DNA of 64,000 nt. Origin: Candidatus Alloclostridium intestinigallinarum. GTDB taxonomy: Bacteria > Bacillota > Clostridia > Christensenellales > UBA3700. This document shows, piece after piece, positions 1-64,000 of this stretch. The stretch is from contig CAJFNB010000002.1 in NCBI GenBank assembly GCA_904393845.1, forward strand, positions 638-64,637, read 5' to 3'. Both the position numbers and the translations under genes were made by a program. Every line of letters begins with the position of its first letter. Position 1 is the stretch's first letter. The notes beneath the pieces were generated by a model. It saw only the letters and a program-made list of their open reading frames with translations, ran no database searches and was not told the DNA's origin.

Positions 1-265
1 GTTCGCCCTCCTCGTCGCCGAACACTTCCCCGCTGCGCATAAGAGTTTTTATGCCGGTAACCATCGAACCGAAAAAGCTGAGCACGCCGCGGATGACGGG
101 TATGCGGTAGAGAATATTTTTATCCTTGACAGGCTTTATATATCTGCTTTCGACCGCAATGCCGCCCTCTTCCAGGCGCACGGCGGTGGCAATGCTGCGC
201 TCGCCGCGCATCATCACTCCTTCGATGACTGCCTGTCCTCCGATTTTGCTGCTTCTTTTTCTCAT
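1..265 (-). CDS. DUF1385-family protein (YqhQ-like), N-terminal ~88 codons; gene continues past the left edge
   Basis: Absent from the ORF track because it is truncated. The minus-strand ATG at 265 gives MRKRSSKIGGQAVIEGVMMRGERSIATAVRLEEGGIAVESRYIKPVKDKNILYRIPVIRGVLSFFGSMV... The GGQAViEGVMMRG opening is the DUF1385 hallmark, and the family typically sits next to rpmE in Firmicutes. Confidence 0.6.
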   Translation of the reverse strand, partial: MRKRSSKIGGQAVIEGVMMRGERSIATAVRLEEGGIAVESRYIKPVKDKNILYRIPVIRGVLSFFGSMVTGIKTLMRSGEVFGDEEGE

Positions 266-324
266 ATACCTTTATTTTTATTCGCGCGCGGAATATAAAC
301 GAACAAGCGTATTGCTACGCTTGT

Positions 325-360
325 ACGAAAAATAAAGTGCAAAGAAAGCTCTTTGCACTT
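325..360 (-). terminator. Rho-independent terminator after rpmE
   Basis: 10-bp stem AAGTGCAAAG/CTTTGCACTT (335-344/351-360) with a 6-nt loop, followed on the minus strand by TATTTTTCG. It lies 12 nt after the rpmE stop. Confidence 0.65.
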
Positions 361-371
361 CGGCAAAATTC

Positions 372-581
372 CTACTTGTTGCGGTTGAAACGCTTGTTGA
401 ACTTCTCCACTCTGCCGCCGGAATCCACGAGCTTCTGCTTGCCGGTGAAATAAGGATGGCACTTGTTGCAGACTTCCACTTTGATCACGTCGCCTTTCTT
501 CGTGGTGCCGCAGACGAACTTGGAGCCGCAGGCGCACTCGAATACCGCGTCATGATATTCAGGCTGTATATTCTCGTTCAT
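372..581 (-). CDS. rpmE: 50S ribosomal protein L31 (zinc-ribbon type A)
   Basis: 69 aa. [22 protein letters not shown]...[14 protein letters not shown]...[11 protein letters not shown] is a textbook L31 with CxC...CxxC. SD GAGGTGA lies upstream. Confidence 0.95.
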
Positions 582-613
582 ATTATCACCTCTGAATCTT
601 TATTGCGTAGTCA

Positions 614-642
614 ATTATACATACTTTCGTAAGGCAAGTCAA
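614..642 (-). promoter_or_regulatory. Sigma-A type promoter for rpmE
   Basis: Minus strand reads TTGACT (642-637), 17-nt spacer, TATAAT (619-614), about 30 nt upstream of the rpmE ATG. Confidence 0.5.
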
Positions 643-705
643 GCATAAAAACGTTTTATTTGAAAAATTGTAAACGGGCGTGCGGAATAATTTTGGATTT
701 TCGCC

Positions 706-734
706 TTGATATTTGTCGGGAGAGGTGCTATAAT
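706..734 (+). promoter_or_regulatory. Sigma-A type promoter (extended -10) for the 761 gene
   Basis: TTGATA (706-711), 17-nt spacer, TGcTATAAT (726-734). SD AAGGAGA at 750-756 and ATG at 761. Confidence 0.5.
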
Positions 735-760
735 GTGTTTACGCGATACAAGGAGATTAT

Positions 761-1735
761 ATGAATTATTGGATTTTCGACGGCGATTGTAAGGTAAGAG
801 CGGCGGAGGAAAAGGACGCTTCCGACGCCGATTCGTGCGGCAAAGCGGGCGAATCCGCCGCCAAAGTAAAGATTATCCGCGCAAGCATAGACAACAGCGA
901 TATATACGCATACACGCGCGGCGGGGGTGAAAGCGTAGTGCCCTCCTCGTCCGCGACGGCGCTCGTGAGCCTGTGCCCTTCCGGCGAGTTCAAAAGCGGC
1001 CAGCGCGTTTTTCTTTCCAGCTACAGCAAGGTGAAGTCGGATACCCGCGGCATGGGGTATCTGCGCGACTACGCCTGCGTTCCCACGGATAACATATACG
1101 AACTTCCCGATTCCATCGCCGATAACGACGTCGTGTTTATCGACACCGTCGCCAAAGCCTGCAATCTTATAGACAAGCTGGACATCCGTCCTTCGCAGAC
1201 GGTGATTGTAAACGGTGTTTCCGTGATAAATCTCATCATCGCGCAGCTTTTGCGCTATCACCAGGCTCTGCCGATAATGATAGACAGCGACGACGACAAA
1301 CTCGCCCTGGCGCAGGATCTGGGCGTGGACTTCATTATCAACAGTTCGCAGGAAAACGTGCCTTATATGGTCAAAAGTTTTACCTCGGGTAAAATGGCGA
1401 ACGCGCTGGTGGTGGACCTGGACATTCTTTCCGATATGGACGAGCTGCCCTACTGTCTTGCCATGGGCGGCAAAATAGCCCTCGTGAACGCAAACAGCGC
1501 GGTAAAATGCTTCAAGATAGACTTTGTCAATATACTCAGCCGCGAACTTTCCATGTTCGGAATAAAGGACGGCGACGGCAAAGTTTCCATGGCGATAAAC
1601 CTGCTTGCCATGGACAAAGTAAAAGTATCCCCCCTGACAGGGGAAGTTGTGGGCTTTGCGCAAGTTCCCGAACTCATGCAGAAGATGGACGGGAAACTTT
1701 CGCCCAAAATGAATATAGTCAAATGTAATTGCTGA
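761..1735 (+). CDS. Medium-chain dehydrogenase/reductase (zinc-ADH-like) family protein, motifs degenerate
   Basis: 324 aa. The Rossmann half TVIVNGVSVINLIIAQLL...IMIDSDDDKLALAQDLGVDFIINSS follows the MDR pattern, but GxGxxG is replaced by NGVSVI. Confidence 0.55.
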   Translation: MNYWIFDGDCKVRAAEEKDASDADSCGKAGESAAKVKIIRASIDNSDIYAYTRGGGESVVPSSSATALVSLCPSGEFKSGQRVFLSSYSKVKSDTRGMGYLRDYACVPTDNIYELPDSIADNDVVFIDTVAKACNLIDKLDIRPSQTVIVNGVSVINLIIAQLLRYHQALPIMIDSDDDKLALAQDLGVDFIINSSQENVPYMVKSFTSGKMANALVVDLDILSDMDELPYCLAMGGKIALVNANSAVKCFKIDFVNILSRELSMFGIKDGDGKVSMAINLLAMDKVKVSPLTGEVVGFAQVPELMQKMDGKLSPKMNIVKCNC

Positions 1736-3077
1736 CTATATCCGCAACGCGCCACACGGTGCCTGCGCCCATTACGAGCAGTATATCCCCCGCCGACGTC
1801 TTGCCAAGCGCAAGCTCGGCGGCTTTTTTATAGTCGGCGGCGTAACTTGCGCGGGTATTGCCCAGCACCGCAAGACGACGGTAAAGGTCGTAGCCGCTCC
1901 CCGACGGAGTGTATTCCTCCCTTGCCTTGTACGCGGGAAGCACTATTACTTCGTCCGCAAGCGAAAGCGCGGATATGAATTCCTTCATAAGGGCGCGCGT
2001 CCGCGAAAACGTATGCGGCTCGAATACCGCGACCACCCGCTTTTTGCAACTCTGCCTGGCGGTGGCGATTGCCGCTTCTATCTCTCCCGGGTGGTGGGCG
2101 TAATCGTAAACGACGCTTGCACCCCCTGCCGTTTTCCCCTTGTGCTCGTACCTTCCTTTGACTCCGCCAAACGCGCTCAGCGCGCAGGCGCAGATATCGT
2201 CGCTTATCCCGCATTCCCCCGCAACCGCGTAAGCCGCAAGGCAGTTTGCGATATTGTGCTTGCCTTCCACTTTCATCTCCACAAACGCGCGCTTTACCCC
2301 GCACTTTGCCAGAAAGAAGGAATATCTGCCGCCCGAATACTTCACTTCCTCGGGATAAATGTCCGCGCCGCGCGTATAGCCGAAAGTAACCACCCTTCTT
2401 CCCGTCAGATTGAGCATTCTTTCCGCCGTGGCGGAACACACGATACAGCCGTCCTTCGACGTGTTTGCGATAAGCGCGTCGTACGCCGCCACCATATCGT
2501 CCATATCCCTGTAACAGTCGGGGTGGTCGAACTGCAAATTCAGAACCGCCGTAACATACGGCGACAGCGTGAGAAAACTGCGGTTGTATTCGCACGCTTC
2601 GGTCACAAACCATTCGTTTCCGCAACTGACGATTCCTCCCGTATTCCCCTTTACCGCGCCGCCTATATGTCCCGTAAACGACATTCCCGCCCGCGAAAAT
2701 ATTTCGCAGAGCATGGCGGTCACGGTGGTTTTGCCGTGCGTGCCAGATACCGCAACGGTCTTGTCAAATTTTTTCGACAGCAGCCCTAAGAATGCTTTTC
2801 TCTCCAAAGTGGGGATATGCTGCGCCCTTGCGGCGGCAAGCTGGGGGTGAAAATACGGAATTGCGGCGGAAAAGACGACCATATCGCACTCGCCGATAAA
2901 ATCGGTACAATCCGACGGCAGAATATGTACCCCGCTCCTCTTCAGGTCCTCAAGGTCAAGCCCCGCGGCGTCGTCGCTTCCGGAAACGAGTATTCCACGG
3001 GCGGCGCAAAAGCGCGCAAGCGCGCGCATACTGACTCCGCCCACTCCCACAAAATGAATATTTCTAACATTGTCCAT
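1719..3077 (-). CDS. murC: UDP-N-acetylmuramate--L-alanine ligase
   Basis: 452 aa. IHFVGVGGVSMRALA N-terminus, GTHGKTTVTAM P-loop, Mur-ligase C-terminal motifs (DYAHHPGEI). Confidence 0.95.
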   Translation of the reverse strand: MDNVRNIHFVGVGGVSMRALARFCAARGILVSGSDDAAGLDLEDLKRSGVHILPSDCTDFIGECDMVVFSAAIPYFHPQLAAARAQHIPTLERKAFLGLLSKKFDKTVAVSGTHGKTTVTAMLCEIFSRAGMSFTGHIGGAVKGNTGGIVSCGNEWFVTEACEYNRSFLTLSPYVTAVLNLQFDHPDCYRDMDDMVAAYDALIANTSKDGCIVCSATAERMLNLTGRRVVTFGYTRGADIYPEEVKYSGGRYSFFLAKCGVKRAFVEMKVEGKHNIANCLAAYAVAGECGISDDICACALSAFGGVKGRYEHKGKTAGGASVVYDYAHHPGEIEAAIATARQSCKKRVVAVFEPHTFSRTRALMKEFISALSLADEVIVLPAYKAREEYTPSGSGYDLYRRLAVLGNTRASYAADYKKAAELALGKTSAGDILLVMGAGTVWRVADIVSNYI

Positions 3078-3186
3078 ATCACATTATATGCCGCAAAAGG
3101 TCGTATTTTGAGTGATTATAATATAAAAAGGAATACGCTGTCCGTACCGCTACCGGCACGGGCGGAACAGCCGTTTCGCCGCCATG

Positions 3187-3218
3187 AATATAAAAGCGGC
3201 GGTAAAACTTACCGCCGC
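3187..3218 (-). terminator. Rho-independent terminator closing the sulfatase-to-kinase operon
   Basis: Stem GCGGCGGTAA/TTACCGCCGC (3196-3205/3209-3218) with a 3-nt loop, then TTTTATATT on the minus strand. It lies 28 nt after the kinase stop. Confidence 0.65.
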
Positions 3219-3245
3219 ACCCGGAAACGCAATTGCAAACAGCCC

Positions 3246-4802
3246 TTACAGCTTTTTGTTCTTGTTCATATTGTATATGTTGAAATATATGTGCCTTACG
3301 GAAGGATATATCTTCACGTACGCCTTTTCGTACAGCTCGCGGTAAATCGCGGCGTTTTTCGGGTCGGGGCTGAATATGTCTTTCAGGTGCACCATGTTTT
3401 CAACGGCTTCTTCCCTGCCGCTGAACAGACCGAGCGCGATAAAGCACGCCATAGAGGCTCCCAGACCGCTGGTTTCAAACGTCTGAACTCGGTAAACGTC
3501 CCTTCCGAATATGTCCGCGGCTATGCGGCACACGGCGTCGCTGGAAGAACCACCGCCCGAAAGGGCTATCCTCTTTACCTTTATACCCGCGCGGCGCTCC
3601 ATGTTTTCCAGCCCTTCGAGCAGCGCGAAATCTATGCCCTCAACTATCGCGCGGTACATATGGTGACGTGTGTGCATATCGGAAAATCCCATCATCAGTC
3701 CCCTTGCCTCGGGCGTGGTAAGACCCGGTCCCCAATAGGGCTGGACGAGAAGTCCCTTGCTACCCGGCGGAATCTGCTCCATATACTCGTCGAGCACCTT
3801 TTCCGCGATAACTCCGCGCTCTTTTGCTTCCTGCTGTTCGTGCAGGGCAAACTGCTCCCTGAACCAGCTGACCATCCAATAGCCGCGGAATATCTGTATT
3901 TCGGGATTGAATCTGTTCGGCGCAACCGCCGTATACGCCGGCATGAACGGGGTCGGCTCTACATATTTTTTCGTGGTTATCTGTACGGAAGCCGCCGTGC
4001 CGTAGGATACCGAAGCAACCGTGCCGTCTATCGCGCCCACGCCGAAGGTTTCACACGCCTTGTCCGCGCCCGAAGCCACGACGGGAATACCTTCCGGTAT
4101 GCCGCTTTCTTCCGCCGCCCGTGCGGTTATCCTGCCAATTACCGTGCACGGCTCGACGAGTTCGCACATTTTTTCCACGGGTGTGCCGAACACGGGGAAA
4201 GTAAGTCCGCGGGTGCTCATCCACGTCCTGCGGCGGTAATCGTAGGGGAATTTCGCCGCCTGACCCGCCTTGCTGTCCGCAAGACGTCCCGTGAGTTTGT
4301 AAGTATAGAAGGCGGAAGGCATGACTATCTTTGCCGTTTTCGCCCATACGTCGGGTTCGTTTACGCGCACCCAGTTGGTGTAACAGGTGCGGCGCTGTAC
4401 GTTCACCACTTCCTTCATGCCCGCTATGCCGTAAAGTATCCTGTTGAACAAAGGCAGCTTGTCCGGGCATTCCACTTCACGCTTGTCCAGCCAGAAAATG
4501 GCTTTCCTGCTCGGCTTGCAGTCCTTATCCAGAAATACGAGGGAATTCCTTATGGACGTAACGGAAACGGCGACGATGTCCTTCCACCTTTCGCCCAACT
4601 TCTCCTTCGCCTGCATGGATACGCTGCACATATCGCGCCATATGCTCTCGCAGTCCGCTTCCGCCTGCTGACTGCCGTCGGAAATATAAAGTTCGCCCTG
4701 TTTTTTAACTATGAGCACGGGATTGCCGCGGGTATCGAAAACCAGGGCGCGGGTTGCCTGCGTGCCTACGTCGAATATTAAAGCCAGCTCAGTTCCTTTC
4801 AT
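3246..4802 (-). CDS. FGGY-family carbohydrate kinase
   Basis: 518 aa. N-terminal LIFDVGTQATRALVFD (actin-fold phosphate-1 motif) and GADKACETFG / LSGGGSSS motifs typical of xylulokinase/glycerol-kinase relatives. Substrate not determinable. Confidence 0.85.
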   Translation of the reverse strand: MKGTELALIFDVGTQATRALVFDTRGNPVLIVKKQGELYISDGSQQAEADCESIWRDMCSVSMQAKEKLGERWKDIVAVSVTSIRNSLVFLDKDCKPSRKAIFWLDKREVECPDKLPLFNRILYGIAGMKEVVNVQRRTCYTNWVRVNEPDVWAKTAKIVMPSAFYTYKLTGRLADSKAGQAAKFPYDYRRRTWMSTRGLTFPVFGTPVEKMCELVEPCTVIGRITARAAEESGIPEGIPVVASGADKACETFGVGAIDGTVASVSYGTAASVQITTKKYVEPTPFMPAYTAVAPNRFNPEIQIFRGYWMVSWFREQFALHEQQEAKERGVIAEKVLDEYMEQIPPGSKGLLVQPYWGPGLTTPEARGLMMGFSDMHTRHHMYRAIVEGIDFALLEGLENMERRAGIKVKRIALSGGGSSSDAVCRIAADIFGRDVYRVQTFETSGLGASMACFIALGLFSGREEAVENMVHLKDIFSPDPKNAAIYRELYEKAYVKIYPSVRHIYFNIYNMNKNKKL

Positions 4803-4812
4803 AATTGCCTTT

Positions 4813-5745
4813 TCACAGATATTTGTAGATAAAACCGTCGGGTTTCGCCTCGTAACCCCTGAAAAACGCTATTCCATAGGTCACAGACATTACCACAGTA
4901 CTTATTATCGCACCTGCGGCGACGTCTGTCAAGTAGTGATCGCCGCTCATTATCCTGCCCAGCATACTGCACGCGATAAACAACACCGCAAGCACGGAAT
5001 AGATTATCCTGTATATCGGCTCGTCGTCGTTTATCCACAGCAGCGGCGCGAACATCAGAATACCCGCGCAGCACGCCGCATGACCGGAAAAGAAGGAATC
5101 GCCGTCGAAGGAGGAAACCGTGTACCATGCGGTAAATTCCGCTCCGTCCCATACCTCGTAAGGGCGCGCCCTGCCCCAAAGCAGTTTTACGCCTTCAGTA
5201 AGAACGACGATTATTAGGGCGGCTATAATGGTTGCTATCGCCCATTTTTTCCAGCTTTGCAGCTTTTCGGCGGATATGCGCGGAAAAATTATGGTCAACA
5301 GGGTGAATACCGCCACTCCCGCCATACCGCACATTGCCAGCGACATGAGCAGTTCGCTTGTTATCATGTCGAATACGTCCTTGAACATGAACGAAGCGCA
5401 CGCGACCCCGCCCAGGCAGTAAACGACCTTTCTTATTATATACCACGCAGCGGCGCCGCGCTCTTTCCTGACGGCGCGCGCCGGGGCTTCTCCGTCCTCC
5501 GCCGCGGTCATACTCCGCACGCTGTCGGGACGGCGCACGGTAAAAAACGCCGCCGCGCAGGCAAACGCCGCCGCCAGAAACAGAGGCATTTTCCCGATTG
5601 CTTCCGTGGTTACCGTGATTATTCCCTTTCCCGTATAGAGTTTTTCCGCAATCAATCCGTCATAAACCGATCCCGCCGCAAGAAGGGCGGCGAAAACCGC
5701 CAGCAATACCGCCTGGGCAATTATGCCGTATTTTCTCGTACTCAT
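4813..5745 (-). CDS. PAP2-superfamily membrane phosphatase
   Basis: 310 aa, polytopic. Tripartite PAP2 motif KLLWGRARP ... SFFSGHAA ... GRIMSGDHYLTDV. Confidence 0.8.
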   Translation of the reverse strand: MSTRKYGIIAQAVLLAVFAALLAAGSVYDGLIAEKLYTGKGIITVTTEAIGKMPLFLAAAFACAAAFFTVRRPDSVRSMTAAEDGEAPARAVRKERGAAAWYIIRKVVYCLGGVACASFMFKDVFDMITSELLMSLAMCGMAGVAVFTLLTIIFPRISAEKLQSWKKWAIATIIAALIIVVLTEGVKLLWGRARPYEVWDGAEFTAWYTVSSFDGDSFFSGHAACCAGILMFAPLLWINDDEPIYRIIYSVLAVLFIACSMLGRIMSGDHYLTDVAAGAIISTVVMSVTYGIAFFRGYEAKPDGFIYKYL

Positions 5746-6797
5746 TCTTCTCCTTTTTCCCGCGGCTTACCGCAATCGGCATCCGCGCCGCCATTGTCCG
5801 TTCCGTTTTGTGCGGACGTGTTTTCGACTTCTTCTCCCCCTTCGGCCGATCCGTCGGCAACCGCGGCGGTTTTTTCCTTAAAAGTAAACTCGTACTTGCC
5901 GTTTCTGAAGAACAGCCAGCGCGTGAGCACGAAGATAAGATACGTTATGTAGCCGCCCGCAAGCACGTCGGAAAGGAAGTGCGCGCAGTTGACTATTCTC
6001 GAAACCGCCACCAGGACGGTGAATATGAAACAACCCGTATTTATTACCGCCCTTGCGCGGAAGTTGTTCAGCCTGGGGAACACGTCGCACAGCGCCGCGA
6101 GAATAAATATATTCGCCGCCGAAGAGGTGTGTCCCGAAGGGAAAGATTTGTACGCTTCTTCCCCGTTGCCGATATTTACCACGTACCAGGGCGTGAAGCC
6201 TTCCGTAGTGCCTGCGGAAAGCATATCGCGGTATCTCATTCTGCCCCAAAGCATTTTCATTATCTGCATCACGATAAGCGCCGCAACCATGAATACGAGC
6301 GCGAAAAGCGCGAATTTCAGCAGTCTTTTCATCGTTTCGGGCTTTATCAGACTGCCCACCCAAAGCCCGAACGCTCCGCCGGCAAAACCGCCGAACACCG
6401 CGAACATGGTAAGTCCGGGGATTCCGTAGACGGCGTCTATCCTTCCGGGTTTGGTACCCGCGTATATCCACATAAAATAACCCAGCCAGCTGAGCGCAAG
6501 ACCGAATATCCGCATGAAAATGCGCGCGCGTCTATCTTTGAAGTTCGCCGCATTGTAGAAGAATACCGGCGCGCAGAAAGGCAGAACCAGATAGGACGGC
6601 CATTCCCCGACCACCTCGAAGAAGGTGCCGAAGAGGTTGTTCATGTCGCCTATCGCCTGACTTATCTGCAAGTCGTAAAACGCCGCTACCGCCATGAGCC
6701 CCGCAAATCCGAAAAACGAGGCTATGTTAAGACCGATATAAAGCCTGCTTCTGAACTTTGCGTCGTTGAGTTTGCCTGTGAGAGATACGTTGTCCAT
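5742..6797 (-). CDS. PAP2-superfamily membrane phosphatase (paralogue)
   Basis: 351 aa, polytopic. KMLWGRMRYRD ... SFPSGHTSSAA ... SRIVNCAHFLSDV. 4-nt overlap with the downstream PAP2 gene. Confidence 0.8.
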   Translation of the reverse strand: MDNVSLTGKLNDAKFRSRLYIGLNIASFFGFAGLMAVAAFYDLQISQAIGDMNNLFGTFFEVVGEWPSYLVLPFCAPVFFYNAANFKDRRARIFMRIFGLALSWLGYFMWIYAGTKPGRIDAVYGIPGLTMFAVFGGFAGGAFGLWVGSLIKPETMKRLLKFALFALVFMVAALIVMQIMKMLWGRMRYRDMLSAGTTEGFTPWYVVNIGNGEEAYKSFPSGHTSSAANIFILAALCDVFPRLNNFRARAVINTGCFIFTVLVAVSRIVNCAHFLSDVLAGGYITYLIFVLTRWLFFRNGKYEFTFKEKTAAVADGSAEGGEEVENTSAQNGTDNGGADADCGKPREKGEE

Positions 6798-6843
6798 ATT
6801 TTCACCTTATGCGGCAAAGCCGCCCCGTTATTCTGCGTTAAAC

Positions 6844-8070
6844 TTATTCCTGCTTATCGTCGCAGACGCCGAACAGTTCCCGTTCGCTTTCGGCGGCTTC
6901 ACGCGCTTCGCGTTCGGCAGCTTTCTTCGCGTTCACCTTTTTGGCTACGACTGCGGCGACTGCAATTATCACCGCGCACAGCGCAAGAACTCCCGCGACA
7001 GTGCCGGCTATCTCGCCCGCGCTCATTACCTTGCCGTCGGCGTTTTCGGTAGCGTAGTCGAACAGTTCGTTATTCCTTTCTACGGCTTTATTCGTCGTAA
7101 ACGCGTTTACGTAATCCGCCATAATATAGCCGCTCTCTTCCTCGTCGTAGGCAAAGTACACGTCCGCGTCATATATGTTGTCCAACGACAAGACCATGGA
7201 AAAATTATACCTTTCCAGAATGGAAATGCTCTTTATATGTCCGTCTGCCCACATTTCAAAGTCCATTTCAAGCGATTCGTACCTTACGTTTCCTCCGCCC
7301 TGCTTAGCAAGATTCAACTCGAGAAGACGCAGATAGTCCTGTGTGACGACGTCGTTTGCGAATACGACGGAAAAAGCGTAAACACCCTCCTCTTCGTCAT
7401 ACACCGGCTCGGTGGCGGACTGCACGCACCCGTCCACAAGCGCGTTAGCCGCCGTGTCGTAAATGTTGTAGGTAAACACTTTCGTGGGATCGTTGCATAC
7501 TTCCGTGTTGTATCTTTCCAGATCCGTGCCGTAGTCCGTATATTCGAACCGAGCGCCTTCGGCTACCCTGACCATTCCGATATCGTCGTTGAATGAAAGC
7601 GCGTTGCCCGAAACTGTGCGGTAATTTATGTTTCCTCCGTTCACGACAGCCTCTTCTATTCTCCTGCTGCCCGACACCGCGCCAGCCGAGATAACCAGGT
7701 GGTAAGCCTGCGACGCGAGCGGATCGTTCTCCGAATACACTCCCTTCCTTATCTTATACCCGTCTATATACTGCTGGTTGAAGGCAATTTCCGTTCCGGG
7801 CGGCGTGGTTGTATTCGTGCTGTAATTTTCGGAAACGACGTAGGGAGCGGCGTAATAGTTGTAAAAGCCGACCTCCATCATCTCTTCCGCGGACATATCG
7901 GAACTTATGCCCTTTGCGGCGTCCGCTTCCGGCGCGCCCATATTGCGTACCGACGATACCAGATCTTCCAGATTATCCGAACGCTCGGCGCAAGCGGAAA
8001 ACGCCAGCCCCGCCGCCATTACGGCAGTTACTAAAAGCGCCGCAAGCACGTTTTTTCTTTGCTTTTTCAT
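6844..8070 (-). CDS. Hypothetical envelope protein with lipoprotein-type signal peptide and C-terminal TM anchor
   Basis: 408 aa. MKKQRKNVLAALLVTAVMAAGLAFSAC (probable lipobox). C-terminus GTVAGVLALCAVIIAVAAVVAKKVNAKK then an acidic tail. SD AAGGGGAA. ATGA overlap with the sulfatase stop. No family recognised. Confidence 0.6.
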   Translation of the reverse strand: MKKQRKNVLAALLVTAVMAAGLAFSACAERSDNLEDLVSSVRNMGAPEADAAKGISSDMSAEEMMEVGFYNYYAAPYVVSENYSTNTTTPPGTEIAFNQQYIDGYKIRKGVYSENDPLASQAYHLVISAGAVSGSRRIEEAVVNGGNINYRTVSGNALSFNDDIGMVRVAEGARFEYTDYGTDLERYNTEVCNDPTKVFTYNIYDTAANALVDGCVQSATEPVYDEEEGVYAFSVVFANDVVTQDYLRLLELNLAKQGGGNVRYESLEMDFEMWADGHIKSISILERYNFSMVLSLDNIYDADVYFAYDEEESGYIMADYVNAFTTNKAVERNNELFDYATENADGKVMSAGEIAGTVAGVLALCAVIIAVAAVVAKKVNAKKAAEREAREAAESERELFGVCDDKQE

Positions 8071-9347
8071 ATATTCCCCTTAAACAGCCGCCTTTTGATG
8101 ACGGGCGCGCTTTCTCCCGCTTTAAGCATTTCCCTCACGAGCAGTCCGCGCAGTTTCTCCTTCTCTTTCGCATAAGCGGGGCTGTTTATGAGATTGTGTC
8201 TTTCGCCCCTGTCCTTTTCCCTGTCGTACAGATAGTCGTCCCTGTACTTATCCGTCGAATAGTTGAGTCCTGACGAAATGCTGTAAGTGTACTTCTCTGT
8301 AATCACGCATCTGCCGTTATGGCTTTCGCTTATCTGCGCGAATACGCAGTCGCGTTCGGTTCCCGACTGCAATGCAATGCCGTCGAAATTTTCAGGCACG
8401 TCTATTCCCGCCGCCGTAAGAAGCGTGGGCGGCAGGTCAATCAGGCTGACAAGTCTGTCCGTCCTGCCCATATCCTTATATGCCCCGCCAGAAACGATGA
8501 GCGGTATGTGCGTGGACCCTTCGTGACAGGAACGCTTGTATTCCAGATTCCTCGTCATAAAGTGGCAGCCGTGGTCGGAAGTATAGACGATAAGCGTATT
8601 TTCGTACAGTCCGGACGATTTAAGTTCGTCAACTATCCTCTTCACGTTTTCGTCAAGCGACTTGCAGCAGCCCAGATAGTCCGCGTAATTGCGCTTGTAA
8701 TTGCCCCTGAGACCCTTCAGATCCTCCGGTATGGGATAATTTTCAAACTGTTTTTCGTAACCGGGCGGACATTCGAACCTGAACGACGTGTTCTGGTGGT
8801 GCGGTTCCAAATACGAAATAAACAGGAAAAACGGTTTATCGTGCCCGCCGCGCAGATAATCAAGAGCAAAGTCCGTCATTCTGTCGGCGCGCACGCCTTC
8901 GAACTTCACTTCCCTGCAATCGTTATCCCACAGTACGCCTCTGCTCCCGTTGGACGAAAACTCCAGCAAATCCGCCGCAAGCCAGTACTTGTAGCCGCCG
9001 CGCAGATTTTCCGGCACGCCCTTCTTTTTGTACTGCATTCCCCTGGAAGCAAGATGCCATTTGCCTATATACGCCGTATCGTAACCGGCGGCATTGAAAA
9101 GGTCGGCGATATGCACGTCCGTTTCGCGCATGGGTATGCCGTTTTCTATGCAGCCGTTTTTGGTGGCGTACATACCCGTTTGCAGACACGCTCTCGCCGG
9201 TCCGCACACGGGCTGGCAGGTATACACGTTGGTGAAATCAGCTCCGTCCCGCGCAAGCTCCGTTAAATTGGGCGTGACTTCGGAATTTATCGTATCCGCC
9301 CTCTGCTGGTCGCTGAAAATAAAAACTATGTTGGGTTTTTCGCTCAT
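8067..9347 (-). CDS. Cys-type sulfatase-family protein, no signal peptide
   Basis: 426 aa. NIVFIFSDQQRAD opening and the formylglycine signature C48-G-P-A-R-A-C-L-Q-T-G (CxPxRxxLxTG). Confidence 0.85.
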   Translation of the reverse strand: MSEKPNIVFIFSDQQRADTINSEVTPNLTELARDGADFTNVYTCQPVCGPARACLQTGMYATKNGCIENGIPMRETDVHIADLFNAAGYDTAYIGKWHLASRGMQYKKKGVPENLRGGYKYWLAADLLEFSSNGSRGVLWDNDCREVKFEGVRADRMTDFALDYLRGGHDKPFFLFISYLEPHHQNTSFRFECPPGYEKQFENYPIPEDLKGLRGNYKRNYADYLGCCKSLDENVKRIVDELKSSGLYENTLIVYTSDHGCHFMTRNLEYKRSCHEGSTHIPLIVSGGAYKDMGRTDRLVSLIDLPPTLLTAAGIDVPENFDGIALQSGTERDCVFAQISESHNGRCVITEKYTYSISSGLNYSTDKYRDDYLYDREKDRGERHNLINSPAYAKEKEKLRGLLVREMLKAGESAPVIKRRLFKGNI

Positions 9348-9585
9348 ATCTCCCTCTTGACGCCTTGTACTCTCCCGCGGCGCGCCGCGGAAAAGCCTTA
9401 TTTATATAATGAACGAAAAAAAGCCGTTTGTCAATAATTATTTTTTAACGCTTGCGCGCGCGAAAGCCAAAATGCTGCCGTTACTGTCGAATTATGTATT
9501 TTTTGTGCACTATTATGCGGATATTTTTCCGAACCGAATGGCAAAAATAATAATTATATGTTCAAAGTGCACATAACTTACATAT

Positions 9586-9819
9586 CTATTTTTTGTATTT
9601 ACGTCTTGTGGCCATACCGCCGCGCAAATGCCTTACCCGCAGATTGTAAGCCAGAACTTCCCGCACCTGTTCATACAGCGACATGTCGATATACTTCAGT
9701 TTTTCATTCATATCGCTGTGCACCGTACTCTTGCTCACGCCCATCGCCGCGGCAGCCTGCCTGACCGTTGCGCGGTTGTCCACTATGTACCGCGCCGTTT
9801 GAAGAACTCTTTCTTTCAT
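9586..9819 (-). CDS. spoIIID: Stage III sporulation protein D (mother-cell HTH regulator)
   Basis: Track ORF trimmed to the internal ATG at 9819, which is preceded by GGGGGAG. MKERVLQTARYIVDNRATVRQAAAAMGVSKSTVHSDMNEKL...VRHLRGGMATRRKYKK parallels B. subtilis SpoIIID (GVSKSTVHKD ... IRHLRGGEATKLKYKK). Confidence 0.85.
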   Translation of the reverse strand: MKERVLQTARYIVDNRATVRQAAAAMGVSKSTVHSDMNEKLKYIDMSLYEQVREVLAYNLRVRHLRGGMATRRKYKK

Positions 9820-10157
9820 ATCTCCCCCTTCCGCCGTGTCGGCAATACCGCAACCGACAAGATATACTATTCTTCTTTGCGACAAATAATGACAAAGTAT
9901 CTGTCGCCGGCGCACGAAAACGCCCGGTCCGCCGTGCGGCGCGGTATTTTCGGTAAAGCATATAAAAATATCCCGTCAAAAAATTGTATGAAAATATATG
10001 CCGTCAAAAATCGCTTGCGATAAATTGTACCCGCAACGTCGGAATTTTGTTTTGCCGGACGCATTGATATACGGGCATATGTCCATATGCGCGCATACGG
10101 CTATATGAATACCTGTGCATATGGGCAAATGTGCGCATATACATATCGGCCGCAGAA

Positions 10158-10643
10158 TTACGCGGGTTTTTTCTTTTTGAGTTTTTCCGGATAGTACGCG
10201 GTATCGCTTACGGTGAGCAGAGAGCAGCCGACAAGGCTCGGCGGAAACATTTTCGGCGAAAACCCCTTTTTCTCTTTCACCTTGTCTATTACCGCCTTTA
10301 CAGCCTGCCACGTTCCGAGGGCGATGAGGAAGCCGCCGAAGCAGCGCGAAAGTATTTCCGCGGGAACGTCGGGAGCGAACCACGCGCACACCGCGCTGCC
10401 AACAAGGGCAAGCGGCGCCGTCTTCAGAAGCGAAGGAAAGTCCACGAGTCTGTTTTTTACATGGATTGCGAGCACGGGCGCGGACATAACCACGAAGGCT
10501 ATCAGATTGACAGACTGCGCCGTTTTCTGTTCCACATCCAGCGCAAGCGTAAGTATGGGAATGGTGAGCGTGCCTCCGCCCATACCCATTCCCGCTATTA
10601 TTCCGCCGGCGGCGCCCGCCAGGATAAACCATACGATATTCAT
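10158..10643 (-). CDS. TauE/SafE (TSUP, DUF81) family permease, second half-size gene
   Basis: 161 aa, about 4 TM. AGAAGGIIAGMGMGGGTLTIPIL glycine-rich motif typical of DUF81 repeats. Confidence 0.7.
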   Translation of the reverse strand: MNIVWFILAGAAGGIIAGMGMGGGTLTIPILTLALDVEQKTAQSVNLIAFVVMSAPVLAIHVKNRLVDFPSLLKTAPLALVGSAVCAWFAPDVPAEILSRCFGGFLIALGTWQAVKAVIDKVKEKKGFSPKMFPPSLVGCSLLTVSDTAYYPEKLKKKKPA

Positions 10644-11029
10644 CTGCCCACCGCCATTTTTATTCCCGCGCCTATCATGACGATATAGAAAAACATTGAC
10701 AGCAGGAAGTTATCCGTCTTTTTCAGCAGAAGCGCGCCCGCTATTCCGCCCGCAACCACGCCTCCGCCTACGGCAAGGGTAAGCTGCATATCAAAGCACC
10801 CCTTTACGATATAAATTACCGCGGAGACCAGGCATAGCGGCAAAATCACCGCGACTGCGGTGGCGTGGGCCTTTTTTGCGGTAAGACCGAAAGACGTGAG
10901 CAGCGGCACGACCAGCATTCCGCCGCCTCCGCCGAACAGTCCGTTCACGCACCCTGCCGCCAGCGCGGCGAAATATTTCAAAAATGCAAGGCGACTTGCT
11001 GTCGATTTTTCAGCCTTGTTAGCGTCCAT
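10640..11029 (-). CDS. TauE/SafE (TSUP, DUF81) family permease, first half-size gene
   Basis: 129 aa, about 4 TM. NGLFGGGGGMLVVPLL motif. The stop overlaps the next ATG (ATGA). Confidence 0.7.
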   Translation of the reverse strand: MDANKAEKSTASRLAFLKYFAALAAGCVNGLFGGGGGMLVVPLLTSFGLTAKKAHATAVAVILPLCLVSAVIYIVKGCFDMQLTLAVGGGVVAGGIAGALLLKKTDNFLLSMFFYIVMIGAGIKMAVGR

Positions 11030-11084
11030 ATGAAAATTATGTGCAAGAATTTTATAAAATTTTAACTATTGCGCGATTATTCGT

Positions 11085-11113
11085 TTGACCCGCGGGCTTT
11101 TATTTTATATAAT
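11085..11113 (+). promoter_or_regulatory. Sigma-A type promoter for the 1402-aa gene
   Basis: TTGACC (11085-90), 17-nt spacer, TATAAT (11108-13). SD AAAGGTGG precedes the ATG at 11155. Confidence 0.55.
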
Positions 11114-11154
11114 TAGGAAGACTTATATTATAAGGACTAATAAAAGGTGGTCAA

Positions 11155-14100
11155 ATGAGAAAAAGAAAGTTTACTTTCCTTATCATCGTAATTGTGATGA
11201 TCGCGGCGCTCGTGACGGCTATTGCCGCCTGCGATCCCGACGATCCCGCAACCGAAGAGGAGAGTTATTCGACTACGCTTATCACCAACGGCAACTTCGA
11301 CAGCGCCTCGGGTGATTCGCAGCCGATGACTCCTTCAAGCTGGACGGGCGAAGCCGGCTCCACTTCTTCTTCCTCTACGTATAAAACTCCTACCGACAAC
11401 GTGCATTCGGGCGTTATCGACGTGAGCGATACCAGAGGTTACAGAAGCGATTTCGGCAGCATCGAACCGGGCAAAGTGGGCGAGGATAACAATATCCTGG
11501 CTATCTATAACAGCGTCGAAGCCTCTTCCTACAAGTATACTTCCGCTTCCATAACTTTGGCGGCGGACAGCGTTTACAAGCTGAGCGTATGGGTCAAAAC
11601 GGACATTTTCACCGACAGCACCTATTACGAGGACTGGCTGAACAGAGGCGACGAAACTCAGAACTTCGACGATAACACCACCGGCGCATACGTCTATGTG
11701 AACGGCGTGGCGTACGCGGCTTTCGAAGCCATCAACACGGGCGGCGAATGGCAGGAACTTGTCGCCTATATCGACACGCACCACTCTACCGGCGGCAGCA
11801 TAACCGTTATCCTGTCTTTGGGTACGGGCAACTATTCCACCGGTCATATGGCTGCGGGCTATGCCTTTTTCGACAATCTCACGCTCGTCAACCTTAACGA
11901 CGAATACGCCGATTCCGACAGCGCTTTCGCCGACGGCGACAGTTCTATAAGCGAAGAAGAGGCCGAAGCCAAGGCGGTTGCCGAATACAACGCCGCGACT
12001 GTCGGCACTTCCTCTTCCAATGTCGTAAACGGTGAAACCGCGGAAGAAAGCCACAGGGTACACACCGCGAAATACGACATGGGCAGCGGCGATACCGAGT
12101 TCGACTATGTGACCAAGACTTCCACTCCTTATTCTTCCTCCCGCTGGACTGGCTCCGCGGGCAAGAAGACGGACGGCAGTTCTTTCGGAACTTCGACCAC
12201 CAACCTGCAAAGGGGCGTGCTCGACACCGCTAATATGGACTTATCCGTCATCAACGATACCGACGAGTACGAAAATCTTACCCTCAACGCGCACGGCAGG
12301 GTTTCCTACGACTACGGCAATAACCGCGTGCGCACGGTAAGCAATATACTCTATATCCAGGCGAGAAACGCCAGCGTTTACGGCTATTCTTCCAACACCA
12401 GCTATACCATAGAGGCGAACAACTACTATAAAGTTTCCGTGTGGGTCAAGACTTATCTTCTCACCGGCGACGGCGCGGCTATCCGCCTTACCACCGGCGA
12501 TGACGAAGAATCCGTCGTCGGCATAAGCGATATAGACACGAGCGGCGAATGGACGGAATATTCCCTCTACCTGCAGGGCAACCAGTACCGTGAAAACTCC
12601 GTAACGCTGGAACTGTGGCTGGGCACCAACAATACCGCGGGTACCGAAGGCATCGCGTTCTTCGATTCCGTATCCGTCAGCCTTATAGACAAGGACACCT
12701 ATGACGCGGCAGTCGAAGGCGATACCATCGCAAAAGCGGATATGCTCACCGCCGACGACGATTTCACTTACTATAATATGGACGGCAGCGACAACTCCCT
12801 TACCTATGAAGTAAGCGGCAAGGCGGATTCTTCCAATGCGGTGCTCGCAAACGTGGGCGACAGCGTGGACGGCATTACCGTCGACAAGGCGCTTGCCTCC
12901 TACGGCGACAAGGTGTGGGTACTCAACAACTCCGTACCCGGATATGCAACGGTATCCCCCGTTGTAGACGTAGCTTCCGGCAGCGCGAACATAAGCAACC
13001 TGATAACGCTTGCTCCCAACAGCTATCTCGCCGTATCCGTATGGGTCAAGACTTCCGAAATACTCTCCGGCGGTCTGAACGTTACCTTGTATAACTATGA
13101 TATAGACGCGATAAATGAAGATCTGGAAAAAGCTCCCGACACGGACTTTACCGACCTTTCTTCCTACCGCACTTCCGTGGCGTCGCTGACCTCGCTCACT
13201 TCCAAAGGTCTTGCCGATTTCAAGATTGACGGCGTGAACGATTACGTCATGCTCACCTTCATGGTGCAGTCGGGCAAGTCTGTCGCGCACCTCGGTCTTG
13301 AATTCGCCCTCGGCAGCGGCACCGCAACCAACAGCTCCTCTTACGTGAAGGGCTATGCGCTCATCTCCAACATCATGACGGAGGACATCGCCGCTTCCGA
13401 CTACTCGGGCGCGACCACGGCAACCAACGTTGCGAAAGGCACCGTTTCCGCCGACTCTTCCGACGTGGAGATAGCTTCCAACGGCTATTTCAACGCCTCC
13501 GACGTGTCCGGCACGAACAGCCTGTACGCAACCGACGACAACGACTTTGATTTCAGTAAGACGAACGGCAACCCCAACGGAGTGCTCGCCCTGCCCAACG
13601 GCTGGTCGGCTACCGACAGCACCCTGCTGACCGCTTACAATAACGATACGAACGCTTCCACCTACGCTTACGGCGGCGTGCTCGACCTTGACAATATTTC
13701 CGCCAAGTATCGCGAACTTATCGCCGGAAGCAATATCGCAACCCTGCTCGGGAATAAGGACACCATATTCTCTTCCGCGGGCAATTACAGCGGTCTGAGC
13801 GCGGATAACAACGTGCTTGCGGTTTATTCGCACAACCTGGCGGCATTCGGTTTCAGTTCCGACGAATTTACCCTCTCTTCCAACTCTTATTACAGAGTTA
13901 GCGTGTGGGCGTATGCGGAACCCGGCTCGCAGATAAGCATAGTGATATCCACGGGCAGCGACGACATCGAATACACCTTCTTCAGAAACAGCGACGAGAA
14001 CACTTCGGAAAACGCCGGCTGGAAGGAATACGTATTCTATATCCAGACGGGCGTGAGCAGCGTAAGCGCGTCCCTCTCCCTGTACGTCGGTAACTCCGAC

Positions 14101-15363
14101 TACTCCAACGAGAACACGAGCAGCGCGAATTACAGCGCGCTCTTCACCGGAGCGACCTATCAGTCCGTTACCGAAGAGGACTTCGACGCATACGTAAGCC
14201 TTAACCGCTCGAATACACAGACCGTTTCCATGCTTGTCAACACCATGGACAACGTTACGGCAAACGACGACGCGCTCAACACTCCTTCCGACTGGTCCGC
14301 TACCCAGATTGACAGCGACGCCAGCGAGGACGACGTTTCCGCGGGCGTGTTCGACAGACAGAACCATGACTGGAACGAGCTTCTCGACCTTGATATCGCC
14401 GGCAGCGACGCGGCGCTTTACGAAGCGCTTTACAACTCCGGCACGGTGGATACCAATATAAACAACTCCTCCATCACCACGGGTATAGGCGATATGGTGC
14501 TGGCCATCTACAACCACGACGACGTGCTCGACGAGGACGGCAATCTGGCGGGCGGAGCTTACAGATATACTTCCTCCGACCTCACCCTCAGCGCCGGTTC
14601 CTACTACAAGATAACCGTGTGGGTGCTCACCTATAAGCTGGGCGCGGACGACAGCGCGCGCATAGTGCTCAAGCTGGGCAACTCAACCTACACCTTCGGC
14701 GGCATAGTTGACGACGAGTCTTCCGCGATTGAAAAAGCCAGACTCATCAACACCTCCACCTATGCGGACGACGGTACGGAAACCGTGGGCAGCTGGAAGG
14801 AAGTTTCCTTCTACGTCTACATCGACGAGGACGTGACGTCCGACGTGACGGGCAGCCTTGCGCTTCAGCTGGGCGACACCGACGAATGGGTCAGCGGCTA
14901 CGCCTTCTTCGACAACTTCTCCTGCGTTGAGATAGATCCCGTAGTGGACGGCGAAACCACCACTACCCCTGCGCAGATAGTTTCCGGCAAGGTCGGATTC
15001 GACGTGGTTTACACGAACGCGGACGATTCCACCAAGAATAACTCGTTCTCCGACGCGAACGCATACAACGAGGACGGCACGATTAAGGAAGGCGCACTTC
15101 TTGCAAACAACTATATCGTGCACTACACCCAGGCAGACGCGGAATCCACCCCCGATGAAGAGGAACCCGACGACAACGGCGGCACGGACAGCCTGCTGTG
15201 GCTGTACATCACCTCCGGCGTGATAGGCGGTCTGATAGTGATTGCCGTGATAGTGGTTATCGCGCGCAAGATACTGAAAAAGCGTAAGCGCCAGAAGCAG
15301 GTAGGCAGAAAGTCTGATTTCGACCGCAACTACGGCGGCAGATCGGACGCACGCAAGAAATAA
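11155..15363 (+). CDS. Large envelope protein: lipoprotein signal, five CBM4_9/galactose-binding-like modules, C-terminal TM anchor
   Basis: 1402 aa. MRKRKFTFLIIVIVMIAALVTAIAAC lipobox. Five modules each carry NGnF..W.., NiLAIYn, SYYKvSVWVKT (nt ~11572, 12421, 13021, 13885, 14598), GEW.E...Y and GYAFFDN. C-terminus LLWLYITSGVIGGLIVIAVIVVIARKILKKRKRQK. No LPXTG. Confidence 0.7.
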   Translation: MRKRKFTFLIIVIVMIAALVTAIAACDPDDPATEEESYSTTLITNGNFDSASGDSQPMTPSSWTGEAGSTSSSSTYKTPTDNVHSGVIDVSDTRGYRSDFGSIEPGKVGEDNNILAIYNSVEASSYKYTSASITLAADSVYKLSVWVKTDIFTDSTYYEDWLNRGDETQNFDDNTTGAYVYVNGVAYAAFEAINTGGEWQELVAYIDTHHSTGGSITVILSLGTGNYSTGHMAAGYAFFDNLTLVNLNDEYADSDSAFADGDSSISEEEAEAKAVAEYNAATVGTSSSNVVNGETAEESHRVHTAKYDMGSGDTEFDYVTKTSTPYSSSRWTGSAGKKTDGSSFGTSTTNLQRGVLDTANMDLSVINDTDEYENLTLNAHGRVSYDYGNNRVRTVSNILYIQARNASVYGYSSNTSYTIEANNYYKVSVWVKTYLLTGDGAAIRLTTGDDEESVVGISDIDTSGEWTEYSLYLQGNQYRENSVTLELWLGTNNTAGTEGIAFFDSVSVSLIDKDTYDAAVEGDTIAKADMLTADDDFTYYNMDGSDNSLTYEVSGKADSSNAVLANVGDSVDGITVDKALASYGDKVWVLNNSVPGYATVSPVVDVASGSANISNLITLAPNSYLAVSVWVKTSEILSGGLNVTLYNYDIDAINEDLEKAPDTDFTDLSSYRTSVASLTSLTSKGLADFKIDGVNDYVMLTFMVQSGKSVAHLGLEFALGSGTATNSSSYVKGYALISNIMTEDIAASDYSGATTATNVAKGTVSADSSDVEIASNGYFNASDVSGTNSLYATDDNDFDFSKTNGNPNGVLALPNGWSATDSTLLTAYNNDTNASTYAYGGVLDLDNISAKYRELIAGSNIATLLGNKDTIFSSAGNYSGLSADNNVLAVYSHNLAAFGFSSDEFTLSSNSYYRVSVWAYAEPGSQISIVISTGSDDIEYTFFRNSDENTSENAGWKEYVFYIQTGVSSVSASLSLYVGNSDYSNENTSSANYSALFTGATYQSVTEEDFDAYVSLNRSNTQTVSMLVNTMDNVTANDDALNTPSDWSATQIDSDASEDDVSAGVFDRQNHDWNELLDLDIAGSDAALYEALYNSGTVDTNINNSSITTGIGDMVLAIYNHDDVLDEDGNLAGGAYRYTSSDLTLSAGSYYKITVWVLTYKLGADDSARIVLKLGNSTYTFGGIVDDESSAIEKARLINTSTYADDGTETVGSWKEVSFYVYIDEDVTSDVTGSLALQLGDTDEWVSGYAFFDNFSCVEIDPVVDGETTTTPAQIVSGKVGFDVVYTNADDSTKNNSFSDANAYNEDGTIKEGALLANNYIVHYTQADAESTPDEEEPDDNGGTDSLLWLYITSGVIGGLIVIAVIVVIARKILKKRKRQKQVGRKSDFDRNYGGRSDARKK

Positions 15364-15384
15364 TCTGCAAACTTAAAACAATAA

Positions 15385-15412
15385 GGCCCGCTTGATGCGG
15401 GTCTTTTTGTTT
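15385..15412 (+). terminator. Rho-independent terminator
   Basis: GGCCCGC-TTGAT-GCGGGTC hairpin followed by TTTTTGTTTT, 20 nt after the stop. Confidence 0.65.
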
Positions 15413-15466
15413 TACCCCGCGCCTTATTATGCGCTTTGCACATAGAACATTATAATTAACAAGTAT

Positions 15467-15495
15467 TTGTCACGTGGCGCCGTCTTTGGTATAAT
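15467..15495 (+). promoter_or_regulatory. Sigma-A type promoter for the acetyltransferase gene
   Basis: TTGTCA (15467-72), 17-nt spacer, TATAAT (15490-95). SD AAAGGAG before the ATG at 15514. Confidence 0.5.
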
Positions 15496-15513
15496 ATAGA
15501 AAAGGAGCAGGAT

Positions 15514-16077
15514 ATGGACTATAAGGAATATAACGCGATGACCGCCGCAGGTGCGCCGCTGGATTCAAATTCGGAAATTCAGCAATTTATGAACTTCGCT
15601 GCCGACGAAGCGCAGAAAGTAACCGCAAAGATAAACACCGGCTATCATACGCAGGACGAACTGAGAGCGCTGGTTTCCGAACTTGTGGGTTATGAAGTGG
15701 ATAAATCTTTCAGACTGTTTCCACCGATATATTCGGACTACGGAAAGAATATAAAGCTCGGCAAAAACGTGTTTATAAATTCAGGCTGTTGTTTCCAGGA
15801 CCAGGGAGGAATAGAAATAGGCGACGGCTGTCTTATAGGACACCAGGCGGTTATTGCCACGCTCAACCACGACCTCTCCCCCGCGACCCGGGCGAACATG
15901 ACTCCTTCCAAAGTGATTTTGGGTAAAAACGTGTGGGTGGGATCGCACGCCACCATTCTGCCCGGCGTAACCGTGGGCGACGGAAGCATAATTGCAGCCG
16001 GAGCGGTGGTAAATAAAGACGTGCCGCCCGCGTGCGTAGTTGCCGGCGTGCCGGCAAAGGTGGTTAAAAGGCTGTAA
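15514..16077 (+). CDS. Maltose/galactoside O-acetyltransferase-like hexapeptide-repeat transferase
   Basis: 187 aa. Left-handed beta-helix repeats (IGDGCLIGHQAVI, VWVGSHATILPGVTVGDGSIIAAGAVV) and the C-terminal VVAGVPAKVVK typical of Maa/LacA. Confidence 0.8.
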   Translation: MDYKEYNAMTAAGAPLDSNSEIQQFMNFAADEAQKVTAKINTGYHTQDELRALVSELVGYEVDKSFRLFPPIYSDYGKNIKLGKNVFINSGCCFQDQGGIEIGDGCLIGHQAVIATLNHDLSPATRANMTPSKVILGKNVWVGSHATILPGVTVGDGSIIAAGAVVNKDVPPACVVAGVPAKVVKRL

Positions 16078-16105
16078 ATCGCGGAACGCGCCTATCCGCG
16101 CGCCT

Positions 16106-16390
16106 CTATAAATACAGCTTTTGACCTATGAAGATATACGGCGAATCAAGGCTGTTGTCGGACATGATTTTCTCCTTGCTTACGCCGAATTTTTCCGCGA
16201 CCGACTGCAACGTGTCAAACGGTTTTACCACGTATTCCCGCCCTTCGGGACGGCGGATAAGCAGGCATATTCCCCGGTCGAACTGATCGGGCGCGCAGTT
16301 GCTGTCGGCAAGAATCTTTTCCGCCCTCACGCCGAATTTCCGCGCCACGTCCTGTAAACTTTCCCCTTCACGCACTCTGTATACCAGCAT
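16106..16390 (-). CDS. Two-LysM-domain protein
   Basis: Trimmed to the ATG at 16390, preceded by GGAGGG 5 nt upstream (the track start at 16420 is TTG). Two LysM repeats: YRVREGESLQDVARKFGV and YVVKPFDTLQSVAEKFGVSKEKI. Confidence 0.8.
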   Translation of the reverse strand: MLVYRVREGESLQDVARKFGVRAEKILADSNCAPDQFDRGICLLIRRPEGREYVVKPFDTLQSVAEKFGVSKEKIMSDNSLDSPYIFIGQKLYL

Positions 16391-16440
16391 TTTTCCCTCC
16401 GATAAATTATATTTGCGCAAACTTCTTAATATCCTATAAT

Positions 16441-17925
16441 ATGAAAAGAATCTTCAAGGCGTTCTTCACCGTGACCTCGATAGCCGTAATCACACGCGGA
16501 ATCTCGTTTGTTTTCAAAATATTCATCTCGCGCGAACTCGGAGCGGAAGTAATGGGACTTTACCAGATATGCTTTTCCGTATTTTCGCTGTTCGCCGCAA
16601 TCGCAGTCAGCGGTATCCCCGTTACCGTTTCCCGCATAACGGCGGAAACGCAGGCGCTCGGCGACGTGAAAAGCCAGCGCTCCGCAGTCACCGCCGCCCT
16701 GCTGATAAGCCTGATGATTTCCATGACGGTGTGCACGGTTTTTTATTCCTTTCCGTCGCTCGCGTCCTTATTTTTCACCGACGAAAGGTGCTCCCGTCTG
16801 TTTCTGATACTGCTGCCGACAATGCTCACTTCCAGCATTTACGCCGTTATCCGCAGCCATTTCTGGGGCAGACAGAACTTTTTCGTATATTCAATGGCGG
16901 AAGCGGCGGACGAGATAATCAAGGTGGTGGCTTGCACCCTGTTCATATTCCTGCTGCAAAACGTAATCTCGCTTGAATATTCGCTCGCTTACGCCATGCT
17001 TGTCAGCGACTGCATCGTGGCGGTGCTGCTCATTATAGTATTCTTCAAAAGCGGCGGCAGACTTGCCGGTCCTACCATGGGCAGACAGGTAGTCAAATCC
17101 TCCGCGCCCCTTACCGTCACACGCCTGTGCGGCAGTCTGATGGGTATGTTCGTGTCCCTCGTCCTTCCTGCCGTTCTTGTAAGCGCGTGGGGACTTTCAA
17201 GCGCGGAAGCGACGGCGGAATACGGCAGGGCTTCGGGCATGGTTATGCCGCTGCTCCTCGCTCCGTCTTCCGTCGTCGGCAGTCTTTCCGTGGTGATGAT
17301 ACCCGAAATTGCCGCGCGCAACGCGGGCGGAGGGCGCAACCTTACCTCGGCGATAGACCGCTCCACCGACTTCACTTGCGCCGTGGCGTGCGCGGTATTC
17401 ATCGCTTTCGCCGCCTGCGGCAGAGAGATAGGCAGCCTGCTTTACGCGGACGAAAAGGTGGGCGAACAACTCTCCTTTGCCGCGTTCATAGTGCTTCCGC
17501 TCTCGTTGAATTCCATTACTTCCACTTCGCTGAACTCTCTGGGTAAGGAAAACCGCACGTTTATAAGCAGCGTTATAGGCTATGTCTTTCTGGTCGCGGG
17601 AATATCCGTACTGCCGCGGTATATGGGTATTTACGGCTACTATACGTCCTTTTTCGTGTTCCATTGCGTGACTTTGGCGTGCAACTATTTCCAGCTTAAC
17701 CGCATTCTTCCGCGCAGGAAAAGTTATTCGGGCGCCGCGCTTATCGCCGTATCCTGCGCCATCGCGCTTGTTACGGGAGTTATCTCCTCTTTTACGCGCG
17801 AACTGGGCAATGTCATATCCTGTCTGATATGCCTTCCCGTTGCGGCGGCGCTGTACTTTATAGCCCTGCGCATTACGGGATATATGCCCAAACCTTCGGG
17901 ACTTATAGGATATATCAGAAAATAG
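16441..17925 (+). CDS. MOP-superfamily flippase (SpoVB/MurJ-like polysaccharide biosynthesis protein)
   Basis: 494 aa, about 14 TM. The N-terminus ITRGISFVFKIFISRELGAEVMGLYQ resembles the SpoVB/MurJ opening. No obvious SD. Confidence 0.7.
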   Translation: MKRIFKAFFTVTSIAVITRGISFVFKIFISRELGAEVMGLYQICFSVFSLFAAIAVSGIPVTVSRITAETQALGDVKSQRSAVTAALLISLMISMTVCTVFYSFPSLASLFFTDERCSRLFLILLPTMLTSSIYAVIRSHFWGRQNFFVYSMAEAADEIIKVVACTLFIFLLQNVISLEYSLAYAMLVSDCIVAVLLIIVFFKSGGRLAGPTMGRQVVKSSAPLTVTRLCGSLMGMFVSLVLPAVLVSAWGLSSAEATAEYGRASGMVMPLLLAPSSVVGSLSVVMIPEIAARNAGGGRNLTSAIDRSTDFTCAVACAVFIAFAACGREIGSLLYADEKVGEQLSFAAFIVLPLSLNSITSTSLNSLGKENRTFISSVIGYVFLVAGISVLPRYMGIYGYYTSFFVFHCVTLACNYFQLNRILPRRKSYSGAALIAVSCAIALVTGVISSFTRELGNVISCLICLPVAAALYFIALRITGYMPKPSGLIGYIRK

Positions 17926-17958
17926 CATATTTTTCACCGCGCGGCAAATACTAAGCGT

Positions 17959-18669
17959 ATGCTGATAGTATTCGTGCGTGCAGTACTCATATACGTATTC
18001 CTGCTGATAGCCATGCGGCTTATGGGCAAAAAACAGCTGGGCGAACTGCAACCCTTCGAATTTGCCGTAACTCTTATAATGGCGGAGCTGGCGTGCATTC
18101 CCATGTCGGACACGACCGTGCCCGTAATATACGGACTCGTGCCCATTTTCACCCTGTTCATAGTGCAATTCGCCCTTACCAAGCTGATAAAACATTCCAT
18201 CAAAGCGCGCCGTCTGATAAACGGTAAACCCGTGATTGTCATCAATCCGTGCGGCATAGACTACCGCGCGATAAGTATGCTCGATCTGACGGTAAACGAC
18301 CTGATGGAAGCGTTGCGCGAGAAAAACTATCTGTCGCCCGACGAGCTGGAATACGCCATATTCGAAACGAACGGCGACGTAAGCGTAATTCCCAAGGCGG
18401 ACAACAAACCGCTTACCGCGGGCGATATGGGCGTAAAAACGGAAGCTCCCATGCTGCCCTATACGGTCATATGCGAGGGTAAAAAGATGACTGAAAACGT
18501 AAGAAAGGGAAACATTGATTACTCTATGGTGGAAAAAACGCTGGAAAACCACAGATTAAAGCAGAAAAACGTACTGCTTATGACCGTCACGGGCGGAAAC
18601 AACTATTATCTGCAACCGATAAGCGGCAAGTATGTGACGGGCACTTTGGAGGAAGAAAATGCGGGGTAA
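17959..18669 (+). CDS. DUF421 (YetF-type) membrane protein
   Basis: 236 aa. RAVLIYVFLLIAMRLMGKKQLGELQPFEFAVTLIMAEL is the canonical DUF421 N-terminus. Confidence 0.85.
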   Translation: MLIVFVRAVLIYVFLLIAMRLMGKKQLGELQPFEFAVTLIMAELACIPMSDTTVPVIYGLVPIFTLFIVQFALTKLIKHSIKARRLINGKPVIVINPCGIDYRAISMLDLTVNDLMEALREKNYLSPDELEYAIFETNGDVSVIPKADNKPLTAGDMGVKTEAPMLPYTVICEGKKMTENVRKGNIDYSMVEKTLENHRLKQKNVLLMTVTGGNNYYLQPISGKYVTGTLEEENAG

Positions 18670-19042
18670 GGTATGGCTGGCAGTTATTCTGCTCGCACTT
18701 ATCGTGGGTCTGGGCGCGGGAGAACAGATATACGTAAACAAGACGTTCGACAAGGCTATTGCGAAGGCGGACGAGATAACCGCGCTCATCGAAGCGGAAA
18801 ATTATGCGGGCGCAAACGCCGCCGCGGACGCCTTTTCCGATTGGTGGAAGGAAGAGCGCGATATTCTGGAATTCCTATGCCCGAATAACGACGTCAAGGG
18901 AATTATGACCGCCATAGGCGATTTACGCGGCGCGCTATCCGCCGGAATGTACGACGACAGCCTGCAAAGGAGTATATCCCTTTCGTGCAGCGTGGAAAAC
19001 AGTAAAAACCTGCTCGTATTCAAGTGGAAAAACGTGCTGTAA
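18659..19042 (+). CDS. DUF4363-like small membrane-anchored protein
   Basis: 127 aa with an N-terminal TM. It overlaps the DUF421 gene by 11 nt and has SD GGAGGAAG. The DUF421-DUF4363 pairing is common in Clostridia (from recollection). Confidence 0.55.
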   Translation: MRGKVWLAVILLALIVGLGAGEQIYVNKTFDKAIAKADEITALIEAENYAGANAAADAFSDWWKEERDILEFLCPNNDVKGIMTAIGDLRGALSAGMYDDSLQRSISLSCSVENSKNLLVFKWKNVL

Positions 19043-19112
19043 GCGCCGCTTTGCGAACAACTCTTTCCGACGAATACGCCGGCAATATCCGTTCCGGCGG
19101 TCCGCATATATT

Positions 19113-19142
19113 AAAAAACAAGGGACGCGCCCCTTGTTTTTT
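19113..19142. terminator. Bidirectional terminator between the DUF4363 gene and uvrA
   Basis: AAAAAACAAGGG-ACGCGC-CCCTTGTTTTTT: an A-tract, a GC stem and a T-tract, so it can work on both strands. Confidence 0.65.
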
Positions 19143-19190
19143 CGTCTTGTCTTTGCGGCGGCTCGCCGCCCGAAATCCGTCTTTTCTTCG

Positions 19191-22031
19191 TTACCGGTTA
19201 CCGTCGGTTGCCTGCATACCGAGTTTTTCACGGAGATATTGTCCCGTGTAACTGCCTTTTACCTTTGCCACTTCTTCGGGTGTGCCCTGCGCCACGATAG
19301 TGCCGCCCTTGTTGCCGCCCTCGGGTCCCAGGTCGATGATGTGGTCGGCTACCTTTATTACGTCAAGATTGTGCTCGATGACTATCACGGTATTGCCTTT
19401 GTCCACGAACTTATCCAGAATGGCGATAAGCCGCTTTACGTCGTCGGTATGAAGTCCCGTAGTTGGCTCGTCCAGAATATATACGGTTTTTCCCGTGCCG
19501 CGCTTGGAAAGTTCGGTAGCCAGCTTCACCCTCTGCGCCTCGCCGCCCGAAAGCGTGGTGGCGGGCTGACCCAGCTTTACATAGCCCAAGCCCACCTGTT
19601 GCAGAGTGCTTATCTTGTTGTATATCTGCGGCACGTTCCGGAAGAAGTCGCAAGCCTCGTCCACCGTCATTTCAAGAACATCGTAAATGCTCTTTCCCTT
19701 GTATTTCACTTCCAGCGTTTCGCGGTTGTAGCGTTTGCCGCCGCACACTTCGCAGGGCACATAGACGTCCGAGAGAAAGTGCATTTCTATCTTTATAATG
19801 CCGTCGCCGCCGCAGTTTTCGCACCTGCCTCCCGATACGTTGAAGGAAAATCTTCCCGCGTTATAGCCGCGCGCCTTTGCGTCGGGCAGTTTGGCAAACA
19901 GCTCCCTTATCGGAGTGAATACGCCCGTATACGTGGCGGGGTTGGAGCGCGGAGTTCTGCCTATCGGGCTTTGGTCAATGGATATCACCTTATCCAGATT
20001 TTCTATGCCCATGATGTCCTTGCACTCCACGTTGACCGTACGCGCGCCGTTGAGCTTCGCGGCGAGCGCAGGTTGAAGAATTTCACCCACGAGCGAACTT
20101 TTTCCGCTGCCCGAAACGCCCGTTATGGCAACGAATTTGCCGAGCGGAATTTTTACGTCGATATTTTTCAGATTATTCTTTTTCGCGCCCTTGACTGTTA
20201 TGAATTTGCCGTTGCCTTCCCTTCGCTTTTCGGGGACGGGAATGACCTTTCTGCCGCTCAGATAGTCGCCGGTAATTGAGTTTGTACACGCCGCCACTTC
20301 CTGAGGCGTACCCGCGACCACCACTTCTCCGCCGTGTACGCCCGCGCCCGGACCTATATCCACGATATAGTCCGCCTTGGACATGGTTTCTTCGTCGTGC
20401 TCCACGACTATCAGCGTATTGCCCAGATCGCGCAGACGGGTAAGAGTGTCAAGCAGTCTGCCGTTGTCGCGCTGGTGAAGCCCTATGCTGGGTTCGTCGA
20501 GGATATACAGAACGCCCGTAAGTCCGCTGCCCATCTGCGTGGCAAGGCGGATACGCTGGCTTTCGCCGCCCGAAAGCGTAGACGACGAACGGGAAAGCGT
20601 GAGGTAGTCAAGTCCTACGTTCACCATAAAGCCCAGCCTGCCTTTTATCTCCTTTATAACCTGCGCGGCGATTACGCTGTCGCGCTCGTTCAGCTTTAAT
20701 TCCTCGAAGAATTTCAGTTCCTCGTCAATGGGCAAATCGCACAATTCGGCAATGTTCAGTCCGCCAACGGTCACGCCGAGAGCTTCTTTCTTCAACCGCT
20801 TGCCGTGGCACACGTCGCAGGGAACGGGCGACATAAACCGCTCCAACTCCATTTTGGTAAGGTCGGAAGTGGTTTCCGTATACCTTCTGCTCATAATGTT
20901 GCACACGCCCTCGTACACTTTGGAATAAAAACCGTTGTTGAACACGCCGCGCATATCCGCGTCAAGCGGCTTATTGTCGCCGTAGAGGACTATCTTCTGT
21001 ATCTTCTCTGGCAAATCCTTGAACGGCACGGTAAGCGAGAAGCCGTACTTTTCGGCAAGGGCGCGCATCATGGCGGCGTTCACCTTGCAGGTATCGAAGC
21101 TCCACCCCTTTATATCCACCGCGCCTTCGGCGAGCGATTTATCCCACTTGACGAATTTGTTGAGGTCGGGCACCATGCTGAATCCCAGACCGAAACACTT
21201 GGGGCAGGCGCCGAACGGCGAGTTGAAGGAGAAGAAGCGCGGAGTAAGCTCTTCCATGGATATTTCGCAGTCGGGACAGGCGTATTTGGTGGAATACAGG
21301 GTATGCTCTTCCCCGTTCACGCACTCCACCAGTCCTTCCGAAAGTCTGAGCGCCGCTTCAAGGCTGTCCGTAAGGCGGCGTACTATACCCTGCTTTATCA
21401 CCAGTCTGTCCACCACTACGGATATGGTGTGCTTTATGTTCTTGTCGAGGTCTACGTCCGCCGCGCCGTCGTCGTAACGCAGTCCGTCCACTTCCACGCG
21501 CATATAACCGCTCTTGCGGAAACTTTCGAGCAACTTTGCAAATTCGCCCTTTCTGCCGCGCACGACGGGAGATACTATCATCACCTTGCTTCCTTCGGGC
21601 AGGGACATTATCTTGTCGGCTATCTGATCCACCGTCTGGCGCACTATTTCCTTGCCGCACTTCGGACAGTGGGGCACGCCTATGCGCGCGTATAGAAGGC
21701 GCAGATAGTCGTATATCTCCGTAACCGTGCCCACCGTGGAGCGCGGATTGTGTGAAGTGGTCTTCTGGTCTATGGAAATTGCGGGCGAAAGCCCTTCTAT
21801 ATAGTCCACGTCGGGCTTGTCCATCTGTCCCAAAAACTGGCGGGCGTAGGACGAAAGCGATTCCATATATCTGCGCTGACCCTCGGCAAACAGGGTGTCG
21901 AAGGCAAGCGAGGATTTTCCCGAACCGCTCAGCCCGGTGAAGACCACCAGCTTGTCGCGCGGAACGGTCACGTCTATGTTTTTAAGATTGTGCACCCTTG
22001 CGCCCTTGATTATTATCTTGTCCTGCATCAC
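19191..22031 (-). CDS. uvrA: Excinuclease ABC subunit A
   Basis: 946 aa. [29 protein letters not shown], two ABC modules, zinc-finger cysteines. Confidence 0.97.
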
Positions 22032-23989
22032 TTTTTCCTCTTTGCTTCCAATTTCCTCTTTAACGCGGCTATCTCCTCGCGGTACTTGATTGCAAGTTCA
22101 AAGTCAAGACTGCTTGCCGCCAGCTTCATCGACGAGGTGAGCCGCTCTATCTCCGCCCTTATCGCGCCCGCGTCTTCCACGGGTTTTTCTTCCACCTTTC
22201 TGCTTATCTCTATGGTGTTGTTTATCGGTTTTATTATCGTCTTGGGCGTAATATCGTGTTCCCTGTTGTACTCCTTCTGCACGTCGCGGCGGCGGTTGGT
22301 TTCGTCCAGCGCGCGCTGCATACTGCCCGTTATCACGTCCGCGTACATCACAACTTTCGCCTCGGCGTTACGCGCGGCGCGCCCTATCGTCTGAATGAGC
22401 GCGGTTTCACTGCGCAAAAAGCCCTCTTTGTCCGCGTCCAGAATCGCCACGAGTTTCACTTCCGGCAAGTCCAGCCCCTCGCGCAACAGGTTTATACCGA
22501 CGAGCACGTCGAAGTCGCCCTTTCGCAAGGACGTTATTATATCTATTCTTTCCAAAGTATCTATATCCGAGTGCATATAGCGTACTTTTATCTGGTTATC
22601 CTTCAAAAACGTCGTAAGGTCTTCCGCCATCTTCTTGGTAAGCGTAGTCACCAGCACCCTGCCGCCGCTTTCGGTCGTCGAGCGGATTTTGCCGATAAGG
22701 TCGTCTATCTGTCCCTTTACGGGCAGAACCTCCACTTCGGGGTCAACAAGTCCCGTGGGACGGATAAGCTGTTCCACAACCTGTCCCGCCTGCGCCATCT
22801 CGTAAGGTCCGGGAGTGGCGGAAACGCAGATAAGCTGACCTATCCGCTCGTCGAACTCGTCGAATTTGAGCGGACGGTTGTCGTAAGCCGCAGGCAGGCG
22901 GAAGCCGTAGTCCACCAGATTTTTCTTGCGCGCCAGATCGCCGTTGTACATCGCCCTTATCTGCGGAATTGTCATGTGGCTTTCGTCTATGAACAATATG
23001 AAGTCTTCGGGAAAGAAGTCAAGCAAAGTGTACGGCGGCTGTCCTTCGCTCCTGCCGTCGAAGTAGCGCGAATAATTTTCTATGCCGCTGCAATAACCCA
23101 TCTCCCTTATCATCTCCATATCGTAGCTTACGCGCTCGCGTATGCGCTGGGCTTCGATGAGTTTGCCGTTCTCTTCAAAAAATTTAACGCGCTCCACCAT
23201 GTCCGCGCCTATCTGCCTTAAAGCGGCGTCGCGCTTTTCCTTTTCCACCACGTATTGGCTGGCGGGGAATATATTCACGTGTTTAAGCGTTTCTATCGGT
23301 TTGCCCGTGAGCGGGTCTATGTGCGTGATACTCTCTATCTCGTCGCCGAAAAACTCTATTTTTATTGCCACCTTGTCGTTTTCCACGGGTACGACTTCCA
23401 CCACGTCGCCGCGCACGCGGAAGGTGGAACGCTGCAGATCCAGATCGGAGCGGTGGTATTGAATTTCTATCAGTCTGTCGATAAGCTCATCGCGGTCTAT
23501 GGTCATACCCTCGCGCAGGGATATTGCCATACTGAAATATTCCATGGGCGCGCCCAGACCGTAAATGCAAGAAACGGAAGCCACGACTATCACGTCCCTT
23601 CTTTCGCAAAGCGCGCTGGTGGCGGAGTTGCGCAGACGGTCTATCTCGTCGTTTACCGACATATCTTTTTCTATATACGTGTCGCTGCGCGGAATATACG
23701 CCTCGGGCTGATAATAATCGTAGTAGGAAACGAAATATTCCACCCTGTTTTCGGGAAAAAACTCCCTGAATTCGTTGCACAGCTGGGCGGCAAGCGTCTT
23801 GTTGTGCGCAATCACGAGCGCGGGTCTGTCCAGCTTCTGAATGACGTTAGCCATGGTAAACGTCTTACCGCTGCCCGTAACGCCCAACAAAACCTGGGTG
23901 CGCAGTCCGTCCTGCACGCCCTCCACGAGTTTGTCTATTGCCTGCGGCTGGTCGCCGCACGGCTTGTACTTGGAATGCAACTTAAACAT
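22028..23989 (-). CDS. uvrB: Excinuclease ABC subunit B
   Basis: 653 aa. [22 protein letters not shown], helicase motifs, and a C-terminal UVR domain ([17 protein letters not shown]). 4-nt overlap with uvrA. Confidence 0.97.
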
Positions 23990-23999
23990 AGTTTTTCAT

Positions 24000-24028
24000 A
24001 TTATAGCACATATGTTCGCACATATCAA
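24000..24028 (-). promoter_or_regulatory. uvrBA promoter with a LexA (Cheo-type) box in the spacer
   Basis: Minus strand reads TTGATA (24028-23), 17-nt spacer, TATAAT (24005-00). The spacer contains GCGAACATATGTGC (24019-06), one mismatch from CGAACnnnnGTTCG. Confidence 0.55.
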
Positions 24029-24033
24029 CTTTT

Positions 24034-24396
24034 TTATGAGAAAATACTGCGCAGAATAAGCCCTATCGCAAAGCTGAGCAACGCGCCCGCAACGGTGAGC
24101 ACTATTTTGAATATTACCTGCCTTCTTTCATTCTTGATCTGCCTTATCACGGCGTAGCCGTTCTGATGCAGGGTGAAACAATAGTGCAGATCGCCCTTTT
24201 TGTCCGTTTCTATAAGCTCGAAATAATCGTCCGTCTGCAACGATTTCAGGTATGCCGGCAGATCGTCGCGCTTGAAACGCACGCTGTAAGGAATGGCGGA
24301 AAGCAGTTCCACGGGACGGATAAGGCACGTTCCGCCCTTATCCGCCGCACGTTTGTAGATTGCGCTCATGATAGCTTTTTGCGTTCTGTTTATCAT
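24034..24396 (-). CDS. Hypothetical small protein with C-terminal TM anchor (paralogue B)
   Basis: Trimmed to the ATG at 24396 (MINRTQKAIMSAIYKRAADKGG...), which overlaps the upstream stop as ATGA. 120 aa. C-terminal IFKIVLTVAGALLSFAIGLILRSIF. Confidence 0.5.
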   Translation of the reverse strand: MINRTQKAIMSAIYKRAADKGGTCLIRPVELLSAIPYSVRFKRDDLPAYLKSLQTDDYFELIETDKKGDLHYCFTLHQNGYAVIRQIKNERRQVIFKIVLTVAGALLSFAIGLILRSIFS

Positions 24397-24773
24397 ACCG
24401 CCAGAATCAGATAGATTATCGCTCCGCCTATAACGCCGCCGAACAAGCCGCATATCGCCGCGATAACCGCCGTTTTCGCCCTCTCCCATAAGGAAGGCTT
24501 TACCGCGGGAGCGGGAACTTCCGCTCCGCTTTCTTCTTTAACCGCGCTTACGCGCTTTGCCGCCGCTGCCGCCGCCCTGCCGCTTGAAGTAAGGCAAAGG
24601 CAGACTTCGCCCTCGTCCGAATATTTTATGACCGCGTAGCCGTTCGTCTTTAACGCGTCCAGCTCTTCACGCGCGGTTTCGGATACCGCGGTAAGGTCCG
24701 CCCAGTCGAATACGGCGTACCTGTCGCCGTCTGTGTTTTCGGACAGATAACCGAGCAAAGGCGCGGTATCCAT
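24393..24773 (-). CDS. Hypothetical small protein with C-terminal TM anchor (paralogue A)
   Basis: 126 aa. It starts 1 nt after the hom stop. C-terminal AVIAAICGLFGGVIGGAIIYLILAV. It shares an L..L.T..Y..I...D..G core with the next gene. Confidence 0.5.
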   Translation of the reverse strand: MDTAPLLGYLSENTDGDRYAVFDWADLTAVSETAREELDALKTNGYAVIKYSDEGEVCLCLTSSGRAAAAAAKRVSAVKEESGAEVPAPAVKPSLWERAKTAVIAAICGLFGGVIGGAIIYLILAV

Positions 24774-26048
24774 TTATCTCTCCACCCTTATCACGTTTTC
24801 CACGCTGATCACGTTGGCAAGGCGGGAGATTTCCTCGACGGACTTGTTCATCGCCTTTTCGTTCGTAAGATGGGTCACGAACACTATGGATATAACTTCC
24901 TTGCCCTCTTCCTGTCTCATCTGCGCGATGGACACCTTGTACTTTTTGAATACGTTGGCTATATCCGCCACTACGCCCGCCACGTCGTGCACGTTAAGGC
25001 GCAGATAGTAGCGCGACATGAAGTCGGAATTTATATCCTTCTGGGTCATGCTCTCGTTCATTTCGCTGTAACGGGCGTGCTCTATCTGACGCGCGCAGTA
25101 CACTATGTCGGATACGATAGCACTGCCCGTGGGCAAATCGCCCGCGCCCCTGCCGTAAAGCATTATGTCGCCCACCGCGTCGCCTACAAGGAATACGGCG
25201 TTGAACGAACCGTTGACATTGGCAAGGGGGTGATCCTTGGGCAGGAATACGGGGTGCACGCGCGCTTCTATCTTGCCGTTATTGCCGTTTTTGGCAATGG
25301 CGAGCAGTTTGATTACATACCCGAGCTTATCCGCCTGTTCTATATCCACGGAAGTGATATGCGTTATGCCCTCGCGGTATATCAAATCCACGGGCACGCG
25401 CTTGTTGAAAGCGAGCGAAGCCAGAATGCTCAGCTTGTAACCGGAGTCGAAACCTTCCACGTCCGCGACGGGATTTGCTTCCGCATAGCCCAGCGCCTGC
25501 GCGTCTTTCAGAATTTCGGCGTAATCCAGCCCTTCCTGCGCCATACGCGTGAGAATGTAGTTGGTCGTGCCGTTTATAATCGCCTTTATTTCCAGAATAC
25601 GGTTGGCCTGCATTGCCGCCGTCATAACCCTGATTATGGGCATGCCGCCGCCCGTGGTGGCTTCATAATAAAGCCCCGCGCCCGTGGGCGCCGCCGCGGC
25701 TTCCAGCTCCGGCCAGCTTTTTGCGAACATTTCCTTGTTGGAAGTCACTATGCTCTTGCCCGCGGAAAGCGCCTTTATAAGGAAGGTCTTTGCCGGCTCT
25801 ACCCCGCCCATGCATTCGACGACAATGTCTATATCGTCGCGAGCAACTATCTCGTCAATGGATCCGGCAAGCAGGGAAAGATCCGCTCCCGCCGCAGTCA
25901 CGCGCGCCGGAATTTTGTCGAGCACGGCTTTCACTTCCACTTCCACGCCGTATTCGTCCATTATCGCCTGCTTTCTGTCAACCAGAATTTTGTAAGTTCC
26001 GCCGCCTACTACTCCCATTCCGAGTATTGCCACACCTGCTTTTTTCAT
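24774..26048 (-). CDS. hom: Homoserine dehydrogenase with C-terminal ACT domain
   Basis: 424 aa. VAILGMGVVGGGTYKIL NAD-binding loop, TSNKE and NGTTNYIL motifs, ACT-like tail. Confidence 0.9.
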   Translation of the reverse strand: MKKAGVAILGMGVVGGGTYKILVDRKQAIMDEYGVEVEVKAVLDKIPARVTAAGADLSLLAGSIDEIVARDDIDIVVECMGGVEPAKTFLIKALSAGKSIVTSNKEMFAKSWPELEAAAAPTGAGLYYEATTGGGMPIIRVMTAAMQANRILEIKAIINGTTNYILTRMAQEGLDYAEILKDAQALGYAEANPVADVEGFDSGYKLSILASLAFNKRVPVDLIYREGITHITSVDIEQADKLGYVIKLLAIAKNGNNGKIEARVHPVFLPKDHPLANVNGSFNAVFLVGDAVGDIMLYGRGAGDLPTGSAIVSDIVYCARQIEHARYSEMNESMTQKDINSDFMSRYYLRLNVHDVAGVVADIANVFKKYKVSIAQMRQEEGKEVISIVFVTHLTNEKAMNKSVEEISRLANVISVENVIRVER

Positions 26049-26051
26049 ATC

Positions 26052-26837
26052 TCACTCCTTTGTCTTGTTGGTATTCATGTCGTATATTATCTTAAGTCCT
26101 TTCAACGTAAGGGACCTGTCCACTATGTCTATTATCTTTTCTTCCGGCACGGAGCGCACAAGTTCGCTCAATCCGCCCGTGGCTACCACCTTTACGTCCT
26201 CTTCTCCGCATTCCTTTTTCATGCGTTCGAGAATGTATTGCACAAGCCCGGTATATCCGTAGATAAGTCCCGCCTGCATATTATTGCCCGTGTTACGGCA
26301 GATTATAGTTTCCGGCTTGATAAGCTCTATCTTGGGAAGGCGCGCCGTATGCTCCACAAGGCTGTCGAGGCTGGTTTTTATGCCGGGGGCTATGCACCCG
26401 CCCATAAATTCGCCGTCCTTGGTGACATAGTTGAACGTGGTTGCCGTTCCGAAGTCCACCACTATGCACGGCCCTTTGTACAGTTTGTACGCCGCCACGC
26501 AGTTGACTATTCTGTCCGCGCCCACTTCCTGGGGGTTGGTATACTTGATTTTAAGTCCCGTCTTTATCCCCACGCCCACGGTTATCGGCTTGAAACCGAA
26601 ATAATACTGGCAGGCGTGTTCCATGGTATAGTTCAGATCGGGCTGGACGGACGACATGATTATGCCCGTTATGCGCGATATGTCGTCTATCTCGTTCATG
26701 AGCAGCATTCTCAGTTCCGCGCCTATCTCGTCCGCCGTGCGCAAAGTGACGGAAAACCGCCATGCGTGCACCAGCTCGTCTTTGGAAAACAAGCCGACTT
26801 TTATATTCGTGTTGCCTATATCTATTGCAAGTATCAT
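26052..26837 (-). CDS. coaX: Type III pantothenate kinase
   Basis: 261 aa. MILAIDIGNTNIKVGLF, VGADRIVN and VDFGTATTF motifs. Confidence 0.92.
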   Translation of the reverse strand: MILAIDIGNTNIKVGLFSKDELVHAWRFSVTLRTADEIGAELRMLLMNEIDDISRITGIIMSSVQPDLNYTMEHACQYYFGFKPITVGVGIKTGLKIKYTNPQEVGADRIVNCVAAYKLYKGPCIVVDFGTATTFNYVTKDGEFMGGCIAPGIKTSLDSLVEHTARLPKIELIKPETIICRNTGNNMQAGLIYGYTGLVQYILERMKKECGEEDVKVVATGGLSELVRSVPEEKIIDIVDRSLTLKGLKIIYDMNTNKTKE

Positions 26838-27622
26838 CTGTTTTTTGCGTCCTTTTGCTCCCTATCGCCGCCGTTTATGCTTCCGGCTTCCGCGGAAGTT
26901 GAAATAATATCCTCTCCCGCGCCGTCCGTATCTTCCGCAAGCCGCACTGCCGTCTTACCCGAAGCGGTCCTTTTCCTGCCGTACCCCGCCCTGTTCAGCG
27001 CGGTGACGATGGGCGGCACCAGAATGGTGAACGCAGCTACTTCTATCGTTGCATTTACCGCCAGAGTTACCTGAAAGAACTGCGGCAGGAGCGAACTGTC
27101 TATCGGCATATTGCCCACCATATAGCAAAGCCATATCATAAGGCATACAAGCCCGGTATTCGTGAGCGTGCCCGCGAAAGCGGTAAAACTTGCCACGCCG
27201 TATACCGCCGCCTGCTTTTTTCTGTTTACGCTTTTATATTCCGAACTTCCCGGCGCAAGCGCGGACAGCTTGGGCGCGAACCTTTTTTCCACAAGTTTAT
27301 TAAGACCGTGGTAGGAAAGATATGCCACAAGTCCCACCGCAAGACGGGGCGGAATAGCCACCAGCGGATTGCGGAACACGGGCGCGAGTAACGAGCCTGC
27401 GCCCACCGTATACGCCGAAGTAAGCATGCCGCACGCCATCAGCACGGACAAAAACGCGGTTACGCCCTTTTTCTGCGTCATTGCCGAAACTAGCACGGGC
27501 ACCAGGCAGAACGCCAGCGTGGCTCCGGCGATAGGCGGCACCTGTACGAAGATAAATATTATCTCCAGCGCCGTCAAAACAGCCGTGATTGCTACCGTTT
27601 GAGCGGATATTTTTCTTTTCAT
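26834..27622 (-). CDS. ECF-transporter S-component-like membrane protein (possible pantothenate PanT)
   Basis: 262 aa, about 6 TM, with a hydrophilic tail. The opening ISAQTVAITAVLTALEIIFIFV resembles S components. 4-nt overlap with coaX. The substrate is inferred from context only. Confidence 0.45.
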   Translation of the reverse strand: MKRKISAQTVAITAVLTALEIIFIFVQVPPIAGATLAFCLVPVLVSAMTQKKGVTAFLSVLMACGMLTSAYTVGAGSLLAPVFRNPLVAIPPRLAVGLVAYLSYHGLNKLVEKRFAPKLSALAPGSSEYKSVNRKKQAAVYGVASFTAFAGTLTNTGLVCLMIWLCYMVGNMPIDSSLLPQFFQVTLAVNATIEVAAFTILVPPIVTALNRAGYGRKRTASGKTAVRLAEDTDGAGEDIISTSAEAGSINGGDREQKDAKNR

Positions 27623-27782
27623 GTACTCTCCGATTAGGCTCCGAAGATGCCTATCTAAGCCTTATTCCAAGAAGATTTCCCGTCAGCGTAAGGCCCGACG
27701 TGCCTCCGCAAAGATACTCCTTGTCGCTTTATTATATCAAATACGCGCGCATACTGCAAGTAATTGCGGGGTAAAATACCCC

Positions 27783-28208
27783 TTAAAGCGCTCCGAACAG
27801 TCTGAGCAGAATAGCCCCGTGCCAGAGGAGTACGGGGAAAAATATTATGCCGCTTATCCCTTCCTTTACCGTGAAAACCGCTATTACCAGGGACAGCGCG
27901 GCGATAAGCACCATGAGCGCGGCGGCAAAACTCTCCGCCAGAGTACATAAAGCCACCCTCCATGCCAGATACGTTGCCAGCATGACTATTATGAGCAAAT
28001 ATACCTTCCATCTTCCGCGCACGGCAAGACGGGTCATGGTAAGCGTTATGAGCACATAGTTTGCGCCCCATATGAGATTTACCGCCGCACTACCGCCCGC
28101 ATGGGTGAAATGCACGCGCACAAAGGACGTAAGACTGCAAAAAAATAAGACGACGCCCATGGAAAGCGCCGCCGCCCAAAGATATTTTACCAAGCGCATA
28201 CCGTTCAC
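27783..28208 (-). CDS. Hypothetical 4-TM membrane protein
   Basis: 141 aa, hydrophobic throughout. No family recognised. Confidence 0.4.
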   Translation of the reverse strand: MNGMRLVKYLWAAALSMGVVLFFCSLTSFVRVHFTHAGGSAAVNLIWGANYVLITLTMTRLAVRGRWKVYLLIIVMLATYLAWRVALCTLAESFAAALMVLIAALSLVIAVFTVKEGISGIIFFPVLLWHGAILLRLFGAL

Positions 28209-28235
28209 GTTAGATTATATGCGCGGAAAGTACAC

Positions 28236-28541
28236 TTATTGCCCCTGCTCTTTTTTCCTGCGCCACGGCTTGCGCGGATACTCTTCTTTCAGACAGCCGT
28301 TTTCGTCGAAAGCGCCGATATGCTTATAATAAAAATAGATTGCCGCGTCCCAGCCCAGTCCGACCACGGTGCACGGAAGCACGAAATAGAGAAAGTACTG
28401 CCCCAAAAGTTGCGTAAACACGAACTGCACGCACAGCCACATGACAAAAAGCAAGGTAAAAGCTATCATCACCCACAGTCTGTACAACAGCGGCTTTCCG
28501 TAATAACTTATCATCCATGTGAAGAAGTTGAACTTTCTCAT
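28236..28541 (-). CDS. Hypothetical small 2-TM membrane protein, probably translated from a leaderless mRNA
   Basis: Track ORF 28236..28559 trimmed to the second ATG (28541; MRKFNFFTWMISYYG...) because a consensus promoter places the transcription start on that ATG. Neither ATG has an SD. Confidence 0.5.
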   Translation of the reverse strand: MRKFNFFTWMISYYGKPLLYRLWVMIAFTLLFVMWLCVQFVFTQLLGQYFLYFVLPCTVVGLGWDAAIYFYYKHIGAFDENGCLKEEYPRKPWRRKKEQGQ

Positions 28542-28547
28542 ACCGTA

Positions 28548-28576
28548 ATTATAGCGCATAAAAAAGGCTCGGTCAA
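28548..28576 (-). promoter_or_regulatory. Consensus promoter positioned for a leaderless transcript
   Basis: Minus strand reads TTGACC (28576-71), 17-nt spacer, TATAAT (28553-48), TACGGT, ATG (28541). Confidence 0.55.
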
Positions 28577-28700
28577 GTAAAAGCCGTCTGCGTGATATGT
28601 ATTCAATATAGGACTACTCAAAAATAATTACTGCGCGATTTACAAATAAGCTATACAAAAGACAGATATATTCAACACATTTGTATTGATACAAACAAAA

Positions 28701-28832
28701 TACAGTATTTTAATTTACTGCTTGTACTATCAAAAGATAATAAAAACGCAGTACTTAAATTTACTGCTTTTATTGTCTTACATATGAGCGTAAGACAATA
28801 ATAAAAACGCAGTACCGCCGCGGCGGTACTGC
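28701..28832 (-). terminator. Array of three related terminator hairpins (tandemly duplicated module) plus one extra hairpin
   Basis: The 18-mer ATAATAAAAACGCAGTAC occurs at 28737-54 and 28798-815, and the 12-mer AATTTACTGCTT at 28712-23 and 28758-69. Hairpins are GCAGTACCGCCG/CGGCGGTACTGC (28809-32), GCAGTA/TACTGC (28748-67) and CAGTA/TACTG (28703-20). Each is followed on the minus strand by a T-rich run. An 11-bp hairpin TATTGTCTTAC/GTAAGACAATA (28771-800) lies between them. Confidence 0.55.
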
Positions 28833-28882
28833 TCGTGCGCGGCGATTCGGCGCGCGCCCTAGGAATGTACTATTCGTGCAAA

Positions 28883-29062
28883 TCAGTTGCAGGAATTATT
28901 GCAGCCGCCGCAGCAGCTGAGCGCCACGAGGACGGGAATTATGTTGCAGTTGCAGCCGCCGCCACAGCCCGAATTGCCGCAGCTGTTGCCCAGCCCGCCG
29001 CAGCACATAAGTAAGAGTATGATCCACAAGCAGTCACAGCCGCCGAAATCAAAGTTATTCAT
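28883..29062 (-). CDS. 59-aa Cys/Gly/Asn-rich micropeptide (not in ORF track)
   Basis: Hand translation gives MNNFDFGGCDCLWIILLLMCCGGLGNSCGNSGCGGGCNCNIIPVLVALSCCGGCNNSCN*. SD GGAGGA lies 5 nt before the ATG at 29062, and the stop TGA is at 28885-83. A perfect terminator hairpin starts about 50 nt downstream. Confidence 0.55.
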   Translation of the reverse strand: MNNFDFGGCDCLWIILLLMCCGGLGNSCGNSGCGGGCNCNIIPVLVALSCCGGCNNSCN

Positions 29063-29140
29063 ATGCTTCCTCCATATTATTGGCGTATTTTCGCCTTCTG
29101 GTACACAATACGCAAAATAAAGGAAAAGTGTTACCGCCGT

Positions 29141-29169
29141 TTGACAAAAAAGTATATACAGGGTATAAT
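29141..29169 (+). promoter_or_regulatory. Consensus sigma-A promoter for glyQS
   Basis: TTGACA (29141-46), 17-nt spacer, TATAAT (29164-69). Confidence 0.6.
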
Positions 29170-29201
29170 GTCATAGATAATTTAATTATACGGAGCATAT
29201 T

Positions 29202-30587
29202 ATGGCACAATTGACAATGGACAAACTTGTGGCACTTTGCAAAGGCAGAGGTTTCATATATCCCGGAAGCGAGATTTACGGCGGCCTTGCGAATACGTGG
29301 GATTACGGTCCCCTGGGCGTTGAGTTGAAAAACAACGTAAAGCGCGCATGGTGGAAGAAGTTCGTGCAGGAAAACACGCTGAATACGGGTATTGACTGCG
29401 CAATTTTAATGAATCCCAACGTGTGGGTGGCAAGCGGTCATGTGGGCGGTTTCAGCGACCCTCTTATGGACTGCCGCGCCTGCAAATCGCGCCACCGTGC
29501 GGATAATCTTATAGAAGATTATATGAAAAAGCACAACTGCGAAGAATCCATCGCCGGCTGGGACAACGCCAAAATGGAAAAGTATATCGCAGACCATAAA
29601 ATTCCCTGCCCCGTGTGCGGCAAAAGCGATTTTACGGGAGTAAGGCAATTCAACCTGATGTTCAAAACTTTCCAGGGCGTTACCGAAGACAGCGTGAGCA
29701 CACTTTACCTGCGCCCCGAAACCGCCCAGGGAATTTTCGTCAACTTCCTGAACGTCCAGCGCACCTCACGCATGAAAGTGCCTTTCGGCATAGGTCAGAT
29801 AGGTAAGAGCTTCAGAAACGAAATCACTCCCGGCAACTTCATATTCCGCGTGAGGGAGTTTGAGCAGATGGAACTCGAATTCTTCTGCAAACCCGGCACG
29901 GACCTGGAATGGTTCGCATATTGGAAGGAATTCTGCAAAAACTGGCTGCTCGGACTGGGCATTAAGGAAGAAAACCTCAAACTGCGCGACCACGACCCGG
30001 AAGAGCTGGCGTTCTACTCCAACGCTACGACAGACTTCGAATTCAAATTCCCCTTCGGCTGGGGCGAATTGTGGGGCGTTGCGGACAGGACGGATTACGA
30101 CCTGAAAGCGCACATGAAAGTCAGCGGCAAGTCGCTTGAATACACCGACCCCGTGACGAATGAAAAATACGTACCTTATGTAATAGAGCCTTCCCTGGGC
30201 GTGGAAAGAATGGTTCTCGCCATTCTGTGCAACGCTTACGAAGAAGAGGAAGCGGACGGCGAAACGCGCGTAGTATTGAAATTGCATCACGCTCTCGCCC
30301 CCTATAAAGTGGCGGTGCTCCCCCTGCAAAAGAAGGCGCTCGGCGAAAAGAGCGAAGAAATCTACCGCGCGCTTAGCAAGGAGTTTATGTGCACTTACGA
30401 CGAAAGCGGCTCCATCGGCAAGCGTTACAGAAGACAGGACGAGATAGGAACGCCCTACTGCGTGACCGTCGACTTCGAAACTTTGGAAAACGACACCGTG
30501 ACCGTCCGCGAACGCGACACTATGGCGCAGATAAGACTCCCCATAGAAAGACTTGCGGACTATTTCAGGGAAAACCTGGTTTACTGA
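29202..30587 (+). CDS. glyQS: Glycine--tRNA ligase (dimeric class II GlyQS type)
   Basis: 461 aa. [30 protein letters not shown]..., [25 protein letters not shown] (motif 2), and a C-terminal anticodon-binding domain. Confidence 0.95.
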
Positions 30588-30607
30588 TAACATTAACTTC
30601 AACAATT

Positions 30608-30632
30608 GCGCCGCGTTTGCGGCGCTTTTTGT
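30608..30632 (+). terminator. Rho-independent terminator after glyQS
   Basis: GCGCCGC-GTTT-GCGGCGC followed by TTTTTGTTT. Confidence 0.7.
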
Positions 30633-30851
30633 TTGCCCTTTTCAGGCTTAGGACGCTTTTTCGTAATACGGCGTTTTTCCGCCGGCGCATTTGTTTTGCC
30701 GATTATATGTATATTTTATGCACTTTTATTTATTTTAGGCGATATGTGGCGAAAAATGAAATTTATTGCAAAAAATTTATGCGGAACACGCAGGTGAAAT
30801 ACCTTGGTTTTCCGCATTTTCATCTATGTACATTTTGTGCACTTAATATGA

Positions 30852-30880
30852 TAAAAAACAGGGACGGCTGTTGCCGTCCC
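30852..30880 (-). terminator. Rho-independent terminator after guaB
   Basis: GGGACGGC-AACA-GCCGTCCC followed by TGTTTTTTAT on the minus strand, 11 nt after the stop. Confidence 0.7.
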
Positions 30881-30891
30881 GAATTTTACGT

Positions 30892-32409
<1,518 letters not shown>

Positions 32410-32524
32410 TCAAATACATTGAGTACATTTACCGCATATTCGTAACTTTACCGCGCCCGCGCAGAGTATTTTGCGCGCGCAAGCGGCTTTTAATAATATA
32501 TTTGCAAAACTTGCGCGCCAGGTG

Positions 32525-32553
32525 TTGAAAATATTTTTTACTTTTGTTATACT
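32525..32553 (+). promoter_or_regulatory. Sigma-A type promoter for the GH3 gene
   Basis: TTGAAA (32525-30), 17-nt spacer, TATACT (32548-53). Confidence 0.5.
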
Positions 32554-32584
32554 AAGTTAGATAAACTATTCTACGGAGTGTATT

Positions 32585-35272
32585 ATGAACGGCGAAGTTA
32601 ATATCGACGAGCTGATTTCCAAACTTACCCTGGAAGAAAAGGCGGGGCTGTGCAGCGGTCGCGACTACTGGACGACAAAACCCGTCGCAAGGCTGGGCAT
32701 ACCCACCGTGCGTATGTCGGACGGTCCCCACGGTCTCAGACTGGAGATGGAGGACAACGACAAGTCGATGAACGAATCTTATCCCGCGACGGCGTTTCCC
32801 CCCGCCGCAACTTTTGCAAGCTCGTGGGACGTTTCCATTGCGGGACAGATGGGTGAAGAGATAGCCATTCAATGCCTCGACCAGGACGTTTCGGTTATCC
32901 TGGGTCCCGGCGTGAATATCAAGCGTTCGCCGCTTTGCGGACGCAATTTCGAATATCTGAGCGAAGACCCCTATCTTTCTTCGCGTATGTGCGTAGGCTA
33001 CGTCGGCGGCGTGCAGAAACATAACGTGGGCGTTTCCGTAAAGCATTTTTGCGCAAACAACCAGGAATCGCGCCGCATGACCATAAACGCGGTCGTGGAC
33101 GAACGCGCCCTGCGCGAGATATATATGCCCGCATTCGAAAGCGCGGTGAAGGAAGCCCAGCCGTGGACGATAATGTGTTCGTACAACCGCGTGAACGGCG
33201 AATACGCTTCCGACAACAAGCGTCTTCTTACCGATATTCTGCGCAACGAATGGGGATTCAAGGGAATTGTGGTAAGCGACTGGAACGCCACGAACAACCG
33301 CGTTCAGGGCGTAAAGGCGGGGCTTGACCTGGAAATGCCCTATTCGGGCGGACTTACCGACAAGTACATTGTCAAAGCGGTTAAAAACGGCGAACTCGCC
33401 GAAGAAGAACTCGATAAAGTCGTGCGCAGAGTGCTGGAATTCGTATATAAATGCGCTTCCAACCAATACAGCGGCGTAGAGGCTGACTACGAGCGCGGAC
33501 ATAAACTCGCCCGCCATATTGCGGAAAGCTCCGCCGTGCTTCTTAAGAACGAGGGAAAGGCGCTTCCGCTTTCCGACGACGAAGACATCGCGCTTATCGG
33601 CGAACTCGCGCGCACTAGCAGGTACCAGGGTTCGGGCAGTTCGCGCATAAATCCCTATAAGCTGGTTTCGCTTACGGAAGCCATGACGGCAGAGGGCAAA
33701 AAGTTCGCTTTCGAGCCCGGTTACACGACGGATAACGCCAATCCCGACGACGACCTGATAACCAGGGCGGTGGAACTTGCAAAGACGAAAAAAACGGTGG
33801 TTGCGGCGATAGGCCTTACCGAGGACTACGAATGTGAAGGCTACGACCGCTCGCATATTGATTTGCCCGAGGCTCAGAACAGACTGCTTTCCGCGCTCAC
33901 GAAAGTGTGCGACAACGTAATAGTCGTACTCTACGGCGGTTCGCCCGTGGCAATGCCCTGGATAGGCGACGTAAAGGCGGTGCTGAACGCGTATCTGCCC
34001 GGCGAAGCGGGCGGCGAAGCGGTGTGCAGACTGCTTTACGGCAAAGTGAATCCCAGCGGCAAACTTGCGGAAACCTATCCTCTCTCCCTCGACGACTACC
34101 TTGCTTCAAAGTATTTCGGCATGGGTCCCAAGGTGGTGGAACACCGCGAAAGCATTTTCGTGGGCTACCGCTACTACGACAGCGCGGAAAAGGAAGTCCT
34201 CTTCCCCTTCGGCTACGGTCTTTCCTATACCACTTTCGAATATTCAAACCTGAAGATAGACGGAGCGAAGGTATCGTTCACCGTGACCAACACGGGCGAT
34301 ATGGACGGCGCGGAAGTGTGCCAGCTTTATGTGGGCGCGCGCAACTCGCGCGTGTTCAGGGCGAAGAAGGAGTTGAAGAGGTTTGTAAAAGTCTTCCTGA
34401 AAAAGGGTCAGTCCACAGACGTGACTTTCACTCTGGACGACAGGTGCTTTGCCTTCTATAATACGGAAATAAACGACTGGTATGTGGAAAACTGCGACTA
34501 CGAGATAATGGTGGGCGCAAGCTCGCGCGATATCCGCCTGAGCGGCACTATCCGCATATCGGGAAGAGCCGTGGCGCCCATGCCCGATTATGTGAGCAAA
34601 TGCCCTTCCTACTTCAGAATAGGCGAAGTAGACAGTATAAGCGACGAGGAGTTCACCCGTCTGTACGGCAAAAAACTCCCCTCCAACGAGCCTTCAAGGC
34701 GCGGCGAGTTCGACCTTACCACAACTTTGGGAGAGTTGAGCTGCTGCCTTATCGGCAAGATTATCATAAAGGTAGCCCCTTCCGTGATAAAGGGACAGGT
34801 GGAAAATCCGGACATGACGACCATGCTCATGCTTATGCAGGGAATGAGAGAACTGCCCCTGCGCGGACTGATAGGCATTTCCGGCGGAATAGCGGATATA
34901 AAAGTTGTACGCGGCATGATGGAATGGGGTAACAGACACCGTCTGAAAGGTCTTTTCCTGATGATAGCAGGACTGTTTGCGACGTTGGGCAACATCTCCC
35001 GCCAGAAGGTGGAAAAAGCGCTTAAACGCGACGAACGCAAGGCGGCGCGCGAAGAAGCTGCCAAGGCTAAAGCCGAGGCGAAGGCGCTGGCGGCGGAGGA
35101 AGAAGCCAGGGCGAAGGCGGAAAAAGCCGCAAGAAAGGAAGAAGCGAAAGCGGAAAAAGCAGCGAGAAAGGAAGAGGCCAAGGCGTCCTCCCCCACGATG
35201 CGCGAAAGGTTCTCCAGCTTCTTTTCAAGCGACGAAAAGAAGGACGATAGCGAAAAGAAAGGCAGACAGTAA
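32585..35272 (+). CDS. GH3 beta-glucosidase-like glycoside hydrolase with an atypical ~235-aa C-terminal extension
   Basis: 895 aa. GIPTVRMSDGPHGLR, KHFCANNQE, GIVVSDWNA (nucleophile Asp), and an Fn3-like domain ending near nt 34560. This is followed by hydrophobic segments and an E/A/K/R-rich tail. No signal peptide. Confidence 0.88.
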   Translation: MNGEVNIDELISKLTLEEKAGLCSGRDYWTTKPVARLGIPTVRMSDGPHGLRLEMEDNDKSMNESYPATAFPPAATFASSWDVSIAGQMGEEIAIQCLDQDVSVILGPGVNIKRSPLCGRNFEYLSEDPYLSSRMCVGYVGGVQKHNVGVSVKHFCANNQESRRMTINAVVDERALREIYMPAFESAVKEAQPWTIMCSYNRVNGEYASDNKRLLTDILRNEWGFKGIVVSDWNATNNRVQGVKAGLDLEMPYSGGLTDKYIVKAVKNGELAEEELDKVVRRVLEFVYKCASNQYSGVEADYERGHKLARHIAESSAVLLKNEGKALPLSDDEDIALIGELARTSRYQGSGSSRINPYKLVSLTEAMTAEGKKFAFEPGYTTDNANPDDDLITRAVELAKTKKTVVAAIGLTEDYECEGYDRSHIDLPEAQNRLLSALTKVCDNVIVVLYGGSPVAMPWIGDVKAVLNAYLPGEAGGEAVCRLLYGKVNPSGKLAETYPLSLDDYLASKYFGMGPKVVEHRESIFVGYRYYDSAEKEVLFPFGYGLSYTTFEYSNLKIDGAKVSFTVTNTGDMDGAEVCQLYVGARNSRVFRAKKELKRFVKVFLKKGQSTDVTFTLDDRCFAFYNTEINDWYVENCDYEIMVGASSRDIRLSGTIRISGRAVAPMPDYVSKCPSYFRIGEVDSISDEEFTRLYGKKLPSNEPSRRGEFDLTTTLGELSCCLIGKIIIKVAPSVIKGQVENPDMTTMLMLMQGMRELPLRGLIGISGGIADIKVVRGMMEWGNRHRLKGLFLMIAGLFATLGNISRQKVEKALKRDERKAAREEAAKAKAEAKALAAEEEARAKAEKAARKEEAKAEKAARKEEAKASSPTMRERFSSFFSSDEKKDDSEKKGRQ

Positions 35273-35295
35273 GCATTAAAAACAGAAACGGTACG

Positions 35296-35325
35296 AAAAA
35301 GCTCCGCAAAATTGCGGAGCTTTTT
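35296..35325. terminator. Bidirectional terminator shared by the GH3 gene and the lipoprotein gene
   Basis: AAAAA-GCTCCGC-AAAATT-GCGGAGC-TTTTT. Confidence 0.7.
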
Positions 35326-35372
35326 GCACAACGCGGGCTTTCGCCACCGGATTTCGGTAAAGGCGTTTTCCG

Positions 35373-36101
35373 TCACACGGCTATCGTATCGCTCGTTTCA
35401 CCCTCTTCGGCGACGCTCTTACGGGTGGACACGACTTCACCCGTCTTACTGTCTATAAGCGCCGCCCAATAATCGTCCCTGTCCTTTATAAAGGACACGA
35501 ACCAGTAATAACCGCCGTTCGGGTCGTGGTCGTTGCGCACAAGTTTAACATAGGTTTCCCTGCCGAATTCGCCTTCCGCCAAAGCGGCGTCTATCTCCGC
35601 CTTGAAGGCGTTTGCGGCGATTTCCAGCGCCTTTTTGTTGTCTATTTCCGTCACGGCGTTTTCAAGCGGGACTTCCTTCACGTTTTCGCCATACGTGACC
35701 GTAACCGAGCGGATAGCCCCTATACTTGCAATGTCCGTAAGAGAAGCGCTCGACGACACCCCGAAGCTGTCCTTTTCCAAACTTCCCTGCAACGTGCCCG
35801 ACTCACCGGTGAGTACGTAGGTATATTCAAAGTTGAGAAGCGCGGGCTTTAAGGGGCGCAGGGTAAGTTTTACGCTGTCCTTCAATTCCCCCACCTTGCC
35901 GTCGGAGATGAACAACTCTTCCCTGTTCACGCCCGTAACGGACACTTCGAAGTCTTCGGTCGCGCCGAAGTAATACATATATTGGTCGTAACTCAGCGTT
36001 TTGGTTATGTCGAATTCGTCATCGCCCGTACAGGCGGCAAGACCTATCGCGGTTACGGCTGAAATCAAGACAAGTACGGTTATCAATATTTTCCTTTTCA
36101 T
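35373..36101 (-). CDS. Lipoprotein with C-terminal PepSY-like domain
   Basis: 242 aa. MKRKILITVLVLISAVTAIGLAAC lipobox. The C-terminal YYWFVSFIKDRDDYWAALIDSKTGEVV resembles the PepSY signature. Confidence 0.55.
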   Translation of the reverse strand: MKRKILITVLVLISAVTAIGLAACTGDDEFDITKTLSYDQYMYYFGATEDFEVSVTGVNREELFISDGKVGELKDSVKLTLRPLKPALLNFEYTYVLTGESGTLQGSLEKDSFGVSSSASLTDIASIGAIRSVTVTYGENVKEVPLENAVTEIDNKKALEIAANAFKAEIDAALAEGEFGRETYVKLVRNDHDPNGGYYWFVSFIKDRDDYWAALIDSKTGEVVSTRKSVAEEGETSDTIAV

Positions 36102-36201
36102 GTTGACCTCCTGTGACGTTAAATATTATGAGAAAATATCCGCTTATATGACCCTTGTCCGAAAATAGGCAAAAAATATTGCAGCGGAACGGAAAGTACG
36201 C

Positions 36202-36252
36202 AAAAAAAAGCGCGCTCCTCCGCGCCGCAATAAAAAACGCGCGGGAGCGCGC
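36202..36252 (-). terminator. GC-rich compound terminator ending the V-ATPase operon
   Basis: GCGCGCTCC (36210-18) pairs with GGAGCGCGC (36244-52) around an inner GC hairpin. A T8 run follows on the minus strand. Confidence 0.5.
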
Positions 36253-36328
36253 GGCTCTCCGCCCGTAATAATCTGCAAAGCAACTAAGAAATATCGACCG
36301 GTTTATACCGAAAATAACGCCTGTGCGC

Positions 36329-36973
36329 TCATTTGCCGCCGTCTTCAGGCGATATCATGCTCTTTACTTTCATAAGCCGCACGGTAGCGGAACGCTCGTT
36401 TTCGTCCAGCTTCATCGTGATGTAACGGATTGTTTCTTCCGTCTGGGGAATCATGACGTATTCAAGGGCGTTCACGCGGCGGCGGTTCTTTTCTATTTCG
36501 ATGGCGAGCATATTGCACGCCTTTTCCACCTGCGCCAGACGGATAAGTTTTTCCGCAAGTTTTGTTACCGTGACGATGGAAGCGTCCAGCTGAGCCGTGA
36601 CCCTGGCAAAGGAATAGGGGAAAGTTTCACCTTCCTCTTCCTCTTTTATATCCATTTTGGGAACGGTGACGCTCATTATATTCTCCGTATCCGCCTGCAC
36701 GCGTATGTGTTTTGAAGGCATGGCGAGCGCTTCTTCGATAACGTAATCTTCGCAGCACGAACGGGCAAGGGCGAAGCCGCGCAACGCGCCCGCAAGTTCA
36801 TCTTCCACCTCGCGGCGCAGGCGCTTGTTCTCCTTTGCAAGCTCCACAAAACGGCGCACCATCTCGTCCGACTTGTCTTTAAGCATTTTATGCCCCTTGA
36901 CAGCCGTGGCGAGCCTGCGCTTTAAGTTGCGAAGCTCCATTCGCGTGGGATTTACGTTCAGCCTTTCCGCCAT
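36329..36973 (-). CDS. ntpD: V-type ATPase subunit D
   Basis: 214 aa. NVNPTRMELRNLKRRLATAVKGHKMLKDK opening. Last gene of the operon. Confidence 0.9.
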   Translation of the reverse strand: MAERLNVNPTRMELRNLKRRLATAVKGHKMLKDKSDEMVRRFVELAKENKRLRREVEDELAGALRGFALARSCCEDYVIEEALAMPSKHIRVQADTENIMSVTVPKMDIKEEEEGETFPYSFARVTAQLDASIVTVTKLAEKLIRLAQVEKACNMLAIEIEKNRRRVNALEYVMIPQTEETIRYITMKLDENERSATVRLMKVKSMISPEDGGK

Positions 36974-38373
36974 TATTCCTCCTCCGCCTTACGGGCGGCG
37001 ACCGCGGGACGGTAGTATTTTTCCAGGAATTCGTCCCTTACGCGCTTCATCTCCCCTTCGGGAAGCATGGAAAGCAACTTCCAGCCTATATCCAGAGTTT
37101 CCCCTATCGTCCTGTTTTTGTCAAAGCCCTGGTTCAGATACTCCTTTTCAAACTCCTGCGCAAAAGCGGCGTAGATTCTGTCCACGGGCGTAAGCGCGGC
37201 GTCGCCGAGCACCGCGGCAAGTTCCTTGGCGTCCTTACCCTGCGCATACGCGGAAAAGAGCTGGTTCATGTTGTCGGAGTGGTCCTCCCTCGTCTTGCCC
37301 GCGCCGATACCCTTCTGCTTCAACCTTGAAAGGGACGGCAGTACGTCGATGGGCGGATTTATGTTCTTCTTGTAAAGTTCGCGGCTCAAAATTATCTGCC
37401 CTTCCGTAATGTACCCGGTAAGGTCGGGAATAGGGTGCGTTTTGTCGTCCTCGGGCATGGTGAGAATGGGTATCTGGGTGATAGAGCCTTTCTTACCTAT
37501 TATTCTGCCCGCGCGCTCGTACATTGTGGCAAGGTCGGTATACAGATAGCCCGGATAACCGCGCCTGCCCGGCACTTCCTTTCTCGCCGCGGAGACTTCG
37601 CGCAGCGCCTCGCAATAGTTGGTTATATCCGTCATTATCACGAGCACGTGCATATCCTTTTCAAACGCGAGATACTCCGCCGCCGTAAGAGCCATTCTCG
37701 GCGTGGATATGCGCTCGACGGCGGGGTCGTTTGCCAGATTGATAAACATAACGCTGCGCTCGATAGCGCCCGTCCTTCTGAAATCTGACATGAAGAAGTC
37801 GGCTTCTTCATACGTTATTCCCATCGCCGCGAATACGACGGCGAATTTTTCCGAATCGTCAAGCACCTTTGCCTGCCTTGCTATCTGGGCGGCAAGTTCC
37901 GCGTGCGGAAGTCCCGACATACTGAACACGGGCAGTTTCTGCCCCCTGACAAGCGTATTCAGTCCGTCTATCGCGGAAATACCCGTCTGAATGAATTCGT
38001 CGGGATAGTCGCGCGCGGCGGGATTGATGGGGCTGCCGTTTACGTCCAGCCTTTCTGCCGCGATTACCGGCGCGCCGCCGTCTTTGGGTCTGCCAAGACC
38101 GTCGAATACCCTGCCGAGCATATCTTCACTGACCGCAAGTTCCATGCTCCTGCCCAGAAAACGCGCTTTGGACGTGGACATCTGAATGCCCTGGGAGTTC
38201 TCGAACAGCTGTACCATCGCCTTGTCGCCGTCCACTTCAAGCACCTTGCCCAGGCGCACTCCGCCGTCTTTCGCGGTTATCTCCACAAGTTCGTCGTACT
38301 TTACGCCCTCGACGCCTTCAACCAGCATGAGCGGTCCGACTATTTCTCTTATTGTCTTGTACTCTTTCAGCAT
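36973..38373 (-). CDS. ntpB: V-type ATPase subunit B
   Basis: 466 aa. [28 protein letters not shown], and conserved non-catalytic nucleotide-site motifs. Confidence 0.95.
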
Positions 38374-38384
38374 ATTGTTACCCC

Positions 38385-40145
38385 TCAGCTTATAAGCGCG
38401 CTTATCTCCTGCGCCATCTGTCTTCCTATTTCTTCAAATCTGCCCTTCTCGTTTTCGGGAATGTATTTGCATCTTCCGATAAGTTCGCGGCTGTTTATCG
38501 CAAGCAGATCGTCCAGATCGGCGCCCTTGTCCAAAGCGTCCCTGCAAAGCGTGTGGCAGTCCAGGATAAGTTTGAGCATGGCAAACTGCTTTTGCAAAGA
38601 AGCGTATGTGTCCACGTCGTTGAACGCGTCCTGGTGCAGATAATCTTCCCTTATTGATTTGGCGGTTTCCATCGTCAGCCTGTCTTCTGGCGAGAGCGCG
38701 TCCATACCCACAAGCCTGACTATCTCGTTAAGTCCCGACTCTTCCTGCAATATCGCCATGGCGCGGTTGCGCTGTTCCACCCAGCGCGAATTGACGTTGT
38801 CGTTATACCACTCCGTCATTCTGTCGCCGTAAAGCGAATAGCTGGCTATCCAGTCTATTGCCGGGAAGTGGCGCTTGTACGCCAGCGAGGACGAAAGCCC
38901 CCAGAATACCTTTACTATACGCAACGTCGCCTGGGAAACGGGTTCCGAAAGGTCGCCGCCAGGAGGCGATACGGCGGAGATGGCGGTTACCGAACCTCTG
39001 CGGTTGTCCGTGCCCAGAGTGTTTACCACGCCCGCGCGCTCGTAGTAACTTGCAAGCCTGGAAGAAAGGTATGCGGGATAGCCTTCCTCGCCCGGCATTT
39101 CCTCCAGCCTGCCCGACATTTCGCGCAGAGCCTCCGCCCAGCGCGAAGAAGAATCCGCCATTATAGCCACATTATAACCCATATCGCGGAAGTATTCGGC
39201 TATGGTTATTCCCGTATATATGGACGCTTCACGCGCCGCCACGGGCATATCCGAGGTATTGGCGATGAGCACGGTGCGCTTCATCAGCGGCTGTCCGCTT
39301 TTGGGGTCGACAAGCTGCGGGAATTCGTTCAGAACGTCCGTCATCTCGTTGCCGCGCTCACCGCAGCCCACGTATACTATTATATCCGCGTCCGCCCATT
39401 TCGCCAGCTGGTGCTGTACGACCGTCTTGCCGCTGCCGAAAGGTCCGGGGATACACGCCGCGCCGCCCTTTGCCACGGGGAAGAAGGTGTCTATTACCCT
39501 CTGCCCGGATATAAGCGGCATGGAAGGCGCAATCTTGCTCTTGTAGGGGCGTCCGACGCGCACGGGCCATTTCTGCATCATGGTCAGCTTTACGTCGCCT
39601 TTTTGCGTTGTTAGGGTGCATACCGTTTCATCTACGGTAAATTCCCCTTCCTTTATGCTCTTCACCTTGCCCGAAACGTAAGGCGGTACCATTATGCGGT
39701 GTTCCACCACGCTGTTTTCCTGCACGGTGCCGATCACGTCGCCGGCTGCGACTTCCGCGCACTTGCCCACGACGGGGGTGAATTTCCATTTCTTGTCGTG
39801 GTCTATGGCGGGCATGTCTATGCCTCTGCCTATCCTGTCGCCGCTCACTTCCATGAGTTTGCGCAGGGGGCGCTGTATTCCGTCGTATATGCCTTCCAGA
39901 AGTCCGGGACCGAGTTCCACCGAAAGCGGCTCGCCCGTTCCTTCCACTTCTTCTCCGGGACCGAGTCCGCCCGTTTCCTCGTAAACCTGTATGGACGCCT
40001 TATCGCCCCTCATCTCTATAACTTCGCCGATGAGGTTGCGCGAGCTTACGCGCACCACGTCGAACATTCTGGCGTCGTCAAGTCCTTCCGCCACGATGAG
40101 CGGTCCGGCGACCTTTACTATCCTTCCCTTTTTCCCTTTTGCCAT
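38385..40145 (-). CDS. ntpA: V-type ATPase catalytic subunit A
   Basis: 586 aa. [15 protein letters not shown], Walker [23 protein letters not shown]. Confidence 0.96.
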
Positions 40146-40147
40146 TG

Positions 40148-40474
40148 CTAATCTTCCTTGTTAAACAATATATCCGTTCCGACGGCGCGTTCCACGTCCG
40201 CCTTTATTCCCGCCATTCCGAGTCCCGTCGAGCCTGACGAGGACGGAATGGGTATTACCGTGGGATAAGCCTTGCGTTTATACTTTTCCAGCGTTTCCGC
40301 CATGCCCGCAGCCAGATCTTCCGTTATGAAAATAACGCAGTAGTTCTTAGCCTGCTTTTTCAGCACCTCTTCCGCACTTTCCGCATCGGAAGCGGCGAAC
40401 ACGTCCATACCCGCCGCCTTGAACGCAAGTACTATGTCCTTATCTCCGATTACCGCCGTCTTTCCGCTATACAT
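40148..40474 (-). CDS. ntpG: V-type ATPase subunit F
   Basis: 108 aa. [22 protein letters not shown] pattern. Its position matches E. hirae ntpG (F-like). Confidence 0.85.
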
Positions 40475-41432
40475 AAAATTCCCTGAGCCTCTCTTTTATC
40501 AGCGATTTGTCCGCGTTTATTTTAAGCAGGGTGGTTATCATCTTCACAGCTTTGAGCTCCAGCTTCTTAGCCACGTAATACCCCGCTATCGGCGCGACGG
40601 AAAACACGTCGTAACGGTCGTTTTTGAAAATTTCAAGCTGCCTGTTATCCTTGCACGCTTCAAATCGGGCAAACGATTTGTCCGCCGCATACTCGCCCGC
40701 CGCCGCGGCGACGCAGGTGTATTTCAGCTTTTCCAGAATAACGCCCTCTTCCTCTTCGTAAAGCGCGGCGAGCGTATCGGGAGAGATTTCCCCGCCGTCA
40801 ATGAGCTGTTCGCGGAAGTCTTTTTCGGGTGCGCCGGCGCCTTTCATACGCAAAAGCGTTTCCGCATTGGCGTGGTCTATCTCCACCTTCCAGTATTTTT
40901 CTACGCTCCCCGCCTTTCTGCTCACTTCCAGCACGTGCGAATACATAGCCTTATCCAGCATAAGGTCGATATATCTGCCCGAACGGGGATTGGAGGCGAA
41001 ATACGCGTCGATTCCGCTGAGCGCGTCCGTCATTTTTTCCGGAAGCGATTCGTATGAATCGTTCATCACGGCGTCTTCGAGCCGGGCGGAATCTATCGTT
41101 CCGTCGGGCGCAAGCATAAACGACGGATCGCCCGTTTTACCGTACTTGGCTTTCATAAACGCCTTGGCGTTGTGGTAGTCGTTTACCAGGGCGAAGGACT
41201 GCATTCCCTTCAATCCGCCGACTTCCTTCATAAAACGGGCAAGCCTTGCCTCCTCCGCGGCTATCATGCCGTCCACGCCCCCTTCGCCCGCGTTTCCGAA
41301 TCCGCTCTCTTCAAGCACTCTGACGCCCTCTTCGTAAGAGGCGGCGAATACCATCCTGGTTATCTTTTCCTGACCCAGGAGCGTATTTTCAAGCGTTCTG
41401 GCAATAGAAGCCGCATAGATGAGTTCTGCCAT
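40467..41432 (-). CDS. ntpC: V-type ATPase subunit C (d-like)
   Basis: 321 aa, all-helical. Position and size match subunit C. Confidence 0.8.
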   Translation of the reverse strand: MAELIYAASIARTLENTLLGQEKITRMVFAASYEEGVRVLEESGFGNAGEGGVDGMIAAEEARLARFMKEVGGLKGMQSFALVNDYHNAKAFMKAKYGKTGDPSFMLAPDGTIDSARLEDAVMNDSYESLPEKMTDALSGIDAYFASNPRSGRYIDLMLDKAMYSHVLEVSRKAGSVEKYWKVEIDHANAETLLRMKGAGAPEKDFREQLIDGGEISPDTLAALYEEEEGVILEKLKYTCVAAAAGEYAADKSFARFEACKDNRQLEIFKNDRYDVFSVAPIAGYYVAKKLELKAVKMITTLLKINADKSLIKERLREFYV

Positions 41433-42017
41433 TTATTCCCCTTTGAACAGCGCTTGTGCGACCAGCGGTTCGCACTCTTCGCGGATAAGGCGCATTTCCT
41501 CTTCCAGCGTAAGGTTCTTGTCGTACCTGTCGCCCGAAAGAACCACGCCGCCGGCAAATTCGCCGCGTGCGCCGCCGGGAGTTATCTTCTTTTTCGCGCT
41601 TTTTGCTATGGACGCGATAAAGGCGGCTGTGACGACTTTTTCGTCTTCTTTGCAGATTACGACCTTATCCCCGTCCTCCGCGTTTTCTTTAATAACGCGC
41701 GTAAGGTACGCCTTATACGCCTTCTTGTCCTCTTTAAGCGCCTTTGCCGCCAGGGCGAAAACTTCGTCCAGAAGCGCGCTTTTGCAGGCGGAAAGTTCGC
41801 GGCGGCTGTCCAGCGCGTCCACGCTTTTCGCCCTTTCAAGCGCAAGCGCGACGCGTTCTTCCCCGCCGGAAAGCGCTTCTTTGCGGTAAGCGTCGGCTGC
41901 CTTCTGCGCGGCGGAAACGATTTTCTCCGCCTTTTGCCGCGCGTCCTGCCTTAGCGCGTCCGCCGCCGCCTGTGCGTCGCTTATTATCTTGTCGATTACT
42001 GCGTTTTTGTCGTTCAT
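41433..42017 (-). CDS. ntpE: V-type ATPase subunit E
   Basis: 194 aa. N-terminal long charged helix (IISDAQAAADALRQDARQKAEKI) with a globular C-terminus. Confidence 0.8.
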   Translation of the reverse strand: MNDKNAVIDKIISDAQAAADALRQDARQKAEKIVSAAQKAADAYRKEALSGGEERVALALERAKSVDALDSRRELSACKSALLDEVFALAAKALKEDKKAYKAYLTRVIKENAEDGDKVVICKEDEKVVTAAFIASIAKSAKKKITPGGARGEFAGGVVLSGDRYDKNLTLEEEMRLIREECEPLVAQALFKGE

Positions 42018-42020
42018 ACG

Positions 42021-42503
<483 letters not shown>

Positions 42504-42533
42504 TTACTTTACCTCCAAAATAGGTTTTTGCTT

Positions 42534-44540
42534 TTATGCTTTATCTTTTTTACGAGAGTTTTTCGCCTCGTACTTTTTTTCGTCAACGTAATAATACTTC
42601 ATCTCGCTGCCCAGCGGCGCGAACAGTCTGCCTCCGCCTTCGTAGAATTTACCGAAGAACTCCACGAATTGCAGGCGCGAGTCGTGCACGTAAGAACCGA
42701 GAGTATTTATGCCGAGATTGAACGTGTGGCCGATAATGAATATCACGCACGCTATTATCCAGCCCAGAGCGGGCGCGGAAGGAATCATATCTTTTATCAC
42801 TATGCCTATCTGGTTGAACACCATGCCTATGACCGCTGACGCAAGACCAAGACCGAATATACGCGTGTAACTCATCAGGTCGGAGAAGAAATTGACAATT
42901 CCGTACAGCTTGCCCAGACCGCTGCCCAGCCGCTTTATTCCCTTGTTGCCCACCACGCCCGAAAGGACGAGGAAAAGCAGACCTATACCCAAAAAGGCAT
43001 ATCCGACATAGGGAAGCCAGCTTGCGAGCGAAGAGCCGAAGAACGCCGCCGCCACGCCGAGAACGAGGAAGTACCAGCAGGTATTGCCGAATATCGCTTC
43101 AAGCGGCTTTTTCTGCATAAACAGCGACACCATATTGACGAAATAGCCGTAAAGCAGCTGGACAAGTCCCGCGCCAAGGCTGAGGAACAGCATGGTTATG
43201 GGATCGTCGATGGGATTGAACCAGTACCATATGCCCAGATCGCCCGCGCTCATGCCGAAGTACGAGCCGAACAAAAAGCCCCATATTATCGTGGAGATGC
43301 CGCCCATACACAGCAGTTTTATCATATTGCCCCTGCCGCGCGGCGGTCTGACTTTTATCAGATATATGCCCGTGAACAGGGAAAGCAGGATTCCGTAACC
43401 GACGTCAGCAAGCATCATTCCGAAAAACAGGAAAAAGAACGCCGTAATGTGCGGGTTGGGATCAAGCTCCCTGTACTTTGGAGCGGAGAACATATTCGTA
43501 ACCGTTTCGTACGGCGTGACGAGCGGATTGTTCACGGCGCAGGTGGGCACGTCGTCCCCCTCTTCCGGTTCGCAGAAGTAATAAGACAGGCTTTCGCCGC
43601 TTCCTTCCAGCAGCTTGTCCACCTGCTCCGCGTAAGGAAGAGGCACCCACGCCTGCAACACATAAGACGTGGCTGTGCACGCAGTCATGCCGCTGCCCAC
43701 AACCTTTGCCCTTTCCACGCTGTAATAGTCGCGCATGAGTTTAAGAAGGGGCATATTTTCTTCCGCCTCCGCTCCTTTCAGCACCGTCCGGGCGCGGCGT
43801 GAAGCTATCTCTTCCGCCTTTTTGTCTATATCAGCCTTTTCCTCCGCGTACGTGCGCGTATACTCGGCGGGACAGGGAGAAAATTCCATATCGGAAAGCG
43901 CGCCGCGGACAAGTTCTTCGTCCTCTTTCAGGCAGACGACGGCAACCGCAGTCTGACTGCCTCCTCCTCCCCACGTCCGCCATATGCACTTTTCGCTCCA
44001 CTCGCCTTCGGCGAATTCCGATGAAGCAACCGTGCCTATCGCGGCGTAAGTGCTCGCCGTGGGACGGAATATGCCCAAAGGCTCTTCCACTTCGCCGTAC
44101 GGCGCCAGCGCCGCCAGCGCGTTTTCGCATCTGAGTTTTTCCGACGCGCATTCGGCAAGCGCGGACGAAAGTTCTTTCAGCTTTCCTATAACGCCGTCAA
44201 GTTCGCCGCTTTTATCCGCGCAGGAAGTAAATTCCTCGAAAGTGAGCGTGGGCTGCGGCGTCAGAAATTGCTTTTTCGCCTTCTTGTATTCGATTATTTT
44301 TTTCTTGGAAAGTTCAGCCGCCTCTCTCGTGCAGCTTGCAATAAATTCAAAAGCAAATTCTATATCCGCAAGTTTCAGGGCAAGCTCGTCCGCCCTTGCG
44401 GAAACGTCCGGCCGGAAAGTCCCTTCTTCCTGCGCGGCGGCGGATATCTCCGTACAGCCGCTTTTGTGCAGCAAGTCCATAGTCGCCTGCGTTTCGCTGC
44501 GGCTGCCAACCAATATCAGCTTGCGCATTTCAGCCAGCAT
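42534..44540 (-). CDS. ntpI: V-type ATPase subunit I (a-like stator/channel)
   Basis: 668 aa. Soluble N-terminal half plus about 7 TM. The conserved Arg region LMSYTRIFGLGLASAVIG is present. Confidence 0.9.
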   Translation of the reverse strand: MLAEMRKLILVGSRSETQATMDLLHKSGCTEISAAAQEEGTFRPDVSARADELALKLADIEFAFEFIASCTREAAELSKKKIIEYKKAKKQFLTPQPTLTFEEFTSCADKSGELDGVIGKLKELSSALAECASEKLRCENALAALAPYGEVEEPLGIFRPTASTYAAIGTVASSEFAEGEWSEKCIWRTWGGGGSQTAVAVVCLKEDEELVRGALSDMEFSPCPAEYTRTYAEEKADIDKKAEEIASRRARTVLKGAEAEENMPLLKLMRDYYSVERAKVVGSGMTACTATSYVLQAWVPLPYAEQVDKLLEGSGESLSYYFCEPEEGDDVPTCAVNNPLVTPYETVTNMFSAPKYRELDPNPHITAFFFLFFGMMLADVGYGILLSLFTGIYLIKVRPPRGRGNMIKLLCMGGISTIIWGFLFGSYFGMSAGDLGIWYWFNPIDDPITMLFLSLGAGLVQLLYGYFVNMVSLFMQKKPLEAIFGNTCWYFLVLGVAAAFFGSSLASWLPYVGYAFLGIGLLFLVLSGVVGNKGIKRLGSGLGKLYGIVNFFSDLMSYTRIFGLGLASAVIGMVFNQIGIVIKDMIPSAPALGWIIACVIFIIGHTFNLGINTLGSYVHDSRLQFVEFFGKFYEGGGRLFAPLGSEMKYYYVDEKKYEAKNSRKKDKA

Positions 44541-44874
44541 ACTTTCCGTCCAACTGTTCCAGAATTATTTTGACCGCTTCCGCGGAATTGTCGCCGGCGA
44601 GCTTTGCAAGCCGCTTTTTCTCGCCGTCGCACTCCTGTGCGGCAAGCGCGCTCCGCCGTGCGGCTTCCGCCTTCACCGACACGCTCTCCTGCCTGAGCTT
44701 TTCTTTTACGTCCTCTTCCGCTTCCGCCTTTATCGCGGCGGCTTTTGCCTCAGCTTCCGCAATTATGCCCTTGCACTCCGCCGCCGCCTGCTCGGCTATC
44801 TGCGCGGCGCGCTCTTCCGCCTGCAATATGCTCTTTATCACTTCGCCCATATCGGGCTTTTGCGTCTGCTCCAT
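44530..44874 (-). CDS. ntpF: V-type ATPase peripheral-stalk subunit (G/H-like)
   Basis: 114 aa, Ala/Glu/Lys-rich coiled coil. First gene of the operon, as ntpF is in E. hirae. Confidence 0.7.
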   Translation of the reverse strand: MEQTQKPDMGEVIKSILQAEERAAQIAEQAAAECKGIIAEAEAKAAAIKAEAEEDVKEKLRQESVSVKAEAARRSALAAQECDGEKKRLAKLAGDNSAEAVKIILEQLDGKYAG

Positions 44875-44898
44875 CTTCCCGCCTTTATACGACTTTTC

Positions 44899-45348
44899 CT
44901 ATTTGAAATATTTGTTTTCGATGGCAGTTATCTTAGCCACCCTGCCGGCATGCCTGCCTCCGCCGAACGGAGTATCCAGCCATGCGGCGACCATCTGCGC
45001 GGCAAGCCGGGGACTTACCACCCTGCCGCCCATGGAAATCACGTTAGCATCGTTATGCTCCGCGCACATGGTGGCGGTGAATACGTCGTGGCACACTCCG
45101 CACCTGATTCCCTTCACCTTGTTCGCGGCGATGGATATGCCTATGCCCGTGCCGCACATAAGAATTCCCTTATCCGCTTCGCCGCAAGCCACCGCCTCCG
45201 CGACTTTTTCTCCGTAATCGGGATAGTCCACCGATGAAGAATCAAAACATCCTTTGTCTATGACCTCTATCCCGCGTTTATTCAATTCGGCAAGAATAGC
45301 CTCTTTCAGAACTATGCCGCCGTGGTCGCATCCTATTGCAATTTTCAT
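44899..45348 (-). CDS. rpiB: Ribose-5-phosphate isomerase B
   Basis: 149 aa. MKIAIGCDHGG..., ILMCGTGIGISIAANK, NVISMGGRV. Confidence 0.93.
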   Translation of the reverse strand: MKIAIGCDHGGIVLKEAILAELNKRGIEVIDKGCFDSSSVDYPDYGEKVAEAVACGEADKGILMCGTGIGISIAANKVKGIRCGVCHDVFTATMCAEHNDANVISMGGRVVSPRLAAQMVAAWLDTPFGGGRHAGRVAKITAIENKYFK

Positions 45349-45370
45349 ATCGTCCTCCGTATTTATCTAC

Positions 45371-45399
45371 ATCATACCACACGGGCAGAAACTTTTCAA
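45371..45399 (-). promoter_or_regulatory. Sigma-A promoter (extended -10) upstream of rpiB and, probably, the V-ATPase operon
   Basis: Minus strand reads TTGAAA (45399-94), 17-nt spacer, TGgTATGAT (-10 at 45376-71). Confidence 0.5.
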
Positions 45400-45481
45400 G
45401 ACCCTATTTCTTTACAAAACGGTACTTTTTGTCGAGAAAAGCGCAAAACATGCACCCGCTCTCGCTTTTTTTGAAAACAAT

Positions 45482-45934
45482 TTACAATTCCCCGCCGAAT
45501 CTGCCTTTCAGATAGGGAATAAGACAGTCTATGCCGGCGGAAATATCCGCGGCGCATTTGTCGTAAGCCGCCTGGTCACGCCCGTAAGGGTCGGAAATAT
45601 CGCCGCCCGCGGTAAATTCGCAAAAAGCGGCAAGTTTGCCGTCGTCCGCCACCGCGGCGAGCGCCGCGCGCTGCTGCCAGGTCATAGTAACTATGAAATC
45701 GCTCTCTTCAAGAAGCTGCGGCGTGACGGGCTGTGAAAGATGCGAAAAACCGGTAATACCCAGCTTTCGCAACGCCTCCTCGGCTTTGGGATTCACCCTT
45801 TCCCCGTACGTCAGGGACATCGCCGCGCTATCCGCACCCATATTCAGCTTCTGCTCCTTCGCCTTGTGCGTGAATATTGCCTGCGCCATGGGCGAACGGC
45901 AGGTATTGCCCGTGCATACAAACAAAACTTTCAT
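45482..45934 (-). CDS. Low-molecular-weight protein tyrosine/arginine phosphatase
   Basis: 150 aa. VLFVCTGNTCRSPMA (CX5R P-loop) and DISDPYG (DP loop). Confidence 0.9.
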   Translation of the reverse strand: MKVLFVCTGNTCRSPMAQAIFTHKAKEQKLNMGADSAAMSLTYGERVNPKAEEALRKLGITGFSHLSQPVTPQLLEESDFIVTMTWQQRAALAAVADDGKLAAFCEFTAGGDISDPYGRDQAAYDKCAADISAGIDCLIPYLKGRFGGEL

Positions 45935-46923
45935 ACCCTTTTACCTCCTGCGGCCTTGTTGACCCTGTTCATCACCGAAGCCGCCACCCCCTGCGTGCCC
46001 AGATCCTCGCATATTATAAAATCGGCTATCTTTTCCCCTTTGTGAAGCGCCGAATATATGTTGCGGCATACCTGCGCGTCGCCTTCGCCCAAATCTATAA
46101 ATCTGCATCCGCCCAGCCCCGCGGTATGTTCGCTGCGGCATAAAATCACGGGATTGCCGCCCCTTTTCTTCACCTTTTTGTAACATTCCTCCGCGGAAGA
46201 TATGCTCTCCGCCACCACGCATTCGCACGCTGGCGCGTAATGCTTATACTTCATTCCGGGCGCGGGCGCCGCCGCCAGCACCTTGCCGCTGTGCGACTTC
46301 ACGTCGCCGCCCAGCACGCTTGCTATCATTTCCGCGGTCACGGCGCCCGGCCGCAAAATAACGGGAGTGTCGCCCGTCACGTCGAGCACGGTGGATTCTA
46401 TTCCCACCTTACTCTCTCCGCCGTCTATGATGAGCGGAATCCTCCCCTTCATATCTTCGTAAACGTGGCGCGCGGACGTGGGGCTTATCCTTGTGGAAAG
46501 ATTTGCCGAAGGCGCCGCGACGGGCACTCCGCACGCGGCGAGAAACGCCGAACATACGGGGTCGGACGGTACGCGCACGCCCACGGTATCCAGACCCGCG
46601 GTGACTTCGTCGGGAATATCTTTCCTGCGCGGAACGACCAGCGTAAGCGGTCCCGGCATGAACGCGTTTACAAGCGCGTTGTATTTTTCGTCAAAACCGC
46701 TCGTAACTGTCGGAATAAGTTTTTTATCCGCAAGATGGACGATGAGAGGATTGTCCATCGGTCTGCCCTTTGCGGCAAAAACCGCCCTCACCGCGCCGGG
46801 ATCGTACGCGTTCGCGGCAAGTCCGTATACCGTTTCGGTGGGAAAAGCTACGACTCCGCCGGCACGGACTATTTCCGCACCCTCCTTTATTGCCTGTTCT
46901 CCGCTTAAAATTTTCGTTTCCAT
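45931..46923 (-). CDS. tsaC: L-threonylcarbamoyladenylate synthase (Sua5/YwlC type, with Sua5 C-terminal domain)
   Basis: 330 aa. VAFPTETVYGLAANA, KGRPMDNPLIVH, SANLS. Confidence 0.92.
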   Translation of the reverse strand: METKILSGEQAIKEGAEIVRAGGVVAFPTETVYGLAANAYDPGAVRAVFAAKGRPMDNPLIVHLADKKLIPTVTSGFDEKYNALVNAFMPGPLTLVVPRRKDIPDEVTAGLDTVGVRVPSDPVCSAFLAACGVPVAAPSANLSTRISPTSARHVYEDMKGRIPLIIDGGESKVGIESTVLDVTGDTPVILRPGAVTAEMIASVLGGDVKSHSGKVLAAAPAPGMKYKHYAPACECVVAESISSAEECYKKVKKRGGNPVILCRSEHTAGLGGCRFIDLGEGDAQVCRNIYSALHKGEKIADFIICEDLGTQGVAASVMNRVNKAAGGKRV

Positions 46924-46924
46924 A

Positions 46925-47692
46925 TCACTCCGCCAACCATAAGATGAGCGCCCCGGCTATTATGCCGAGAATGGCGAGCACCGCCACTTTTTTGCATTTG
47001 GTGCGCGCATACGCCTCCGCAAGCATATCGTCGAATATAATGTAGAGCATCGCGCCCGCCGAAAGCGCAAGGCATATTCCGGTCAGAACACCCGATATAT
47101 TGCTCACAAAGTAGCCTATCAGCGCGCCCGCCGAAAGTGCAAGCCCCGTGGACGCGGCTATGACGACGCCCAGCCACCGTTTAACGCCCGCCCTGTAAAA
47201 AGCCGCCGACATGGCTATGCCTTCGGGTATATTGTGCAGGGCGATAAGCACCGCCGCAAGCCACGCCGAACCGCTTGCGGACAAACCGCCTATCATCATT
47301 CCTTCCGGTATATTGTGCAGTATAAGCGCGGTCATCAGCGAAAACCCGACGTAAAGTTCGCGCTTGCCTTCCGCACTGTGCAAATCTGGCATATCCCCGC
47401 TGTCGTCGTGTCTGTGCTCGCCGGCTTTCCTGTCAAGAATTATACCGGCAAGGAATACTATCCCCGCGCCCGCCAGCGTAACAAGCAGAGTTATCCATAT
47501 CTGACCCGTGGAATCAAGCGATTCGGGCAGAACGTCCAAAAATACCAGCGCCGCCATAAAGCCGGCGGTGAATGCCATCAGCGCGCTCAGCAATTTTTCG
47601 CCCCTGCCCCTTACGGATACGGGGATAAGCGCTCCTGCCAGCGTGCCGCCCACTCCGGCGAGCAGACTCCAAAGCAATGCTTCCCACCACAT
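46925..47692 (-). CDS. ZIP-family divalent-metal transporter
   Basis: 255 aa. Duplicated HNIPEG(M/I) motifs and a His/Asp-rich loop (EHRHDDSGD). Confidence 0.88.
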   Translation of the reverse strand: MWWEALLWSLLAGVGGTLAGALIPVSVRGRGEKLLSALMAFTAGFMAALVFLDVLPESLDSTGQIWITLLVTLAGAGIVFLAGIILDRKAGEHRHDDSGDMPDLHSAEGKRELYVGFSLMTALILHNIPEGMMIGGLSASGSAWLAAVLIALHNIPEGIAMSAAFYRAGVKRWLGVVIAASTGLALSAGALIGYFVSNISGVLTGICLALSAGAMLYIIFDDMLAEAYARTKCKKVAVLAILGIIAGALILWLAE

Positions 47693-47807
47693 GCCTATAT
47701 TTTAGTCTTTTTTTCCGCGATATGCAAGAAAATAAAGGCAGTGATTTCAAGCCGCGGCAGCGCCGGACGCGAAACAGTTTTTTTAGATAAATTTTTCTTT
47801 AATTGTG

Positions 47808-47845
47808 TTTACTTTTCGCGCGCGCGATGATATAATAATATCATC
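47808..47845 (+). promoter_or_regulatory. Promoter with a perfect 8-4-8 palindrome over the -10
   Basis: TTTACT (47808-13), 17-nt spacer, TATAAT (47831-36). GATGATAT-AATA-ATATCATC lies at 47826-47845. Confidence 0.45.
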
Positions 47846-47869
47846 AAAGAAAAAAAGGAGATTTTTCTT

Positions 47870-49339
47870 ATGGATCAATTCGTAAACACCATGACGTCAC
47901 CGTTGTTTTCGGTGGGCAGCTTTGATTTCCCGCTTTACGCACTGATTATCGTTGCGATAGCATGTATACTTATAATCATCGTACCCTCCGCCATTGCTTC
48001 CGCCATGCACACCAAAAAGATGAAAGCGGAAGAACAGGCAGCAAACGAAGCTGCCGACAGCAAGGCAGCCGAAGAGGAAGCCGCACGCAAGGCAGCCGAA
48101 GAAGAAGCCGCACGTAAGGCTGCGGAAGAAGAAGCCGCACGCAAGGCAGCCGAAGAAGAGGCCGCTCGTAAAGCAGCCGAGGAAGAAGCCGCACGTAAGG
48201 CAGCCGAAGAGGAAGCCGCACGCAAGGCAGCCGAAGAAGAAGCCGCACGTAAGGCAGCAGAGGAAGAAGCTGCTCGTAAGGTAGCCGAAGAAGAAGCCGC
48301 CCGTAAGGCAGCAGAGGAAGAAGCCGCACGCAAGGCAGCGGAAGAAGAAGCTGCCCGTAAGGCAGCGGAAGAAGAAGCTGCCCGTAAGGCAGCCGAAGAG
48401 GAAGCTGCACGCAAGGCAGCCGAAGAAGAAGCTGCACGCAAGGCAGCCGAAGAAGAGGCCGCTCGCAAGGCAGCCGAAGAAGAAGCCGCACGCAAGGCAG
48501 CGGAAGAAGAGGCAGCACGTAAGGCAGCAGAGGAAGAAGCCGCACGCAAGGCAGCCGAAGAGGAAGAAGCCCGCGTAGCCGCAGAAGAAGAGGCTAAGGC
48601 CGAGGAAGAAAAGAAGGAAGACGAAGCGAAAGCGGAAGAAGTTGCCGCTACCGAAACCGCTCCCGTCAAAAAGCCTACCACCAGGAAACCCGCAAACGCC
48701 AACAAGAAGGCGAAGAGCGCAGTAGTACAGGAAGAAAAACCGGCAGAACCCGTTGCCGAGGATAAGGAGGAAGAACAAGTGAAAGCAGAAAAGAAACCCA
48801 CCACGAGAAAGCCTGCCGCCGCATCCAAGAAAGCGGAGGAAAAGAAAGCCGCCGAAAAGAAGACGGTAAAGCCCGCGGCAGAAAAGAAGACCGCCGCAAA
48901 ACCCGCGGAGAAGAAAGCCGTTCCCGCTAAGACGGAAGAGCCCGCTCCCACCAAGAACATCACCCTTCTCTCCGACGAGCCCGCTAAGCCCGCCGGCGGC
49001 AGATACGTGATCATCATGGATTCGGAAAATCCCATGAAGCCTTACAAGTTCCAGCTGAAGGCGAACAACGGTCAGGTTCTTTACGAATCGGAAGGCTATA
49101 AGGCCAAGCCCAAGAAGGCGTCCATTATGGCGTTCAAGAAGGCTGTGGAGCAAGGCACGCTTGCAATCGACAAGGAGAAGAACGGCACTTACCGTTACAA
49201 GCTGTACAAGGCTGACGGCACCCTGCTCGGCGTAGGCGAAAGCTATTCCGCAAAGGCGAGAGCCGAAAGTTCCGCGGAATCCGTAAAGGCGTTTGCGGCA
49301 AGCGCGAACTTTATCGAAGACCTCACTATAACCGAATAA
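47870..49339 (+). CDS. Membrane-anchored protein: TM helix, (KAAEEEAAR)n charged helix, basic K/P/A linker, two YegP/DUF1508-like modules
   Basis: 489 aa. SD GGAG lies 9 nt upstream. The TM helix is [25 protein letters not shown], followed by HTKKMK. C-terminal modules are [35 protein letters not shown] and [37 protein letters not shown] terminator follows. Confidence 0.75.
48062..48601 (+). repeat. In-frame 27-bp tandem repeat, 18 near-identical plus 2 degenerate units
   Basis: The unit is AAGGCAGCCGAAGARGAAGCCGCACGY. I checked units 1-5 base by base and read the remaining phase-aligned units by eye. Confidence 0.9.
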
Positions 49340-49360
49340 AACCGGATTGTTTCTACATAA

Positions 49361-49390
49361 AAACCGTCGCTGTATGCGGCGGTTTTTTTA
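49361..49390 (+). terminator. Rho-independent terminator
   Basis: AAACCGTCGC-TGTAT-GCGGCGGTTT followed by TTTTTATT, 22 nt after the stop. Confidence 0.7.
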
Positions 49391-49438
49391 TTCGGCAAAA
49401 CACGAATCCGTGCACTTCCGGAAGCGTTTTTACGGGCT

Positions 49439-49480
49439 GTTTTACGCGCTTTTTTCATACGCGGGAAAAGCGCGTAAAAC
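49439..49480. repeat. Perfect 15-bp inverted repeat with a 12-nt loop
   Basis: GTTTTACGCGCTTTT (49439-53) and AAAAGCGCGTAAAAC (49466-80). The 17-mer AAAAGCGCGTAAAACGC recurs at 49768-84. Confidence 0.85.
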
Positions 49481-49594
49481 GCATATGTACACCCTCCCGG
49501 AATCGGCGTAAGAGATTTGCCGCCGCTTGAGTACAATTTTATATGATTGTGTCGATTATACCTAATTTACCATTTATATGTACGTTAAAACTAT

Positions 49595-49747
49595 TTGACG
49601 TGCTTTTTCTCCGCTTTTTGGTAAAACAAAAAAGCACCGCAAACAATAAAATTTTCTTTTCGTTACGCGACTGTTTTCCCGCTTGTTTTTTTTCATTGTT
49701 TTACGGCGGCGCAGGTATGCGTTACGGTATGAAAAAAAGCACGTCAA
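49595..49747. repeat. Perfect 14-bp inverted repeat with arms 125 nt apart, related in sequence to the 49439 repeat
   Basis: TTGACGTGCTTTTT (49595-608) and AAAAAGCACGTCAA (49734-47). Confidence 0.8.
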
Positions 49748-49926
49748 GCCTGTTTTCGTATTTATGAAAAAGCGCGTAAAACGCCTTCCTTCGCACCGCC
49801 CGCGGTTGCCTGTACACCCCGGATATATAGAAGTGTGCTCCGCTCTATCGGCTATATAGAATATGGATATAATAATTATAATACTCGCGCGCGCGTATAG
49901 GATAGTTACCGTCCCGCCCGTCACGC

Positions 49927-49956
49927 AGAAAAAGCCTCCGCTTTTCCGCAGAGGCT
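49927..49956 (-). terminator. Probable terminator for manA
   Basis: AGCCTC-12 nt-GAGGCT followed by TTTTTCTG on the minus strand, about 85 nt after the stop. Confidence 0.5.
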
Positions 49957-50038
49957 ATATGCAAATATATGTAATTGACTTTGAACGGCAGTAAAGGTCT
50001 TTCAACGCTTTATTTATCTGTCGGACGTTCGGACGGCG

Positions 50039-50989
50039 TCAGACGCAGGCGGAAATGACGGTCATTCCTCCGCGCAAAGTAAACTCTCCCAGACCCGCCG
50101 GAAGAAAGAGGGTATCGCCCAGGGCTATGTCGAAGGACGTATCCTGCCATATGAGCACGCCTTCGCCTTCTGTACAGGTAAGCGATAGGAAGCACTCCTG
50201 CCCTACCGCGCCCTTGTATTCCGGATCAACCTTTATTTCACGCACGGTAAAATACTTGCAGCTTGCAAGGCGGCGCACTCCGTCGCTTTCACACACCACG
50301 TTTTCGTTGGGAGAAGTCACGGCGGCGGTGTTTACCACCTGCAGAGCTTTTTCTATATGCAGTTCGCGTTTTTTGCCGTCCTTGCCCACTCTGTCGTAAT
50401 CGTACAGGCGGTATGTGAGCGAAGAGTTTTGCTGGACTTCGCAAATGAGCAGTCCACCGCAGATGGCGTGGACGGTGCCTGACGGTATATATATGCTGTC
50501 GCCCTTTTTTACCGGAATAAAATTGAGTAAATCCAAAATTTTTCCGCCTTTGAGCGCGTCTTCCAGCTCCGCCGCGTCCACCGCCTTCTTAAAGCCGCAG
50601 TACACGCCCGAACCTTCTTCCGCATCAACTATATACCACATCTCACTCTTTCCATATTGACCTTCCTTTGCAAGGGCGTATTCGTCGGACGGGTGTACCT
50701 GTATGGATAAATTCGTCTTGGCGTCTATGAGTTTGATAAGTATGGGGAAAAACTCGAACTGTCCGCACTTTTCACCCTTATATAGGGGCATATGTTCAAG
50801 CAGTTCGCCGAGCGGCATACCTGCGTACTCGCCGTTTTCTATCACGCTCATTCCGTCGTTATGGCAGGAAAGCTCCCAGCTTTCCGCTATCACGTCGCCT
50901 TCAGACGGCTTTTTCCACTCTCTCTTCAATCGGGTTCCGCCCCAGACGTAATCCTTAGTTGCCGGTTTGAGTTTCATCGGATATATCAT
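50039..50989 (-). CDS. manA: Class I mannose-6-phosphate isomerase (Bacillus ManA type)
   Basis: 316 aa. KDYVWGGTRL, ESWELSCH, QVHP and GTVHAI cupin metal-site motifs. Confidence 0.88.
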   Translation of the reverse strand: MIYPMKLKPATKDYVWGGTRLKREWKKPSEGDVIAESWELSCHNDGMSVIENGEYAGMPLGELLEHMPLYKGEKCGQFEFFPILIKLIDAKTNLSIQVHPSDEYALAKEGQYGKSEMWYIVDAEEGSGVYCGFKKAVDAAELEDALKGGKILDLLNFIPVKKGDSIYIPSGTVHAICGGLLICEVQQNSSLTYRLYDYDRVGKDGKKRELHIEKALQVVNTAAVTSPNENVVCESDGVRRLASCKYFTVREIKVDPEYKGAVGQECFLSLTCTEGEGVLIWQDTSFDIALGDTLFLPAGLGEFTLRGGMTVISACV

Positions 50990-52730
50990 TCTTCTCCGCC
51001 TCCTTTCCTTTTGCCAATTTTACGATAAATTCCGACCCCTTTCCTTCCTCGCTTTCCAGCGTGATTTCTCCGCCGTGCATATTGACGATTATATGCTTGA
51101 CTATCGCAAGCCCGAGTCCGGTACTGAGTTCATCGTTGCGCGTATGCGCCTTATCCGCCTTGAAGAACCGCTCGAATACGCGCGGTTTATCTTCGTCGGA
51201 AATGCCTATGCCGTTATCCTTTACCGAGATGCAGACGTATTCTCCGTCTTCGTGCACCTTCACCCATACGCTTCCGCCTTCACGGTTATATTTTACCGCG
51301 TTGCTCACCAGGTTGGTTATTGCCGTGGTCATCATCTTGGGATAGCACTCCGCCATTCCGTCACCTTCGCAGAATATGGTAACTCCCGCATTCTGCGCCG
51401 CGCCGCCCATATCATCGCATATGGAACGGCACATTCCGCCCAGGTCGACTACAGCCTTTTCCTCGTTTACTATATTGGCGTCAAGACGGCTGATAAAGAG
51501 CATATCGTTTATCAGTACGCCCATTTTATCTGCGTTGGTCTGAATTTCGCTTACGCAGCGCGAGATATTCTTTTCACTCTGCCCCGGAATGGTAAGCAGT
51601 TCGGAATAGCCCTTTATTACCGTGAGCGGAGTTTTGAGTTCGTGCGAGGCGTTCGCAAAAAATTCGCTCCTTATGTCTGCCGAACGGCTTTCCTGGGTGA
51701 TATCGGTAAATGTTAAAAGCAACGCGAATGTATTGTACGTTTCAAACCACGATCCGCTCGCTATCAGCGTTTCCACCCTGTATACGTTGCCCGCGCGCCT
51801 GAATTCGCAGCCGTCCTTTTCGCCGTTCTCCTGTGTGCGCGCTACGGCGGCGATTATGCTTTCATCGTCGATGACGTCTTCCAGCCTCTGCCCTGCGATG
51901 TTGCCCTGTAAGCCCAGAATACGCAAAACCGCATTGTTATAGGTAAGTATGCCGCGCGTATCGGAAAGCGCGATTATTCCCTGTCCTATGTTGTCCAGCA
52001 AAAACGCCGCCTTTCTCTGCTCGTACTTTATCGAGCTGAGCGAAGCGGATATTTTTTCGCTTATATCGCTTATCTGACTGACTATTCCGCGGAATTCTTC
52101 ATAATCCGTACTGACTGCGATACCGTGGAAGTTGCCGTTGTTTATGTCGTTCAGACCCTTCTGCACCGCTTCGAGCGGGCGCATGGAACGCTTCAGATTG
52201 AGGTTTGTTATACCCATTGCAAGCAGAATGAGTAAAAGCGCAACCGCTATACTGCTGCCGAAGAATATCCAGAAGTTCTCCGAAGCCCAGTCCGCGGTAA
52301 TAAGGACGCGCAGAAATATCCTGCCGTTGCTGTCGATGTTGGATTCCACGTTCACACGCGTGGTAAGCGAAAGCATGGTTATGCCGTCATACTCCACCGT
52401 ATTGAAAACTTCACCTCCGGAAGCCGCCGTCTGCAAATCGCCCAGATTCGCGTTTTCCGGCGGCGGCGCGTTGGAAGCTATCAGATTGCCGTCGCTGCTG
52501 TATATAAAGATGATTACCGAACGCGTGGGAAACATATTCGCGCTCTGTGCCAGCTCGTAGACGTAGTCCATATCTTCAAGCTGGCGGGCGTATTGCTGGG
52601 AAAAACTGCTCAGCGTACTGCGCACATTAAGATAACTCGCCAGCAGGTAACCCCCGCAGGCGAGCAAAATAACGAGTATAAGCGTGACGCTTATTGTAGT
52701 AAATATCTGACGCGACAGCTTACTGCGCAT
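50955..52730 (-). CDS. Sensor histidine kinase (TM-sensor-TM, HAMP, PAS, HisKA, HATPase)
   Basis: 591 aa. H-box FFANASHELKTPLT, N-box SNAVKYN, G-boxes DNGIGI and GLGLAIVKH. Confidence 0.9.
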   Translation of the reverse strand: MRSKLSRQIFTTISVTLILVILLACGGYLLASYLNVRSTLSSFSQQYARQLEDMDYVYELAQSANMFPTRSVIIFIYSSDGNLIASNAPPPENANLGDLQTAASGGEVFNTVEYDGITMLSLTTRVNVESNIDSNGRIFLRVLITADWASENFWIFFGSSIAVALLLILLAMGITNLNLKRSMRPLEAVQKGLNDINNGNFHGIAVSTDYEEFRGIVSQISDISEKISASLSSIKYEQRKAAFLLDNIGQGIIALSDTRGILTYNNAVLRILGLQGNIAGQRLEDVIDDESIIAAVARTQENGEKDGCEFRRAGNVYRVETLIASGSWFETYNTFALLLTFTDITQESRSADIRSEFFANASHELKTPLTVIKGYSELLTIPGQSEKNISRCVSEIQTNADKMGVLINDMLFISRLDANIVNEEKAVVDLGGMCRSICDDMGGAAQNAGVTIFCEGDGMAECYPKMMTTAITNLVSNAVKYNREGGSVWVKVHEDGEYVCISVKDNGIGISDEDKPRVFERFFKADKAHTRNDELSTGLGLAIVKHIIVNMHGGEITLESEEGKGSEFIVKLAKGKEAEKNDISDETQTGN

Positions 52731-52743
52731 TTACTTGTTTACC

Positions 52744-53430
52744 CTATTTGGAAAATTTGTAGCCCACGCCTCTTACGGTGTGGATGTACTGCACGGGGGT
52801 AAACTGCGCTATCTTGCTGCGCAGCGATTTTATATGCATATCCAGCGTGCGCGTTTCGCCCACGTAGTCGTAGTCCCATACCGCGTTCAGAATTTTTTCC
52901 CTGGTAACGACGTTGTTGCACTTTTCCATGAGCAGTTTAAGCAGCTTGTATTCCTTCAGGGTAAGCTGCACGTGATGCCCCGCAACGGTTACTTCGTGTT
53001 CGCTGTTGTTTATGGTTATTTCGCCTATGGAAATTATCTCGCCGCCGCCCATAGCCGATTTACGGATATTCGCCTTGACGCGCGCGATAAGTTCGAGCAT
53101 ACCGAAAGGCTTGGCAATGTAGTCGTCGGCGCCCAGGTTAAGTCCTTCCACCTTGTCTTTTTCATCGCCCTTGGCGCTGACTATGATGACGGGCACGGAC
53201 TTGGTCTTTTCGTTCGTCTTCAAAATTTTGAGAGCGTCAAGACCGCTCATGCCGGGCAGCATCAGGTCGAGTATGATAATGTCGCACGTCTCCTCTTTTT
53301 CAAACGCGTCGAACATTCCCTCCGCTTTATCGAAGCAGACCACCTCGAATTCGTCCTTGTCGAATGCGATCTCGTAAAGTCCGCTGATGCTCCTGTCGTC
53401 TTCCACAACAAAAATTCTATGCTTGTTCAT
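52744..53430 (-). CDS. OmpR/PhoB-family response regulator
   Basis: 228 aa. Receiver domain (FVVEDD, ILDLMLPG, SAKGD) and a winged-helix output domain (HTVRGVGYKF). Confidence 0.92.
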   Translation of the reverse strand: MNKHRIFVVEDDRSISGLYEIAFDKDEFEVVCFDKAEGMFDAFEKEETCDIIILDLMLPGMSGLDALKILKTNEKTKSVPVIIVSAKGDEKDKVEGLNLGADDYIAKPFGMLELIARVKANIRKSAMGGGEIISIGEITINNSEHEVTVAGHHVQLTLKEYKLLKLLMEKCNNVVTREKILNAVWDYDYVGETRTLDMHIKSLRSKIAQFTPVQYIHTVRGVGYKFSK

Positions 53431-53680
53431 TACTTAGCCTCCTTGTAAGCTATTTACATTATAACACCATATTTCCGTTATGTAAATTACATTTTTGCAT
53501 TTCTTACAAAAATTATACAATTTAACGTATTTATGTGGCGTTATTTACATATAAAAGCATTTTTTCGGCTAGAATAGCCGCAAGAATTTTAAGATATTCT
53601 TTTAATTACTCTCCTGCGCACTGTCCAAAAAAAAGTTTACCTTATGACAGTCAGGTTGAAAACGCCCTTCCGGTCGCGAC

Positions 53681-53719
53681 AAAAACCCCGTCCGCGCCCC
53701 TTTCGGGAAACGGACGGGG
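53681..53719 (-). terminator. Rho-independent terminator after the GH13 gene
   Basis: CCCCGTCCG-16 nt-CGGACGGGG followed by TTTTTGTCG on the minus strand. Confidence 0.7.
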
Positions 53720-53726
53720 CGTAATT

Positions 53727-55394
53727 TTATGCCTTTTCTATTCCGAAAACCGCCGCTTCATAGGGGCGCAGTTCGAGTACGGGCGCAAGACGGCTGTCCT
53801 TGTAATTGGAAAGCAAAACCTTTCCCTTTGCCAGTTCCGCGGGCAAGGAGTATCTTACGCTTTTGTTTTTGAAGTTTGCAACCACAAGCAGCGTTTTACC
53901 GCCGTAATTTCTCGTATAACCGAATACTTTGTCGTTTGCAGGGGCAAGCTGAACGTAATCGCCGCACCCGATAATCTCGTTTCCCCTTCTGAAAGCGTGC
54001 AGCCGCTTGTAAAAGGCGTATACCGACTTATCGCCCGCATTCAAATCGTTTTCGACGTTTATCGTCTTGTACGAAGGGTTGAGCATCATCCAGGGCTTCC
54101 CCGCGGTAAAACCGGCGTTTTCGCCCGCGTTCCATTGCATAGGCGTACGCGCATGGTCGCGTGCCCTCTTTGCAAGGCAGGCGCGCGCTATCGCCTTTCC
54201 GAAAGGTATTTTGCGCGCTATCGAAAATACCTGGCGCGCCATTACGTCAAGGTAGTCCTCGTCGCGGAATTTACAGTTCACCATGCCTATTTCCTGTCCC
54301 TGATAGACGAAAGGCGTGCCTTTGAGCAGCTGCATGGCGACGGCGAGCATGGTTGCCGCCTCGTAGCGGTTTTCTCCGAAATCGCCCGTGAATCTGCCGA
54401 GCGAGCGCGGCTGGTCGTGGTTTTCCAAAAACAGCGTATTCCAGCATCCTTCGGGCAGAGTCTGCCATTTTGAAAGCACCTTTGTAAAGCGGCTCAGCTT
54501 GAATTTGTGCGGAATCACCTCCATATACATATCCGTGCACATATGCTCGAATCCGAATATCGTATCCAGCTCTTCCCTGTCTTCCGCTATGCAGTCGGGA
54601 GCTTTTTCAAACGTTATTCCCGCAGATTCCCCCACCGTATAGGAGTCGTATTTCGACCAGGAATTTTTGTTGAGTTCGTGTATGAATTCGTGGTATCTGG
54701 GACCGACAACGAAGTGTTCGTCGCCGCACATGATGGGATTGAATTTGCCGTCCGGCAATCCCTTTTCCTTGGATATATAGGTAATTACGTCGCAACGGAA
54801 CCCGTCAACGCCCTTGTCCATCCAGAAGTTGCATATATCCGCAATCTCCTTTCTCACCGCCGGATTTTCCCAATTCAGATCGGGCTGCTTTCTGCTGAAA
54901 AGATGCAGATACCATTCGCCCGTTTTTTCATCGTACTGCCACGCGCTTCCGCCGAAGCGGGAAGTCCAGTTGTTGGGCGGCTTTTTCCCGTTTTTACCCC
55001 TGCCCTTGCGCCAGATATAGTAATCGCGGTAAGGATTGTCTTTCGACGAGCGGCTTTGCACAAACCATTCGTGTTCGTCGGACGTATGGTTTGCCACGAG
55101 ATCCATAATAAGTTTTATTCCGCGCGCGTGCATACCTTCCAGCATCTCGTCGAAATCCGCCATAGTGCCGAATTCGTCCATTATGTCGCGGTAATTGCTT
55201 ATGTCGTATCCGTTGTCGTCGTTCGGAGACTTATAGATAGGCGAAAGCCATACCGCATTCACGCCCAGCTCCTTGATATAATCGAGCTTGGAAATTATGC
55301 CGCGCAAATCGCCTATGCCGTCCCCGTTCGAATCGCAAAAACTGCGCGGATAAATCTGGTAGACAACCGCGTCCTTGTACCATCTGCTTTTCAT
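53727..55394 (-). CDS. GH13 alpha-glucosidase / oligo-1,6-glucosidase-type hydrolase
   Basis: 555 aa. WYKDAVVYQIYPRSF, GDLRGI, GVNAVWLSPIYKSPNDDNGYDISNY, GVDGFRCDV, NHDQPR. Confidence 0.92.
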   Translation of the reverse strand: MKSRWYKDAVVYQIYPRSFCDSNGDGIGDLRGIISKLDYIKELGVNAVWLSPIYKSPNDDNGYDISNYRDIMDEFGTMADFDEMLEGMHARGIKLIMDLVANHTSDEHEWFVQSRSSKDNPYRDYYIWRKGRGKNGKKPPNNWTSRFGGSAWQYDEKTGEWYLHLFSRKQPDLNWENPAVRKEIADICNFWMDKGVDGFRCDVITYISKEKGLPDGKFNPIMCGDEHFVVGPRYHEFIHELNKNSWSKYDSYTVGESAGITFEKAPDCIAEDREELDTIFGFEHMCTDMYMEVIPHKFKLSRFTKVLSKWQTLPEGCWNTLFLENHDQPRSLGRFTGDFGENRYEAATMLAVAMQLLKGTPFVYQGQEIGMVNCKFRDEDYLDVMARQVFSIARKIPFGKAIARACLAKRARDHARTPMQWNAGENAGFTAGKPWMMLNPSYKTINVENDLNAGDKSVYAFYKRLHAFRRGNEIIGCGDYVQLAPANDKVFGYTRNYGGKTLLVVANFKNKSVRYSLPAELAKGKVLLSNYKDSRLAPVLELRPYEAAVFGIEKA

Positions 55395-56224
55395 AATTCC
55401 TCCGTATCGCCGCTCCGTCCGGGAGTCGCCCCGGAGAATCCGGCTGAATATCTTGTGGAAGCGAAAGTAAGCACTTTGACTTTTTCCGCCCCGAACTTTT
55501 TCGCAACTTTCGCCACCTCGCTTGCGGTGGCTCCCGTGGTCAGCACGTCGTCCACGACAAGTACGTGCGCGCCTTTGAGCATACCGGAGTTTTCGCCTCC
55601 GCTATACACGCCGAGCACGTTTTCTTCCCTTTCTACGCCGCCAAGCCCCGCCTGCATTTTATTATCCTTACCCTTAACCACCGCGCCGTAAGCCACGGGA
55701 ATATTTATAATCCCGCGCAAGAACTCTGTAAGCATGGCAATATGGTCGTAGCCGCGTTCTTTTATGCGTTCGGCGGAGGACGGCGACGGAACTATCAGAC
55801 TGCATGAAATATCTTTCGTAAAATACAGTTCCGCCATGTCGTACGCCATTTGGCGGGCGATATACAACGCCTTGGCGTATTTGAACCGCGTAACCAGCTG
55901 TTTTGCCGCGTCCTCGTACACATAACAGGAATACGCCCTGTCGAAATGCCGCTCCTTTTCGCGGCAGGTTTCGCAGAACCTCTCTTCCGCAATGAGCGGT
56001 CTGCCGCACTTTTCACAGGTTTTGCCCGCGTTGGGAGTTATTTTGCCCCTGCATTCGTCGCACAACCCGGCAAACTCAAAGGACAGCTGTTCCTTTCCGC
56101 ATAGCAGACACCTGCCTGAAACGGGTGCGGCAATCCCCGACGAAGATAAAAAAGCAAACCGCTTTGCCTGCCTTACCGCACGCTGCGTATTACTTTTTCT
56201 CCCGAAAAGCGCTCCCATGCCCAT
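55391..56224 (-). CDS. comFC: ComF-family protein (ComFC-like phosphoribosyltransferase fold with zinc ribbons)
   Basis: 277 aa. CLLCG..CDEC and CEKCG..CETC cysteine pairs, and the PRTase motif VLVVDDVLTTGAT. 4-nt overlap with the GH13 gene. The exact start is uncertain. Confidence 0.8.
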   Translation of the reverse strand: MGMGALFGRKSNTQRAVRQAKRFAFLSSSGIAAPVSGRCLLCGKEQLSFEFAGLCDECRGKITPNAGKTCEKCGRPLIAEERFCETCREKERHFDRAYSCYVYEDAAKQLVTRFKYAKALYIARQMAYDMAELYFTKDISCSLIVPSPSSAERIKERGYDHIAMLTEFLRGIINIPVAYGAVVKGKDNKMQAGLGGVEREENVLGVYSGGENSGMLKGAHVLVVDDVLTTGATASEVAKVAKKFGAEKVKVLTFASTRYSAGFSGATPGRSGDTEEL

Positions 56225-56262
56225 ATTATACCACTAACCTTCTCTTTTGTAAATACCGCGGA

Positions 56263-56293
56263 CAAAAAGAGCACGCCGAATCTCAGCGTGCTC
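56263..56293 (-). terminator. Rho-independent terminator after the small lipoprotein gene
   Basis: GAGCACGC-9 nt-GCGTGCTC followed by TTTTTGTCC on the minus strand. Confidence 0.65.
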
Positions 56294-56332
56294 CGTATTG
56301 GGGGAAGAAAGACGGAACAAATCCGTCAAACG

Positions 56333-56854
56333 TCAATAGTTATAAACGGTATTCACCGCTATCGCGAAGTTGGACGCCCTGCCCGAATAGGTGTATGCAA
56401 CGTCCACCGTCATTGCGCGCATGGTTTCGGTATCAATGGTCGCGGTGATGGTAGCGCCGTTATACGACAGATTTTCCGTGCCCAAGAAGGCGTTCATATT
56501 GGTGATCTGCCCCGTTAAAGTGGCAACGTTGTCCTGCTGCGCGACGGCAAGTCCGGTGAAGTTGAACGAGTCGTAGTTGAACGCGCCGCTTCCGTTCATG
56601 TCGGGCACAAAGCTGGATATTACGCCCTGTATTTCCGCAGGCGCGTCGGCTTGTTCGGGATACGAATAGATAACCTTGTTCGAACTGTCCGTCACCGTTA
56701 CCGTTACGTCGGCAACGGCAACGCCCGACGACGCTTCGGTCAATACTGCAAGCGCGTCCGCAGTCGTCATTTCCGTGGTGCACGCCGCCGCAAAAACGGC
56801 GACGATGCACACTATAAGTGCGACAGCTAAGATTACTGCTTTCTTTTTAGTCAT
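56333..56854 (-). CDS. Small lipoprotein translationally coupled to the giant surface-protein gene
   Basis: Trimmed to the ATG at 56854 (MTKKKAVILAVALIVCIVAVFAAAC...). AAGGAGGAA lies 8 nt upstream, inside the giant gene. The start overlaps its stop (AATGACTAA). 173 aa. Confidence 0.65.
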   Translation of the reverse strand: MTKKKAVILAVALIVCIVAVFAAACTTEMTTADALAVLTEASSGVAVADVTVTVTDSSNKVIYSYPEQADAPAEIQGVISSFVPDMNGSGAFNYDSFNFTGLAVAQQDNVATLTGQITNMNAFLGTENLSYNGATITATIDTETMRAMTVDVAYTYSGRASNFAIAVNTVYNY

Positions 56855-59800
56855 TGAGGTCTTCCTCCTTACTCTTCCTTTTGCGTGCCGCGGCAAAGAT
56901 GAGTCCTATACCGAGCACAGGCATTGCCACGCCGCCGGCAACCAGACCTGCGGTTGCGGCGCCGCTTACGCCGCTCGCCTTACCTGCTGCCTTTTCAGCC
57001 GCGCCTACGGCGGAGTCGATAGCCGCCTGCAAGTCTTCGATATATTCGGCGCGCGCTTCTTCCACAGCCGCAAGAGCTTCTTCAATCTCGTCGCCCCTTG
57101 CAGCCAGATCGCCGCTGCTCACAGACGCGACGTTCTGCAACAGCTGGGCATATCTTGCAAAGCCGGTAGCGTTGAAGTTGTTTGCCAGCGATTCGGCGCT
57201 TGCGATTATGTCGTCAACGCTCGCGGTAGTCGTAAAGCTCAGAGCCGACGCAAGAGGATACTCGTGCACGTTTTCACTGCTTGCGTAGTTGACGTCGTTT
57301 ATTCTGAGCAGGACGTTAAACGCCGTGCCCGCGGTCAGCCCGCTTATCGTATTGCTGCCCTTGTTTGCCTTGATCCAGGTTTCGCCGCCGTCCACGGAAT
57401 ATTCGTAAGCGGAAGGCAGACCGCTGATATTGAAGCTGACGGTCGTGCTGTTCACGGCTGTAACTGTCGCCGTAACGCCCGTTGCCGCGGCAGCCACGTC
57501 CGCTTCGTCAACCACCACTTTGCTTGCCGTTTCACCGCTGACTTCCCTGCTGATGGTGCCTTCGGTCGTGATGCCGGCATAAGTGCAGCTGAACACGAGG
57601 TCGAGGAAGTATTCGCCCGCATTGACGGCTCCGAGTCCTGTGAAGACGACTGGGAATTCTTTTCCGATGACATCGTTTGCCGATATGACGATTTCGGAAG
57701 GAACGCCGAGCTGTGCAACGGTATTGTCGTTTGCGTCAACCACTCTGGACGAAGCGCCCGTGAAGAAGTTGAGCGTCAGGTCTCCTGCAAGGCTGTCGTC
57801 AGGGCCGAGCGAGTTGATATTCAGCCTCACGGTGACGGAATCGTCGCCGTAGGTGATGGCGTCGGGCGCGCTGACGATGCCGACGGACGCGCCTATGCTG
57901 TAACTGCCCTCTATCGTACCGGTGAAGTTGCCCGTACCGTTAATCGTGAAGGTGTAGTTTCCGGTGTACTTGCCCGCGCCGGTTGTTCCGAAGTCGATGG
58001 TAAAGTCTTCGCCGAGTACGAGATTGGTCGTCCTGTTGTAAGTGATGAGGACTTTGAGGTCTTCGGCGCTGACTGCAACGGGTACCACTTCACCGCCGCT
58101 GTTGACGGTAGTGCGGTAGCTGAACAGTTTTTCGTAAGTATTGCGCATGCTGCCGTCGGTAAGAGGACGTGCATTGATTGTGTACGTCCGGTCATACTTT
58201 TCTCCGCGGAGTTCGGTCACGCTTACGTTGGGGTTGCTTATAACAAGCCTTACGATATACGTGCCGGCGTCGGTAAACTGTCCGTTTATTGCAGCAGTAT
58301 CCACGTCGCCGTTCACCACGCCGTAACTGAACGTAGGCGCGTCGGGCGTTGTTCCGTCAACCTGCTTGTAGACGTTCGCGGTGTAGGAAGGAACGCCTAT
58401 CGTATGCCCGTTGCCGTTGTAATCGGTTACGGTGAGGGTAAGCGTGATATTAGGCACGATATCCAGACCGTTATACGTGCGGGCTGTCTGACCCTTCACG
58501 GATACGGACGCTTTTATATCGCTTGCAGGCGTGATTTTCAGCGTGAACTGCATATCGTCCATGCTGTACGCGTTGTTGTTCAGCCGCACGCGCAGGGTGT
58601 AATCACCCACGTACATTGCGCTGTCAACCGCCGCGCCGTCCGAAAGCAGTTCGACTATGAGATTGTTGCCTATCAATTCGGAAGCATAATCTCTGTCGCT
58701 GTCAAGCTCTATCTTGGTGCCGGGGCTTGCTATCGAGCCTTTCAACGTGCCCGCGGTATTGGACAGCTTGTAAGGAACGACGGACAGGAACGTCTTCAGG
58801 AACGCCGCGGTAAGGTCGGTTCCGTCGAATTCCCTGCTGTATACTCCGTCCGCATAGGCGAACAGAGGCTTTACGTCTGCGGCAAGCGAGTTGCCCGTTT
58901 CAACGAACATAGACGGGCTGACGGTCACGTTGATATCCAGCGAAGACAGGTCTGCCTGAGAGCCGTCCGCCGCCTGCCCGAGCGTATTTCCCGCAGAGTC
59001 GATGAACTTGTAGTTGGTTGCAAGCTGATCGAGCATCAGGTGGATATTATACTCGCCGGGAGCCGCCAGGTTGTCGCTTGCGCCGTCCGATTCCGTAATG
59101 CCGCCCACTTCACCGAGCCTCTTGCCGTCGCTATATGCGCCGTACGCTTCAAGCTCGCCGTTCTCGTCGTAGCGGTAGCTGGTCACATACACGCGGTTAT
59201 TGTAGTCGAAGTTCGCGCCCGTGTATATGGTTGCATACTCGTACCAACCGAGGTGCTCTCCCGTGCCTGCGGAAGAAGTTTCGGTATACGTTTTGTCGCC
59301 GACGGCATAGGTCAGATAGTCGAAACTTATCTGAATGATTGCCTTATCTATAACGAGGTTCACCGGCAGGGTGAGCGTGCCTTCTTCCATGCCCTCTACC
59401 ACGTAGTTGGTGTTGTTGAGGGTTATGGTAATGCTGCCCGTATAGCTACCTGCCGCGGACACGGCTTCCTGAGTGTAGCCGCCGCTTGCGGATACGGTGA
59501 ATATGCCATGTTTGCCGAAGCCTGCGTCGTCTGTTTCTTTGCTGTTATCGCCGTCAAGACCGGTATTGCCCGCATATGCGAACGCCAAAGGTCCGAAAGA
59601 AGTTCCGCTGTACACTCTGTTAAAGGTATAGCCTTCCTGCGTAAGTGTCTGCTGCTTTCCCTGATCGTCGATGTCGTTTATAAGCGACACGGTTGCCTGG
59701 CTTACGTCAAACGCCACGGTTGCGGGTGTTACCTGGATGTTCACATATCCGCCCTGGTCATAGGTGTAGCGGAAGTTGGTGCTTTCAAAGCTGTCCACAA

Positions 59801-62800
59801 CGAACAGGTATGCGTTGGGAACGGTGCCCACCGCGGTGCCTTGGTCGTACTGGTTGCAGTTTATGAGTCTGTACTCGAACCCGCTTACGATTTGCCCGAA
59901 TATACCCGAGCCGACAGTTACGACTCCGCCGTCGGCATCGGTATACGACCAATCCATAGATACATACTTACCTATTACCGAAGGGTCGGAGATATCTTCT
60001 CCGGGTGCACTGCCGTATACGACGTCCATATCGTGGTTTATCGTTACAGCCAGAACAAGCGTGGCTTTGGCGACGGTGATTACCGGATGGGGAACGTTGG
60101 CTACCAGCGCGCCCGAACGGTTGTAATTGGCATCGCCGTTGAAGATAACGACGGGGAAGTAATAACCTACGTCGGTGGCGGCGGAAGTTCCGTCCACGGA
60201 AGTGAACTTATAATCGGGATATTCTTCAGCATTCTGTTCAAGCCATTCCACTATATTCTCTGCACCGGAAGCGATGAACGCGTTCACCATAGCCGCAACC
60301 TTCGCCTGCGCATCTGCAACGTCGCCGCTGCCGCTTATCGGAGCGGACAGATAGTAGACGGAGCTGTTTTCCGCAGTTATATCGGGAGCGGGATTTCTTC
60401 CGTCAAGCTCGAACGAATAGTCGCCTGCGGGAATGGTATTGCCTTTCAGGCTGTACGTCATGTTGTATTCGGACTGCTCGAACCTGATGGTGGGATCAGC
60501 CTTGTTTATGGTGATTTTCACCGCGTCGGAAGGCGTGACGTCATAGTTTTCGCTACCCGTAACGGTCACCTTTACCCAATAGGAGCCTGCGCCCACGATA
60601 GGCGAAGTGTTAATATCCACGTAATCGCCGTCCGCGGCGTTCTCGGTGAAGGCTATGAGTATATTCACCGTGCCCTGCAGAGAAGAGTCGGAAACGGCAT
60701 TGCCGCCCGCGGTAACGGAGTAACCTATTGCATGGGTATTGCCGTTGAAGGTGGCGATATAAGCGCCCGCTTCTTCCGACCACACGAGATCGGAGCCGGT
60801 TACGACCACGTTCGCCTGCGCGGATATCCTGGTGACCTCGAAGAACACGTAGACGCCGCCGAGCGTGCCTTCAAGGTTGGCTTCTGCGTTCTCGGTCCCT
60901 TCTCCCGCCGCGGCTATCGTGACGCGGTATTTACCGACGGAACCGATGATTTCCACGTTGGTCCATACGTCGCCGTCCGCGGAATATTCTATTGTCGCGA
61001 TGGTAACGTTTTTCGTGGTGTAATATTCGCCCGTAGGGCCTTGAAGCGACTTATATTCGATGCCCAGACCCACGCTCTTGATTATGTCATTGTTCCAGGA
61101 CGTGTTGGGAGTATAAGACTGCGAACCGAGGTCGAGTCCTTCTTTCTCATCCACGCGTTCGCCTTCTGCGTTGACCATGAACGAAGGCGCGGTCTTGGTT
61201 ACTTCAATCTTACTGCTTTCCGTTTCCATTACGATTTCCAGGTTGGAATCCACGGAAGTGTACACATAGTAGATGAAGTAGCTGCCCACGTTGGATTTAT
61301 AGGTATTCGTATTGTATTCGGTGGATATACCGCCTCCGTCGTCGGCGCCGACAAGCTTGATATAGCTGTCGAGCGTTGACATATCGCCGCCGCTCTGCGC
61401 AACGGCATTCTCGAACGCCGTATACTTACCGGTAGCGGTGGTATAGTCGCCGTCGCCGAGCTCAACTTTAACTTCCAGCTGTTTGGCAATGTCGGACACG
61501 TCGAATTGCACGCCGAATTCGGTAGTGAGGTTCGCGCCCTCCTTTTGCGTTACGGTAATGTGGTATTCAGCCTTCTGCTGTACGAACGTACCCGTGTAGG
61601 TGAACGGCTCGTACTTTCCGGATATACCCGAGAACTCGAATTTTATAGTATACGTGCCGGCATTCGTCACTCCGCCGTTCTGACTGGTGTGAACCCCGTT
61701 AATGTAGGTATATACCGTCTGTCCGGCGCTGTTTTTGATAGTTACGTTGATATATTGCGCGGCAAGCACTTCGTAATTATAAAGCGCGCCGCCCTCATCC
61801 ATAGCGTACTTAGTGCGCGTTACGCCGGAAAGCCAGTCATAGTTCTCATCCACGGAAAGAGCCACGCCCCGCATTAAGTAATGGGATATTTCCCTTATCT
61901 GGTCAGCGGTGAGCACCTGCAGTTCCACGGAATCTTCCACAGAGTCGTTAAGTTCGCGATAACCTCCCGTTGCTTCGGCGACCATATTGGTAGCGTCGTT
62001 ATAGAAGTCGTTGGTATAGAACATCTCGAACTGAATATCCGCAGGTTCGATATAAGCATATCCGCTTGCCGAGTGCGGAACAAGCTGCTCATCCGGTTGA
62101 CCGTCTTCACCTATCGTAATCTCGACCGCAGACGAATAGTAATCGTTGTCGGTATTATCTATCGACACTTCTACAACGTATTCCGCCGTCTGGATACCGT
62201 TTGCATAACCGAAATCCGTAATGCCGTTCATCGGACCCTGAATCTGAACGCCTCCTTCCATAACCGCTTCGGAGTAAACGGTTTTTTTAGGATCAAGTCT
62301 TTCGTCCGCATCCGAATCGAACTGCCAGTTCCAATCGTAAAGTTTGGTCTTTCTTTCTACCGTCGCTCCGTCCTGCACGGTTCTTTCATACAGGAAGTAT
62401 ACGGAAACGGTGATGTCGCCGACTTTGAGGTCTTCCTTCAGGTTATCCATACCCGTAAGATCTACGCCGGTAAACTGCACGATATCGGTATTTATCCAAT
62501 ACAGACCGTCGGCATCACTGTAGATAACGTCATGACCGTTGAAGCCTATGGTACCGTCGTAAGAACGGGTCAGGCCGCTTACCACTCTGACGCTCATTGC
62601 GCCGAAAGTGATGACCATTGCCGTAGGCACGCCGCCGACGACGTAAAGCTGCTGATAGTCGGTCTTGTAGTTGGAATATGTTCCGTCCGGATTGAACGTA
62701 GCCACTATATAGTAACTGCTCGGCCTTACCGCCTCGCTTACCACGTCGCTGTAATAATAAGTTCCGGAAGGAAGGCTTCCCATGCCCGGCACGGTAGACA

Positions 62801-64000
62801 GGTCGATAGCGTTCGGGTCATCTGCGGTAGTAGCCACGTAGAACGTGAACGTAAACGCGTCGCTCGACGTAACTCTTTCCGCACTGCCCGTAACGGTTAT
62901 TGTCGCAGACATCTCAGGAACGATGGGGCTGCCCGTATAATAGACGTTATTCTGCGGCAGACCTTCACTGGTAGGTACGGTAAAGGAAAGCTGTATTCTA
63001 TCCGTCGGAGTAACTACAATGCTTCCTTCATTACTGCCCTCTGCCGTTGTATATTCGTAGTTATCGTTACCTACGGTGAGGGATATCAGATAAGTGCCGG
63101 CATTCACGGGCGAAGCCTGGGACAAGCTGCCGTCGGACGCCTGCAAATAGTAGGTGAAAGTGTAAGGCGCCGCGAAATTGGCAAGCGTGCCCTGGAATGC
63201 CAGAGTAGCGCCGTGTTCCTGACTGTCGTAAACATACGACTCGTCGAAGCTGATAACAAAGTTTTCTGCGGCTTCTTCTTCAGTGAGAATCCATTTGTCG
63301 ATAACCAGCGTTATACCGCTTATCGTCGCATTGTTGAAGTTCTCCGCGCCGCTTACTGATACGGTGACGTCGTAACTGCCGGCATTCACGGGATCGGTAG
63401 GTATACCGGAAGCGGAATGACCGACGGAAACGGTGATTGCTCCGTGCTGTGCGGAATCGTAAGCGATACCGTCACCGAAGCTGAACTTTATTTCGTCCGT
63501 TGCGATAGCCTGGGACTGCGTATTATATGTACCGGATACGGTAAGTACGCCGTTTTCATTTGCAAAACCTCTGATATTTGAAACGGCAAGGTTAGCTTTT
63601 GCCACGCTGAAGGACTGCGCCGCAACATTTGCAACGGAATAGTTGCCCGCGTCTACGGGATCGGCGCCGTTGGTTACGGAAGCCACCGCCACACGCGCGC
63701 TGTAACTGCCGGCGTTCTTCACCTCTCCGCCGTAACTTACGGAGAAGGTCACAACGTCGCCGTTGCCGTTTTCAAAGTTTTCAACGGTGTAGAGTTCGCC
63801 GCTTTCAAACGCCGCGCCTTTATAGACGAGCTGTCCGGGAGCGTTCCAGGTAACGGAAGTTATCTCGTAAGGAGTTACCGTCAGCTTGCCGTCCGCCACG
63901 CTTGCTATTCCGTAGTTGGGATTGCCAAACGCCGCGCCCTGCACGTTAAGGACGTATCCACCCTCTTTCACCGCAAGTCTGTCAAGGTCTGCGACATTGC
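56847..64000 (-). CDS. Giant repetitive surface protein (MBG/YDG-like beta-sandwich repeats, Fn3, C-terminal TM anchor); N-terminus outside the window
   Basis: The frame stays open to the right edge (the track GTG at 63971 is internal), giving more than 2380 aa. There are at least 15 recurrences of the ..NAG(S/T)Y.v.v......NY.. signature. An Fn3-like module is present (VTAVNSTTVSFNISGLPSAYEYSVDGGETW). The C-terminus is GLVAGGVAMPVLGIGLIFAAARKRKSKEEDLND, with no LPXTG. Confidence 0.8.
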   Translation of the reverse strand, partial: NVADLDRLAVKEGGYVLNVQGAAFGNPNYGIASVADGKLTVTPYEITSVTWNAPGQLVYKGAAFESGELYTVENFENGNGDVVTFSVSYGGEVKNAGSYSARVAVASVTNGADPVDAGNYSVANVAAQSFSVAKANLAVSNIRGFANENGVLTVSGTYNTQSQAIATDEIKFSFGDGIAYDSAQHGAITVSVGHSASGIPTDPVNAGSYDVTVSVSGAENFNNATISGITLVIDKWILTEEEAAENFVISFDESYVYDSQEHGATLAFQGTLANFAAPYTFTYYLQASDGSLSQASPVNAGTYLISLTVGNDNYEYTTAEGSNEGSIVVTPTDRIQLSFTVPTSEGLPQNNVYYTGSPIVPEMSATITVTGSAERVTSSDAFTFTFYVATTADDPNAIDLSTVPGMGSLPSGTYYYSDVVSEAVRPSSYYIVATFNPDGTYSNYKTDYQQLYVVGGVPTAMVITFGAMSVRVVSGLTRSYDGTIGFNGHDVIYSDADGLYWINTDIVQFTGVDLTGMDNLKEDLKVGDITVSVYFLYERTVQDGATVERKTKLYDWNWQFDSDADERLDPKKTVYSEAVMEGGVQIQGPMNGITDFGYANGIQTAEYVVEVSIDNTDNDYYSSAVEITIGEDGQPDEQLVPHSASGYAYIEPADIQFEMFYTNDFYNDATNMVAEATGGYRELNDSVEDSVELQVLTADQIREISHYLMRGVALSVDENYDWLSGVTRTKYAMDEGGALYNYEVLAAQYINVTIKNSAGQTVYTYINGVHTSQNGGVTNAGTYTIKFEFSGISGKYEPFTYTGTFVQQKAEYHITVTQKEGANLTTEFGVQFDVSDIAKQLEVKVELGDGDYTTATGKYTAFENAVAQSGGDMSTLDSYIKLVGADDGGGISTEYNTNTYKSNVGSYFIYYVYTSVDSNLEIVMETESSKIEVTKTAPSFMVNAEGERVDEKEGLDLGSQSYTPNTSWNNDIIKSVGLGIEYKSLQGPTGEYYTTKNVTIATIEYSADGDVWTNVEIIGSVGKYRVTIAAAGEGTENAEANLEGTLGGVYVFFEVTRISAQANVVVTGSDLVWSEEAGAYIATFNGNTHAIGYSVTAGGNAVSDSSLQGTVNILIAFTENAADGDYVDINTSPIVGAGSYWVKVTVTGSENYDVTPSDAVKITINKADPTIRFEQSEYNMTYSLKGNTIPAGDYSFELDGRNPAPDITAENSSVYYLSAPISGSGDVADAQAKVAAMVNAFIASGAENIVEWLEQNAEEYPDYKFTSVDGTSAATDVGYYFPVVIFNGDANYNRSGALVANVPHPVITVAKATLVLAVTINHDMDVVYGSAPGEDISDPSVIGKYVSMDWSYTDADGGVVTVGSGIFGQIVSGFEYRLINCNQYDQGTAVGTVPNAYLFVVDSFESTNFRYTYDQGGYVNIQVTPATVAFDVSQATVSLINDIDDQGKQQTLTQEGYTFNRVYSGTSFGPLAFAYAGNTGLDGDNSKETDDAGFGKHGIFTVSASGGYTQEAVSAAGSYTGSITITLNNTNYVVEGMEEGTLTLPVNLVIDKAIIQISFDYLTYAVGDKTYTETSSAGTGEHLGWYEYATIYTGANFDYNNRVYVTSYRYDENGELEAYGAYSDGKRLGEVGGITESDGASDNLAAPGEYNIHLMLDQLATNYKFIDSAGNTLGQAADGSQADLSSLDINVTVSPSMFVETGNSLAADVKPLFAYADGVYSREFDGTDLTAAFLKTFLSVVPYKLSNTAGTLKGSIASPGTKIELDSDRDYASELIGNNLIVELLSDGAAVDSAMYVGDYTLRVRLNNNAYSMDDMQFTLKITPASDIKASVSVKGQTARTYNGLDIVPNITLTLTVTDYNGNGHTIGVPSYTANVYKQVDGTTPDAPTFSYGVVNGDVDTAAINGQFTDAGTYIVRLVISNPNVSVTELRGEKYDRTYTINARPLTDGSMRNTYEKLFSYRTTVNSGGEVVPVAVSAEDLKVLITYNRTTNLVLGEDFTIDFGTTGAGKYTGNYTFTINGTGNFTGTIEGSYSIGASVGIVSAPDAITYGDDSVTVRLNINSLGPDDSLAGDLTLNFFTGASSRVVDANDNTVAQLGVPSEIVISANDVIGKEFPVVFTGLGAVNAGEYFLDLVFSCTYAGITTEGTISREVSGETASKVVVDEADVAAAATGVTATVTAVNSTTVSFNISGLPSAYEYSVDGGETWIKANKGSNTISGLTAGTAFNVLLRINDVNYASSENVHEYPLASALSFTTTASVDDIIASAESLANNFNATGFARYAQLLQNVASVSSGDLAARGDEIEEALAAVEEARAEYIEDLQAAIDSAVGAAEKAAGKASGVSGAATAGLVAGGVAMPVLGIGLIFAAARKRKSKEEDLND

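What the first reader, a model, noticed from the sequence alone, without database searches (positions are those of the whole stretch)
47870..49339. Membrane-tethered 'ruler' protein: TM anchor, ~170-residue (KAAEEEAAR)n helix, histone-H1-like linker, tandem YegP/DUF1508 modules
Seen in the sequence: a 22-aa N-terminus and one TM helix are followed by HTKKMK, so the positive-inside rule puts everything downstream in the cytoplasm. Next come 18 near-perfect and 2 degenerate KAAEEEAAR nonads. Then there is ~150 aa of K/P/A/E-rich low complexity with a duplicated KKPTTRKPA..(N/S)KKA motif. Finally there are two ~50-aa modules that match my recollection of the YegP/UPF0339 (DUF1508) repeat. Established knowledge: alternating E and K/R blocks form stable single alpha-helices used as rigid spacers, and at 0.15 nm per residue ~170 residues spans about 25 nm. 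Inference: a fixed-length stalk projects a basic, possibly nucleic-acid-binding, segment and a YegP pair of unknown function from the inner face of the membrane. I know of no characterised bacterial protein with this architecture. It is expressed from its own palindrome-bearing promoter and has its own terminator.
Basis: partly seen in the sequence, partly recalled or inferred. Interest (0 to 1): 0.7.

Follow-up and report, generated by a model that had tools for sequence, protein, structure and literature searches.

The report
Membrane-tethered YegP domain on helical stalk
An uncultured gut Clostridia bacterium encodes a membrane-anchored protein that holds an uncharacterised YegP-type domain roughly 30 nm into the cytoplasm on a perfectly repeated charged alpha-helix; it is a lineage-specific variant of a large, unstudied family of membrane-tethered YegP proteins, and its function is still unknown.

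Summary
Window 47870-49339 (+) is a 489-aa gene with a promoter, ribosome-binding site and strong terminator.

**Architecture**
- An acidic 21-aa N-tail, one TM helix and an HTKKMK stop-transfer.
- 20 KAAEEEAAR nonads (17 perfect), whose DNA differs almost only at synonymous sites.
- A disordered K/P/A-rich linker with a duplicated KKPTTRKPA motif.
- A tandem DUF1508 domain: Pfam E=6e-15; fold matches E. coli YegP (2K8E) at TM 0.65/0.71.

**What the tools added**
- The gene is the local form of a large unnamed family: at least 83 50%-identity clusters at E<=1e-30.
- About 110 of the top 147 representatives have one N-terminal TM. The K/R bias puts the C-terminal part in the cytoplasm in 116 of 118 scored single-TM sequences (2 ties, 0 reversed).
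- Spacers are normally acidic, proline-containing and disordered. The helical rod occurs only in the Caccalectryoclostridium-like clade, where it spans 181-218 aa across four species.

So "tether" is supported and "fixed-length ruler" is not. The promoter palindrome is not conserved. Four related scaffolds break inside the array, so the copy number needs long reads.

The ligand is unknown. Nucleic-acid binding is plausible but untested.

Verdict: a new variant of a known kind, of moderate interest.

The parts
47808..47836 (+). Sigma-70-type promoter: -35 TTTACT, 17-nt GC-rich spacer, TG-extended -10 TATAAT
   Evidence: 10 of 12 matches, TG present. The -35, GC-rich spacer and extended -10 are conserved in orthologues across the clade.
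47826..47845 (.). 8-bp inverted repeat GATGATAT-AATA-ATATCATC overlapping the -10; probably incidental
   Evidence: Present in the window. The right arm is not conserved in L006, L007 or L009.
47856..47861 (+). Ribosome-binding site AGGAGA, about 8 nt before the ATG
   Evidence: Read from the sequence. AAAGGAGA / AAGGGAGA is conserved upstream of the orthologues.
47870..49339 (+). Complete CDS, 489 aa plus stop
   Evidence: The identical protein is in NCBI GCA_019116065.1. Syntenic orthologues were found.
47870..47932 (+). Acidic N-tail (aa 1-21, no K/R), predicted extracytoplasmic; family motif M-[DE]-x-[FI]-x-x-F-[LM]-T
47933..48007 (+). Single transmembrane helix (aa 22-46)
   Evidence: Kyte-Doolittle 19-mer maximum of 3.1. 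Helical in the AF2 model.
48008..48025 (+). Basic stop-transfer HTKKMK (aa 47-52), cytoplasmic side
   Evidence: Family-wide C-flank K+R mean is 5.3 against 1.0 on the N-flank.
48062..48601 (+). 20 x 27-nt array encoding (KAAEEEAAR)n, aa 65-244: core of the charged single alpha-helix
   Evidence: 507 synonymous against 18 nonsynonymous pairwise differences. Charge-pair pattern. AF2 pLDDT ~95.
48026..48661 (+). Whole proline/glycine-free helix-competent segment beyond the stop-transfer (aa 53-264; with aa 47-52 it makes the 218-aa stretch, net charge -29, up to ~33 nm)
   Evidence: The AF2 helix runs aa 23-252.
48662..48955 (+). Disordered K/P/A/E-rich linker (aa 265-362, net charge +12)
   Evidence: AF2 pLDDT ~40. 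Composition and charge.
48668..48694 (+). Short linear motif copy 1: KKPTTRKPA (aa 267-275)
   Evidence: Related K[KR]QPPVRKPA / KRVPPVRKK motifs occur in the relatives' linkers.
48791..48817 (+). Short linear motif copy 2: KKPTTRKPA (aa 308-316)
48956..49336 (+). Folded C-terminal domain (aa 363-489): N-terminal 'NITLL' edge strand plus two beta-beta-beta-alpha DUF1508 modules forming a YegP-type pseudo-dimer
   Evidence: Pfam. AF2 pLDDT 81.7. Foldseek: 2K8E TM 0.65/0.71 and 2K49 0.64/0.69. Profile against PDB gives 8e-34 to YegP. 47 invariant columns across 16 clade members.
49359..49394 (+). Intrinsic terminator: 12-bp stem, 5-nt loop, U-run
   Evidence: -22.4 kcal/mol, z=-4.1, 0 of 200 shuffles fold as well.

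Best explanation
**Shown (about 0.9 confidence)**
- This is a real, vertically inherited, probably well-expressed core gene of uncultured Christensenellales.
- It encodes a type-III (N-out / C-in) single-pass membrane protein.
- The cytoplasmic part is a tether made of three pieces. First, an acidic ~200-residue charged single alpha-helix built from KAAEEEAAR nonads (about 27-33 nm). Second, a ~100-residue disordered basic K/P/A linker carrying two copies of a conserved short motif. Third, a strongly conserved YegP-type tandem-DUF1508 pseudo-dimer.
- Across the family the conserved logic is: membrane anchor, then acidic spacer, then basic stretch, then DUF1508 pair. The rod is this clade's version of a spacer that is usually disordered.

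**Inferred (about 0.3 confidence)**
- The DUF1508 pair, together with the adjacent polybasic segment, is the ligand-binding head.
- It captures a polyanionic cytoplasmic ligand, most likely nucleic acid (nucleoid DNA or RNA).
- The protein would then link that ligand to the membrane, or hold it at a stand-off of tens of nm.
- The acidic stalk would keep the basic head from collapsing onto the anionic membrane surface.
- The short acidic N-tail with a basic C-flank suggests YidC-type, PMF-assisted insertion as for Pf3 coat protein. This rests on my own knowledge and is not tested.
For: **The gene is real**
- Promoter, ribosome-binding site and terminator are present.
- The divergent pairing with Sua5/TsaC is conserved down to 50-59% Sua5 identity.
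- Pairwise differences between repeat units are 507 synonymous against 18 nonsynonymous. My arithmetic on these numbers gives pN/pS of about 0.01.

**Topology**
- C-flank K+R exceeds N-flank K+R in 116 of 118 single-TM sequences, with none reversed.
- The same tail is fused after MMPL (E=1.6e-51) and after 4-TM GtrA-like anchors.
- DUF1508 also occurs in cytoplasmic defence and ubiquitin-like fusions.

**Helix**
- AF2 gives a helix over aa 23-252 with pLDDT ~95 across the repeats.
- Opposite-charge i+3/i+4 pairs number 112 against 50.7+-5.6. Like-charge pairs number 1 against 54.1+-5.5. Only 2 of 200 residues are hydrophobic.
- Designed AEEEXXX repeats form stable single helices (PMC5347031).

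**Head**
- Pfam, PDB and Foldseek all agree on a YegP fold.
- 47 columns are invariant across 16 clade members, while the spacers are unalignable.

**Family logic**
- 80% of 97 spacers are net acidic, with a median length of 175 aa.
- In this protein the helix carries -29 and the linker +12.

**Ligand idea**
- Paralogue linkers give sub-threshold hits to histone-H1-like HC2.
- One published computational proposal likens tandem DUF1508 to sPC4/Whirly single-strand binders (PMC12065111).
Against: - No ligand evidence of any kind exists for DUF1508. The literature calls YegP uncharacterised.
- My fold and profile searches found no PC4/Whirly or other nucleic-acid-binding structure, only UPF0339 entries.
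- The window protein itself gives no HC2 hit.
- Only about 46% of family spacers end in a net-basic 40-aa stretch. The basic segment is therefore not universal.
- AF2 tends to give confident helices for E/K/A-rich low-complexity sequence, so a monomeric single helix is predicted, not shown.
- The copy number rests on short-read assemblies. Four related scaffolds have 100-N gaps inside the array.
Confidence: 0.4

Rival explanations
1. A ligand-free polyelectrolyte or stress protein. The anchored acidic spacer plus head would act as a cytoplasmic-face 'brush' or hydrophilin-like protectant, consistent with YegP being a general stress protein. Under this reading there is no specific binding partner, and spacer chemistry is nearly irrelevant.
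For: - Spacer sequence, length (39-405 aa) and chemistry vary widely across the family while net acidity is kept.
- YegP is described only as stress-induced.
- The strong conserved promoter suggests high abundance.
Against: - The DUF1508 head is very conserved (47 invariant columns). That argues for a specific interaction surface.
- Every nonad is held identical at protein level, which a generic brush would not need.
- A short motif is conserved inside the disordered linker.
Confidence: 0.25
2. The head binds a protein partner or a small molecule, not nucleic acid. The protein would then be a membrane-localising scaffold or sensor, by analogy with the DUF1508 pairs placed at sensor positions in the Menshen NsnA, Bub and CapK/CapS contexts.
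For: - DUF1508 pairs sit at the N-terminal 'sensor' position of NsnA and are fused to ubiquitin-like proteins.
- yegP-like genes lie downstream of capK/capS.
- Fold searches give no nucleic-acid-binding hit.
Against: - There is no PADLOC hit.
- The gene is a syntenic core gene beside Sua5/Zip/PMI, not in a defence island.
- No conserved partner gene is co-transcribed; the gene is monocistronic.
Confidence: 0.2
3. The repeat region forms a dimeric or trimeric coiled coil rather than a single helix, so the protein would be an oligomeric stalk.
For: - Single DUF1508 modules homodimerise (PDB 6Q2Z, cited).
- Long Ala-rich helices can pack against each other.
Against: - Only 2 of 200 residues are L/I/V/M/F/W/Y.
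- A 9-residue period gives no heptad or hendecad seam.
- The charge pattern is intrahelical: 112 opposite-charge i+3/i+4 pairs and 1 like-charge pair.
- A net charge of -29 would repel parallel neighbours.
- Tandem DUF1508 fusions were monomeric in SEC-MALS.
Confidence: 0.08
4. Cell-surface protein. The hydrophobic segment would be a signal peptide or signal-anchor, and the charged helix, Pro/Lys-rich region and DUF1508 domain would lie outside the cell (TolA/TonB-like or Gram-positive wall-spanning).
For: - ASA-M follows the hydrophobic core, resembling an AXA cleavage site.
- The order 'acidic then basic Pro-rich spacer' resembles TonB. The A/E/K helix resembles TolA domain II. Both comparisons rest on my own knowledge.
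- A spurious low-complexity NCBIfam hit to a YSIRK lipase appeared.
Against: - There is no K/R before the hydrophobic core and 3-8 K/R immediately after it, in 116 of 118 family sequences.
- The hydrophobic core is 23-25 residues long.
- There is no LPXTG motif and no TolA/TonB C-terminal Pfam hit.
- The MMPL and GtrA-like fusions place the tail in the cytoplasm.
Confidence: 0.04
5. Assembly artefact. The array length, or even the fusion of the anchor to the DUF1508 part, would be a short-read mis-assembly, and the true gene would be the ~186-aa product starting at GTG-304.
For: - Four related ENA scaffolds carry 100-N gaps inside the array. Gene callers there report only 183-201-aa products that start at the internal GTG.
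- That GTG is preceded by AAGGAGG.
Against: - Four gap-free assemblies (window, L006, L007, L009) give one continuous frame with 16-20 units.
- All four gapped scaffolds still have the same anchor and nonads upstream of the gap, in the same intergenic slot.
- The longest exact internal repeat is 59 nt, shorter than typical reads.
- The HiFi-closed MAG OZ006985.1 has the same anchor-spacer-DUF1508 layout in one ORF, L028.
- The promoter and ribosome-binding site lie upstream of the anchor.
Confidence: 0.05

Closest known systems
E. coli YegP / Shewanella SO_3888 (UPF0339, Pfam DUF1508; PDB 2K8E, 2K49)
   Same: The C-terminal 127 aa are a tandem DUF1508 pseudo-dimer with the L-K-A-x-N-G signature. 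Pfam gives 55 bits, the profile gives E=8e-34 to 2K8E, and Foldseek TM is 0.65/0.71.
   Different: - YegP-type proteins are ~110-aa soluble proteins with no anchor, spacer or basic tail.
- This clade's module scores at least 199 bits against its own profile, while ordinary YegP proteins score 58 or less.
- It has an extra N-terminal 'NITLL' strand.
- The function of YegP itself is unknown.
ER/K-type charged single alpha-helices (myosin VI/X, INCENP, CAF-1 KER, designed AEEEXXX and EAAAK linkers)
   Same: - It is E/K/R-rich with no hydrophobic seam.
- Intrahelical i/i+4 salt bridges are close to maximal.
- AF2 predicts a continuous helix.
- It connects two functional parts as a spacer (PMC4183817, PMC5347031, PMC10335832).
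   Different: - It is 44% alanine and net acidic (-1 per nonad), with a 9-residue rather than 7-residue or irregular period.
- The repeat is essentially perfect at the peptide level.
- It is bacterial and membrane-anchored.
- The helix is continuous with the TM helix in the model.
- At about 30 nm it would exceed the ~15 nm persistence length reported for ER/K helices (my own knowledge). It would be semi-flexible, not rigid.
TolA / TonB
   Same: The layout is analogous: an N-terminal single TM anchor, a long charged helical (TolA domain II) or acidic-then-basic Pro-rich (TonB) spacer, and a small C-terminal globular head.
   Different: - The topology is opposite: cytoplasmic here, periplasmic there.
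- There is no TolA or TonB C-terminal domain.
- No TolQR/ExbBD-type neighbours appear among the Pfam-annotated genes of the syntenic loci.
- It is an analogy in design, not a relative.
Pf3 coat-type N-out/C-in anchors (YidC-only substrates)
   Same: It has a short acidic N-tail, a single TM and a basic C-flank.
   Different: The resemblance concerns charge layout only. The insertion pathway was not tested, and the cytoplasmic domain here is far larger.
Histone-H1-like K/A/P tails (Chlamydia Hc2, Pfam HC2; mycobacterial HupB C-tail; Pseudomonas AlgP)
   Same: The linker has K/P/A-rich (A/P)KK(A/P) composition. Paralogue linkers give HC2 hits of 24-33 bits.
   Different: - Those hits are below the Pfam cutoff of 40 bits, and the window protein gives none.
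- The linker also contains acidic blocks (net charge only +12 over 98 aa).
- DNA binding is untested.

Membership tests
DUF1508 / YegP (UPF0339, PF07411) | Significant match to the Pfam model above the gathering score | tested here: met
   E=6e-15, 55.3 bits against 22, two stretches.
DUF1508 / YegP (UPF0339, PF07411) | Two beta-beta-beta-alpha modules forming a pseudo-dimer like the solved YegP and SO_3888 structures | tested here: met
   AF2 pLDDT 81.7 with the expected element order. Foldseek: 2K8E E=7e-7, TM 0.65/0.71; 2K49 TM 0.64/0.69.
DUF1508 / YegP (UPF0339, PF07411) | Typical architecture: a small (~60 or ~110 aa) soluble protein | tested here: not met
   The protein is 489 aa with a TM anchor and a ~310-aa spacer. 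It is a domain-level member with a divergent architecture.
Charged single alpha-helix (SAH / ER/K motif) | High E+K+R content with opposite charges at i/i+3 and i/i+4, and few like-charge clashes | tested here: met
   Opposite-charge pairs 112 against 50.7+-5.6; like-charge pairs 1 against 54.1+-5.5. Charged residues are 55% of each nonad.
Charged single alpha-helix (SAH / ER/K motif) | No hydrophobic seam that could support a coiled coil | tested here: met
   2 of 200 residues are L/I/V/M/F/W/Y.
Charged single alpha-helix (SAH / ER/K motif) | Predicted as one uninterrupted helix | tested here: met
   AF2 helix over aa 23-252, pLDDT ~95 for aa 80-220. Caveat: AF2 favours helices for such sequence.
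Charged single alpha-helix (SAH / ER/K motif) | Monomeric, highly helical and non-cooperatively melting in solution | not testable with these tools
   Needs CD and SEC-MALS or AUC on residues 47-264.
TolA / TonB energy-transducing tethers | N-in topology with the spacer and head outside the cytoplasmic membrane | tested here: not met
   The charge bias places the C-terminal part inside: 116 of 118 sequences, none reversed.
TolA / TonB energy-transducing tethers | TolA_C or TonB_C domain | tested here: not met
   DUF1508 is the only Pfam hit at E<=1.
Histone H1-like HC2 (PF07382) | Match above the gathering score | tested here: not met
   No hit for the window protein. Paralogues reach 24-33 bits against a cutoff of 40.
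Sec-secreted / sortase-anchored Gram-positive surface protein | Basic n-region signal peptide and a C-terminal LPXTG sorting signal | tested here: not met
   The N-tail has no K/R. The C-terminus is ...FIEDLTITE with no LPXTG.
Known anti-phage defence components (PADLOC) | Match to a defence-system protein model | tested here: not met
   0 families for the whole protein and for the head.

The most novel reading that the evidence does not exclude
Membrane-tethered YegP proteins would be a widespread, previously unrecognised Clostridia system that physically couples nucleoid DNA or RNA to the inner face of the membrane at a controlled stand-off. The DUF1508 pseudo-dimer would be a PC4/Whirly-like single-strand nucleic-acid clamp. 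In the Caccalectryoclostridium clade the stand-off would be set by a natural, selection-maintained ~30-nm single-helix 'ruler'. If so, this would give the first function for the DUF1508 family (including E. coli YegP) and, to my knowledge, the first bacterial example of a single-alpha-helix ruler.
Probability: 0.15. Interest if true: 0.75.

Novelty: new variant of a known kind. Interest (0 to 1): 0.5.

Why it matters
- **A handle on an uncharacterised family.** DUF1508/YegP is a widespread domain with five structures from structural-genomics and small-protein projects and still no function. A large family in which this domain is always tethered to the cytoplasmic face of the membrane through an acidic spacer constrains where and how it acts. 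The domain is the only strongly conserved part of these proteins.
- **A clean natural single-helix module.** The KAAEEEAAR rod is 20 near-identical units kept by purifying selection. It is useful both as a test case for why spacer stiffness or length would matter in a bacterium and as a ready-made protein-engineering spacer.
- **A practical annotation problem.** Such genes are systematically truncated in metagenome annotations because assemblers break inside the repeat.

Tried and rejected
1. **Palindrome as operator.** Rejected: the right arm is not conserved in L006, L007 or L009.
2. **Short (175-224 aa) homologues as evidence that the long ORF is a fusion.** Rejected: the syntenic scaffolds have 100-N gaps inside the array, with the anchor upstream.
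3. **Tracing unit orthology between species through synonymous 'barcodes'.** Uninformative: the alignment score is 93 against a shuffled-order null of 91.2+-2.4. Synonymous sites are saturated.
4. **PC4/Whirly similarity of the head.** No such hit in Foldseek against the PDB (top 50) or in the profile search against PDB sequences.
5. **Viral structure library.** Only uncharacterised phage DUF1508 proteins.
6. **PADLOC and PHROGs.** No defence hit; only unknown-function phage families.
7. **Functional hints from gene neighbourhood.** The conserved pairing with Sua5/TsaC, Zip, PMI and a two-component system looks like inherited synteny. The orientations are divergent or convergent, so there is no operon.
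8. **Search for a cultured carrier.** Three genome scans returned only uncultured Christensenellales or Clostridia MAGs for the anchored forms.
10. **NCBIfam YSIRK-lipase hit (24 bits against a cutoff of 650).** A low-complexity artefact.
Full report
**1. Observation**

Window 47870-49339 (+) is a single 489-aa ORF. Tandem Repeats Finder reports a 27-nt unit x 18.8 copies at 48060-48566, score 720. Translated in register, aa 65-244 are 17 perfect KAAEEEAAR units, one KVAEEEAAR, then KAAEEEEAR and VAAEEEAKA.

The N-terminus has 21 residues with no K/R and two D. A 25-residue hydrophobic core follows (Kyte-Doolittle 3.1), then HTKKMK. KKPTTRKP occurs twice, at aa 267 and 308. Pfam gives DUF1508 at E=6e-15 (55 bits against a cutoff of 22, two stretches).

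A promoter-like TTTACT-17-TGaTATAAT lies at 47808-47836. AGGAGA sits about 8 nt before the ATG. A 12-bp hairpin plus U-run lies 20 nt after the stop (-22.4 kcal/mol, z=-4.1).

Only the segment lengths needed adjusting.

**2. The gene is real and the array is old**

Among the 18 core units there are 14 distinct DNA versions, and every variable column is a third codon position. Pairwise differences are 507 synonymous against 18 nonsynonymous. By my arithmetic pS is about 0.5 and pN about 0.006.

The same peptide unit is kept in three other species (L006, L007, L009), whose unit DNA is as different from the window's as the units are from each other. The array is therefore not a recent slippage product. 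It is maintained by purifying selection on the peptide.

The identical protein is in NCBI assembly GCA_019116065.1, whose 7.1-kb stored segment is identical to the window.

**3. Why the first homologues looked short**

A search with the C-terminal 129 aa returned only 111-224-aa proteins. Many start MK(A/T/E)EKK, which corresponds to GTG-304 of this ORF.

Their syntenic contigs (L002-L005) each contain a 100-N scaffold gap inside the nonad array. The same acidic-tail/TM/HxKKM anchor and nonads lie upstream of the gap.

So the architecture is conserved, but short-read assemblers often fail on the array. The longest exact internal repeat in the window is 59 nt, so a correct short-read assembly is feasible. 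Even so, the unit number (20 here; 16, 18 and 19 in the gap-free L006, L007 and L009) needs long-read confirmation.

**4. Family context**

A scan of species-representative genomes found 26 loci, all in uncultured Christensenellales (Ca. Caccalectryoclostridium, Ca. Ornithoclostridium and unnamed MAGs). Full ORFs share four elements:
- a membrane anchor;
- a long acidic low-complexity spacer;
- a basic K/P/A stretch;
- an N[IV]T[LV]L motif followed by a tandem DUF1508 domain.

The last ~128 aa have 47 invariant columns across 16 sequences. The spacers, by contrast, are unalignable:
- (KAAEEEAAR)n occurs only in the window clade.
- (EEKPVEEAP)n-type Pro-rich repeats occur in many others.
- (PQPEPQPVYQQ)n occurs in the Ornithoclostridium group, including L028 from a HiFi-closed chromosome.

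Paralogues attach the same tail to an MMPL transporter (E=1.6e-51) or to a 4-TM GtrA-like domain. The GtrA-like Pfam hits are weak, at 18 bits.

An exhaustive profile search of 1.84 billion representatives found 1180 hits at E<=1e-3 and 83 at E<=1e-30. Nearly all of the top 150 are 250-740 aa, with the match at or near the C-terminus.
- About 110 of the 147 representatives new to that search have a single N-terminal TM.
- Many carry four DUF1508 modules.
- NCBI labels members simply 'DUF1508 domain-containing' or 'YegP family protein [Clostridia bacterium]'.
- No paper in the searchable library describes an anchored form.

**5. Topology**

I scored 118 single-TM sequences: family representatives, the window protein and eight orthologues. 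The 15-residue N-flank averages 1.0 K+R and the C-flank 5.3. C>N holds in 116, with 2 ties and none reversed. The median N-tail is 20 aa and the median TM is 23 aa.

The MMPL and GtrA-like fusions point the same way. Each has an even number of TM segments and K/R-rich flanks at the end, and by established knowledge both families have cytoplasmic termini.

The cytoplasmic contexts of other DUF1508 fusions also agree. No LPXTG motif, basic n-region, or TolA/TonB domain is present.

**6. The stalk**

AF2 predicts one helix over aa 23-252, with pLDDT ~95 for aa 80-220. Residues 253-360 are disordered (pLDDT ~40) and 361-489 form a folded head.

The nonad places opposite charges at i/i+3 and i/i+4: 112 pairs against 50.7+-5.6 in shuffles. 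It almost eliminates like-charge pairs (1 against 54.1+-5.5). Only 2 of 200 residues are hydrophobic.

This is the signature of a charged single alpha-helix, as in the designed AEEEXXX helices of PMC5347031 and the constant-force springs of PMC4183817. It is not the signature of a coiled coil.

The proline/glycine-free span is 218 aa (up to 32.7 nm at 0.15 nm per residue), with net charge -29. The linker carries +12.

The 'fixed-length ruler' reading is weakened by four results:
- The span is 181, 193, ~185 and 218 aa in the four species that have the rod.
- L009 has a proline between the TM and the rod.
- Sister clades use proline-rich spacers.
- Across 97 relatives the spacers are 39-405 aa, 80% are net acidic, and only one other (P0163, a non-repetitive ER/K helix) is rod-like.

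The family-level function is therefore an acidic tether. The rod is a lineage-specific, strongly constrained implementation.

**7. The head**

AF2 with 40 homologues gives pLDDT 81.7 and two beta-beta-beta-alpha modules. Foldseek's only significant PDB hits are YegP (2K8E, TM 0.65/0.71) and SO_3888 (2K49, 0.64/0.69), followed by the single-module UPF0339 structures. The family profile hits YegP at 8e-34.

The clade is a distinct subfamily. It scores at least 199 bits against its own profile, while ordinary YegP proteins score 58 or less. The NITLL motif forms an extra strand.

No PC4/Whirly or other nucleic-acid-binding fold was recovered. The published sPC4/Whirly analogy (PMC12065111) therefore remains a lead, not a result.

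**8. Regulation and neighbourhood**

The -35, a GC-rich spacer, the TG-extended -10 and a strong ribosome-binding site are conserved clade-wide. The palindrome's right arm is not.

The single-TM gene lies divergently beside a Sua5/TsaC-type gene in almost all orthologues, down to 50-59% Sua5 identity. PMI and a two-component system lie downstream in most. The multi-TM paralogues are elsewhere.

There are no PADLOC hits. This is a core chromosomal gene, not a defence or mobile gene. The neighbourhood gives no functional clue.

**9. Interpretation**

*Shown.* The protein is an N-out/C-in anchor carrying an acidic helical stalk, a basic disordered linker with a conserved short motif, and a conserved YegP-type head in the cytoplasm.

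*Inferred.* The head plus the polybasic segment binds a polyanionic ligand, most plausibly nucleic acid, so the protein couples that ligand to the membrane at a stand-off. The acidic stalk would keep the basic head away from the anionic membrane.

I put about 0.9 on the structural statement and about 0.3 on the ligand statement.

The rivals are a ligand-free stress or brush protein (0.25), a protein or small-molecule-binding scaffold or sensor (0.2), a coiled-coil oligomer (0.08), an extracellular orientation (0.04) and an assembly artefact of the fusion (0.05).

**10. Novelty and score**

Both building blocks (DUF1508/YegP and charged single helices) are known. The anchored family exists in databases but is undescribed. 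The perfect-nonad rod is a clade-specific variant.

I rate it a new variant of a known kind, with interest 0.5. It is a good entry point to an uncharacterised domain family and a clean natural single-helix module, but there is no functional evidence yet.

Noticed in passing
window 48757-48781 (V304 of the ORF): A perfect Shine-Dalgarno AAGGAGG lies 8 nt upstream of an in-frame GTG. Gene callers use it as the start whenever the repeat is broken by scaffold Ns, and the valine is conserved in L002-L009. It could be a real internal start giving a soluble 186-aa basic-tail plus DUF1508 isoform, or just a by-product of K-E-E codons.
   Followed up: partly
window 47814-47830; orthologous promoters in L006-L031: The spacer between -35 and -10 is GC-rich (CGCGCGCG-like) and conserved across the whole clade, which is unusual in otherwise AT-rich intergenic DNA.
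   Followed up: partly
L020:827-4339; L019:2495-4342; L024:619-2214; L029:2711-4348: Paralogues carry the same acidic-spacer / basic-stretch / tandem-DUF1508 tail on different anchors: a full MMPL transporter (E=1.6e-51) and a ~190-aa 4-TM GtrA-like domain (weak Pfam hit). Two of these genomes also have the single-TM form.
   Followed up: partly
P0163 (505 aa) from the exhaustive search: An independent family member has a ~150-aa non-repetitive ER/K-type helical spacer and four DUF1508 modules. Helix-type spacers therefore arose at least twice in the family.
   Followed up: partly
window 48668-48694 and 48791-48817; linkers of L013-L031: A short basic motif persists inside otherwise fast-evolving disordered linkers: KKPTTRKPA here, and K[KR]QPPVRKPA or KRVPPVRKK in sister clades. 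This suggests a docking site.
   Followed up: partly
L002:5444-5543, L003:5458-5557, L004:5688-5787, L005:5631-5730: 100-N scaffold gaps fall exactly inside the nonad array in four metagenome scaffolds. Public gene calls for this family are therefore systematically truncated to the C-terminal third.
   Followed up: yes
window 47897-49153 (-), 47935-49035 (-), 47976-48545 (-): Long antisense ORFs (418, 366 and 189 aa) and about 18 'terminator-like' hits on the minus strand run through the repeat. These are low-complexity artefacts, not genes or terminators.
   Followed up: yes
P0014 (148 aa, 1.2-kb contig): A histidinol-dehydrogenase N-terminus is joined to the last ~40 residues of this protein. 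This is most likely a chimeric metagenome contig.
   Followed up: no
window 45931-47692 (-) and orthologous loci L006-L042: The divergent pairing of the anchored DUF1508 gene with a Sua5/TsaC-type (t6A synthesis) gene is kept down to about 50% Sua5 identity. In the closer relatives a Zip-family transporter gene sits between them.
   Followed up: partly
window 50955-50989: The mannose-6-phosphate isomerase ORF (50039-50989, -) and the histidine-kinase ORF (50955-52730, -) overlap by 35 nt. The same overlap is annotated in related loci.
   Followed up: no
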